Of a stretch of 64,000 nt of DNA, positions 1 to 64,000 are shown one piece after another. The notes under the pieces are model-generated. The model did no database searches. It saw nothing but the letters and a program-made list of their open reading frames with translations, and had not been told where the DNA came from. The position numbers and the translations under genes are program-made. Location of the stretch: NCBI RefSeq assembly GCF_963921235.1, contig NC_086108.1, positions 67,582,001 through 67,646,000 of the forward strand. Reading direction: 5' to 3'. How positions within the stretch are numbered: the stretch's first letter is position 1; every line of letters starts with the position of its first letter. The DNA is from Mobula hypostoma (lineage: Eukaryota).

Positions 1-985
1 CAGAAATCTGTATTGGGAACAAACTGCCGCTTTAAGAATAGACGGAGAAGTGAGTCAGTTTATGAAAATCAAGACAGGCATTAGACAAGGGTGTGTTTTC
101 TCCTCTGGTTTGTTTAATGTGTACAGTGAAACAATATCACAAAAAATAAGAGACATCTTAGGAATCAAAGTTGGCAGTGAAAACAGCAATAATTCTAGAT
201 ATGCAGATAACTGTGTTAATTGCAAGTATGGAGGAAGAACTAAAAAGTTAATTGATATAGTTGTTGAAGAAAGTGCAAAAATTGGTCTATCTATCAATTG
301 CAAAAAGACAGAATGTATGGTGATATCAAAAAGAAGGAGAATCCTATCTCAGGCTGAGAATAAACAGGGAAGACATAGAACAAGTACAGAACTTTTACTA
401 CTAAGGAAGCTGGGTGACATCAGATGGCAGGTGCGACTTGGACATCAAAAGAAGAATAGGGATGGCAAAAGACACCTTTACAAGAATGAAGAGTATACTG
501 ACCAACACTAAACTAGGCATGACAACCTACCTCAGAGCACTGGAATGTTGTGTTTATCCAGTTATGTTATATGGCTCAGAGTGTTAGACAATATCTAGTA
601 ACATGAGGAAACCAATTGAAGCAGCAGAGATGTGTTTTTTGAGGAGGATGCAAAGAATATCATGGACAAAATGAATATCTAATGAGGATGTCATGAACAG
701 AGCAAGCACAAAAAGAGAAATAATGTATGAGATCATGAAAAGGCAACGTGACTTCATTGGACATGTGATTAGGAAAGAGGAATTAGAATGCATGGTAACT
801 ATGGGAAAGACTGAAGGGAAGAGAGCAAGAGGAAGGCAAAGACAAATGATGATGGAGACAGCAGCCAGAGAATGGGAAGTGAATACCAATGAATTGATCC
901 ACTTGACCTGAAACAGGAGTGTGTGGGCCATGGCAGTCAAAGCTCAAACTGGGCACGGCACCTGATGATGATGATGATGATAATA
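1..985 (+). mobile_element. RTE-clade LINE, degenerate 3' part (RT domain to tail)
   Basis: RT motifs GIRQGC..S..LFN and RYAD in ORF 50-511. RTE-type C-terminus GHVIRKEELE..GKTEGKRARGRQR in ORF 693-911. (TGA)n tail at about 963-980. Frameshifted. Confidence 0.85.
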
Positions 986-1194
986 ATATCTATGCAGACA
1001 GCACAATAATGAGTAAATATGTGTCAGGATGAATAACGATGTCATTCTGTGAACGTGCCAGGTCCCAGGTAACTGTGATGGTAACACTTTAACATCAACT
1101 TTATCAGTGTTAACTGTTTTAAAATGTTTAGAAGGTATTCACTTGAATTTCTGAAGTATTTCCTTTGTTAATAATTTATGTTGAATATTTCCAG

Positions 1195-1302
1195 ATCAGG
1201 TGGGCTGTGTGGATCCTGATATTTGTGAGTCAGTCTGTGGAGCCAGAGTAGGATGTTCAAACATTGCATACCCCAAGCTGGTAGTGGAACTTATGCCTGT
1301 AG
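1195..1302 (+). CDS. SLC5A9: SLC5A9 (SGLT4) internal coding exon, 108 bp
   Basis: ccag|AT...GTAG|gtgagg. Encodes [36 protein letters not shown](G), matching SLC5A9 [24 protein letters not shown]. Confidence 0.95.
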
Positions 1303-2142
1303 GTGAGGCTGTATTTATTATCATCTTGAATACTGATGAACGGTGCATCTATTGTTTGTCGTCCGCTCAACCTGTCAGCTCCCATTATAAACACAGCACC
1401 TTGCTCATTCATTTCACAATTATTCCTGGTGTATTCCAGCCTCCATTTATTCACCCTTATAATTAAGGTGCCCATTTTCCATGAGGAAAGAGCCAGACAA
1501 ACCATTCAAGCCATTGTTGGTATAATTCATTGTTTGCCGAAGTGGCACATGAGGAGCTGTCTGGTCTCCATCCAAGTTCTTTGCTAGAATCAAGAACTTA
1601 CAAAATCATTCCAAATGGGAAGACTACGTTTGCATTATAAGTATTTCTACCATCTGCAACTTTCACAATCAAGAACACCAATGCTAAGTGTAACCAAGTG
1701 ATAACTTGAGACAAAAATTTGTTAGGGAGAAGTTGATCTTGAAGACTTTGAAGCAATGTGGCAGACGAGGGGTTAAATCTCAGATGGGAAATATCCCTTC
1801 TCTCTGGTTGAAACAACCAAAACAAAGTAGCAAACATTTCTGCAGAAGGGGAAGTAATACTCCAAATTTAGGAAAATATAGAAATTTACCATTAAAATAA
1901 ATATTATTTTATTGTTCCTATACACTGATTATTCATCAATCTGCTACCACCTTGAAAACCTCACACAGAAACTGAAACAGATAATACAAACTAAATGTCA
2001 CAGGTGAATGGATTCCTGATATAGGGGAATTAATTATACAGAGGAATTTGTCCAACAATAAATTCTTCTGTATAAGACATGTGATTTGATCATCTGTGCT
2101 TGAAATTATTAAAAGGATTGTGATTGATATCTATTTATATTA

Positions 2143-3005
2143 GGCCATAAGACCATAAGACATAGGAACAGAATTGAGTCATTTAGTGGATCAAGTCTGC
2201 TTCGCCATTTCATCATGGCTGATCCAATTTTCCTCTCAGCCCCAATCTCCTGCCTTCTTCTTGTATCCCTTTATGCCCTGACCAATCAAGAATCTATCGA
2301 TCTCTGCCTTATATATACATTAAAAATTGGCCTCCATAGCTGCCTGCAGCAAAGAATTCCACAGATTCACCACACTGGCTAAAGAATTCCACCTCATCTC
2401 CATTCTAAAAGAACACCCCTCTATTCTGAGGTTGTGTCCTCTGGTCTTAGACTCTCCCACCATAAGAAACATCCTCTCCACATCCACTCTATCAAGGCCT
2501 TTCACTATTCGATAGATTTCAATGAGTCACCCCTCATTGTTCTGAATTCTAGTGAATACCAGCCCAGAGCTAACAAACACTCTTCATATGGCAAGCCATT
2601 CAATCCTGGAATCATTTTTGTGAATTTTCTTTGAACCCTCTCAAGTTTCAGCACATCCCTTCTAAGATAAGGGCCCCACAACTGCTCATAATATTTCAAG
2701 TGAGGCATCGCCAGTACTTTCTAAAGTCTCAACATTACATCCTAGCTTTTATATTCTAGTCCTCTTGAAATGAACGTTAACGTTACATCTACCTTCCTCA
2801 CCACAGATTCAACCTGCAAATTAACTTTTAGGGAATCCTGCACAAGGACTCCCAAGTCCCTTTGCACCTCAGTTTTTTTGTATGTTTCTCCATTTAGAAA
2901 ATAGCCAACCCTTACATTTCTTCTGCCAAAGTGCATGACCATACACTTCTGGACACTGTATTCCATCTGCCACTTCTTTGTCCATTCTCCTAATCTGTCT
3001 TCTAA
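2143..3005 (-). mobile_element. CR1 LINE, 5'-truncated and degenerate
   Basis: Minus-strand ORF fragments with CR1 ORF2 C-terminal motifs (WQM.Y..KC.VMHFG, LERVQRKFT, TRGH.L). Octamer tail reads (ccataaga)n on +. Confidence 0.9.
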
Positions 3006-3127
3006 TCTCCTAATAATAGGGACATTACAAAAATTGTGATATTGGCTGCCTTTTCTACTACACTTGATCCTGACAAACATGACCTAAATATGATTATTTT
3101 TTTCTTTCTGTGTTTATTTTGAACCAG

Positions 3128-3278
3128 GCTTGAGGGGGCTGATGATAGCAGTAATGATGGCTGCCTTAATGAGTTCACTCACCTCAATATTTAACAGCAG
3201 CAGCACGCTCTTCACCTTGGATATCTGGCAGAGGTTTCGCACAAACGCCACTGAACAGGAGCTAATGATTGTCGGCAG
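3128..3278 (+). CDS. SLC5A9: SLC5A9 coding exon, 151 bp
   Basis: ccag|GC...GGCAG|gtacc. Encodes [51 protein letters not shown]. Phase 1 to 2 is consistent with neighbours. Confidence 0.96.
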
Positions 3279-3884
3279 GTACCTTTCCATTTCAGCAAGA
3301 CTGGTAATCGAAACAAAAAAAGGGAGTATTTCTGTTCCCCTACTATCCCATCGTGTGGTAGGGGAGGGTAAACATGAATTGGAGTCACTTTTTCAGCTGG
3401 GAGCGTCATTGTCATATTCAAAAGGGGTTTGTGTAAAAGCACCAAACAATGTACATTAAAAAAAAGAATAGATTTTCAACTTTGTCCATTATAAGCCAGT
3501 CGTCTCCTTTATTTCTGCTGATTTTCATTTCCAGTAGCAGCATGTTAGGTTGCCTGGTTGTGACTGAAAATCTCGGTTCTCTTCTCTGTCCATTTATGAC
3601 CTAATGTTTGCAGATGAGGTACAGTGAACCTCAGCTTGGCAGACCTTTTTGAGGATGCTTCTCTTTTCAAGAGCAATAATACCTGCAACCATGGTACATA
3701 GGAAAGGTACAAGTGGAAAAATAGCTTCTTGATCAATGTACTAAAAAGTAGCCCACTTATCCAGGTGTATAATCACTTTCTTATCACAATTACTTCCCCT
3801 CTTGACATTTCCCTTTAGTCGTCCTAAGTACTTTTAAAAAATTTATTAGCTGGAACTAACAGGGTACCTTTGGGATTGAGAATC

Positions 3885-4205
3885 ATTCAGAATTAGAGTT
3901 AGAATCAGAATCAGGTTTATTATCACCAGCATGTGTCATGAAATTTGTCAACTTAGCAGCAGCAGTACAATGCAATACATGATCATATGGAAAGAAAAAA
4001 AACAAGTAATTACAGTAGTTATATGTATGTATAGTAAATAGATTGAAAGTAGTGCAAAACAGAAGTAATATATGTTTTTTAAAAAGTGAGGTAGTATTAA
4101 TAATGCACACTGCCTTTCTGAGGCACCACTCCTTGAAGATGTCTTGGACACTACACAAGATGGAACTGACTAATTTTATAATTTTCCGTAGCTTCTTTCA
4201 GTCAC
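3885..4205 (-). mobile_element. Rex1/L2-type LINE 3' fragment
   Basis: Minus strand has AATAAA followed by a (TCTGAT/TCTAAC)-like tail. Related 3' sequence recurs at about 61415. Confidence 0.6.
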
Positions 4206-4534
4206 CAAAGTCATTAACTTTGCCAGGTTGAACTGTGAGATATTGAATAACCTGCCCGTTTATAAACCCTGCCTAATATCCTTTGCAAGTAGAATTGGAG
4301 AATAATTACATTTTGCACTGTGTTGAGAAATGTAGTTAATTGACAAAAAAAATTGAATAGAATTAAAATTGGATTTCTAGAGAGCATTATAAGTGTTATA
4401 TTTTCAAATCAGGAAGAGAACCTGCATGATAACTGGCTGCATTTTATAGATGGTAGACACACAGCCATTGTGCACCAGCAGAGGAGAAAATAAAGGCTTG
4501 ATCTGTGCTTTGTCATAATGGAGTTGAGCTTATC

Positions 4535-4708
4535 ACTGCCTGAGTCAGTGGTGGAGGCAGATACACTAGTGAAATTTAAGAGACCACTAGACAGGTATAT
4601 GGAGGAATTTAAGGTGGGGGGGTTATATGGGAGGCAGGGTTTAAGGGTCGGCACAACATTGTGGGCTCAAGGGCCTGTACTGTGCTGTACTGTTCTATAT
4701 TCTATGTT
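4535..4708 (+). mobile_element. CR1 3' end fragment
   Basis: LPESVVEADTLVKFKR..DRYM followed by the 3' UTR. Nearly identical to about 60497-60668. Confidence 0.85.
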
Positions 4709-6217
4709 TATCAGGAATTGCAGAAAATGTTTTCATCTAGGCAAATGCACAGTATTCCATCACACTCTTGTTGCATGCTTTGTAGAAGTCGGCAAGGTTT
4801 TGGAATGCTAGGAGGTGAGCCACTCGTTATTGAATATCAATCCTCTGTCCTATTGTTGAGGACACTTGAGAGAGGGTGTGGGGAAGCTGACAGGATCTGA
4901 AAACTTTTCCTTGAACTGAGCTGGCACCAGTTTCCAACAGGTGATGAGGCTACACATTCAGTTTTACTGAGCACAAGTACCTAAGTGCATCGAGGTCCAT
5001 TACCTTAGGACTCCATTTTAACTACTTAATATGGACCGGTTCTAGCTAACAGGTGTGCAGGTCATCTGTTTCAATCCACCTGCAAAATCTGCAGAAGGCC
5101 TGGTTCTATGGACATTTAGTGCAGAGAGTTATTTCTCAGATTTGCATCAGCATTTTTGATTTGTAGAAGGAAACATCCTGTTGAAATGCTGCACCTGAAC
5201 ATGCTGAGGAGTGTGGCAGGCAGGCGACTGAATATGTCTGTCTGATGATATAGCTGCTAGCATCTGCAAAGGAAAACATGTTTCTTTTATTTTAGCCATT
5301 TTCTTATTGGCAATGATTCTGCTGTTGCCATTTATACCCTTTCTAGACTGATATTGTTTTCCTTAAAAGAATACTCAATTTTTGCACGATCTTTATCATT
5401 TTGCTTTCCACCCTATTACTGACTCTCTTTTGTTCTAGCCTTCCTCTTCTTACTCTGCACTTGAAACCTGCTATCATTCTGCCTTTTGCACATTATAATG
5501 AATGGTTATCAACCATAAATAGTAATTTTTTTCCTCTGGCCATTGATGCTGTCTGACCCTCTAATTATAAACAATCGTTTCTAGCTTTTCTGTTCATTTA
5601 CTTACCATTCACGTATTGCTTCCAATGTCCAGCTTGAATTTAACCAGATACGTATGCCTGCTGGTTTCCAAATGAATGTAATGAATCAATTGAATTTCAC
5701 AACAAACTGCTTGCTTTGTGATTACTTTCTGATACCAGCATTTTATTCTGAATTTACTTTGTTTAACTGAATTTAAATTCTGAATATCATCAACAAGCCT
5801 GGTAACTCTTTCTTTGGGCTCAGTGCCCATTTTACGTATACTTATTTTGTGGGATCCTTGAGATTTTAAAACTCAGTATAAATAGGGGTTGTTGATGCAT
5901 ATCTTTCACACTATTTCTTTTGCTTACCAGTTCATGAGCAATTATGTGTGCAGACGTAATACACGGACCTTATTTTTCAAGAACTCCATAACAATGGAAG
6001 TGATGATCTCTCCAACTGAATAAGTACATTTGCTGCTTCTAACAAGAAGTGCTTGGTAACGCATTGATCAATATTTCAGAAGTGTCTTGAAATAAAGGTG
6101 GTTGAATTGACATGAAGCAGAGACCTTTTAGCTGTTTTACAGAACCTAATTTATTCAGAGGATGTGTCCAAGTGTTATTTTCTAATTAGCTTATTATTGT
6201 TTTTATTTGTTTTGCAG

Positions 6218-6386
6218 GGTATTTATTATTTTCATAGTTGCTGTCAGTATAGTATGGATCCCCATTATCCAGAAAGCCAACAGTGGCCAGCTATTTGACT
6301 ACATTCAGTCTGTTACCAGCTACTTAGCACCACCAATCACAGCACTGTTCATCATGGCAGTCTTCTGGACAAGAGTCAATGAGCCG
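6218..6386 (+). CDS. SLC5A9: SLC5A9 coding exon, 169 bp
   Basis: tttgcag|G...CCG|gtgaga. Encodes [56 protein letters not shown]. Confidence 0.96.
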
Positions 6387-6639
6387 GTGAGAACCAGGAC
6401 CAGTGAGAGCTATTGCAATTACTGTCATTTAATAGCCCATTAATGTAGAAAATCTGCTGAAACAAGAATTAAATCTTCATAAATGATGCATTTCAAAATG
6501 TATAAATATCAACATAAACTGCTCGACAAAGACTTAAAGTAATCCAGATTGCTGAAAGAGCATTTTCTTTCTTGCAGTTAGAAATGTTCCAGATAAGTAT
6601 TACCCCATTCCATAAGCCAGGATGCAATGTACAAACTTA

Positions 6640-7435
6640 TTCAAAGTTCAAAATAAATTCATTATCAAAGTACATATATGAAATGATATGCAACCCTGAG
6701 ATTAATGAAGTCTTCTTGGGCTTCCAGCCAGGTACAGGCATCAATTATAACTGATGTTTCTCTGCCATCTTAAGAACATGAGATGAAGGTCTTTGAAAGT
6801 GAGTTCATAGGTTGTGAGAACAGTTTAGTGTGAGGCAAGTGGATCTGAGTGAAGTTATCCCCTCTGGTTAAAGGGCCTAATGATTGAGGGGCAACACCTG
6901 GTGGTGCGGGTCCTGAGGCTCCTTCCTGATGGCAGTAATGAGAAGAGAGCATGGCCTGGAAGGTGGGTGTCTCTGATGATGGATGCTGCTTTCCTGCGAT
7001 AGCGCTCCATGTGGATTTGCTCAACAACGGGGAAGGATTTTGCCATGATGGACTGGGCCATATCCACAACTTTTTTGTAGGCTTTTCCATTCAAAGGCAT
7101 TGGTGTTTCCATACAATATACTCTCCACTGCACATCTATAGAAGCTTGTCAAAGTTTTAGATGACACGTCAAATCTTCACACACTTCTAAGAAAGTAGAG
7201 GCACTGCCATGCTTTCATCATAATGGCACTTACATACTGGACTCAGGACATAGACTCTGAAATGACAATACCAAGCAATTTAAAGTTGCTGACCCTCTCC
7301 ACCTCTGATCCCCTAGAGGACTGGCTTATGGATCTTTGTTTTCCTCTTCCTGAATCAGCTCCTTGGTCTTGCTGACATTGAGTGAGAGGCCGTTGCTGTA
7401 GCACCACTCAGCCAGATTTTCTATCTCCCTCCTGT
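6640..7435 (-). mobile_element. Rex1/L2-type LINE 3' fragment
   Basis: Minus-strand ORF reads KAASIIRDTHLPGHALFSLLPSGRSLR. TTTGAAC-type tail at about 6640-6660. Confidence 0.75.
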
Positions 7436-8152
7436 GTGTTCAACTGTTGAGTAATCCTGCTAAGTGGCCATTATTCAAGTTCATGTTTAAACATTATTGT
7501 TTCAATACTGTCATGCCAAATCCTTTTTTAAGTCAATTTCTATGAGCTCCCCCCCCCACAGTTTCACAGAATAGTGCTGAATACCATCCGTTTTAATATA
7601 TACTCAGATTGACACCCCTGAGGCCAACTACCTACTTGAGACTATGGATCCTTCATCCAATTTCCTTTTAATGATAAGTGACAGTCATATTTAAGAAGAT
7701 ATAAATTATAATACAGCTTAGGTTGCATTTGAATTAACTAAAAGGCTCTAAGGCAGAATGATCCAACATGTTCTCACTCCAGCAACCAGTAGGCTATCGC
7801 TCAGTATAAAGGATATCATGATATCATCATGACACATTATATTTACAGTATTGGTGCAGATAATCATGAAAGTCGATGATTTTCATGAACATTGATCTAA
7901 ATTTTTTACTAGTCTGCCAAACAGGGAAATTCTTGACTGATTAGGAACAGCATGTCACATTCTATGTAACTACATTCCTAGCATTGAGATTAGCAATAAA
8001 ATGCCCACAGGGTTTCTTTGAAACAATAATATTTCAACCAGTTTTCCTAAAGGAAATTGTACATTGAGTGTATATGTTATACCTGGATTCTTTATTAGAA
8101 ACTAATATGTAGTTAAAGCATCTTGATGAGATTTGTTTAATATATGTTATAG

Positions 8153-8368
8153 GGTGCTTTTTGGGGATTGATGGTTGGGCTGATTCTGGGTCTTGTTCGA
8201 ATGGTCATGGAGTTTGTCTATGGAGCGCCATCATGTGGTGAAGTGGATAAAAGACCATCATTCCTCAAGGACGTGCACTACCTTTACTTTGCTTTGATTC
8301 TATGTGGAATAAGTGCAATTGTTATCACTGTCGTCAGCCTACTGACACCAGCAATCCAAGAAGAAAAT
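8153..8368 (+). CDS. SLC5A9: SLC5A9 coding exon, 216 bp
   Basis: ttatag|GGT...AAT|gtaagt. Encodes GAFWGLMVGLILGLVRMVMEFVYGAPSCGEVDKRPSFLKDVHYLYFALILCG...PAIQEEN. Confidence 0.96.
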
Positions 8369-8752
8369 GTAAGTGATGGATATTGATATATTAGTACATC
8401 TCTCAAAAAAATCCACCTTTTAAGTTCTTTCTTAGTTTGTCTATTACAGCAAGGTATTCCAAGATCGTGGTTAGAATTCCCTACAGGATCCCCATAAAAA
8501 AATAAAATGAACATGTTTTCCTTATATTGTATTTTGTAGCTGTGCTATTTGTAAAACAAAGATTAGTTTTTTTTTGGTCCACTCAATTTTAAAACCAACC
8601 ATTAACATCAGTTAACCATCACTTCTGGACTGATGTCCATGACTAACCTTGATTAACCTTGATCTACTTTAACCTATTTTAACCTTGATGTCCATCCAAA
8701 GCACTCCAATAGAGATAGATTTTGTTTTGAAAAAAAACTAATTGGTTTATTT

Positions 8753-8848
8753 CGGCCTGAAACGTCGACTGTACTTTTTTTTCCATAGATGCTGCCTGGC
8801 CTGCTGTGTTGCTTGGATCTCCAGCATCTGCACATTTTCTGTTGTTTG
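8753..8848 (+). mobile_element. Penelope-derived mini-insert with 14-bp TSD
   Basis: Flanked by TAATTGGTTTATTT at 8739-8752 and 8849-8862. Begins inside a hammerhead (cggcctGAAAcGTCgactg). Confidence 0.75.
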
Positions 8849-9844
8849 TAATTGGTTTATTTTCTCAGTACAGGAATATTTCTATTAGTTTTCATATACA
8901 GATGTTTTATTGATGCAGCGTCTGATGATGGGTTCAATATGGTGCTAGAGCTTAAGGTTGCATTAATCACAATTGTGTGAAATGATAAAAGATAAGTCAA
9001 AAGTGAAATAAGTTATTTAGTAACTGAAGCAAATCAATTCTGAAGGTGGAATATTAATCATGAGAAGATTTTAAAAAGAGTGGGGTTAGGTGAGCCAATT
9101 GTTATCTGAGTTACACTTCCACAGTTGAATGCCCAATTCAAGTTGAATGCTGGATTTAATTTTTGTAAACAATATAAACCATAAGAATCAGAAGGTTGAC
9201 TGGAAATGGAAGGGTTGGCATGTATTGTATGCGGTCATCCTGAGAGAAAAGAAGATTTATACTCTACAAGACCATTTCCACTGCGATAACCTGGACCCCA
9301 AGAAACTTAATAACCTGTTGGACCCCTCAAGGCCCTTCAGACACTTCATCCAGAGCCATGATGGCAGCAGTCTGGACTCCTGTGGCAGCTCATTGTGTAC
9401 CTTCTTGTCATCAGCCACCACTTGCTGTGTCATTATTTATGTGTGCTTGCTACCATTTACAAGCTGGAAGTAAGGGCCTCATATAAATGATATAAAGGAC
9501 ATTTCATGGGGGTTTTATTGGATATCAGACAACACACCAGCATCTCGACATTCACGCTCAATCACATTTGAGTGTATAACGCCCCACTGTCCTCATCCGA
9601 GTCTTGCAGAGCTGAACTCATGTGTGACCTTGCTTAAGGGAAGCTGGCAAACAAGTTTTGCTTTCTCCCAGTCTGGCTGCCCTACAGCTGTTACATCTAC
9701 TGTCTGTGAAGTTCCACAATATATGTTGGTGGCTATCAGGTAGAGATCTTCAACGTCTGGCAGCTCATCAGCTGCTGTTAGCCGCTAAAGTTGCCATCTC
9801 CTATTGCTTTCACCTTTCTGTCACATGGCTTTCTCAATATGGTC

Positions 9845-11453
9845 ATCCTAGAATAGGTTGAGTGAACTCGGCCTTTTCTCCTTGGAGCGACGGAGGATGA
9901 GAGGTGACCTGTTAGAGGTGTACAAGATGATGAGAGGCATTGATCGTGTGGATGATCAGAGGCTTTTTCCCAGGGCTGAAATGGTTGCCACAAGGGGACA
10001 CAGGTTTAAGGCGCTGGGGAGTAGGTACAGGGGTAAGTTTTTTACTCAGAGAGTGATAAGTGCGTGGAATGGGCTGCCGGCAACGGTGGTGGAGACAGAT
10101 ACAATAGGGTCTTTTAAGAGACTTCTGGATAGGTACATGGAGCTTAGAAAAATAGAGGGCTATGGGTAAGCCGAATAATTTCTTTTTCTTTTTCAATATT
10201 TTTTATTGATTTCTATATAGGAGAATACAGAGTCCAAGAGAATACATATTATAAGACAAAAGAAAAAATATAATAATACCAGATACAGTACATTGAATCA
10301 CATTAATGAACTCCTTACTCTATATTCATATAGATTAGACTAATTCATATATTAGAATAGAAACAATTTTATAAAAAATAAAAGATCTATACACACTACC
10401 AAAGTCAAAGCTGCTTGGGGAAAAAAAGAAAAAAAACTTATCAGATAATAAAATATGTTGTTAACCAACTTCTGTACTTTAACGAGAAGTCAAAGATTAT
10501 GAAAATAATTTTAAAACGCCCCCACAAATTTTGAAAATCTTAGTTAGATTCAGAAATTGAACAATGAATCTTTTCTAAATTTAGGCATGCCATAACATCC
10601 CGTAACCACTAAGCATGATTAGGTGGAACAGCATCCTTCCATTTAAACAAAAGTGCCCTCCTAGCCATAAGAGAGATAAAAGCCAGAATGTGCAAATCAG
10701 ATGTCTTCAAGATGATATCTTTCCTTCCAACAATACCAAACAGGGCAGTCAAAGGATTAGGCTTAAAATTTACTTTAAAGAGTACAGAAAAAGTTTGGAA
10801 TACTTCCTTCCAATATTTTCCAGGACTCGGACATGTCCAAAACATATGAATAAATGAAGCTTCTCCATTGTTACACCTATCACAGCAGGGAGATATATCC
10901 ATATAAAAATGAGATAACTTATCCTTGGTCATATAAGCCCCATGAACCACTTTAAGTTGTAGGAGGGAATGACAAGCACATAACGATGAAGTATTAACCA
11001 ATTTAAAAATTTCATTCCAAGTTTTTTCAGAAATTAAAGTCTGTAAATCTTGTTCCCAAAGATTTTTGATTTTGTCAAAAGAATCATTTCTCATTCCCAA
11101 CAACGTATCATAAATATTGGATATTGAACCATTATAAAATGATTTCATATTAAGAATTTCATCTAATACGTTCCTATCAGGACTATTGGGAAATGTATAT
11201 AATTGAGATTGCAGAAAATCTCTAATTCGTAAGTACTGATAAAATGGGTTTTTGGTAAACTATATTTAATTGATAATTGTTCGAATGAAGAAAGACTTCC
11301 TCCAACAAACAGTTCCCAGAAACATGTAATGCCCAATCCTTCCCATTGTTTAAAAACTACATGTAATTTCTAAGGTAGGGACATGTTCGGCACAACTTTG
11401 TGTGCCAAAGGGCCTGTATTGTGCTGTATGTTTTCTATGTTTCTATGTTTCTA
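9845..11453 (+). mobile_element. CR1 3' end whose 3' UTR is split by an L1-type insertion
   Basis: ORF 9858-10169 is a CR1 ORF2 C-terminus. The UTR resumes at 11364 and ends in a (tatgtttc)n tail. Confidence 0.88.
10184..11363 (-). mobile_element. L1/Tx1-group LINE, 5'-truncated
   Basis: ORF 10609-11148 has the zf-RVT-like CCHC motif CDRC....ASFIHMFWTCP and LLFKWK. AATAAA plus an A-rich tail on -. 8-bp TSD TAATTTCT. Confidence 0.85.
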
Positions 11454-13588
11454 GTCTGCAGAGCTACCTTGGCCATACAATGACTTCCAGCATTAGAACT
11501 GAAGGGGTAATGTGTATGAGTACAGTTGCTCTCAGCTCATGCAGAGGCTTCTAGTAATACTTATACCTCAAATGTGTAAATAAGTAAATAATTGTGACTG
11601 CTCTTCTTTAGCACTTGAATCCTTGCATGTTCCTTTCTCCACAAGTTAAATTATTGCCATGCACCACCATTAATTGTTCAAGTGTGGTTTCTTTTGCATC
11701 TGCTTAATTTTAATCTTTTTCCAACAGTCATGCAGATAGTAAACATCCAGTGATCCAGGTTCAGCCTTGACCACTTTTGCTTCCCATGTAGAGTGTGCAT
11801 GTTCTCATTTGGCTGTTCTTGTTTACTTTGTACTGGTGGATCGGTTAATTGGCCATCATAAAATGCCCCATATGTAGGTGAGTGGAAGAATCTGGAAGGA
11901 GTTGATGGGAATTTGGGAAAGATAAAATAAGACATGTTAAAGCAATGGTTGGTGCGGACTTGATGGGCTGAAGTGCTGTTTCCATGTGAGTTTCTGCGGT
12001 TGTGGAAGAATGGGAATGTTCAGTGATGAGTACACATAAGACTATGACTGATATATGTCTGGGCACTAGGCAAATCAGTAGAGCTGATGTGGAAAATCAA
12101 CGGTGTTGTTGAATGGTGGAGCAGATTCGGGGATAAGTGGCCTTCTGCTCCAGTTGTTTAAGTTTTTACTGTCACACAGGTACCGGCACTGATGTGACAT
12201 AATTATTTCAATTGCAAGGAAGAAAAGGTTTCATGTTGATTTCAACTATTTCACTGGTGTAATGAAAAATTAATTTGATTTGCTATCCCAAACAAAAAAC
12301 ATTAAATGTGTTTTATAAGCAGATTTTAGTTGTTGAACTGAAGCAATATTTGAATATTTCCTTCACTATTCCTGAAGCTAAAACATCACTATTTTTCTTG
12401 AAATTTGAAATAATATCTGTAGTTCCAGGATTACAGCAGAATATAACAATTATTCAACCAATAAAGAATTAATTCATGGACTACAGACAAATTGTTTTAG
12501 TGTCAGTAATAAAACATCTCAAGATGGAGGATATCAAATAAAATAGCAATAATTTCTGAGAATAATCAGTAAATTTATCTTAATGTGAAAATACACTAGC
12601 AGATAGTAGAATGGACCTGTTATATATTTTGTTTTCAGAAAAGCTTCAATAATGTACCACGTAAGTAAATTATGGCAAAGAGCATATCTTATAGAATAAA
12701 TGGGCAGGCACCGAATAGGATCAAAATATAGCTACAGAATAGAAAATTGATATTAATGGGATACAGGAAGTTTACTGTACTGGCAAAAAAGTGGGTAACT
12801 CACACTCAATATTGACTCAAAAATAGGTAACAACATTTGCAGAGATCAAAATAGAAGTTTTAACTCCTAGAATTAAAACTGCAAAGTGAATATTTTTGCA
12901 GGGAGCAAACTATGGTGAAATATAAGATGTTTTATTTTGATTGGGAGAGTAAGTCAGATAAATGTTCCACTAATCTGGATTGAGAAGCAAAGAGATTTGG
13001 GAATATATAGCCCCTTCAAATAGCACCCTCTGACAGAACTGCAGACATAAAACCCGCGCTTTTATTTCTACCCTATCATCTGTTTACGGTCCCAAGAATT
13101 TTTCTACATGAAGTACTGATCTAACTGGGTGTGCTTTTCAAAATAGTGTAGTATATTTGCTGTTCACAGCTGGTCTTCCCATTGATGTGAAAATGACAGC
13201 ACAGGGTGTAACTTTCCCAAGATCAGGACTGAACCTACACTGCTAGAGCTGAGGGAGCAGCTGCTCTAACTGTGTCACTGCACCGCTCTGTGGAGAGCAA
13301 AAAACAAGATAGTTCCCTGAAATTGTTTAATATTGAGCTGCCATTGCTACAATGTGTCTTTTCTCTAAATTCCCTCTACTCAGTGTTTTTCCCATTAACC
13401 CAACATTGAATCCGGAGGCAACACAACCTCCTTATTTTACTGTAGTAAAATATGGCCAGTACTTTTTCAATAACATTACAGAACTCACAGTAAGTAAGTC
13501 TTTTTGTTATTTTGCAAAATTGACAACTGTACATAAAGTTTACTGATCTCTTTACTTCACACAATAAGAATTACTTATATTTTCAAAG

Positions 13589-13739
13589 CTAATTCGATTA
13601 ACCTGGTGGACTAGAAACATCAAAATTTCGACGAAATGCTTGGATGATAACTGGAGCCAGCCAAAGACAATCTCCGAGCTGATTGACAGAAGTGCTGAAT
13701 CATTATCTATCACAGAGGATGATGAACTGCAAGAAACAG
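13589..13739 (+). CDS. SLC5A9: SLC5A9 penultimate coding exon, 151 bp (not in ORF track)
   Basis: tttcaaag|CTA...ACAG|gtagag. Encodes LIRLTWWTRNIKISTKCLDDNWSQPKTISELIDRSAESLSITEDDELQET, with the LxRLTWWTR motif typical of SLC5A9. Phase 0 to 1 fits both flanking exons. Confidence 0.92.
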
Positions 13740-13965
13740 GTAGAGTGGTTTTGGGGAGCTAATGCCTGAAATGTTAACTCTGTTTCTGTTAACCTGCTGC
13801 TTGCCAGCTGGGTTTCGCCAGTATTTGCTGTTTTTATTACAGGATAACTATGTATTCCAGTTCCATTCATCATGCACACTGTCTGCATCGCCACAATCCC
13901 AAGCACAAAATTCTACCACTGAGTGAACAGGGTTAGGAATGTAAGGCACTTACTCTTTGAAAATA

Positions 13966-14524
13966 CACTCAGTGGCCACTTTATTAGGTACACCTTTTCA
14001 TTAACTGCTTATCAACGTAAATATCGAATCAGCCAGCATTGAGACAACTCAATGCATAAAAAGCAGGCAGACACGGTCAAGAGGTTCAGTTGTTGTTCAG
14101 ACCAAACATCAGAGTGGGGAAGAAATGTGATCTGAGTGACTTTGACAATGGAATGATTGTTGGTGCCAGATAGGGTGCTTTGAGTATCTCAGAAACTGCT
14201 GATCTCCTGGGATTTTTGTGCACAACTGTTTTCAGAGTTTACAGAGAATGGTGCAAAGCACACAAAAAAATCCAGTGACGGGCAGTTCTGTGGGCAAAAA
14301 CACTTTGTTAATGAGAGAGATCAGAGGAGAATTGCCAGCCTGGTTCAAGCTGACAGAAAGGCAGCAGTAACTCAAATAACCATACATTACAACATTGGTG
14401 TGCAGAAGAGCATCTCTGAACCCACCACAAATTGAACCTTGAAGTGGATGGGCCACAGCAGCAGAAGACCATGAACATATATACAGTGGTCATGGGAGGT
14501 ACCAAGTAAAGTGGCTATTGTGTG
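13966..14524 (+). mobile_element. Internally deleted Tc1-like DNA transposon
   Basis: TA|CACTCAGTGGCCACTTTATTAGGTAC at the left end and a degenerate inverted copy GTACCAAGTAAAGTGGCTATTGTGTG at the right. Transposase N-terminal remnant GKKCDLSDFDNGMIVGAR. Confidence 0.8.
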
Positions 14525-15544
14525 TTTATTACCTACGTAATTTTTGCTCTATTGTTGCCCTTTCTCCACGTTTCCTTCCTGAGGCAGCATTTACATTTGT
14601 AGTCAGTGGTTCAGTTATATCAGATCCCAATTAACTATAACAAAAACAATAAGCCAAGAAGGGGTAGGAGGTGGATCAATGAATAAAAGTATCAAATATA
14701 AATAAAGAACGGAAGTCGTCGTAGCATATTGAAGACTGCAATAGAAATTACATAATCACAGATTGTCCTGCAAAATATTGTACTGTTTCATAGTTACAGT
14801 GCAATGTTGTAAGAGCATGGCAAAGCAATGTGTTTCTTGGGATCTCAGTCAATAGTAGGACAGATAGTCTGATCTCTTATCTAATGATTTTGTGGATGCA
14901 GAGGGACAGGGATTTTGAAGAAGCAGAATGAAATAGAGGAAATGAATTAAACTTCTGAACTCTGGTTTGGTAAGAGATAATCATATAGATAAGAGGAAAC
15001 AATTCAAGGTCATTCTGAAAGTTTCTATGAAAAAGAGTAACATGGGAATCCTTGGCCCATAACTTCTTACAGTGAGGGAGAAGCATGTGGAAGCCCATCA
15101 TAAAAAGTGGATGGACTGCACTGTCTTACAGTCCACCCATCAGGTCATGATATCAAGCTCCTCCCAGAGTCTATGGTCCCACATTGGCTTTATCGGTCAT
15201 TCCAGAACCCACTGAACTGGAGTGCAGCAAGTCATTAAACCTATTGGACTGTTTTAGAAGAGAGAGAGAGGTTTAAAATGAAGGACCAGATACTGATCCA
15301 GTGGGCTGTCTTGTCTCGAGTAGTGTTGAATTCCTTCAGTTGATAGAAACGCACTCATCTAGGTAAGTAGGAAGAATTCCATCACTTCTTTATAAACCTG
15401 GTTGATGATGGAACAGTTCTGGGACCCAGACTCTGCACTGATAATGTAGTTTCTGCTCAGTGGTGCACTCTCTCACAGTGTGCAGTTTTGGTTACCCTAC
15501 TGCCATTAAGCTGTAAAGAGAGCAGATGAGGTTTACTCCTCCTC

Positions 15545-16672
15545 ATCCCCACTCTCTGGCCTTCTCCATGTAACCTTTGATGCCATGGCCAATCAAGAAC
15601 CTATCAATCTTTGCCTTAAAAAGACACAACAGCCTGGCCTCCACAACTGTGTGTGGTAACGTTCCACAAATTCGTCACCCTCTGGCAAAAGAAATTTCTC
15701 CGCATCTCCATTTAAAATGGATGCACCTCTATCCTGAGGCTGTGCCCTCTTGTCCTAGACTCCCCCACCATGAGAAACAACCTTTCCACATCTACTCTGT
15801 CCAGGCCTTTCAACATTTGAAAGATTTCAATGAGATTCCACCCCCCCCCCGCAACTCATCCTTCTAAATTCCAGTGAGTACAGGCCCAGAGCCATCAGAC
15901 GTTCCTCATATTATAACCCTTTCATTCTTGGAATTATCCTCGTGAACCTCCGCTGAACCTTCGCCAAAGCCAGTACATCTTTCCTTAGATAACGGGCCCA
16001 AAACTGTTCACAATGCTCAAGGTAAGGCACCACCAGTGCCTTAAAAACCCTCAGCATCACATCCCTGTTCTTATGCTCTAGACCTCTTGAAATGAATGCT
16101 AACATTGCATTTGCCTTCCTCACCAGTGACTCAACCTGCAAATTAATATTTAGACTCCCAAGTCCCTTTGCCTCTTAGATTTTTGTATTTTCTCCGTTTA
16201 GAAAATAGTCTGCACATTTATTTTCTCAACTAAGTGCATGACCAAAATTCATTTGCCACTTTCTTACCCATTCTCCTAATCTGTCCAAGTCCTTCTGCAG
16301 TCTACCTGTTTCCCCAACACTACCTGCCCCTCCACCATTCTTTGTAACATCTGCAAACCTGGCAACAAAGCCATCTATTCCACCAACTAAATTATTGATA
16401 TACAGCATGAAAAGAAGTGGTCCCAACACCGACACCTGCAGAACACCACTAGTCACTGGCAGTCAATCAGAAAGGGATCCTTTTATTCCTACTCGCTGCC
16501 TCCTACCAATCAGCCAATGCTCTAACCATGCTAGTGACTTTCCTGTAATACATGGGCTCTTAACTTCGTGCCTCATGTGTGGCACCTTGTCAAAAGCCTT
16601 CTGAAAATCCAAATGTACAACATCCATTGCATCCCCTTTATCTATCCTACTTGTAATCTCAACAAATTCCAG
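15545..16672 (-). mobile_element. CR1 LINE fragment (RT to 3' UTR)
   Basis: LDFQKAFDKVPH, SGVLQVSVLGPLLF and FADVTK motifs on -. Confidence 0.9.
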
Positions 16673-16682
16673 AAAGAATTCC

Positions 16683-16925
16683 ATGAGGAGGAATTTCTTT
16701 TGCCAGAGAGAGGTGAATCTGTGGAATTCTTTGCCATGGGAAGCTGTAGATCCCAAGTCTTTATGCATGTTTAAGGCAGAGGTTGATTGATTCTTGATTA
16801 GTGAGGGCATGAAGGGATATGGGGAGAAATCAGGAGATTGGTGCCAAGAGGAAAATTGGATCAGCCGTGATAAAATGATGGAACAGACTCAATGGGCCAC
16901 AGGGCCTAATTCTGCTCCTATATCA
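16683..16925 (+). mobile_element. CR1 3' end fragment, head-to-head with the preceding copy
   Basis: Encodes RRNFFCQREVNLWNSLP, followed by the CR1 3' UTR (ggcctaattctgctcctat). Confidence 0.8.
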
Positions 16926-17048
16926 GGTACAAAGGAAAGACGGGCTTTAGGAGAAATTCCATGCTCCCACCCCTTAATGAGAATGAGTGCATTACATTTG
17001 ATGCTGTTACTCCACTTGATTTTGGTGTACCTCTTTATTTTCAAACAG

Positions 17049-17254
17049 TTGCACTTTCTTGGTGGAAGAAAACGTGTTTTTGCCTCTGTGGCCTGTCAGT
17101 ACAGAAGGAGCCTGAACTCACAGAAGAAGAAAATGATGCCATACGGGAACGCTTAACAAGCATTGAAGAAGAACCCTTTTGGAAAAATGTGTGTGATGTA
17201 AATGTTTTAATCCTACTGGCAGTTAATGTCTTCTGCTGGGGATACTTTGGTTAA
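17049..17254 (+). CDS. SLC5A9: SLC5A9 terminal coding exon with stop
   Basis: tcaaacag|TT. Encodes VALSWWKKTCFCLCGLS...LTSIEEEPFWKNVCDVNVLILLAVNVFCWGYFG*. Compare SLC5A9 LTSIEEEPLWRHVC..WGYFA. Confidence 0.95.
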
Positions 17255-19282
17255 TTTTTGTCATGTTCATTACTTATGGACTGGTTTTGTACCTCTTCAG
17301 TGAATACTTGTTTGTAACAGTAGGTTAATGGCAACAACTCCATAAGAATTAACTTTTCTAATACTGACAGGTTCAAACATTTAAGATTACACGTAACACT
17401 TCAACTAAATAGACACCAGCTTTCCAAGAACAAAGATAATTAATTCCAGGAGTAACTCAAATATACTTTAAAATATTGTAGACAGAGCAAAAAAAAAACA
17501 ATTATACTCAGTTCCTTTATATTCTTCCAGTTTAATGTTCCAAGTTTCTTTTTTTTTACATTTCTTGTCCTGTCTGATCTGTTATTTTTCTGAACACCCA
17601 CTTCTTCCCAACAAAATGCTTTAAATATATTCACCACACTTTTAAAATTATAATCTTATTTGCATGAATGTAGCAACAGAGGAGAGTGAAGAGGACCACC
17701 TAACTGCTTTGGGGCTTACGACTTTTAAGGCTCTTCCTGAGATGTCCCTTGATCAAGAAATCCCATGTGTCCTTCTATATGATGCTTGGCTCCTCTGTTC
17801 GGTGGGGGTAACTGTGGATGTCAAACAGCTTTCTTCCGTGCTGTAATCAGCCCACGATCCTGTGGTGGGGTGTGAATTTGTGTGAGGAGCCAGGGAAGTA
17901 GCCCTCGTTCTCTAGGATCTTTCCCTCCAAGTTGTGCTGGTTATTGAAAATGATTGGCAAAGGCGTCATATGTTCCCCCGGAAACATATTATTGACCATG
18001 AGGAGAACTTTCTTGTATCCACAGCTAAATGCACATTAAGGAAATGAGAGCCTTTCCTGCCGTTCTACTAAGTATTAAGGGTCTCTGTGGCATGAGAGCT
18101 GCCCTAAATTTGGAAAGCCCGCAATCTGAGCCTGAGCAAATCCCAGTGCCTGGGTCCTAATATTTCCCGACTGAAAACTAGTTAGAGATAGTCGTTTCAC
18201 AAAAATTACAGCCTTTAAGTGATAAGCATCACAGCTGCAACTGTTTGAGAAGATCCAGTGTCGAGGAAGTTCAAGGTCTACATGACCATGAAATTATGAC
18301 ATTTCCAGCAAGTGCATCCATGGCATGAGTATAGAATATGGCTACTTTCATGAATTCTTTTTGAGAAGAACTTAAGTAGTTCAAAATTGTAGGTCTTATT
18401 TCGGACACCAAAAACTGTCGTTTCAGAGTTTGAGATTAAATGAAAACTACCAGCCACTGTCCGTTGTGTCTTTGGCATTCATGAAGAAACATAGCAGTGA
18501 TTGTCAGCGTAGTAGTAAAAAAGAGGTGTATATACCATATGAAAATTATATAAGTAATCTATTGAACTAAAATCTGCAGATTCCAAAAACCAAAAATAAA
18601 AACAGAAACATGGGAGACTCTCAGCAAATTAATGAAGGGCTTTTGACATGTATTGTTAACAGCAGTTTGTTTTTGTATCCTATTAAGATGGTCAAATGTT
18701 TTTGTGACAGCCAATCCAGGCATAAAATAATCCCATTGAAGGAAGATACTGTAAAATGGACTGAGATTTTGGTTTGATTAAAATAACAAGTTAATTTGAG
18801 ATGAATTTCAAAGCAATTCTTCCTACATCATTTCTACATAATCTTAATGCTTCCCTACTTCCTTTTTGAAATGTTAAATCATTAAAGGGTTTTGTAAGTA
18901 GTACATTTTATTCGTACTTCCTCTCATTTTAAATAACTTTTACTTTCATACACACAATTCTTACAAGTACTTATCATAACCCCATATTTATTTTAGTTGG
19001 TTACACCAGTAATTAAAATATTTACCAGGTTTTCCTTTACTAATTTGGTCATTTTCAAAGAAATTGTCTAGCAATAATTTTATTTACTTATTATTTTCAT
19101 GTGTCAGGTTGTAGCTAATAAAGTATACTCTATTGCATTGTAACCAAAACGTAATGGAATCTGGATAACAATTAGTTTGTTAATCTCTATTATATGATTG
19201 ACAATATAAACTTACTATCTCCAGAAAGACCAAGGAAGCTAAATTGCTGAATAGCTTTACTATGTCATTTAAGTCTGTTATA

Positions 19283-19434
19283 CAGTCAACCTATACTAAT
19301 CCGACTACCTGTAATCTGGTTCCTTCGATAATCGGCACTGATTATGCTTAATATGATCCTTCTGTAATTCAGCATTTTCACTAATCTGGCACTCCTTAGG
19401 TCTCAGTGGTGCCGGATTGGTGAAGGTGGACCTG
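19283..19434. mobile_element. Pogo/Tigger-like MITE
   Basis: TA|CAGTCAACCTATACTAATCCG ... CCGGATTGGTGAAGGTGGACCTG|TA. Imperfect terminal inverted repeats (TIRs) with TA flanks. Confidence 0.6.
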
Positions 19435-19799
19435 TATTTATATTAACATTCTCTTCATCAGCACAAGCTCTTTGGATGTCAGGAAGCAAGTCACTCAACC
19501 TGGAACATCCTGTGTCTAATCTGCTCTTGTAGCCATAGTATTTATAGGGCTGGTCCAGTTGAGTATTTGGTCAACAGCGATCCACAAGAGACTTATCAAA
19601 AGTAATGTTACTGTATATCTATGACAAGTGGATAGACTCTCTTATATGCACACATATTAAAAAGTGGATAACTGATCAAAATATCTGTAATGTTTTGTGT
19701 CTTTGCACTGTTTTGTTTTCTTCTCTCCTTATTCCATTTTATATCAGAAAACAAGTTAGAACGTACCAAAGATTTTGTACATATCTTCTCCTTAACCTT

Positions 19800-20160
19800 A
19801 TTGTAAGAGGTGATCTAATAATGAGCAGCATAAGTAGGGTGAATACATTCAATCATTTTCCCAGAGTTGGGGAGACAAGAACTAGAGTGCATAGGTTGAA
19901 GGTGATATGGAAAAGATTTAATTGGAACTTGAGGAACAGCCTTTTTTAAGCATTAACTAAGCTGCCAGAGGAAATGGTTGAGGGTGGTACAATACAACTT
20001 TTAAAAAACTGTTGTACAGGTATATGGAATGAAAAAGTTTAGAGGATTATGAGCCAAAGCACTGGTAAATGGAACTATCTTGGATGTAGCATATTGATTA
20101 GCATAGACTAGTTGGGTGGAACAGCCTTTTCCTGTGCTGTATAACTCTATGATTCTAAGA
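19800..20160 (+). mobile_element. Old CR1 3' fragment
   Basis: RGDLI..FPRVGETRTRVHRLKV and a CR1 3' UTR remnant. Confidence 0.7.
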
Positions 20161-20685
20161 ACTTTATTATTTGAGTTACAATTAATGAATGTACTTGATT
20201 TTACAAAAGATTACAATAGAATTTATTCCAGAGGCAATAAAAAGGCAATACTTTCATCAGCCATATTTGAAGTATTTTGAATTCATAAAACTTTCCTTGA
20301 CTAACTCTGAGCTTAACTACTTCAGCAGTAAAGCTTATATCCAAGGACTTAAAAACTCTATAGACAATATTAAAGCACTAAATTTTAGTTACCAAAAATA
20401 ACATCTATTTGGATGAAAAATGGTAAACTTACAGATCATATTGAATCATCTGTAAAGACAAGTGGTCACATAACGTTACAAACATTTATCTTTTGATACT
20501 TTTTCAAAAAATACTTTTTCTGTGATGCATCTTCCTCAGTGAAAGATTACCTATCTGTTATCTTCATTTAAAAAAAAAATGCCTTCACTGAGCAGCATTG
20601 AACACCAGCCAATAGATCAATTGATGCAGGGAACCAAGGCTAATAATGCTTCTCAGCAAAAGTGCTGATACACTGACAAAGTCTC

Positions 20686-23211
20686 CTGCGTAACACTAAG
20701 GGGCAGAAGACGCTGGTGGGAGTTGTGTACAGGCCACCTAATAGTAGTAGTGAGGTCGGAGATGGTATTAAACAGGAAATTAGAAATGTGTGCAATAAAG
20801 GAACAGCAGTTATAATGGGTGACTTCAATCTACATGTAGACTGGGTGAACCAAATTGGTAAAGGTGCTGAGGAAGAGGATTTCTTGGAATGTATGCGGGA
20901 TGGTTTTTTGAACCAACATGTCGAGGAACCGACTAGAGAGCAGGCTATTCTGGACTGGGTTTTGAGCAATGAGGAAGGGTTAATTAGCGATCTTGTCGTG
21001 AGAGGCCCCTTGGGTAAGAGTGACCATAATATGGTGGAATTCTTCATTAACATGGAGAGTGACGTAGTTAATTCAGAAACAAAGGTTCTGAACTTAAAGA
21101 GGGGTAACTTTGAAGGTATGAGACGTGAATTAGCTAAGATAGACTGGCAAATGACACTTCAAGGATTGACGGTGGATATGCAATGGCAGGCATTTAAAGG
21201 TTGCATGGATGAACTACAACAATTGTTCATCCCAGTTTGGCAAAAGAATAAATCAAGGAAGGTAGTGCACCCGTGGCTGACAAGAGAAATTAGGGATAGT
21301 ATCAATTCCAAAGAAGTAGCATACAAATTAGCCAGAGAAAGTGGCTCACCTGAGGACTGGGAGAAATTCAGAGTTCAGCAGAGGAGGACAAAGGGCTTAA
21401 TTAGGAAGGGGAAAAAAGATTATGAGAGAAAACTGGCAGAGAACATAAAAACGGACTGTAAAAGCTTTTATAGATATGTAAAAAGGAAAAGACTGATAAA
21501 GACAAATGTAGGTCCCCTGCAAACAGAAACAGGTGAATTGATTATGGGGAGCAAAGACATAGCAGACCAATTGAATAATTACTTTGGTTCTGTCTTCACT
21601 AAGGAGGACATAAATAATCTTCCAGAAATAGTAAGGGACAGAGGGTCCAGTGAGATGGAGGAACTGAGCGAAATACATGTTAGTAGGGAAGTGGTGTTAG
21701 GTAAATTGAAGGGATTGAAGGCAGATAAATCCCCAGGGCCAGATGGTCTGCATCCCAGAGTGCTTAAGGAAGTGGCCCAAGAAATAGTGGATGCATTAGT
21801 GATAATTTTTCAAAACTCGTTAGATTCTGGACTAGTTCCTGAGGATTGGAGGGTGGCTAATGTAACCCCACTTTTTAAAAAAGGAGGGAGAGAGAAACCG
21901 GGGAATTATAGGCCGGTTAGCCTAACGTCAGTGGTGGGGAAACTGCTGGAGTCAGTTATCAAGGATGTGATAACAGCACATTTGGAAAGCGGTGAAATGA
22001 TCGGACAAAGTCAGCATGGATTTGTGAAAGGAAAATCATGTCTGACGAATCTCATAGAATTTTTTGAGGATGTAACTAGTAGAGTGGATAGGGGAGAACC
22101 AGTGGATGTGGTATATTTGGATTTTCAAAAGGCTTTTGACAAGGTCCCACACAGGAGATTAGTGTGCAAACTTAAAGCACACGGTATTGGGGGTAAGGTA
22201 TTGGTGTGGGTGGAGAATTGGTTAGCAGACAGGAAGCAAAGAGTGGGAATAAACGGGACCTTTTCAGAATGGCAGGCGGTGACTAGTGGGGTACCGCAAG
22301 GCTCAGTGCTGGGACCCCAGTTGTTTACAATATATATTAATGACTTGGATGAGGGAATTAAATGCAGCATCTCCAAGTTTGCGGATGACACGAAGCTGGG
22401 TGGCAGTGTTAGCAGTGAGGAGGATGCTAAGAGGATGCAGGGTGACTTGGATAGGTTGGGTGAGTGGGCAAACTCATGGCAGATGCAATTTAATGTGGAT
22501 AAATGTGAAGTTATCCACTTTGGTGGCAAAAATAGGAAAACAGATTATTATCTGAATGGTGGCCGATTAGGAAAAGGGGAGGTGCAACGAGACCTGTGTG
22601 TCATTATACACCAGTCATTGAAAGTGGGCATGCAGGTACAGCAGGCGGTGAAAAAGGCGAACGGTATGCTGGCATTTATAGCGAGAGGATTCGAGTACAG
22701 GAGCAGGGAGGTACTACTGCAGTTGTACAAGGCCTTGGTGAGACCACACCTGGAGTATTGTGTGCAGTTTTGGTCCCCTAATCTGAGGAAAGACATCTTT
22801 GCCATAGAGGGAGTACAAAGAAGGTTCACCAGATTGATTCCTGGGATGGCAGGTCTTTCATATGAAGAAAGACTGGATGAACTGGGCTTGTACTCGTTGG
22901 AATTTAGAAGATTGAGGGGGGATCTGATTGAAACGTATAAGATCCTAAAGGGATTGGACAGGCTAGATGCGGGAAGATTGTTCCCAATGTTGGGGAGGTC
23001 TAGAACGAGGGGTCACAGTTTGAGTATAGAGGGGAAGCCTTTTAGGACCGAGGTTAGGAAAAACTTCTTCACACAGAGAGTGGTGAATCTGTGGAATTCT
23101 CTGCCACAGCAAACTGTTGAGGCCAGTTCATTAGCTATGTTTAAAAGGAAGTTAGATATGGCCCTTGTGGCTACAGGGGTCAGGGGGTATGGAGGGAAGG
23201 CTGGGTTCTGA
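20686..23211 (+). CDS. CR1 ORF2 (partial APE endonuclease plus reverse transcriptase), N-terminally truncated
   Basis: VYRPP, GDFN and SDH endonuclease motifs. NYRPVSLTS, DFQKAFD, GVPQGSVLGP and FADD RT motifs. The frame is open from 20686 (LRNTKGQK) to the stop at 23211. Confidence 0.93.
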   Translation: MRNTKGQKTLVGVVYRPPNSSSEVGDGIKQEIRNVCNKGTAVIMGDFNLHVDWVNQIGKGAEEEDFLECMRDGFLNQHVEEPTREQAILDWVLSNEEGLISDLVVRGPLGKSDHNMVEFFINMESDVVNSETKVLNLKRGNFEGMRRELAKIDWQMTLQGLTVDMQWQAFKGCMDELQQLFIPVWQKNKSRKVVHPWLTREIRDSINSKEVAYKLARESGSPEDWEKFRVQQRRTKGLIRKGKKDYERKLAENIKTDCKSFYRYVKRKRLIKTNVGPLQTETGELIMGSKDIADQLNNYFGSVFTKEDINNLPEIVRDRGSSEMEELSEIHVSREVVLGKLKGLKADKSPGPDGLHPRVLKEVAQEIVDALVIIFQNSLDSGLVPEDWRVANVTPLFKKGGREKPGNYRPVSLTSVVGKLLESVIKDVITAHLESGEMIGQSQHGFVKGKSCLTNLIEFFEDVTSRVDRGEPVDVVYLDFQKAFDKVPHRRLVCKLKAHGIGGKVLVWVENWLADRKQRVGINGTFSEWQAVTSGVPQGSVLGPQLFTIYINDLDEGIKCSISKFADDTKLGGSVSSEEDAKRMQGDLDRLGEWANSWQMQFNVDKCEVIHFGGKNRKTDYYLNGGRLGKGEVQRDLCVIIHQSLKVGMQVQQAVKKANGMLAFIARGFEYRSREVLLQLYKALVRPHLEYCVQFWSPNLRKDIFAIEGVQRRFTRLIPGMAGLSYEERLDELGLYSLEFRRLRGDLIETYKILKGLDRLDAGRLFPMLGRSRTRGHSLSIEGKPFRTEVRKNFFTQRVVNLWNSLPQQTVEASSLAMFKRKLDMALVATGVRGYGGKAGF

Positions 23212-23309
23212 GTTGGATGATCAGCCATGATCATAATAAATGGCGGTGCAGGCTCGAAGGGCCGAATGGCCTACTCCTGCACCTATTTTCTATGTTTCTA
23301 TGTTTCTAT
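20686..23309 (+). mobile_element. Young CR1 LINE, 5'-truncated within the endonuclease domain
   Basis: Uninterrupted ORF2, 3' UTR and (tatgtttc)n tail. Confidence 0.96.
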
Positions 23310-23382
23310 ATAAGATTTAACATCTGTGCTCTTTCTGACTTTTTTTCAAGTCATGGTATTGTATATGTACATTGATCCAAAG

Positions 23383-23927
23383 TGTAGTAGGGAATATAGA
23401 ATTCTTGGTTCTGTGGTTCAGTAATAGAGAACAGAGAATAGGGGATGACCATGGTGTAGAGATTTATAGGAGGACTCGACACAGTTGTACCATGGATAGA
23501 AAGAAAGAACAAGTTCAAACCGGCCCAAACCGCAACCTGCAGGCCAAACTGAACTATAGTAAACTCATGCCTGCTTGCTCACTTAACAACTTCATAAACT
23601 CCAGAATGGGAGCATGCCATTGTACATGCGAGGTAAAAGACAGAGCTCATGCAGCACACAAGGCATTGAAGCTTGAAGGCCCACATAGCACATAGATGTT
23701 GATATTTGACACAGCAAAATGCTCAGCTCTGTATACACAGTACATGTGGGGTAGAGATAGATTGGGGGGGCAAGGAGTAGACAAAATAGTTTAAGAATAA
23801 TGAAAATTTTGGAATGGGAGCATTTGTTCCAGGATGAGTGACTCCCCTGTTGATGTCAGACTGTAATAAAGAGAAAATCTGTTCTGAACGTAAACTGCAT
23901 GCTTGGTGTGATTTCTATCCATCTACA
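23383..23927 (+). mobile_element. Candidate solo LTR
   Basis: TGTAG...CTACA inverted termini, about 545 bp, AATAAA about 60 bp from the 3' end. No clear TSD. Confidence 0.3.
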
Positions 23928-25189
23928 CAGATAGTGTTAGGGTAAGAAATGACAATACAATAAGGCTGGTACTTTCTTGCCCACTTTGGGTTTCCCTTGA
24001 ACATGTATTGATGGTCTTTCTTGAATCACTTCAAGTTTTGTGGCAAAGATGGTTCCAAAATGGTTTTGGCTAAAGGGTTAAGAAATGGAGGTTATTGAGT
24101 ATGAAATTGGAATAGAAAAATAATGGTGGATTCATACTTTATAAAATGTCCCATTGTGATAAATACAGCCAAATAATAATTAACATCAGAGGAGGTTCAG
24201 AGTTAAAACTGATTTTAATAATAAATGCACACTTAAATTTATAATTAAGCTCTATTTTCTGAAAACATTATATTTTATTTAAAATGTTTAAAGTTGTCAT
24301 ATAAAAATTCAGTATGCAAATAACACAACAGCAAGTCTCTTTAATTTGATTAAATAACTCAGTTTGAAATTTCATAAAAAATGTACATAGAATTTATAAA
24401 TGCATTGCTAGTATCATGTTAATAAACTACAAGCTGCTGTATAGCAGCATATAATATATACTGTATAATAGTAGCCAATTGTTTGGCTATCACTAAAATA
24501 TCAACAATCAGACTACAGTTATGGTACTGATTTTAAAGCAATCGATCTTTCACAACAGTGCAGAAATTTTTAATGTTAACTGAGAACAAAGAAGACCATT
24601 CAGTATCGCAATATTAGGTCATTCCAAGGAAACAAAACGGTCTGTTTGAAGTGCAGTTTAACAACAAGCTGGAGCATATATGTGTCTACTGCCAGTAGGT
24701 TAAGAGTCTCACATTCATTGTCCAAAACAATCAATCAAGTATAAATCCTATCAAACATCAAATCTAATCAACCACCAAGTTACACTGTTAGTTGTATGTC
24801 TTTGTGCACTGAAGTGAGGCTGCATTTTAAGTAGGGCTTGATTTTTTAAATATATTTTAATTGGTGTAAACTAAAACAATTCCCAAACGCCAACATGGAT
24901 ATTTTTTCCCACTGAGAAAACTCCCATGCCAGCAATAAATAGCAATCATGCAGAACTTGCATTTCTCTTTTGGAATGCTGCACAAGGCTTTCATAATCAG
25001 CATTTAGACTATTTATCAATTGTGTTTGTCTCTGGAATTCTCAAGTGAGTGGCTTGACAATGGTAATAACATGGGTAGAAATGAAGCAACAAAAAGCAGA
25101 TATGCCGGTGAACTGTTTTGACAAAGAGCCATGGCTGCAGCAACACTTTACTGTTTTGCTAGTTTGACAGCAAACTGTTACACTGTGAT

Positions 25190-25445
25190 TAGGAATACCT
25201 ACCATTCCATCCCTAGACCGCATTTTGGGAAATCTGACCACCTGGCTGTCCTCTTTCTACCTGCATACAGGTCTAAATAGCAAGACTCCCAAGATAAGGA
25301 CAATAAAGAGGAGGTCGCAGGAGGCTGATAAATGGCTACAGGATTGCTTTGAGTGGGTGGATTGGACCGTGTTTAAGGACTCATCAGAGGAACTGAACGA
25401 AGATGCCACGGTTGTCACGGGCTTTATAAAATCAATCGTGTGCGA
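25190..25445 (+). mobile_element. Rex1/L2-type LINE internal fragment (end of endonuclease)
   Basis: PHFGKSDH and LQDCFEWVDWTVF motifs. Confidence 0.7.
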
Positions 25446-25451
25446 GTGATG

Positions 25452-25662
25452 AGTACTGCTGGTCACTCTGTCGGACGCACAGTGTTGCAAGCACACGTAC
25501 TGTGGTCTGCCAGTCAGGTAATCAAGAATCCATGACACCAGGGAAGCATCCACCTGCATCGCTGTCAGCTTCTCCCCCAGCACAGCAGGGCGGATGGTGT
25601 TGAACGCACTGGAGAAGTCAAAAAACATGACCCTCACAGTGCTCGCTGGCTTGTCCAGGTGG
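25452..25662 (-). mobile_element. Inverted Rex1-type RT segment
   Basis: VRVMFFDFSSAFNTIRP...WILDYLTGRPQYV...VTSST on -. Confidence 0.85.
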
Positions 25663-26528
25663 TACTAAGAATGTTTCTGAGTAATAAATTACTTCAGTAT
25701 GCATATATAATTAATTCAAGCTCTATGATTTACCACCAATTCTGTTTTCTTATGGGTAAGTAATATAATGGGCAAGGCTCACCTTGAAGACTGAACCGGA
25801 TAGCAATAAAAAAAAGAAATTCTGACACCAGCTCATCTCTATTTCCCTCATGGTGAGATTTACAAAAAGCCTTTCTAGCTCAAAACTTGGAAAGGGAATT
25901 GGAATTGAGACCTTGGGTACCTGGCAGATTTCCAGCCCTCAGGTCTGTGTGTTCACTCCTTCAGTGTGCCATGGTAAAAAGTGGTAGTACCCCTCAGAAC
26001 TCAGAAGACCGATAACAGCCAGAGTTGCTCCCATTAAAGAAGGAAATATTTGTTCCTGTCTCTTTTTCCACCTTTCTGGCCAGAACATTTAGCAGTTAAG
26101 GTCCTGTATATAAAGTATTCACTGGCACAGCTAATTTGATTTCTAAGACGCTCATGTCTACATGAGGCACTCCCAACTATTCCACTGCTGAAGTGCCAGA
26201 CAAGCTCCAGCACTGCAATAATGCTGTACCATTGTGGCAGTCGTGAGAATTCTTTCTCAAGAGTTTCATCAGATCCTTCATTGTCCCCAACCTAGAAAAG
26301 TGTTAATTTTTTTTGTTGAAATTCCTGGGCTGTTAGTTGAAAACGTTTGTCATTTAAAATGGAGAGCATTCAGAAAATATATTGTTTAATGAACATCATC
26401 TAAGCATTCAAATTTTGGTTCCTACTTTTTGCTCGTGTTCAGGATACTTTTTTCAGTAATGTGCTCAGCAAAACAGGCAAATTTAAAAAAAACCCTTTTA
26501 GTGATGCGCATTAGTTTTCAGTTTTTGT

Positions 26529-27446
26529 CTGTCTTGTCTCCCTTTCTCTTCACCATTTACACCTCGGACTTCAACTACTGCACAGTCTTGTCATCTTCAG
26601 AAGTTTTCGGATGACTCTGCCATAGTTGGATGCATCAGCAAGGGAGATGAGGCTGAGTACAGGGCTACAGTAGGAAACTTTGTCACATGGTGTGAGCAGA
26701 ATTATTTGCAGCTTAATGTGAAAAAGACTAAGGAGCTGCTGGTAGACCTGAGGAGAGCTAAGGTACCAGTGACCTCTGTTTCCAACCAGGGGGTCAGTGT
26801 GGACATGGTGGAGGATTACAAATACCTGGGGATACGAATTGACAATAAACTGGACCGGTCAAAGAACACTGAGGCTGTCTACAAGAAGGGACAGAGCCGT
26901 CTCTATTTCCTGAGGAGTCTGAGGTCCTTTAACATCTGCCAGACGATGCTGAGGATGTTCTACGAGTCTGTGGTGGCCAGTGCTATGTTTGCTGTTGTGT
27001 GCTGGGGCAGCAGACACCAATAGAATCAACAAACTCATTCGTAAGGCCAGTGATGTTGTGGGGATGGAACTGGACTCTCTCACGGTGGTGTCTGAAAAGA
27101 GGATGCTGTCTAAGTTGCATGCCATCTTGGTCAGTGTCTCCCATCCACTACATAATGTACTGGGTGGGCACAAGAGTACATTCAGCCAGAGACTCATTCC
27201 ACCAAGATGCAACACAGAGCATCATAGGAAGTCATTCCTGCCTGTGGCCATCAAACTTTACAACTCCTCCCTTGGAGGGTCAGACACCCTGAGCCAATAG
27301 GCTGGTCCTGGACTTATTTCATAATTTACTGGCATAACTTACATATTACTATTTAACTATTTATGGTTCTATTACTATTTATTATTTATGGTGCAACTGT
27401 AATGAAAACCAATTTCCCCCAGGATCAATAAAGTATGACTATGACT
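26529..27446 (+). mobile_element. Rex1-type LINE 3' part
   Basis: VLSPFLFTIYTSD, KFSDD, LNVKKTKEL and KGQSRLYFLR motifs. AATAAA plus an (ATGACT)n tail. Confidence 0.9.
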
Positions 27447-27704
27447 GGTTGCTACAAACATTATTCTTGATTGCCTGAAGTAGAAAGAAAACAAATTTTC
27501 AAATGTAGTTTGCCTGCAAATGTACTTCCATATGATAAATCAAATTTCACAACAAATACATTTCCTATAGCAATTTCTATGTGAAGTAAAACATTTTTTT
27601 ATATCAGAACGATTTTGTCTTGATTAATAGATTGTACATGATTCTAGCATCAAGCTATGGAGTAAAAGGAAAGGAGGGAATCAGGCTTCAAAATTAGAGA
27701 TTAG

Positions 27705-28313
27705 GGCTTGCCAAAAACTTCGACAAACTTATATAGATGCACAGTGGAGAGTATCCTAACTGATTGCATCATGACCTGGGAATGCCAATGCCCAGGAACG
27801 GAAACAGTTACACAAAGTGGTGGACATAGCTCAGTCTGTCACAGACAAAGCCCTCCCCACCACTGAATACATGGACATGGAGCACTGTCACAAGAAAATA
27901 GCACCCATCATCAAAGACCCTACCATCCAGGCTATGCCCTCTCACTGTCATTGGGCAAGAGATATAGAAGCCTTAGGCCTCACATCACCAGGTTCAGGAA
28001 CAGTTATAACCCTACAACCATCAGGCTCCTGAACTACTGAATTTTACTTACCACAACTCTGAACTGATTCTATGACTACAGACTCACTTTCACTGACTCT
28101 TGCCAACTTGTGTTCTCAGTGTTGTTTTTGATATATTTGCAGTGTGCCTTCTCTTGCCCTTTGGTTGTTTGTCAGTCTTTTTCTGTTTATGTATGGTTTT
28201 TCTATCAATGGTAAATTTCTTATTTTTCCTGTAAATACCTGGAAGAAAATGAATCTCAAGACAGTATATGGTACCATACATACATACTTTGATAATAAAT
28301 TTACTTTGAACTT
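27705..28313 (+). mobile_element. Rex1/L2-type LINE 3' fragment
   Basis: YRCTVESILT motif. Ends with aataaatttactttgaactttg. Confidence 0.7.
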
Positions 28314-28719
28314 TGGGTCGGTCAGTCAGGGTTGACCATGGATTTTGTGTCTTAGCTGTCTAGATATGGATATATCCATATAGTACCACATGCACACTGA
28401 ATATCCATATCCACATGCATAGTACCATATAGAGAGAAAGCTGTTGCCCATGTAGCAAGCTCCCCCTCTCCATGCATCTGATGATCCCAAAGGAATGGCA
28501 GAAACCGATACAGTTTTCAAATATCTACAATATTTTATTAAAATTCAGAAAACTACAAGTCCTGGAAACCTGAAAAACACAGAAATATTCAGCAGGTTAG
28601 ACAATGCCTATGGAAAGAGTGTAAATTATCATTCAGAACTGTAAAAGCGAGTAAACCAGTCAGTTTAAGTTATAGAGAGGGTGAAGGAGAGAGACAGGGT
28701 AAAGGACATATCTCCTCTA

Positions 28720-29141
28720 ATGTACTCACTGAAATTTAGAAGAATGCAGGGGATCTCATTGAAACCTACTGAATGTTAAAAGGACTAGATAGTGTGGATG
28801 TCTAGAGGATATTTCCTGTGGTGGGGTTATCCAGAAATAGAGGACACAACCTTAAAAGTGAGGGGTGATGCTTTAGAACAGAGGTAAGGATGAATTTTTT
28901 TAGCCAGAGTGTAGTAAATCTGTTGAATGCTCTGCCACATGCTGTGGTGCACAAATCCATGCGTATATTTAAGGAGGAAGTTGATCATTTCCTGATCGGT
29001 CAGGGCATCAAACGATATGGCAAGAAGATGGGTGTATGGGGTTGAGTGGGATCTGGGATCAGCCATGATGGAATGGTGAAGCAGACGATGGCCTGAATGG
29101 CCTAATTCTGCTCCTATGTCTTATGGTCTTATAGTCTTATG
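28720..29141 (+). mobile_element. CR1 3' fragment
   Basis: LEFRRM.GDLIET-like start and a (cttatggt)n tail. Confidence 0.85.
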
Positions 29142-32100
29142 GAAGTCAGGTTTACTGTGGTGATACGCACACAACATCTGTTGATTGATTCACATTAGCA
29201 GTGAGGAAAGGAGAAAACAAAAGGAACGTTAAAAAACTGTGGTCCAGGCCAAATCTGTGCAGAGAACTGAAACCAAAACTAGAATGTTGGAAATGCCTAG
29301 CAGATCCGACAGTGCCTGCGGAGAGAGTCAAAATGAGTTACTATTTCAGATGAATAATCTTACTATAGAACTGGTCACTTCTGATACAGAGAAAGCAAAT
29401 GATCTCAAATTGTTAAATTCAATATTGAGTCCTGAAGGTTGCAATGTGCCTCACTGAAGGATGAGGTTTTCAAACTTATACTGTTTCTTTAGAGCAGTGA
29501 GGATGCTACAAACAGATACTGTAAGTCAGCATGAGTGAGAGTTGAGTGGAAAACTACAGTGACTGACAAGTGTCAGGGCTCAATATTGAATTCAGCTTAT
29601 CCTGTTTGTACCATTGTAGACAACAAAATGCAAGAAATATTAATTTATGTGGAATGACACAATTAGAGGGAATGTCTAAAATGCAGGCTCCAAGAGGCAT
29701 CATGGTCACACAAACTGGCCAATCCTGTTGCTTCCAAAAAATTCTGAGTAAATAGACCTCACTCATCACTCTGGACTCCACACATGAACTGGAAAAATCT
29801 AGCAATCTGAATGCCTTGATAGCATATGTCCACCAACAAAGAATTAAAAAATTGCAAAATGCACTGCATGCTAGAAAGGTCAATAATATGACATGATAAC
29901 TCTGCTGCTCTTTCCATAGGTGATGCGTGACCTCCTGGGTATTTCTAACGTTTTGTTAAGTAATCCTTGTAGTTAAACCCATTCATTGGGAAAGCTTGCA
30001 AGATTCATTCATCCTGAGGTACTAGATATGTCGACAGTTTCAGCCAAAAGGATGGATGCTTCACTAGGGGCTCACGCTGTGTCTGGTAACCTTGTTTCTC
30101 AGTCTGGAATGTGCAATTGAAACTGCTGCCACGTGTTCAACAGGTGTTTGCTGAAGCATACCACAGGGCTCCTCAAGATGAGATCCATTGTCTGGACTGG
30201 CCAAAAGATGCTCCACACTATACTCCAGCGAGGACTTCATTCTTTCTGATAACTTGCAGCATGCCAGTCAACCTCGCTACAACAGCGCAACAGTCGTGCT
30301 GCACAACAACTGGAGGAAGAGGAGCAGGATGAAGCAAGGAGGATGATCATGGCAAATGGCAATGAGGAGAGATCCTTATCCACTTCACATCCAGGTCTGA
30401 TATTCCTGAGGACCACATATCAATAGATCAAAGCTCAAATCAAGACAGCTTATAATCAGGTAGAACAAGATCTTTGCATAATTTGGACTTGGGATAATTA
30501 CAGTGTAAGTCACAATTACGTTAAACTAATGAACACCATGACCTTATTTATTTCCTTTTGGCATTCATTTTATTTGTCCTTCATCAAGCATGGACCACAC
30601 AGTCTTCATCCATGTGGTATAACTCTGACTCTCAACCAGATGTATTGGCCCTAGTGTCAAAAGTCCTTGTGACATCAATTAAGACACTGATTGCTTCGCC
30701 CACCTCTTTCTATTAGTACTGAATTTCTGTTCTGATGACCTCTTGTGCCCCCCTGAGAATGCCCATCACTTACACAAAGTGTCTGTGTCTGTGAAATGGA
30801 GTGCCCATTCAAAGATTTTTGATGCCACTGCTGTGACTGTTCCAAAAATTGACCCATGAACCTTACATAGTAGAATTTCAGCACACTTTACTGTATATGG
30901 TATATTAGTTTTTTAGGTCTTTTTTTTAATGAGTTCTCTACATTATGCAGTTTTCGATAAGTATCCATCTTTCTCCCACCAGTGTAAACTAAACCATCTA
31001 CATAATAGAGCAGTTATTCTGCACACATTATTATAAGTACTTTGGAAAAGTCAGTAGTGCAAAATCAGCCAAGAGATAAACTTCTGCTGTTGATGATTTC
31101 CTATTACTAACAAATGTTAAGACAGTTTAATGGTAACATTTTGAACTTGCTCTGACTCTGTGAAGGCAAAGCAATGCATTTCTGCTACATGTAGGCTCCA
31201 TTATTACAGAAAAAAAGCTGCTGCACAATACGATGAGAAACCATTCTCACTAATGTAAAATAGGGTGCCTAAGACATGATGATCACTTAAAATCGGATGA
31301 GCTTTTTCATGCAAACCAATTATGAAAGGCATTAAAATTAATTGTGCTAATTTGAAATTGCTAAATTGAAATCATAACTAAATTTGGTCAGTTATATTTA
31401 CAGCTGACAAACACAAAAAGTGCAAATAAATGAACAGACCATCAGCCAACATAATCCAAGTTCTTCTAAACTTAATCAGTTACTTAATTTTCTATCATCC
31501 AAAACCTCTTAGCAAAACAAAACTAAAGTACTGTGGATATCTGAAATAAAAAATAGAAAATACTGGAAATGCTCAGGAGCTCAGGGAGCATCCAAGGTGA
31601 CAGGAAGAATCAGTATTTTCGGTCAATTACCTATTATCTGAACTGGTCATGAAAGGTCAATTCTGTTTCTCTTGCAAAAGATGCTGTTTGCTATTTTATT
31701 GCCACCATTTTCCCTTTATTTATTTTATAAAAAAATACTTCACATTATGGCATTAGTTCACAAACCAGTTACATGGTGGCATCGTAATCATTCTATTCTC
31801 TATATAAAACAAATCAGAATTCCTTTCATAGTGCTTTTCCCCAAGGTCACAACAGAACATTGAGAAAATTCCCATGCAAGTCATTGTCAAATGATACTCA
31901 TTATATTCAGGAATCATTTATTAGACTGTAAATTATTCTTCCCACAATTAAAAATAGTATTTAGTAAAAAAAAACATAATTTAAGAATCTAAATTAGCCA
32001 TAATTTAAATTTTAATAACATCAAGAAATTATTATGACAGATTTGTGGCCAGTAGTGAATTAACACAGCTTGCTGGCGACAAAGAAGAAATCCACACAAA

Positions 32101-33089
32101 ACAGATCTACTAATCTCGGTGCTGCAGAATACTCTTTTTCCAAATTTGTTTGCCATCAAATCTCTGCTAAAAGAGACCTCTGTCAACCAGCTATTCAATC
32201 ACAGAAAAGAATATTCATAGGCAATAAATCTAGAAGGAAAATTTGCACCATTTTAACTAATTCTCTAAATATTTTATGAATACTAAATGAAGACAAGAAT
32301 AAACAAGATTATGGAATAAGATGAAATACGACAAACAAACTTCATGAAAAATAAATTCTGTAAACGCCATTATATTTTGAAATATTTAGGTAAGGAAATT
32401 ACAATCCACATACACAAAATAAGCATTCTGTAGGCCCAGTAAGTTTACCAATTAAGCCATATATAAACACTTAGATCTCTTATAATGTAATATAGTTATT
32501 CAATGAAAAAAATGGTAAAGATACCTTTGCTACAATAACTACAAAACAAAACCCATAATTTGAAGCTGTTAATAATAAGTAAATATATGTGAATACAAAA
32601 ATGATATAAATATTAATACATAATGTTTAATATATACAAAACAAGACCTTTTAAATACATTTACACTTCCTGGAAATCAATATTCCATAAATGCAAACCT
32701 TTGCCTTTTACTGACAGTCAATCTTTTACATAACATGGTTAATCAATGCAATGTGCCGTACTTTTGAGTGAATGTTTTTTTTGGTACCAGGCAGAGATTT
32801 TTTCCCCCACCGTCTTAACTTTGATCTAAATATTTACTTTGTTTTGTATATTTCAAGTATCTTATTATCAAATATCATTTTTTCCAAACTCTTCAAGTAG
32901 TAAGTCACAATATAAATTAATATTTTGGTGTAAAACCCAAGCATCACTAATTCTTGCTGCATACACAAAAAAAGCTAATAATACAAACAATTATTGATTA
33001 CCATTTATCAATGATAATGCTCACACACTGAATAGGAAAAAGCACCATTTCTGTTATGACCGGTCTAAATATACTGGTCTATATAATCC

Positions 33090-33249
33090 TCACGTGTTGT
33101 CAGCAGCTTTCTTGTACATATTTCTATAGATCTTTTCCAGACTTTCTTCAAAAATTGCCCTGTGAGACTTTCCTTTATAAAGAGCAGCACAATTCGACCA
33201 ATAATCACCATCATCCAGATGTACAGACGCGTTATGCTGGAGTGCTGAA
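33090..33249 (-). CDS. SPATA6: SPATA6 terminal coding exon
   Basis: ctgtccaaatag|T. Encodes SSALQHNASVHLDDGDYWSNCAALYKGKSHRAIFEESLEKIYRNMYKKAADNT*. Compare SPATA6 HLDDGEYWSNRAASYKGKSHRPIFE..YRNLYKKA. Confidence 0.92.
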
Positions 33250-34094
33250 CTATTTGGACAGAAAGATTGATTATCTGATTGTAGATTCATATTTAATACT
33301 CACAATTTATCAATTCTAAAGTTAATAAATACACTCCAGAAATACATAACTTGTTACTAAGTAGGGAAAATATTTTAAAGGAAAAATTGCAAGACCCATA
33401 TATAATGTTTGCACAATGGTTTCACTTTCAACAACTATAAGATTTGTCATAGGTTACATATTTAATAAGTAACAGGGAATTCCTCAGGGTGAAAACAGAA
33501 GCCATGCAATATTTAGGCCACTGAGGCCTAGTGAGGTAGTGAATAAAGTCTTACGGCCATTCAGGGGAAAAAAAACACATGCCAAGAAATTTCTTGGGAA
33601 TTCTTCCAATTAGTCTTGTAATGTGGATTTCTAAAATCAAGGCAGCTGACAGAACCTGGCTTTTCACAGGGGGTTTAAGCCAAGTTATGAAATAAGTTGC
33701 TCCACCAGCAAAGGATCTTCCCAATGACTGAAGTTGTCTTTCTGATCCTTTGCATTCATGTATTATGAAGCGAGCGAGTAAATTAAAACTCATTTCAGTA
33801 TAATTAAAATTAAGATTAACCCTTAGAAAGCCCCTGACAAAGGCAATATATAGAAATCAGTTGAGAGATTCAAACCTTTCTCAAGCAAATAAACAGGAAC
33901 TAAAGAAATAAAACTAGGGATACCATCACAGACATTTCCTCATTATCCATCATAAATTTCCTGCCTTTGACTCTAAATAATTAATGGCAACCATTTTAAA
34001 ATACACTTAAGTTTTAGTGGGTATCTAGATAATCAGGAAATGACTGATTTGAATAACTCCAGTTAGGTATGTCAGCATTAATACCTTTTTAATT

Positions 34095-34367
34095 TAATGT
34101 AGGTCGCGTCCGGAATTTTTCCGGGTAGCGGACAACTTCCTCCCACGCCGTTCTGACGTAGTTGGAATTCGCGTACGAGGCAAGTTACAGCAGTGGTTTG
34201 TCATTGCCTTCTGCCGGGTGAGTTTTTTTTCCCCCAAAAGAGATCACCAGTTGTTAGCTCTTAACCCTGCATGGATGGAAAGCGTGCAGGGGGGAGCCGG
34301 CTGGATATGAACTTCAGAACCTCCACTACGCAGTCCAGCGCTGATGCCACACCAACACCAGCTGGTA
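34095..34367 (-). mobile_element. tRNA-derived SINE with an RTE-type motif
   Basis: A-box-like TGGTGTTGGTGTGG and B-box-like GTTCATATCC on -. Internal AGAAGGCAATGACAAACCAC motif, as seen in RTE-associated SINEs. CpG-rich relative to the flanks. Confidence 0.6.
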
Positions 34368-34480
34368 CCTAGCTAGCTAAAATAACTTTGTCTTCCTTGG
34401 AAACCATCTGAAGAGATTCAATACGTCAGAATTTGAAAATGAACTTACAAATAAACTAGAAAATTAAAAGTTTTCTGTAC

Positions 34481-34566
34481 CTGAGATGTTCTGTTGTATC
34501 ATTCAGTGAATCAATAGACGAGACAGATCTTCTACCCAAAAGATAATCTGTGTCAGCTGTAGAATC
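34481..34566 (-). CDS. SPATA6: SPATA6 penultimate coding exon, 86 bp
   Basis: ttttcacgctgaag|GAT...CTCAG|gtacag. Encodes DSTADTDYLLGRRSVSSIDSLNDTTEHL(S). Phase 0 to 2 joins the flanking exons exactly, but the sequence is poorly conserved. Confidence 0.7.
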
Positions 34567-36163
34567 CTTCAGCGTGAAAACAATGAGAAAAGATGGTAAT
34601 CAACAGCAAATCAGCTTCACTATTTTAGTCATAAAGAATTGTCAGTGCTCTTAGATATGCAAATATACATGCTAAAGCTATAGCTAATTAGCCGAGTTCT
34701 TTTTCCCAGAGCAGACTCTAAACATTGACTCTAACCAGCTTATCAAATTTTATGTTATTAAAAAAAACTCCAGTATTGCCAAGGAAGGAACATTAGAAAA
34801 TTACAATGATCAATACTCCCCAAGTTTTGAACGTGCAATTTATGCATAGTTCGTACATATGAATGAGCATTTGAAGACTGCCGGGATGGATTTGCCAGCT
34901 GCTGCACTAACTGGAATTTTGCCACATCAAACCCAAAGAGAATACATTCTAGTTAACATATTGATCCCCATTTTACAAATCCTATCTAAAGACACACCAT
35001 TCGGACCAGGAGCAGTATACTTCTCGAAACCATCAATAGCATTTAAAAATTCATTTGCAGTAAAACCTTTCAGAAGAATATTATTATTAGCCTGAGACAG
35101 GCTCGGGCTAAATTTGTTAACATCAGCCTTATTTTTAAGACCGGCAAAATGAGATTTAAAATGCCTTTTCAGATTAGCTACTCATTTGGGAAAACCCAGC
35201 GATGTCGATTCTTTCTGCTTTGTTGTAACAAACTTGGCTAGTAGGTGCATTTCTAAGTTGTGAACTGTCTGGGTTATGAACTGAACTCAGAAACTGCCAT
35301 AACCTGGAGAAGACCTATATCGCAGATTAATTGTTCAAAAACTAATCTTAAATATCAAGAACATATATTGAAACTTCTCTTGAATCTATTCCAACTTAAA
35401 AAATAATTCCTTATCTTTTACAGCTTGTCTGAAACATTAGGCTGTTCTATCACGTAACTTCCCAGAGGAGTTAGGTGAAGAGTTGGGGAAGAAGTGATCA
35501 TGCTTCCAGATGAGTGGATGGAAGCAGGGAACAAATCCTGGAAAAGGAGATTGGTAGAAGAATCAGTGGTTGGAGTAGATATTGACTGTCATCGAAGCAA
35601 GGAGGAAAAGAACAGAATGGAAGAGATCTTATTGATCAAGCGAGTTCAGGTCTAATAGCAGCAACATTCAGAAAATTGACATGTTATTTTTTTATGTCAA
35701 TGCGGGCAATCTTCAGGGTTATTGTCTTCTGTGCACACATAGATAAACTAAAGTTTAGCAGGGATCTTAAATGGACCGGGCCTGTAGGTAAAAGCACAAT
35801 GCCAGTTTTAGATACAAATAAAAGAAGCTTCTTGTCTGTTGCCCACCCCCCCACTCCAAAATACCACTCAATACTGTCTTGATCAGAATTATCTATGCAC
35901 CATAGGAAGAAATAATAATACTGGAAATCCTGGGAGGAATCTGTCAGCCAAAATGCTCTCAGATATCTGCAGCATATTCTATTAAGAAAGGCTTGAAAGT
36001 AGACTTGCCATCCATTTTGCCAATGATTGATGTGTGGCATTTATAATCATTTAGTTTTCCACATTTAATCTACTTTTTTTTTAAATGACCTTTGGATTGG
36101 CTATATGATCTCCGTGTGCTTTTTTTGTTAAAAAACCTTGAGTCAAATTCTTGCACTACTTAC

Positions 36164-36263
36164 AAATGTCAGCCTTTGCCTTGCACTGTTCGTCTTCAAA
36201 ACATTCATTACTCGTTGATGGATCTCTTCCCATTTTGTTGGTGTAGAGGGCTCTGTATAAAAT
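36164..36263 (-). CDS. SPATA6: SPATA6 coding exon, 100 bp
   Basis: ataatttag|A...TTT|gtaagt. Encodes FYTEPSTPTKWEEIHQRVMNVLKTNSARQRLTF. Compare SPATA6 DEIHDRVKNVLKS. Confidence 0.88.
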
Positions 36264-38129
36264 CTAAATTATAAAAAGTAGGATGGATGCCTTATGTAAC
36301 AAGAACAAAACCACACTCTTGGAGGGCCATGGTCAGGATAGCTGTCAAAGTTACTTAAAATCATCCAAGTGTAAATTGGTAGTGTAAAGGAAAAGGCTCA
36401 GTTTTATTAAAATAAAAAGTAAATAGGATTTAAATTGAGATAAACAAATTAGGTAACACCAGTTTATTTGTGAAATTATGCAGATTAACCTGTATTACAC
36501 AAATTAATTTTATTATTGTGCACAGTGCAATAGAAGAGAACAATGAAGAAAATTAACAACTTAGGTATGCATTTTTTAGGGAAAAAAAAACTAAAAGCAA
36601 AACATATCCGTAACAACAGTGCAACATTATTGAGACTTTTAGGTTCCAGGCTTCATAATAGGAATCGAAATCAATTAACCATTCATTTTAAATAAAGTCT
36701 GGCAGCATATTCTGGCATAAGCGTTAAAACTCCTACAAATTATCCGAAGCTGCTCTCATGGCAGTCTACTGCATTTCTAATAGCACACAACATCTAATAT
36801 CAGTTTTAGTTTGGATACATTGCAGCTTGACTCTCTTACAGTCCTTGCATGACAAATTAGTCCTCTCTATGAACAAATAGTTTTCTTGCCTTACTGCACC
36901 TATTGTCCTTAAAATTATATCAATTTTTTCCAAGTAGCAAACTTTAATGTGAGTCTAGACAAAGAATAGCTTGCTAATACAAAATCAGTGTTATATCATA
37001 TGAAAGTATTCAAAACACTACTCTCTCAACATCTGTAAGATAGGCACCCAAATGCACATGTCAAACAGCAGTCTTTGAAAGATTTTTCAGTATTTATTTT
37101 CAAATTATGAGTATAGGAAGACGAACAAAAGCCAGAATTCTCCCCACAGATAATTTTACATGATGAATGTGTGTGGATATTGAGTAAAGACAGACTCTGG
37201 TTTAACTTATCAGAGTTAAAACGCCACAGAAAACACAGTCCAGGTTCCTTGTCAACTAGATTATGTTTTGTGCAGAAAGGATTCTGCTATTCTGCCTGTC
37301 TTGCACTAAAGACGCAACTGCAAAATCCACAAAAAAATCTGATGCACAGGTCAAGGAAAGCTTATTATGTGTTTTGCTTTTGAGCTTGCTTGTGAGTTCC
37401 ACTTTACAGAAATTTGGAAGAGGCAAGATTGCTCTTTTAAATAACAGTTGATTTGCTATTAACAGCAGCTAATAAGAAGGTAGAGATAAGAAGAATGGTC
37501 ATTGTAGGAGTGGAGATTTGAGCCTTTGGCCCAAGAGACTCCAGTGTGAGAAGCTGAGTAAGTGGTCCAAGTGCTGGGAATGAGGCAGGGCAGGTAACTG
37601 AAGTGCAGTCAGGAAGCACTTTGGCTCTAGTGACTAGAATTCTATTAGTTTTAAGACAGTGATGGAAAAGGGCCACAGGTTAGGGTCCAAACCTGAAGTA
37701 CGGCTAACTTTGGGGAAATTAAGCAAAATTTGGCAGAGGCCAATTGGGTGAGCCTGTTTGAAGGAAAAGGAACAAGTGGCAAGTGGTAGGCTTTTAAGAG
37801 TGTGATATCAAGAGTCAGGAGCAACATGTTCCTACAAGGGTGAACAGCAAACCTGGCAAGTTCAGGGAACCTTTGCTGATAAGATGCTGAAGCTCCCTTC
37901 AAGGTAAAGGATGCATACATTGAGCTTAGGAGGTTGGGGACAAGTGAATATCTTGATGATTACGAAAGGATGAAGAATAATCTTAAGAGAGAAATGAGGA
38001 GGATAAAGAGAGGGTATAAGATGGATCGGTTAAGTAGAATTAAGACAAGTACCAAAGGGTTCTATAATGGTCCTAAAAGGGTGGCCAAATTCAAAGAGAG
38101 ATAAAGACTTGGCCAGAAGGAGCAACCTT

Positions 38130-40625
38130 AGTATTGCAGGACTGTTGAAAACACGGACTGTGACATGTTCAGGGAGGTGGATACCTCCAATCCTTATATT
38201 AACATCGACAAATACGTGAAATCTGTGACTGGTATATAGAGAAGTACAGAGGACGTCATCGTAATTAAGCACATCTGTCTGGGGGCTAATCAGAACCCAT
38301 GATTGACAGTAGAGGTCCGGGCACGGCTAAGAGATCAGGATGCTGCTTTCAAATCAGGGGAATAATAGTTCTCAGGTCAGCATGAGCTGTGTTTTCTTGT
38401 GCCATAAAGAAAGCAAAGCAAGATTATTCACAAAAAATATACAGCCATTTCTCTAACAATAGAGACATGAGGCATATATGACAGGGCATTCGGGCAGTAA
38501 CAAACTACAAGTCCATCCTGTACGTCAATAACAGTGATGCTTCTCTTCCTGGTAGTCTGAATGTCTTTTACATGCTGTTTGATGTACAAAACGATGTGTA
38601 GGTGAGGAAAGCACAGAGCAGGCACTCTGTCTGGCCACAACTGATGTGAGGAAGACCTAGCCAAGGTCAACCCAGATAAAGTTGCAGGGCCTGATCAGAT
38701 ACCTGGTCGGGTGCTGAGGGACTGTGCAGTCCAGTTAACAGAGGTTCTAACAGACATCTTCAACATCTGTCTGGCTATCTGGAACAGTACACTATTCCCT
38801 TAGGCTTCAAGGTGGCCGTCATCATCCCAGTACCCAAGAAAGTGACAGTTACTTACCTCAATACCTGCTGTCAAGTGGCATTACCCTCAATAATAATGAA
38901 GTGCTTTGAGCTGCTGGTTATGGACTGCATCAAATCCCATCTTCCTGCTACATTGGACCCTTTCCAATTCGCTTATCACTCAGCTGATGATGCCATAGCC
39001 TCTGCTCTCCAATCTGTCCTGTCCCACCTGGATAATCGTGGCTCATATGCTAGGATGCTGTTCATTGACTTCAGCTTGGCATCTAATAGTCATCCCTTAG
39101 AAGCTGGTGGGTAAACTGTCCTTGTTGGGTCTTAACACCTCTCTCTGTTACTGGATCCTAGACTTCCTGACAGAAACCCAGTCAGTCCGTGTTGGCAGAA
39201 ACACTTCTAGCTCCATCACACTGAGCACCAGGGCTCCCCGGAGCTGTGTGTTCAGCCCACTGCTGTTCATGCTGCTGATGCCTGACTGCACTACAAGATC
39301 CAGTTCAAACTGAATCACCAAGCTTGACAATGGCACAACAGTGGCTGGCCTCATCAACAGCAATGAGATAGCGTACAGAGAGGAGGTAGAGCAGCTGGCA
39401 GAATGATGCGAGCACAACAACTAGAGCCTTAATGTGGACAGATGATTGTGGACTTTAGGAAGGTGCAAGCTGATCACTCCTCACTGCACATATACAACTC
39501 TTCAGTGGAAAGAGTTAGGGCCACCGAGTTTCTGGGAATGCACATAATCGACAATCTCACCTCAACTCCACCTCTTTGGTCAAGAAAACACAGCGGCATC
39601 TCCACTTCCTGAGGAGATTGAAATGAGTGAAGCTTCCCCCTCCCATTCTAATCAATTTTTACAGAACACCATTGAGTGTATCCTGACCAGCTGCAGCACT
39701 GTCTGGTACGGGAATTGTAAGGCATCTGAACGCGTTCCTATAAAGGTTTGCGAGGACTGTTGAGAGGGTCATCAGGGTTTCTCTTACACCCATCAGAGAT
39801 ATTTATCAGGAGCGCTGCATATGCTTGTCCTTAGCAATATCAGTGATCTCCCACACCACCACCACCACCTTCCCCCCCCCCAGACTGTCCAACAATTTCT
39901 TTCATCTCTACCATCAGGTAGGAGGTACTGTAGCATGAGGACAAGAACTTTTAGGATGGGAAATAGCTTTCTTCCCCAGGCCATGAGACAACTGAACATC
40001 CAGCCACCAACTTCCACACAGTTAAAAAACTATGGTTGTATCTGATTCCACCACTTCCTCTGGCAGCAAGTTCCAGATATCAACCAACCTCTGTGTAACA
40101 ACATTTCCCCTTAAATCCCCTGTAAAACTTCTTAGTAAGTTTCTTAAGATAGTAAAAACTGCCCAGAGAATAATCGGAGTCTCCCTCACCCCCTCTATTT
40201 GTGACACATACCACGAGCATTGCAGAAGAAGGGCCTGACGTATTGTTGATGATCCCTACCACACACACCCCCCGATCTCTTTGATCCACTGCCATCAGGA
40301 AGGAGGTACAGAAGCATCAGGACTAGGACCTGCCAGACTAGGTAAGAGCTTCTTCCTTCAGGCTGTGAGACTATTGAATACTCTGCCATTGCTGGGGTCT
40401 TGTCGCTAGGACAGCAAGCTATTTATTGTATTGCTTACTGTTTTACCTGTGCAGTGCAGTACATGCATTTTGAATTATATTTTATTTATCTATTTATGGT
40501 AATACTTTGGTTTATGTGCTGTGTGTGATATGTTTCGTGTGTACATCGTGATCTGGAGGAACATTGTTTTGTTTGGTTACATACAGTATATATACACAGT
40601 CAGATGACAATAAACTTGAACTTGA
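38130..40625 (+). mobile_element. Long degenerate Rex1/L2-type LINE with a second 3' end in tandem
   Basis: IIPVPKK, DPFQFAY, RMLFIDFS and WILDFLT motifs. The C-terminal block occurs twice (about 39720-40000 and 40150-40390). Tail aataaacttgaacttga. Confidence 0.8.
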
Positions 40626-41182
40626 AAGAGATCAGGTCTCTTAGAGATCAGCAGTGTTATCTATGTCCTGAGCCACAGGAGATGGATGTGATTTTTAATG
40701 ACTATTTCTCCTTTGTTTACCGAGGAGATATCATGGTTGCTCCAGAGATAAGATAAACTGGAGATGCCGCAGGATCACCTGTTGCAATCGTCCAGGGGCC
40801 TCTGTGAGCGAGCTGAAATCCGTACGGTGTTGGAGGTTAGCCCTGCCCATTGGTGCTGCCCTCCAGTCTTCGTGCAGTACTGCCTCTGGTGTTCACTCAG
40901 TGCTGCCCTCTGGTGTTAGCTTGATGTTGCCCTTCGGTGTTTGCTCGGTGCTCAGTTCACTCAGACGAAGAACAAGCTGGGCCAGGACAACTTACCATCA
41001 ATCTACAGTAATGCCACTCAGCATGTTACGCTATTATTTTTTTTCTTTGTGACTGTATGGGTTTCTGGAATCATAATCATGTGTGCCACATGTGCTGTGT
41101 GATGATGGTAACGTGTTTTGCACTCTGGCCCCAGCAGAACGCGGTTTCATTTAACTATATTCATGTATAGTTGAATGATAAT

Positions 41183-41985
41183 TAAGTTCAAAGTACATTC
41201 ATTATCAAAGTATGTATGTAGTATACAACCCTGAGATTTGTCTTCCCACAGAAAGACACAAGACAAAGGAACACCATGGAACCTGTCCAAGGAAAACATC
41301 AGACACCCAACACACACACAAAAAAAGAACAAATCGTGCAAACAGCAAAAAATGAGCAAAAAACAGATTATAAAACACCAAAACCACTGTCATTGAAACA
41401 GTCACGGAATGTTCAGTTCAGTTCAATTTAGCGCTGTGTCGTTCGCTGACTGCAGACTGCACAGCTGCAGAGCCAACCTGCTCTGATCAAAATTACACAA
41501 AGTAGCAACAAATAAAGGAGTAACCAGAAACCAGAAACACACATAACCTGCACTGCAGAGTCCAACCACAAAACGCATCAATTAATCCTTGCTTGGCACC
41601 ATCCTCCAGCAGCAGTGAACCGGAGGGAGAGAAAGATCAGTGAAATGCAGGCACATGGCGCTGAAAACCCGCTCACCTTCTGCTCTCATCCTCGTTAATT
41701 TCAATCTTGCTCAATGCCTTAATCCGAGAGAAATGGAGTTGATTATTGACTCCAGGCTTCTTGGCTTTCAGGCTGTATACTCCACTCTGAACCCCACCAA
41801 ACTCCATTGGAGACAGCACATCACCAGTTCATTCAATCAGTCCAAAAACATGCCGTCAACATGTGAATCACAGGTTCCAATTGTAGCAGAAGCATATTTG
41901 AAAGAAAAAGAAGTAAAAGATGATGTTTTGTGAACTGTCTGAAGAGTGTCGCCTTTGGTCATGTTGTTTGTTGGCGCCATCTTCT
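41183..41985 (-). mobile_element. Non-autonomous LINE-related element
   Basis: On -, starts AAGATGGCGCC and ends with a Rex1/L2-type 3' tail (ctttgataatgaatgtactttgaact). No RT remnant seen. Confidence 0.5.
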
Positions 41986-42014
41986 TCATTTAAATTTGAA
42001 TTTAAACCTGTATG

Positions 42015-43200
42015 CCACAAGTTTGGTGTTGGGATCTTTGTTGTTTGTTATTTATATAAATGATTTGGATGTGAAGGTGAAGATTTGAGCAATAAGTTGT
42101 CCACAGGGAAGAAGGTTATCGTTGATTGCAGGAGGATCTTGATCAGTTAGGGAAGTGGACCAAGGACTGGCAAATGGATTTCAATACAGATAAATGTCAG
42201 GTGATGCATTTTGGTAAATTAAACCAGCATAGGATTTGTCGTGTGAATATAGGCCACTAGAGAGTGCAACGTTAAATTGTTGGTGAGGCCATACATGGAA
42301 TACTGTGTACACTTTTGGTCATCCTGTTATAGTTAAGATGTGGTTAAACTGGAAAGGGTGCAGAAAACATTTAGAAGGATGTTGCCAAGACTAGAGAGCC
42401 TGAATTATAGGGTGAGGTCTGCCAAACTCAGTCTTTATTCCTTGGAGTATTGCGGAATGAGGGGTGATCTTACAGGTCTATAAAATCATGACAGGCGTGG
42501 TGGGAGCTCTTCTCATAATTGGGGAGTCCAAAACTAGAGGGCGTAGATTTGGGGTGAGGTTTAAAAAGGATCTGAGGAGAAACTTTCATGCAGTGGGTGT
42601 TGAATATATTGAATGAGCTGCCAGAGGAAATGTTTCAGACGAGTACAATAGTATCATTTAAGCACGTGGATAGATACATGCAGGGTACAGACCAGAGGGA
42701 TATGGGTTGAACACGGGTAATTGAGATTAGTTAGGTAGGTACTGTGGGCAGCATAGATTAATTGGGCTGAAGGGCCAGTATCCACGATCAATGGCAATGT
42801 TAGTTATATACACTAAAATTGTATTTCTTTAGGAAAGAAAAATGAACATTAAAGGGAGACTGAGAGAGCAAGAAGTTGAGGGCGGAGTTATAGAGCTATA
42901 TAAAATGATGAGGGCGTAAGATGGTCATTGCCTTTTTTCTAGGGCAGGGGAAACTAGCGGGCATAGGTTTCAGGTGAGAGGGGCAAGATTAGAACGGTAC
43001 CTTTTTAATCCACGTAGAGGATGATGGGTTAAAAGAAATGAGTTGCTAAGGGAGAAATAGAAGTAGGTACAATTTACAATATTTAAGACATTCAGATGAA
43101 TACATGGATGGCAAAGGTTTACAGAGTTAAAGGCAAATACAGGCAAACAGAATTAGATCAGAAAGGCAACATACTCAGCCTGTTTCAAGCTATGCAACTC
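42015..43200 (+). mobile_element. Two old CR1 3' fragments (about 42015-42790 and 42880-43200)
   Basis: Degenerate WQMDFNTDKC.VMHFG and EYCV.FWS motifs, plus 3' UTR remnants. Confidence 0.75.
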
Positions 43201-44820
43201 TTAGTTATTTTGACAGCAGATGTGGTCAACTTTGTTGATGAAAAGATCCCAATTACAGCAGTTAACTAACCTACATACAGTAAAGAAATTGGAAAAAATG
43301 GAAATTATGCATTAATTACTTTTATTCCTTAATTATGTACCTTAATGACATGCTTTAAAATCAGAAAAGTAATTGTTAAGACTATTGTTAACAGCAAACT
43401 GCAGTCTGCCATGCAGTGTAAGGTCCTACACGAGGATGCAGTGATGGCTGCAATCAGGGGATTTCTTCTTACATAACATGCCAACGTGAAATGACAAGGA
43501 TTGCCATTATCCAGTGCTAAGCTGCTGATTTCTGGATGCCTTTGGCTCGAATTCTTGCTGCTGAGGCATCTGAGGAGGAGATTAAGGATGTGAAGGAGGT
43601 CAGAACTGGAGGGATACAGAGTTTTGAAAACTGCAGGACTAATGGAAGTTGGACATTAAAAAAAAATCCATAGACAAGAATAAGCACAATAAGAATTCAA
43701 TTTCATCACTGGATACAGGAGGAAATAATTTTGCATTGGGCTGTTTAAACACAATAAAAACTGCAAACAAATCCATAATTTTTAAAAATTGTCCAACAGC
43801 CTTAATTGCAACACATTTTGATATGTGATTTATTTTTAAAATGAAATTGTTATCTAAAAATTAGAGTTTGCTAAAAATATTGAAAGAAAACAATTAATAC
43901 TTGTCAATATCATTTACGAGTAACAGGCAGTCAAGGGCATTAGTGGCAGATCAGAGAACAGTCAATTCTGCTCCTGACCAAGATGACATTGAAAAATTGC
44001 CCAGATACAGTGCTATAAAAAGTATTCACCCACTTGGAAGTTTTCATGTTTTATTGTTTTACAACATTGAATCACAGTGGATTTAATTTGACTTTTTTTG
44101 ACAATGATCTTTCATTGAAAAAGACTCTTTCATGTCAAAGCGAAAACAGATCTCTACACAGTGATCTAAATTAATTATAAATATAAAATGCAAAATAATT
44201 CATTGCATAAGTATTCACCCATTTAATATGACACACCAAATCATCACTGGTGCAGCGAATTGGTTTTAGAAGTCACATAATTAGCTAAATGGAGATCACC
44301 TGTATGCAGTCAAGGTGTTTCAATTGATTGTAGTAAAAATATACCTGTATCTGGAAGGTACAACTGCTGGTGAGTCAGTATCCTGGCAAAAACTACATCA
44401 TTAAGATAAGAGAACACTCTAAACAACTCCATGAAAAGATTGTTGGAAAGTACAAGTCTGGAGATGGATACAAGCAAATTTCAGAGTCACTGAATATCCC
44501 TCCGAGCACAGTTAAGTCAATCATCAAAAAAATGGAAAGAATATGGTACAGCTGTAAATCTGCCTAGAGCAGGCCGTCCTCAAAGACCAAGTGACTATGA
44601 AAGAAGAGGACTAGTGAGGGAAGCCACCAAGAGAGCCATGATGACTCTGGAGGAGTTACACGCTTCAGTGGCTGAGATGGGAGAGACTGCACATACAACA
44701 ACATTTGCCCAGGTGCTTCACCAGTCAGAGCTTCACTGGGAGAGTGGCAAAGAGAAAGCCACAGTTGAAAAAAAAATGCACATGAAACCTCAGCTAGAGT
44801 TTGCCAGAAGGCACATAGGA

Positions 44821-45963
44821 CAGGGGTCTCCAACCTTTTTTGCAACGCAGACCAGTTTAGTATTGACAATATTCTCGTGGACCGGCCGACCCAGGTGGGG
44901 GGAGGGTTGCCAACAGACAAGAGTAGCAGTCAAATACGTTGTGTTTACCCCCGAGAAAGAGTACCATGCCCATGAAGCCTTGCGCGGGAACTAGTGCGCA
45001 TGCGTGTACGTGCTGATTTTTTTCTACAAATCGTTTTTGGCGATTCCGTTCGGAGGGGGGTGTTAATCACAACTGGAATACAGTATAGGTGTTAAACACT
45101 CAATTTTGTTTCTAAAAGGGTTTATCTAACGAATTTAATATTAAAAACAGCGCATATTTTCCTCTCATGAATATAGTGATAAGTCAATTATCAGCGGAGG
45201 ACAGGGGAGCTTGAAGTAAGTGTTGAACGAACTTTAGAAGTGGTAGAGGCAGGTTCGATATTGTCATTTAAAGAAAAATTGGATAGGTATATGGACAGGA
45301 AAGGAATGGAGGGTTATGGGCTGAGTGCAGGTCAGTGGGACTAGGTGAGGGTAGCGTTCGGCATGGACTAGAAGGGCAGAGATGGCCTGTTTCCATGCTG
45401 TAATTGTTATATGGTTATATAAGTCACTTATAAGTCAATAGCATCATAACATTTTAAGTAACGGTTGGATATTAAACACACAACACATATTTTCCCTGTA
45501 TGAACATATAAAATCATTGCAACACACCAATATCGCTGAATCGGTGGGAGCCCTGGGCTTGTTTTCCTGCAACAAGACGGTCCTATCGAGGGGTGATGGG
45601 AGACAGCGATATTCGAAGGGGGTTCCTTATGTTCAGTCCATTCCGCAATTTAGTTTTTGTTGCATTCATTGCAGAGATATGTTGGAAATGTTAGCAACAT
45701 TTTCAGTGTTTTCGTGGCTATCTCACATAGCTTTTCAGCCCACCGTCATTTGCAAGCTCAAGGAGTTGATCTCCTTCCCACGCTGACATGGATGACGCGT
45801 GGGTAATGACCTCACGTGTGTTCAAGTTCAACAGTGGGTGTGACAGGGAACGGGAAAAGGTGCAGCTGATTCATATCGCCAAATTATATCGTTTCCTCAC
45901 GGCCCGGTAGCACATGCTTTGCGGCCTGGTATTGATCCGCGGTCTGGTGGTTGGGGACCGCTG
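44821..45963 (-). mobile_element. hAT-Charlie (Charlie3/MER1-like) non-autonomous element nested in the Tc1
   Basis: TIRs CAGGGGTCTCCAACC / GGTTGGGGACCGCTG. Imperfect 8-bp TSD ACATAGGA / AAGTAGGA. The minus strand at about 45540-45725 encodes a hAT C-terminal remnant TKTKLRN..NPLRISLSPITPR*DRLVAGKQAQGSH. Confidence 0.88.
45236..45420 (+). mobile_element. CR1 3' end inside the hAT element
   Basis: EVVEAG....FKEKLDRYMDRKGMEGYG followed by the CR1 3' UTR. Confidence 0.8.
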
Positions 45964-46954
45964 AAGTAGGAGACTCTGAAGTCAGCTGGATGGAGGTTCA
46001 TGGTCTGTTGATACCAAAACTGAGCTTTTTGGTCATCAGACTAAACGCTATGTTTGGCATAAGCCAATCACCGCATCTCATCAAAAACACATCATCCCTA
46101 CTGTGAAGCATGGTGATGGCTCCACCATGCTGTGGGGATGCTTCACTGCAGCAGGCCCTGGAAGGGTAAAATAAATGCAGCAAAGTACAGGGAAATCCTG
46201 GAGGAAAACCTGATGCAGTCTGCAAGAGAACTGCGACTTGAGAGAAGATTTGCTTTCCGGGAAGACAATGACATCAGTACAAAACCAAAGCTACAAAGGA
46301 ATAGTTTAAAAACAGCCGATTGAGAATTTCTGGCTGGACTTGAAAAGGGATATTCACTCATGATCCTCATGCAATCTGACAGAGCTTGAGCAGTTTTGTA
46401 GAGAAGAATGGGGAAAAATTTCAGTGTCCAGATGTATAAAGCTGATAGAGACCTATCCACACAGACTCATGGCTATAAATGCTGCCAAAGGTGCATCTAC
46501 TAAATACTGACTTGAATGGGATGAGTACTTGTACAACCAATTATTTTGTGTTTTATTCTTGTGATTAATTTAGATCACTTTGTAGAGATCTGTTTTCACT
46601 GTGACACAAAATAGTCTATTTCTGTTGATCAGTGTCAAAAAAGGCCAAATTAAATCCACTGTGATTCAATGTTGTAAAACATTAAGACATCAAAACTTGC
46701 AAGGCAGGTGAATACTTTTTATAGGCACTGCATACCCTATTCACAAAAGAAAATGTAGCACACACTAATTCCAGCTAATATTGGCTCAACAAACAATCTG
46801 TTAGAGGAACTCAGCGAGTAAAGCAACAAGTGACATGGAGAGAGATGGAATTGTTGACACTTGAGTTCCTTATTTTCTTTCAGATGAATCGAACAAATTG
46901 TTACCTCACTTTTCTGCTGTTAATCCCTACTAAAATGGAAGGTGTCAAAGATGA

Positions 46955-47350
46955 GCAACACACACAAAATGCTGGTGGAACACAGCAGGTCAGGCAGCAT
47001 CTATAGGAAGAGGTACAGTCGACGTTTCAGGCCTAGACTCTTCGTCAGGACTAACTGAAAGAAGAGATAGTAAGAGATTTGAAAGGGGGAGGGGGAAGGG
47101 GAGATCCGAAGTAATAGGAGAAGACAGGAGGGGGAGGGATAAAGCTAAGAGCTGGAAAGTTGATTGGTAAAAGGGATACAAGGCTGGAGAAGGGAGAGGA
47201 TCAGGGGCAGGAGGCCTAGGGAGAAAGAAAGGGGGAAGGGAGCACCAGAGGAAGATGGAGAGCAGGCAAGGAGTTCTTACCCCATCCCTTATTTATTTAT
47301 TATGCTTCCCCTTTTTTTCTCTCTCTGTCCCTCTCACTATAACTCCTTTA
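46955..47350 (-). mobile_element. Penelope-like terminal repeat fragment with a minimal hammerhead (47016-47053)
   Basis: The minus strand reads tagtc-CTGACGA-agagtctaggcct-GAAA-cGTC-gactg. Same family as 50395, 55100 and 61587. Confidence 0.7.
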
Positions 47351-47854
47351 CAAATATTTTACTCAATGCTGCACAGTTTGGGTTTTATCATGACCTTTTC
47401 AGACCTTTTCACTCCAGACATCACCTTGGCAGCCAAGTGTGAAAAGAAAATAATTCTAAAGATGAAACAAGAGTGAGTGTCCTTGATAACAAAGCTACTA
47501 CCTTAATATCCAAATGTAAACAAACAGAACAAGTCTAAAGGTGAAGCAAGAGTGACTGTCCTTGATAATAAAGCAACATTTAATTGTCCTCTCAAGAAGG
47601 CCCGGTAAAATTGGAAACCATAACAATTTAGTGAAAACTTTCATTTTGCCATTGTCATCCCCCTCACAAAGGGAAATCCTTGTGGTTAATGGAGGTGAAT
47701 CATTGCAGTACCAGGACATTACCAGATTAGTGACCTTGGCCAAACCATTAATCAGTTGCATCATTAGTAACATTGCCTTAATGGTAAGGGGAGCCCAGCC
47801 TTCATGATAATGTCAGAAATGAGGATCCATACTGCTAATTGTTGTTCAACTTCA

Positions 47855-49367
47855 AGAATTGAAAATACACATGGACTGAGATGTTAACTGTCCTGTGCTA
47901 TCACCAGTGGGATCATCAGTTGATCTGCCACCTGTCTTCAGGAGTTTCGGCCCGCTTATGATCAAGACTCCCTCGAGGTGGTGGGCCAGCAGTGCTAAAG
48001 CACCACCTCCCACTGGTGAGCTTAAAAACTTGGCATCTGCCTCTATCAGAGTTGTTGGTCGCTTCCATCCAATAGATAGTCTACTCTTCAGGTGTCTATG
48101 CAACTACTAAAGGGTTTGCAAAAGATGTATACACTGTCCGACTATCTGCCCCTCTGGACATACTTGGTCCACACCCATGCTGATCCTGTCTCTGTTGCCT
48201 CAGCTACAGCCCTGCAGGTTGACTTGATCTCTCCTAGTGAAGCCAAGGTCACGCAGCCACTTCTGGAAAGTGAACGCAATAAACCCACGGCTGCCTACTT
48301 CAAATGGATAGCATGAGACCTTCCACCCTCTGTCTCTGCACTCTGATCTTAATTCTGCATACTTGGTTAGCTTGCGCTCATGGGTTTCATCGATGTTGCC
48401 TTCCCAGGGGACTGTGAGTTCACCAATAACCACTTCTCTACTGGTGTCAGACCATACGATTATATCTGGATGCAATGTGGTGAAAGCTATTTGCTCCGGG
48501 AAGCTGCCTTTCCCATCCAGGTCGGCCTTGACATACCAATCATTGGCTGAAGAAAGTATGCTTGATTGTGAGCCTGTGCTGTACACCCTTGACTTGGAGC
48601 CCTCTTTCACAAATGATATGCTATGTTCTGTGCAGCATGGGGCATGAGATAAGTTGTGCTGCAGTACTCTCTGCTCATCACCTTCTGTTACAACTTTAAG
48701 AATGTTGTTATGTCTCCAAGTGTACATGCCGCTGGAAAGATTGACTCTGCATGCACTCAAAATATGTTGAAGTGTTCCCTTCTCGCCACAAGCAGCACTC
48801 CTGTCTGTCTTATCTTCATACCAGGTGCTGAGTTTGGCAGATGTTGGGAGCAGATCGTATGCTGCTCTGCATATGCAGAGCGGTTCCATCTGCCACAGAA
48901 CATTCCAAGATAGATGTCGTTGTTCAATACTTTCCCACCAGGTCCAAGCCCCTTGCTTGGCCAGGCCAGCTGTTTTAGCTAACCTCTTCTCCTCTTCTAC
49001 CTCTCGTATTTCTTGTGTTACAAGCTCACGGCACTCCTTACCTGTAGAAGATGACCACCACTTGTGGGTTGTCCATCCAAGTCCCTGGCGGCCTAGCTGG
49101 ATAGCCCCAACCGTCTCCTTGTGCTTCAATCTAGACTCTGCCTTATCAACTGCTACACGGGCTGACCACTTCCTGCTTGATCTCACATCCAGCTGGGTGT
49201 TCTTGATGACAGGGTCTTTTGAGTCTCAAAGCATCAAGAATGATCTTACCTTGGCTACCTTGATCTCTTCAACAAGGGATTGCACTGGGATGGTAAGCTT
49301 TGTCTGGCTACTGTGGATTGCAACATTGGTGAGACTGCTCGGTACTCCAAGCCAATTCTTCACATAC
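47855..49367 (-). mobile_element. HERO/R2-group non-LTR retrotransposon with restriction-like endonuclease, 5'-truncated
   Basis: ORF 48200-49186 contains GRQGLG, KQGAWT.W, a zinc knuckle (S)AAC..KGTLQHILSAC, YTWRHN, the endonuclease motif PDIIVWS..VVIGELTVPWE, KLTKY and FEVGSRGF. Upstream reads WLGVPSSL..SLVEEIKVAK. Confidence 0.9.
47907..47981 (-). ncRNA. Candidate non-circularly permuted hammerhead ribozyme in the HERO 3' UTR
   Basis: The minus strand reads CCACCU-CGAG-GGAGUC^UUGAUC-AUAA-GCGGGCC-GAAACUCC-UGAAGAC-AGGUGG-CA-GAUCAA-CUGAUGA-UCCCAC. Stems I and III are perfect and in register with the core; stem II is imperfect. Confidence 0.6.
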
Positions 49368-50394
49368 TATAATAATTCCTCAGGTAAAGATATAATCCAT
49401 GCCTGTTTACAGTAAGGTCTGCACAACGTTTAGACATGGGAGCAGAAGTGGCGATTATCATTCATACCAGGCAAGTGCCAGTTAATACCTCCAACCAACA
49501 ACAGAATCCAATCAATCCCTTGACATTCAAAAACTTCACCATCATTGATTTCCTATACCATGAATATCTTGGGTGTCATCATCTATAAGAAACCTAACGG
49601 GAGTAGCCAGTAAAATAGCATGTCTTCTAAAAAAAAAAGGCCCGTGTCTTAGATCTGTGTGCAACTGCCTCAGCACCTGAAACCAAATCTTCTCCATTTT
49701 CTTCAAGGAGTGCAACCCTGCTTGGACAAGTGAAACTGCAACAGCACCCAAGAAGTCTGATACCATTAAGGAAATTGCAGTCCTCTTCACCGGCATCCAA
49801 TCTTTCAACCCCTAAACCAATGCACCACAGCTGCATTGGGTATGATAGAGAAAATGCCAAAGTTTTGTCAACAGCACTTCCCAAAGCCACAGACTTTTCT
49901 CATCAAATAGACAGGGACATAATTTAATCATAATTTAATGAGTACCTCACCATTTTACAGCAAGTCAAACTCACAGTTTCTTGATTTCATGAGCCTAAGT
50001 ACAAGTCTTCCCCAAGTTACAAATGACACTGAGAACTGTTTGTTCAAGTTGGGAATGAATAACAACTGTGTGAGGGATGATTACAGGATCAGCTATCTCA
50101 GGAGAGTGAGCAGATCTGTAGAGAGTTGCAGCTAACTGGCCTCACTGAGTGAGTGAGTCTGCTCTGCATTCCCAGCTCTGCTTGGGTCAATGCGGCCCCA
50201 AGGTTTTGTGGCTTAGGTGGGGGAAGCGGAGGCATGGAGAAATACCGTGTTCCATAACCACCCAGCAAAAGTTGACTGCAGCCCTAAGGTCACTGGCATA
50301 TCCATCCTGTTGGTCTTCCAAACATTTGATCATATGTATGAGCTATCCATACATATCATTCAAAAACTGACAAGCACCTGGATCAGTATTTCCT

Positions 50395-51185
50395 AAACAC
50401 AGGACATTCTGCAGATGCTTGAAATCCAAAGCAACAAACACAAAATGCCGGGGGAACTCAGCAGCTCAGGTAACATCTATGGAAATGAATAAATATTGAC
50501 ATTTCTGGCTGAGACCCTTCTTCAGGACTGGAAAGAAATGGGAAAAATGTCAGAATAAAGGGAGGGAAAGGGGAAGGAGGATAGCTAGGTGATAGGTGAA
50601 GTCAGGTGGGTGAGAAAGGTAAACACAAAAATAATCTGCAGATGCTGGGATCAAAGCAACACTCACAGCACGCTGGAGGAACTCAGCAGGTCGGGCAGCA
50701 TCAGTGGAAACAATGAGTCAACGTTTCGGACCGGAACCCTTTGTCAGGACTTCCCCCTCCTTCTTTCTTCAGTCCTGACGAAGGGTTGCGACTCGAAACT
50801 TCGACTCATCGTTTCCACTGATGCTGCCCGACCTGCTGAGTTCCTCCAGGGTGAGAAAGGTGTGAAGTAGCATCAATGCAGTTGTCAATGCAGCAAAGGT
50901 AGAGTCAGGGAGCATTACTAGAGAAGACCTGGGGCATAGACAGTTCTACATAGCCAATAAAGAGGCAGGCATAGCTGGGGCCCATGCAGGTATCCATGGC
51001 TACCCCTTGAGTCTGGAGAAAGTGGGAGGAGCCAAAGGAGAAACTGTTGAGGGTGAGGACCAGTTCTGCCAGACAGAGAAGGGTGGTGGTGGTGGAGGGG
51101 AGCTGGTTGGTTCCTTTGTTGAAAAAGATACAGGCCTTCTTGATAAGGGATAGAAGTGTATAGGGACTGGCAGCCATGGTTAGTA
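50395..51185 (-). mobile_element. Penelope-like element remnants (terminal repeat plus RT fragment)
   Basis: ORF 50905-51177 reads LAELVLTLNSFSF...FLQTQGVAM.T.MGPSYACLF, a PLE-type RT motif B. Terminal repeat at 50395-50620. Confidence 0.8.
50621..50849. mobile_element. Palindromic Penelope-derived insert with two opposed hammerheads and a TSD
   Basis: 79-bp inverted arms at 50673-50751 and 50771-50849. Direct repeat (G)GGTGAGAAAGGT at 50608-50620 and 50849-50861. Confidence 0.8.
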
Positions 51186-52659
51186 CTTCCTAACCAGCAA
51201 CACTGTAGAAGCTGCATAGACCACAAATGTACAAGGAGGAAGCTCACCAGCATCTTCTCAAGAGTAATCGGGAATGTGTAACTTCTAGTTTTACCAGTGA
51301 CATATGAATTTTAAAAATATTTTAGACTTAGCCAGTGAAAGCATCAACTGTTGCTCATTGCCTTTGTCACACAGTCAGAGTTCTGGCCAATATACCAATG
51401 ATATTTGTAAAAGAATGTTCTCCACAATATTTGTTTAATTGTGCACTACAGAAAATCCCCTATTAAATTTGGAATAAAAAGTCAAACATGTACTGACAAA
51501 ATTGTACCAAAATGTTTTAATAGTTCACAATATTTTATATCTATGATAATACAATAGTTTGGATAATCAAATTCTCATCAATGTTCCTCTATAGATAGGC
51601 ATGATATTAATATTTCATCCTTCTTACCCTCAGTTTTGGTTAAGAGCTATTTTCTTTGAAAATAATAAAGTTATTTTTCTCACACCTACTTGAATGCACT
51701 TGGTCGGTTATAAACATCTCTCATTTAGTATCCCACAGGATGCATTGCCAGGGTAATGTAATGGAATCTGAACTATTACTAAGTAAAAGCCCCAGCTGGA
51801 AATTAAGCATTAATGATTAGATGTCGGAAACACTTCCTATATCCAAGAGTTAATTAGACTAACATTGAAGAACCAATATTGAAGGCAGGTGTTAATTGTG
51901 TCTTTTGAAAGCAAAAGCTTCTGTAAATTCAGTCAAAAGTACTTTGTTTGAATCTAAAGCCTACAAATCTCTATTGTATTAGGGGCTTCCCATATCCCAT
52001 TATCTCTACAATACATATAGTCAACCCTCCACAAACAAGAGGAGAATTAGCTGAGGCTCTGACCATCATTTTCCAAAGCTGCTGGAGCCTGTTAACTTGG
52101 GACTATGATTCAATATAGTAGAAAAGGATAGAATGAGTAGAAGGGCAGTCAGACTGGTGAGTGGATTATTTAAAAATGACTGAGGAACTTCATAAGTTTA
52201 TAAATGTTTTGGGATCTTTCTTAATCTTACCCAGAAGTGCTTTTACTTATAATTACTTTCAATCCTAATTAATTTTTGCCAAGCAGGCCCCAACATATTT
52301 AATGCTCTTGTAGGACCTTTTCTTTTTTCCATTTTAGTTTAGTAGAAATGTGGCAAACAGAATCCAATCCATTGAAATGCGAGGCAAAGTGCCTTGAACA
52401 AGGCAATCGACTACCCAAGAAATTGTTGAGGAATGAGGGGTGATTAGGCACATCTCCAGAGACTCCTGGAAACCAGCAGTTAATTAAGGTAGCTAAGGAG
52501 GTATTCTTAATATTCTTAGTTTTCTTATATAGAATTCTCAGTATTCCTTACAATCTTTTCCCCCTCTTAGTAACTAATATCCATTACAAGCCCACAGCTA
52601 TTTTGCCAGCTTTATCCTGCTTTATACAACCAACAATTGTATCTCTTTATCTGGCCAAG

Positions 52660-53490
52660 ATGTCTCAATTGTGGTTTCTCCGCATCATGACAGGGCTCTC
52701 TACCAAGTCTGTCTTATTTCTCATATTTTTGCCCTCAACTCCTTTTCTTCCTCGCTCAAAGAGGGCACGATTCAGCTTCTTTTCACTTTCTACTCTACCA
52801 GTCCATATTCAACATATCACCCTCCTGATTGCCATCATCTCCAAAATAATATCACCAACAGACAGTTCTTCCCTTCCGCAACATTGTAAAGATACTGCTC
52901 CCCCTACAATTCACTGGTTTACCCTACCACTGCTATTAAGCCTCCTTCTCTTACTCGCAGTGTCCTTCCACGCAGTCATAGGAGATTGGAACTCTGCATT
53001 TTTACTTCCTTTCCATTATCCAGGGATCCAAACACTCCATCCATTTGGACTTCTTCCAATTTAGTATACTGCATTCAGTATTCACAATGTGATATTCTCC
53101 GCATTGGAGAAACCAGACACAGATTGAGTAACTAGAGACACAAAAGACGCAGATGCTCGACAGACTGAGTGACTACTTTGTTGAGTACCTCTGTTTAGTT
53201 TGCAATGGTGATTCTTAGCTTCCAGTGCCTGTCACTCAAATTCTCCATTTCACTCCAATTTTATGCTTTTGGCCTCTTACACAGCTTGAGGAAAAGCATC
53301 TCACCTTCCCGAATGGAACACTTCAGTTGCTAGGACTCAACACTAAATTCAATAAATTCAGATAATCAGTCTTTCCATTTTGCATCAGAAAAAGTTTTTT
53401 AATGAAAATATATCAGTTTGTAATTTAAACACTATGCTTTGCTCTTCAGAACCATGGCCTGACATGCTGAGCATTTACAAAATCCTCTGT
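52660..53490 (+). mobile_element. Old Penelope-like fragment
   Basis: Degenerate GIY-YIG-like region at about 53060-53200 (IGETR.RL), similar to 54490-54800. Confidence 0.55.
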
Positions 53491-54489
53491 TATTTCAGGC
53501 TTTTAGTAAATTCATATTCTGTACCTCACAGTACCGGCAGTGCTTCCTCTGTCTCCTCTGTCCTCAATAATCTCATCTCAATGAAACAAACTATTTGCCC
53601 TTGACAAAGGCTTTACCACATTCAAACAGGAATCCAGCTTTCTGGGTCTCCACTGGGTCATAGGCTTTTCTTATTGGTAGACAGTGATCATGCAAATATG
53701 CATAAAACAACAATTAGGCCAAATCTACAGAGCTGCTCTCTAGTTTCTCACTGTGTTGCTCACCATTTGAAAAGAAGGATATGATAGCATAAAAGAGGAA
53801 GTAGAGGAGATTTGAGGATATTGTCACAGCTGGAGAATACTAGTTATGAGGTGAGATTGTTTTCCTGAAAAAGACAGCCAAAGTGAGTTTTAATTAAGGT
53901 GCAAAAATTAAGGGCACCCTATACCGGGTAAATGTGAGAGGAGTTATAGAATTAAAGTAATTGTTAGAAAAATTAGAGGCATTGACAATTTTTTCCTCAA
54001 CCAGGGAATGTGTCAACTTGAAAATGTAGCAAAGACAGAAACCAGCATTATTCAGAATGCCTTAAGCAACGGACCCAGGGAAATGCGATACACCTAAAGA
54101 TCTCTTTTTGGTCAATGATTTTGCAGGGAACCTATCCGTAATAGAATTTTATTTTATTCAATAGAGATAAAAGAATTCTGCTGTTTGCCATTCCTATCCA
54201 CTAGTCTGTGCTATTGTACAGATCAAATATGCTGAAAATGTTGCATTGAGTAGAACTTTTTTTAATTGCAGGTTGATATTTACTTTCTTTTTAGATTTTC
54301 TGAATACTTGACCAGCCTAGGAGTATCCAGAGCATTGTTGTTGAGTACCGTAGGAAAAAATAGGATGAAACGTTTGCAATATTAGGTGAACGGGACTTCC
54401 TGTGCAATGGTATCAGGTTCTGACACCAAGTCCTTCCTGTTGTGAAAGAGAATTCACAAAATATTCTATTCACTTCCTCCCTTACCTCC

Positions 54490-55232
54490 ATTCAGGGCCC
54501 AAAACAGTATTCTAGGTGAGGGAACACTTCACCTGCAGATCTGCTGAGGTTGTCTGTTGTATCCGGTTTCCTGATGCTGACTCCTCTACATTAGTCAGAC
54601 CCTAAGGAAACTGGGGGACTGCTTTGTCAAGCACCTCCGCTCCAACTGCCAAAAGCAGAATTTCCTGGTGGCCAACCATTTTAATTTCTATCCCAATTCC
54701 TGTTCTGATATGTCAGTTCATGGCCTCCTCTTTTGCCATAATGAGGCCACTCTCAGAGTGGAAGAGTAACACCTCATATTCTGTCTAGGTAGCCTCCAAC
54801 CTGATGACATGAACATTGATTTCTCCTTCTGGTAATTTTTTTTCTTTTTTTTAAACTCGCCCATCCCTCTTCTTCTATTTCCCTCTTTGGCCTCCTACCT
54901 CTTCTCCTCACCTGCCTATCATCTTCTGCTGGTGTTCCTCCTTCCCCTCTTTCTCCCATAGTCTATTCCCCTCTCCTATCAGATTCCTTCTTCTCCTGCC
55001 TTTTACCTTCCCCACTCACTTGGCTTCACCTATCGCCTTCTACTTGGTCCTCTTTCCCTTCCCACTACCTTTTTTATTCTGGCATCTTCCCCTTCCTTTC
55101 CAGTCTTGAAGAAAGTTCTCGGCCAGAAACGTTAAAATTCATATCCATAAATGCTGCCTGACTTGCTGAGTTCCTCCAGCATTTTGTGTGTGTTGCTCTG
55201 GATTTCCAGCATCTGCAGAATCTCTGGTGTTT
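54490..55232 (+). mobile_element. Penelope-like 3' region (GIY-YIG remnant plus terminal repeat)
   Basis: HFTC....VV.CI, LYI..T.RKLGDCF..HLRS and VANHFN motifs. A pyrimidine tract, a decayed hammerhead and the terminal repeat follow. Confidence 0.75.
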
Positions 55233-56049
55233 ACAAAATATTGCTGTCAGCTATTTGGAGAGTTTAACATCGCAAACATTTAACATTCATAGATAAGGTT
55301 AAGCTCAAAGCTGAAGAACAGGTGAAATGGATGAAAAAAATGTAAAGTGACACATAAAGAATTAGTTGAAAGACATTATAAAAATAAAAATTATCTTCAA
55401 TCTATGTTTCTTAATGTAGAAGCATCATAAAAATAGAGTACTAATTTGCGATGACACTAGACCACATAATGGCACTAAGACAGGAATATTAATTATTTAT
55501 TTAACTTAAGCTTCAATTGAAATAACAAGTATGTTTAAGCAGTCAATTCATTTTTATTAGAGTCACAGAGTCGCACAGCAGACAGCACAGAAACAGGCCC
55601 TTTGGTCCAATTCGTCCATGCTGATATCATGTTGATATTTGCATAACGTGCAAAGGCAATGAAACCACAACAATCAGAACCTTGAAACTGGATTATGTAA
55701 ACACAAATTTTTAATGAAAAATAAAAGGAAAACTAACTGGAAATTGGAAACACCATACAAATTGTTCAAAATCCATGATTTATGTTCTGGATCCTTTGAC
55801 TGGATTCAACCTCTGCACAGAGGATCACAAGTGTCCAATACATGCCTCGATGCCACTTCCAAAATCTTTATCTTACATGAATGGCTCACTAATACATATT
55901 GAAGCAGGCTATTTCACCAAGAGTTAATGGTAACCTGTTTTCCAGTACTGCGAACACAACTGATGTAGGGTCCCTATCATGGGAACCACATACACAATTC
56001 TCCTCTGGGACCTTTCACCCTACTCACTGCAGCAAAACCCACTACCTCC

Positions 56050-56540
56050 AAAGTCTGTGGTGGCCAGTGCTATCATGTCTACTGTTGTGTGCTAGGGCAG
56101 CAGGCTGAGGGTAACAGACACAAACAGAATCAACAAACTCATTCGTAAGGCCAGTGATGTTGTGGGGATGGAACTGGACTCTCTCACAGTGGTGTCTGAA
56201 AAGAGGATGCTGTCCAAGTTGCATGCGATCTTGGACAATGTCTCCCATCCACTACATAATGTACCAGGTGGGCACAGGAGTACATCCAGCCAGAGACTCA
56301 TTCCTCTGAGATGCAGCACAGAACGTCATAGGAAGTCATTCCTGCCTGTGGCCATCAAACTTTACAATTCCTCCCTTGGAGGGTCAGACACCCTGAGCCA
56401 ATAGGCTGGTCCTGGACTTATTACCTGGCATAATTTACATATTACTATTTAACTATTTATGGTTTTATTACTATTTATTATTTATGGTACAACTGTAACG
56501 AAAACCAATTTCCCCCGGGATCAATAGACTATGACTATGA
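56050..56540 (+). mobile_element. Rex1-type 3' end, same family as 26529-27446
   Basis: C-terminus is near-identical to ORF 26980-27300 (..KSFLPVAIKLYNSSLGGSDTLSQ). (ATGACT)n tail. Confidence 0.9.
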
Positions 56541-59394
56541 CAAACCTGACAGATCCCCAACCCACCAAAGATCACTGACAGCACTCATGCAAGCACTTCC
56601 TAAATACAAAATCCTTCCCCAAGTACCACTCTGTATCCACCAACTGCATTCTCATGACTACCATTGCAACCAGTTGATTCTTGGTCCTATGTCTCTACCC
56701 ATCAAATTGGCCTGGTATAACTTCTAATCACTTTTATCAACCTCCATGTTTCTCTCCCCCAAAATCTCCAATTTCTTTAACCCATATTTATTTGAGTGAT
56801 GACAGCGTGTACACCATTGACTGTACAATGCCTGTTTTGAAATACACAATGCTTTTTAGCTGCACCAGCACCAGACAATTTCTAGTCAAGGGATTTTAGA
56901 TTGCTGAAAAGATTACTACAAGATAAATTCACAATTTTCTCAATTTAGCAAAATGCCTGGGACTCTGCAAAGCATAATGTTTTTAAGCATTCTTCAATAA
57001 CCTTCTTCTAAAAATCTTTTCAGGCTCTTCTCAGGCTTCTTACAGGTAACTGAAGAGAGTAATCAAATAAAATGTCTATTGTAATTTACTCTTGAAAATA
57101 CTGTTATGAGCTGACAAAAAAAGATACAGATGCATAAACATTTGCAAACTTTTTCACTGTACCTTCATGCGACAATAATAAAGCAATTCACCTAACTGTC
57201 AGGAACTAATAATCAAGCACTACTTGATTCATATCACATTTCATCTACCTTTGAATTATGCATCCACTTAGAATTTGTAACCACAGGCTGCTCATCCAAC
57301 AAATGTAAACAAGAGACTGTTCAAATATCTGCGGCTGCATTTGCTCTTGGTGCTCAAAAATCTTCTAAATTATAGAGTATTCTGTAATTCATTCTATGTA
57401 CAAATCTATATAATAGTTTGAATATAAAAGCTATTCAATACCTAAAATAGATACTTTTAGCATTTACTCAGCATTTATAATAACTTACTGTTCTTGATCC
57501 TTAATTATTAGAGCCCTTATTCATCTAATTTTCTATGGAAATAATAAATCTGATGATATTACAATCAATGGTATCTTTTGGCTCCTAGCTGCAGAAGTAT
57601 CTGTACAGCATTAAACTAATGGTTTGCACACGTTCCAGTTCCTCATCTGAGTGATGGGAGTCATACAGGAACATAGCCTGGATTTTGTTTGATGTCTCAT
57701 ATAATGGTTAAGTTAAATATGAATATAATGCCTGATTAGAGAAACCAGATTGAAATGTCAGCAGATGATAATACATTGCAAAAACTCAAGATTTCTGTAA
57801 AAACAAGTGAAATTACTCTAAGTCACAATGTCAAAATTCAACCTTAGTCTTTGATTCATGGTGGAACACGTTTTTTCACTCTTTATCCTTCTTCAATACA
57901 GAAATTTGGCAGATTAAATTCAAATATTAGGAGTCAATTCATATCAACAACTACTCAAGTTCTGCATTAAATTGTCATTAGAAGTTATTAGAAGTCATTA
58001 GAAGAGATAGCTTTGCATTGTAGGAGGATTTTCAATGCAGATTATGAACAGGCAGAGAAAGATTTAAGATTAAAGATTAGTTTTAATTTGTCACATGTAC
58101 ATTATGAGATTGACACGTACAGTGAAAATGACCAAGACAGTCTGACTATTTGCTGGGGGCAAACCACGAATGTTGCCATGCTTCCAATGCCAGCACAGCA
58201 TGCTAAAACTTACTAACGCTAACCAGTTCATCTTTGCATTATGGGAGGAAATCAGAACACCCAGAGGATTATCCACAAAACATACAAATAAAAATATCTG
58301 ATATTGACTCTAAACGCAAGACTAACCTCAAAGCTACTATATGCTAAGTAAATTTAAGAACAAGCTTCTTGGTTACATGTTATTTTTCAATGCACAGATA
58401 GCAATCCCGCAATCCAAATTGTTCATTTTAGAACTTACTGAATGGAATAACAAAAGGTAAAACCTACAAAAGCCTCTCTGAGAACTCACAGCCTTTGTAG
58501 CATAAATGGAAAAATTCCTTTGCTCCTTTCACCAAATGTCTTCAAATCAGACAATATATTCAACCTCCAATGCCCTTTTTGTAAATCACAGCATAAGAGA
58601 ATACTCTCCTCTAAATGTTCTCTTGAAAAGGGATTAAAAAAAAGCAATTGTTTGGGCCTATGGCACAAAATTAAAGGTAAAACAATACAGCTGTGCAATA
58701 CTATTTACACCTAACTCAATTCCACAGTTACTACATTTCAAACACTTTATGATGTAATAATTGTATTACTAACACTATATTATATAATTTTAGTGTAGAT
58801 AATTTACAGCTAAAAGTTACTGCTAAGTGCATAACTGCAAAAAAGCAACTAAAAGTTACTGGATAATTTTTCCTTTATAACCCAAGCCAGTTGCTGCAAT
58901 GGAATGTTTATTTATATATCCACATGAATCTAATCTCTATCTAAACACCAAAAGCTCAACTAAAATGAAATTTCTAGATGATCCAATATCTCATGCTCCT
59001 TTATCAACTAAGGGGGTTATTGGAGCTACTGCTGCAACACACTGCTGGGAGACCTAAAGCTTGAAGAATAGAAATCAGAAAAGAACAAAACCCTTTCTGA
59101 AGCTGCCAGGAATTACATTCCAATGAAGTTGAGTAACTGTGCTTACTTTGTAGTTAACAAATAAAACTTCATCAGAGATATATTACATACATATTTAGAC
59201 TGCTATTTACTCAGTATTAACATATCAACTTCAATATTGTTCTTTTTTCAAAGAAACAGGATTCCTTTTGATGAGCTCCTCACCAATTCTTAAAAATTAA
59301 AACAAATAGGTCAGTAGATGTGACTGGTGTCAAACCTATCAAAGAGCATATTTACAAAATAATCTAGAAGCATGGATTTAATCAAGGCAAATAA

Positions 59395-60755
59395 CCACTT
59401 CCTCAATGGCAAGAAGACAAAGATGATGGCTATTGACTTCAGGAAAACACATACCACTCACACCTCTCTTCACATTGGTGGCTCAGCAGTGGAAAATATA
59501 AGCGGTTTCAAACTCTTGGGAGTGCACATCTCACACAATCTTTCACGGTCTCAGAACACATCCTCCACAGTCAAGAAAGCTCACCAATGCCTCTTCTTTC
59601 TGAGGAGACTGAAGAAAGCAGGATGGACTATGTACGGCAATACTCTCATCATTCTACAGACATGCAGTTGAGAGCATCCTTAATATGCAACATCATATGG
59701 AAACTGCACTGTGATGGACAGAAAGACTCGACAATTGGTAGTTAAAACTGCCCAATGAGTCACTGGCATTAACCTGCAAACCATCAAGCACATATATACA
59801 AAAGAATGCCAAAAAAAGGCCAGCAATATCGTGAAGGATCCTACCCACCCTGCTTATGCACTGTTCGTCCCACTCCCATCAGGAGGAAGGCTACACAGCA
59901 TTCATTCTGATCAACAAATCCACCACCACAACATCCACATCAGCCACTCATCTCCACAACCCCTCAGCATCCAATATCCCCCATGCACTGCCACTTTACA
60001 GTTACTTGTACATTGTGTTTTATAGGATTGCTTTATATTTATTATGTTCTTTATGATTATGGGGTGTTAGCTTTCATAAGTCGAGGGATAGAGTTTAAGA
60101 GTCACGAAGTAATGATGCAGCTCTATAAAACTCTGGTTAGGTCACACTTGAAGTACTGTGTCCAGTTTTGGTCGCCTCACTATAGAAAGGATGTGGAAGC
60201 ATTGGAAAGGGTACAGAGGAGATTTACCAGGATGCTGCCTGGTTTAGAGAGTACGGATTAAGATCAGAGATTAAGGGAGCTAGGGCTTTACTCTTTGGAG
60301 AGAAGGAGGATGAGAGGAGACATGATAGAGGTGTACAAGATAATAAGAGGAATAGATAGAGTGGATAGCCAGTGCCTCTTCCCCAGGGCACCACTGCTCA
60401 ATACAAGGGGACATGGCTTTAAGGTAAGGGGTGGGAAGTTCAAGGGGGATATTGGAGGAAGGTTTTTCACTCAGAGAGTGGTTGGTGTGTGGAATGCACT
60501 GCCTGATTCAGTGATGGAGGCAGATACACTAGTGAAGTTTAAGAGACTACTAGACAGGTATATGGAGGAATTTAAGGTGGGGGGGTTATATGGGAGGCAG
60601 GATTTGAGGGTGGCCACAACATTGTGGGCCAAAGGGCCTGTACTGTGCTGTACTATTCTATGTTCTATATTATTATGCTTCTTTTATGCTACATCAGATC
60701 TGCAGTAACAATCATTTCTCCTTTACACTTGTGTACTGAAGAATGACAATAATCT
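59395..60755 (+). mobile_element. Rex1/L2-type fragment interrupted by CR1
   Basis: KTKMMAIDFRK, FKLLGVHIS and KKAHQCLFFLRRLK motifs. The 3' UTR continues after the CR1. Confidence 0.75.
60058..60668 (+). mobile_element. CR1 3' fragment
   Basis: YGVLAFISRGIEFKS..YCVQFWSP and RGDMIEVYKI motifs, plus the tail. Confidence 0.9.
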
Positions 60756-61586
60756 CGCATCTTAATGGAGTGTGGGGGGGGGGGGGTCAAAACCAAACAA
60801 CCTAAATTGTATATTTGTAAAATGTGCATGGAAATAAATGACTGTTTTGAAATTATGGTTTGCCGTTGTTGCGATGTTGATCAGATTATAAAGGTGGCAA
60901 AAGATTTAGAAATTAAAAAAAACATTGGCAGTTACGCATTGTTGCCCTAACAATAATTTTGTTTATCATCAAGTGACAAATACTGGTATTTTTAATTGGT
61001 TATTGATAAGTATCAACCCTCATACAGTGGAGATACTGCCACAAACTACTGAAACAGGTCAATCAGATAAATCCCGGATTCACCTGAGCGACATTTGTCC
61101 AAAAGCCCAAGCATACTGACCCATACAAATACTGAATCAATAACAATTTCTTGCAAAAGAAATGTAATTTCAAAAAGTAAGATCAAGTAATCAATATAAG
61201 AGCTGTGAATCAAGTCACCAATCAATTTTTTTAAAATGGCATTTGTAGCCTGGAAATTCAGAACATTACAATATTACTTAAAAACATAAGATATAATGCA
61301 TGAACAACTCACTTTTTAAGTAAAAGACATTATGATTAAAACAAGATGCTATTTACATTCTTATGTTTTTAACCTCACCTCTGAAATTGTTTCCATTGTT
61401 AAGAAAATCAAAAACATTTATTTTCACTTACTAAACTGACATGAAATTTGTTGTTTTGCAGCAGCAGTACAACAATATAATAAATCATGAAATTACTATG
61501 CATTGCAAAAGTAAATAAATAGACATAAAAAGGAATAATGAGGTAGTGTTCATGGACTGTCAGAAATCTGATGGCAGATGAGAGAA

Positions 61587-61746
61587 CAACAACAACAGAA
61601 ATTCTGCAGATGCTGGAAATTCAAGCAAACCTTTACTAACTCTTCCTTCAGTTAGTCCTGACGAAGGGTCTCGGCCTGAAACGTCGACTGAAACTCTTCC
61701 AATAGATGCTGCCTGGCCTGCTGCGTTCACCAGCAACTTTGATGTG
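61587..61746 (+). mobile_element. Penelope-derived mini-insert with 15-bp TSD
   Basis: TGGCAGATGAGAGAA at 61572-61586 and 61747-61761. Confidence 0.8.
61652..61691 (+). ncRNA. Minimal type I hammerhead ribozyme (PLE-associated)
   Basis: ttagtc-CTGACGA-agggtctcggcct-GAAA-cGTC^gactga. 6-bp stem I, short stem II and a palindromic ACGT stem III, which would need dimerisation. Confidence 0.7.
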
Positions 61747-62559
61747 TGGCAGATGAGAGAAGCTGTTTTCTGAATTATTGAATCTTGTATTTCCTCTCCA
61801 ATGGTAGTAATAATAAGAAGGAATGCCCCAGAGGGACAGGGCCCCTAGTAATGGATCCCATCATCTTGAGGCAGATGTCATCAATGGTGAGGAGAATTGT
61901 GACCATAATGGAGCTCACTGACTCTACAACCCTCTGCAGTTTTGTGAAATCCTGTTCACTGAAGCTGCCACACCAGGCTGTGAAGCTGCCAGTCAGAACG
62001 CTCTCTACCTTACATCTATATAAATATGTCAAAGAGTATTTGATGACATACCAAATCTCCTCAAACTCCAAACAAAGTAGAGCTGCTGATGTGCCTGCTT
62101 TGTGATTGAATCAATGTGTTGGGCACAAAATTGGGCCTCCAACGTTGATGTCCAGGAACTTAAAAGTTACTCATTCTTTCCAGCAATGACCACTCAAAAA
62201 GGACTCCTGTATGTTCTCCCCACTCCTCCTTCTTAAAGTCCACAATCAATTCCTCGGTCTTGTTGACACTGAGTTTGAAGTTGTTGCAGTTGTGACAGTC
62301 CTAAACCAGCTGATACATCCCTCCTGAACACCTACTTATCGCCACTTAAGACTTAACTAACATCAGCAAATTTATAGATGACATTTGACTTGTAATTAAC
62401 CACACAGTCATGAATGTGGAGAGAGTAGAGCAGTGTTATATTGTGCTATTTAGAGTATATCATGTGAAATAAAGCAGAGTAGAGTATTTTCTTAAATCAG
62501 AGACCTATAATATAACAAACAAGTCCTTACATATCTCCCCTCTGTCCCCCGCCCACTTT

Positions 62560-63150
62560 CAGCCGTCCCTCAGGGGTCAAGGATGACTTACTTCCAGTTC
62601 AGCTGGGTGGGTTTGTGATAGTTCACAAGAGCAGTATTGAAGTTGCATAATGAACGCTACGTGGAGCTGGTGGTCCATGACGGTGTTGGTAAAAAGGGTA
62701 ATTTGGGAACTGGTGCTCTTTCCACCAGTTATGCCAGGCTTCTGCATGCTCCAGCTGAAGGAATTCAGGATTATAAGTGCCATTCTGAATGTTTCTACTT
62801 CATTTTGAATTGTTGTCCGCTAAGGAATCCCAGTGGTCAGTGAAATTGCCATACTTTTTCTAAGGAGACACAGCAAATTATTTTTGTTGTCCACAAAATG
62901 GTTGTCAAATAGTTGCTGGATCTTCTGCAGCCTTTCCAATACAATCTGTTCTTTACACAGTCAGCTGGACCTTAGCCCTCAGACATCAGTAGATTTCGTA
63001 ATACAAGATCATTTTATCTTTAGATAATTAGCACCCAGACAATCCTGATCATTCTTATCAAATCAACCCAAATGTATTCAGGTAGAGAAGCCAAGGGTCT
63101 TTACATAGGTGGCAATTGTCTTGGAACTCAGATCAGTCCAGACTTATGTG
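62560..63150 (-). mobile_element. Degenerate RTE-like fragment
   Basis: Weak resemblance to an RTE 3' end and RT thumb region on -. Confidence 0.35.
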
Positions 63151-63706
63151 AATACTTGAAAACTCCTGATAACAGATGCTTTCATTGTGGTTCCTTTAAC
63201 TTTGCTTAAGAAAAGGTGGTGCAAGTACGGACAGTGTATAGAGGGAAATTGTCAAAAGTTCCAATATTTGTAGACCATATTCCAAGAAGTCACGAGAGAC
63301 CCCATGCTCCTATCTCAATTTCTCCTTTCATCTATTATAAAATCATAATAACCTTCTTATTCTTGTTCCCAACATCATCTAGGCCTGTTTATTCCCCAAC
63401 TTACAGAGACAGAGTCCTAGAATTATGCTGGATGGGAACAGGTCCTTGGGCCCAACTTGTCCTCAAGTTGCCTCTGTTTGCCCATGACCTTTGAAACCTT
63501 TCCTATCCACGTATCCGTGAAAATGTCTTTTAGAAGATGTAAATACTTCCAACTCCATCACTTCTAAATGCGGAGATTGCATGCAATACTTCTAAAATTA
63601 CAAATTTATATTGACATACTACCCATACTTATGTTCACATGAACAGAATATTACTAGTCTTAAAATAAGTATAAATGTGAAAAGAAAAAAAAATGTAGAA
63701 AACTAC

Positions 63707-63882
63707 CTCTCTCGAAGAGATAATCGCTTTAAGATAGGGCTTTGTTTCTGGAAATATGATGATGCTGAACAGTTCATTACCATCGCAGGAGAGAATTGTC
63801 TGCCAGCTGGTCCTGACATAATATGTGCATCAGTGCCTTCAGAAAAAACATCTAGATCTTTCTCACGAGGCTTCTTGATGGC
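63707..63882 (-). CDS. SPATA6: SPATA6 coding exon, 176 bp; upstream exons lie beyond the window
   Basis: ttactttctag|GCC...GAGAG|gtagtt. Encodes AIKKPREKDLDVF...QSPILKRLSLRE(R). Compare SPATA6 SPVLNRASLRER. Confidence 0.87.
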
Positions 63883-64000
63883 CTAGAAAGTAATAAAAAA
63901 AGGCTGTAATTATTATCACTAGAAATACACAGAGAGAGCTTTGACCTTGGCAAATCATAAGTCTTTAGAAATACCACTGTATCTTGATTTAACAGAAGCT

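Follow-up and report, generated by a model that had tools for sequence, protein, structure and literature searches.

A predicted split-block hammerhead ribozyme in the 3′ UTR of HERO-like retrotransposons and a possible circular RNA template

The window, a 64,000-nt stretch of forward-strand DNA from Mobula hypostoma, contains on its minus strand a 1514-nt, 5′-truncated copy of a HERO-like non-LTR retrotransposon encoding a restriction-like endonuclease (RLE; 47855..49368). Homology to other copies breaks off at 49368 and at about 47855. This repeat (family 1) is dispersed, with 1693 first-look candidates in the 3.5-Gb genome, and the scored copies are 96-97% identical. What is left of the reading frame is a C-terminal ORF remnant at 48142..49368 (−), frameshifted near 48230, with a zinc knuckle and the restriction-like endonuclease. 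The initial annotation had placed a hammerhead motif about 220 nt past the ORF stop. That distance derives from a stop at 48200 (−) that the frameshift creates in the window copy; the family stop codon, TAG at 48142-48144 (−), lies about 175 nt before the predicted cut. The placement of the motif in a HERO-like 3′ UTR was itself supported.

The ORF remnant matched 67 longer proteins, the majority with a reverse transcriptase (RT) domain, from hosts that include lancelets, fish and bivalves. A full-length copy (L290) has a single ORF with an RT (Pfam RVT_1, E 4e-16) and, judged by eye, one CxC..H..C zinc finger at the N-terminus. Its C-terminal region gave a weak match to R2 proteins in the PDB (E 0.04-0.1), in which the PD..D region was aligned. 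The insertion flanks differed among all family-1 copies printed and the element is therefore not site-specific. Elements of the HERO clade are described as mostly lacking target specificity (PMC4640811), and the lancelet, fish and bivalve hosts named above fit in part the host range described in PMC9004415. The one-ORF layout and the variable flanks appear to fit the HERO clade as these two sources describe it. In a quick tree of the C-terminal region only, with no outgroup and no sequence labelled HERO, a Tetraodon polyprotein (P0021; 41% identity to the window protein) clustered with motif-bearing loci. We take P0021 to be Zebulon/HEROTn of Tetraodon.

The insertions end at 47855..47861 (−), the priming point; in full-length copies, the same letters continue into the 5′ UTR. 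Most of the true 3′ ends (109/135) stop 1-3 letters into this continuing junction sequence, and 12/135 show short tail duplications. Poly(A) was absent at the 3′ ends in the copies printed. By inspection, a probable tail hairpin with a TGTAT word at its end is located at 47865..47897 (−), and this word recurs in several families. The hairpin is a candidate RT-docking element.

The full motif spans 47901-48019 (−) and is larger than first described. Read 5′ to 3′, it begins with the 5′ strand of helix A (48008..48019), which forms 12 bp with 47901-47912 and is based on the fold, pair counts in 26 families and controls. Hairpin H (47988..48007, 8 bp) bridges helix A and helix B with zero unpaired bases. 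The 5′ strand of helix B (47983..47987) pairs with 47949-47953; it gives G10.1 and makes up the functional stem II. It is followed by the 5′ strand of helix E, an extension of stem III (47976..47981, paired with 47928-47933), and by the 5′ strand of stem III with the GUC triplet (47966..47971; stem III itself is 47968-47971 with 47941-47944). The triplet ends at 47966, and the predicted cut is between 47966 and 47965. The 5′ strand of stem I (47960..47965) pairs with 47920-47925. Block G (47941..47953) consists of the helix B 3′ strand (47949-47953), GAAA (47945-47948) and the stem III 3′ strand (47941-47944). The helix E 3′ strand (47928..47933, partner 47976-47981) precedes a segment seen in both sequence and alignment (47913..47925) that holds the stem I 3′ strand (47920-47925) and CUGAUGA (47913-47919), and the helix A 3′ strand (47901..47912) follows directly after A9. 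A check of the sequence found the core strands, stems I and III, GUC and a 6-bp extra helix exactly where they had been annotated on the minus strand. The order of cleavage strand (S), GAAA strand (G) and CUGAUGA strand (C) likewise held in the sequence and in relatives.

The motif could in principle be a chance arrangement or a decayed relic of one repeat family. In keeping with this, the bare GAAAC..CTGANGA spacing does arise by chance in the window (4 matches versus 1.65 expected; not significant), and the core with stems I and III occurred in 17/150 shuffled windows. The full fold including the four-way junction described below was found in 0/150 shuffled windows and at exactly one site in the real window. 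Together with covariation in families across the whole protein tree, this leaves the chance reading with hardly any probability. The hammerhead models of Rfam 15 gave no match at gathering score in the 64-kb window, none up to E 10 in 47500-48500 and none up to E 0.5 in 8 loci, as expected for a pseudoknotted permutation.

To follow the motif in relatives, we used a profile of the endonuclease region and took the best 79 of 434 related metagenome loci, whose proteins are 35-58% identical to the query. A strict parse (S-G-C core plus stems I and III) recognized 52 of these 79. Among the 27 parse-negative relatives, we inspected 20: the motif was present with mismatches in 10, its 5′ part was broken off in 4, 2 were short and 4 had none. 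The last group (L064, L082, L086 and L091) yielded no motif in the 182-468 nt past the stop that were inspected. The sister families of L082 and L091 carry their motif 600-700 nt past the stop, and L082 and L091 are probably motif-free because the sequence past the stop is too short. The remaining 7 had < 90 nt past the stop. In the quick tree, motif-bearing loci were scattered over the whole protein tree, and a second, distant family in the same genome also carries the motif. Viral contigs gave 16 pattern matches and no confirmed relative. Both copies of one family (L044 and L053) have U for C at core position 3, with the remaining fold kept.

A sequence-only alignment included 28/37 families (L032, L034, L035, L040, L060, L074, L087, L100 and L103 were left out). 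In these 28 families, the fraction paired was 94% for helix B, 77.5% for E, 99.3% for III and 97.3% for I, percentages that are partly by construction because the parse requires stems I and III. Two-sided changes were seen in 4/5 pairs of B, 4/4 counted pairs of E and 6/6 pairs of I (18/20 overall). In total, 93% of the cells were paired, compared with 63% after shuffling and 36-44% after sliding the strands, and the covariation score was 0.742, compared with 0.185 (shuffled) and ≤ 0.133 (slid); since related families are not independent, these pairing and covariation figures overstate the significance. Stems I and III, for which a covariation test had been proposed, and the extension helix are conserved and covary across the diverged families.

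The same was not true of the CCC/GGG pairing first drawn as stem II, which is not conserved in the families. A canonical stem II between the strand after CUGANGA and the strand before GAAA was rejected: it was paired in 46.4% of cases versus 40.9% after shuffling, and its first pair forms in just 4/28 aligned families. The strand before GAAA pairs with an upstream strand to form helix B, which emerged unprompted in RNAalifold, and the strand after CUGANGA pairs with a strand further upstream to form helix A. Stem II is thus supplied from upstream, and the strand order is (stem II 5′ strand)-S-G-C. Helices A and H stand in for the A9-G10.1 link, and a four-way junction unites the core with B, H and A. 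The junction was perfect in 26/37 distinct families, as against 6/188 upstream swaps and 2/185 shuffles; 4 of the 11 families without a perfect junction (L032, L034, L035 and L103) have a different periphery. The G10.1-C11.1 position, formed via helix B, was G-C in 23 and G-U in 2 of 28 families. Helix B opens with G-C or G-U in 26/26 junction families, which identifies it as the functional stem II, with only the A9-G10.1 backbone link replaced. Stacking of the core on B and of A on H would give a four-way junction of ordinary geometry. Natural hammerheads are described as tolerating an extra base between 9 and 10.1 (PMC4209133). Of the proposal that the motif is a non-circularly permuted hammerhead, the S-G-C order stands, but with a stem II that an upstream strand supplies inside a four-way junction the motif is not a simple type SGC.

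In 26/28 families, hairpin H ends with a pyrimidine (alignment A2, columns 67 and 122). It could pair with G12 by one branch-migration step, with a predicted switch-off of the core. The H loops contain a palindrome of at least 6 letters in 15/26 families (shuffle mean 2.9, maximum 9), among them L038, L041, L049, L059, L061, L066, L067, L069, L077, L081, L095 and L099; these palindromes are shared by descent, three of them are the GACG tetraloop, and the family of the window has none. Most read TGATCA or TGGCCA, a two-sided change that keeps self-complementarity, and kissing-loop dimerisation is a possibility. The families of L032, L034, L035, L036 and L103 combine the S-G-C core and a helix A-like closure with a different periphery, and L032-L036 have a direct G10.1-C11.1 pair. 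They are possible intermediates between type SGC and the junction form.

Next to the fold, we compared the bases of the catalytic core. The cleavage triplet was GUC in 13, GUA in 11, GUU in 10 and AUA in 3 of the 37 families. Cleavage requires a residue 17 other than G, and this residue was C, A or U in 37/37 families and G in 0/37, although the parse did not force it. All four bases occur at residue 7, C is found at 11.1 in 34/37, and the distance from the cut to GAAA is 12-18 nt in 37/37. As judged from the aligned sequences, the base rules of cleaving hammerheads hold in elements whose proteins share only 35-58% identity with the query. The motif carries the full hammerhead catalytic core, and self-cleavage is predicted.

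The fold could also be catalytically silent and serve as a docking site of the element protein, the partial tandems described below having another cause. The R2 protein is described as binding a pseudoknotted RNA element (PMC12222951), and such a docking site would agree with the absence of a canonical stem II and with copies that read through the site intact. Intact read-through is, however, predicted by ligation as well, and a separate tail hairpin lies nearer the priming point. According to the parse, helices A, H and B leave all core bases and all strands of stems I and III free, and the G10.1-C11.1 pair is restored by B; the unusual wiring thus completes the core and does not conflict with it. 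A silent fold also sits poorly with base rules of cleaving hammerheads that are kept across such divergent proteins, and we consider this explanation unlikely. An RT-recognition role for the motif is possible.

According to the account by Eckert et al. 2023 (PMC10085705), hammerheads have six permutations, with CUGAnGA assumed to be inseparable from the adjacent stem strands, and type SGC is reported in metatranscriptomes only, none in genomes of known organisms. The motif described here resembles type SGC (HRIMA-1 and variants) in its S-G-C order, its pseudoknot and its short linker from stem I to stem II (PMC10085705). As described, stem II of type SGC joins blocks C and G directly, whereas block C is split here: helix A takes up the strand after CUGANGA, and stem II receives its 5′ strand from upstream of block S via the four-way junction. 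In type SGC, an extra helix links stems I and II at their far sides, a placement different from the one that our parse gives to helices A and E. Finally, type SGC was described from metatranscriptomes (PMC10085705), whereas the present motif is found in retrotransposons of animal genomes. Both the structure of this hammerhead variant and its genomic setting appear to be new. Our literature search, whose scope excludes most subscription papers and Repbase Reports, turned up neither a ribozyme in HERO elements nor the split-block wiring.

Copies were then examined around the predicted cut. The 25 letters 3′ of the cut retrieved 91 family-1 copies (from the first 100 of 582 matches). One of the 91 (L252) starts at the cut, and six start 4, 8, 12, 18, 23 and 25 nt above it. 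L252 was rejected as a copy that starts at the cut, its apparent start being due to a later insertion: an antisense CR1-like fragment is inserted within three bases of the predicted cut in this copy (G000:C2). Without L252, 0/90 family-1 copies start exactly at the cut among the matches listed. The 25 letters 5′ of the cut retrieved copies (30 of 764) that continue to the tail in 30/30 cases. Copies run through the cut site, so the templates were intact across it. The suggestion that the template was uncut or religated at integration was thus upheld by the 30/30 copies that run on and by the 20/21 upstream pieces (see below) without an indel at the cut. Truncation at the exact cut was rejected as a general signature; it is absent in family 1, and the two near-exact family-2 cases are too few.

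Family-1 copies with a 5′ UTR had an unexpected common structure. We scored 40 of 228 candidates, and 40/40 were preceded by a 5′-truncated piece of their own 3′ end, which measured 13 to at least 1497 nt and was joined at one fixed junction. In nearly all copies printed, the junction had a single fixed form with no added letters. Of these upstream pieces, 19 stop short of the cut and 21 pass it; none of the 40 stops exactly at it. Not one of the 40 copies stops at the junction. Target-site duplications were not seen by eye among the family-1 5′-UTR copies. In family 2, 33/39 copies had an upstream piece of their own tail, 5 start within 13 nt after the tail and 1 was ambiguous. Zebulon/HEROTn of Tetraodon reportedly has a head-to-tail tandem structure, and we know of no ribozyme in that report.

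We refer to the upstream piece as a second lap. Second-lap stop positions were obtained from the upstream pieces L292-L321, L351-L359 and L390-L428. Between 62 nt and the cut, 8/29 second-lap copies stopped versus 0/30 in the first lap (Fisher p 0.002), whereas stops further upstream showed no difference (11/21 versus 10/30, p 0.25). Stops at 64, 65 and 65 nt (family 1) and at 79 and 81 nt (family 2) were inside CUGANGA, and those at 94, 94 and 95 nt were inside GAAA, although the numbers are small. Such stops hint that the enzyme met a fresh, folded template and not a strand that it had already read. In family 2, stops were found at 124, 125 (the cut), 129, 132 and 138 nt, the one at 132 nt being counted twice because of one duplicated locus.

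To address the origin of the pieces, we compared 16 of them with the copies downstream. The pieces share 32 non-consensus, non-CpG variants with their own downstream copy, compared with 7.4 expected. The mean divergence of a piece from its own copy was slightly lower (3.7% versus 4.2%, p 0.034), and 4/16 pieces were no closer to their own copy than they were, on average, to other copies. Both laps have a same-lineage origin, and the shared variants could reflect lineage inheritance or gene conversion. Self-targeting of existing 5′ ends by new copies was rejected, as it would not give variant sharing with the own copy. It is also at odds with the 40/40 occupancy while most copies are dispersed.

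Head-to-tail joins were also present in 11/36 metagenome contigs with ≥ 700 nt past the stop, and in three shorter contigs, a count that short-read assembly of repeats may inflate. A TGTAT..CTGG-loop-CCAG layout is conserved across the join. In the 5′ UTRs of L290, L125, L041, L059, L077, L078 and L099, the junction is immediately followed by a CTGG-loop-CCAG hairpin and then by ~ 20-nt repeats containing GGAAAGAC-like words, an arrangement that recurs in distant families.

The observations suggest a replication cycle in which the ribozyme would make a cut-to-cut unit RNA that is closed to a circle and copied more than once round, a reading to which we incline slightly. Cleavage, ligation, the circle and internal priming are the steps that we infer. 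Read-through of a partial tandem whose upstream piece extends beyond the ribozyme would give an RNA with two ribozymes, and cleavage at both would free a unit-length RNA of ~ 3.85 kb. Helices A, B, E and III each join the two predicted cleavage products and would hold both ends of the unit RNA together, so that the ends could be ligated or kept as a nicked circle. Target-primed reverse transcription by the element protein would begin ~ 110 nt past the cut, always at the same internal position. The RT would complete one lap, enter a second lap and stop at variable places, and the resulting more-than-unit insertion would renew the two-ribozyme master copy. With synthesis that starts at a fixed point and passes it again, the element looks like one that lacks a 5′ end. 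The simplest template would be a circle of unit length or a nicked one that helices A, B, E and III clamp together. The partial-tandem structure of the full-length copies gives indirect support to a processing and ligation role for the motif.

An active ribozyme could also act on a linear template, freeing the element RNA from host read-through or limiting its lifetime, while the pieces arise by RT jumps or from copied tandem transcripts. The R2 reverse transcriptase does jump between templates. The family-2 second-lap stops that cluster at or just above the cut, the 5/39 family-2 copies that start just after the tail, the six family-1 first-lap starts within 25 nt above the cut among the 91 listed, and the second-lap stops inside the core, which suggest a folded template, would all agree with such a scheme. 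It does not readily explain why there is one fixed junction with no added letters when 12/135 true 3′ ends show short duplications, or why not one of the 40 family-1 copies ends there. Pieces handed down by inheritance would only become shorter, but lengths up to at least 1497 nt occur, and the sharing of variants with the own copy (32 versus 7.4 expected) argues against this scheme as well. We regard the linear template as improbable.

Several findings count against the circular template that we prefer. The 0/90 family-1 starts at the cut leave no direct scar of the presumed cutting. A canonical stem II is missing, two helices stand where the A9-G10.1 link would be, and 11/37 families are without a perfect junction. 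In addition, a linear 5′ end would give the same result as the 5/39 family-2 starts within 13 nt after the tail. The second-lap stops inside CUGANGA or GAAA, the other possible sources of the shared variants and the template jumps of the R2 reverse transcriptase weigh against it as well.

A cycle of cleavage, circularisation by ligation and reverse transcription over more than one unit has been proposed for Penelope-like elements (Cervera and de la Pena 2014, PMC4209133). Like the elements studied here, these are autonomous retroelements in a partial head-to-tail tandem, with the ribozyme in the duplicated end (pseudo-LTRs; PMC4209133). They are described as having minimal type I motifs that need dimers, and a GIY-YIG endonuclease (PMC4209133), in contrast to the complete monomeric, non-circularly permuted fold in an RLE-encoding LINE. 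In retrozymes, the unit between two hammerheads is cut out and circularised (PMC6765202, PMC11722881, PMC12029980), as proposed here. Unlike HERO elements, retrozymes are described as non-coding, non-autonomous and LTR-like, with target-site duplications and canonical hammerhead types (PMC6765202). The HDV-like ribozymes of R2, L1Tc and RTE are likewise self-cleaving RNAs that process a non-LTR retrotransposon transcript, but they belong to a different class and are located at the 5′ end, the true end of the element (PMC6765202). The cut predicted here is internal, ~ 110 nt from the 3′ end, and copies read through it.

Stated generally, HERO-clade LINEs across animals would replicate via a full-length circular RNA made by a split-block hammerhead of a seventh topology, in which a four-way junction replaces stem II and the RT primes internally and runs for more than one lap. 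We consider this generalization evenly poised between right and wrong. If true, the hammerhead would extend beyond the six permutations thought possible, a non-circularly permuted hammerhead would be placed in animal genomes, and HERO elements would gain a ribozyme. The circle model, so far proposed for Penelope-like elements, would become directly testable in a simple system, an R2-related element with one ORF and young copies. Internal priming on circular RNA by an R2-like enzyme would have implications for RNA-templated gene insertion tools as well.

Contig sets of sequencing runs and the rest of the window provided further observations. In four contig sets, depth was raised over 47880-47954 in two runs (X1 and X2). 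Loose contig ends at 47944 indicate a different repeat, RNA ends cannot be read from contigs, and the raised depth carries no weight here. The high-depth X1/X2 contigs match only 47864-47944 (stem III 3′ strand to tail), with unrelated letters upstream, and perhaps represent a short non-autonomous element in a related species. When we looked for a short element made of the 3′ half alone, the 40 scored matches all belonged to family 1. Minimal type I hammerhead-like motifs of the Penelope-like kind were present in the window at 47024-47048 (−), 50775-50799 (+), 61658-61682 (+) and ~ 50490-50530 (−), and these belong to a common repeat. A reading frame of decayed appearance at 44494-44994 (+) presumably derives from a Tc1-type transposase, which it resembles.
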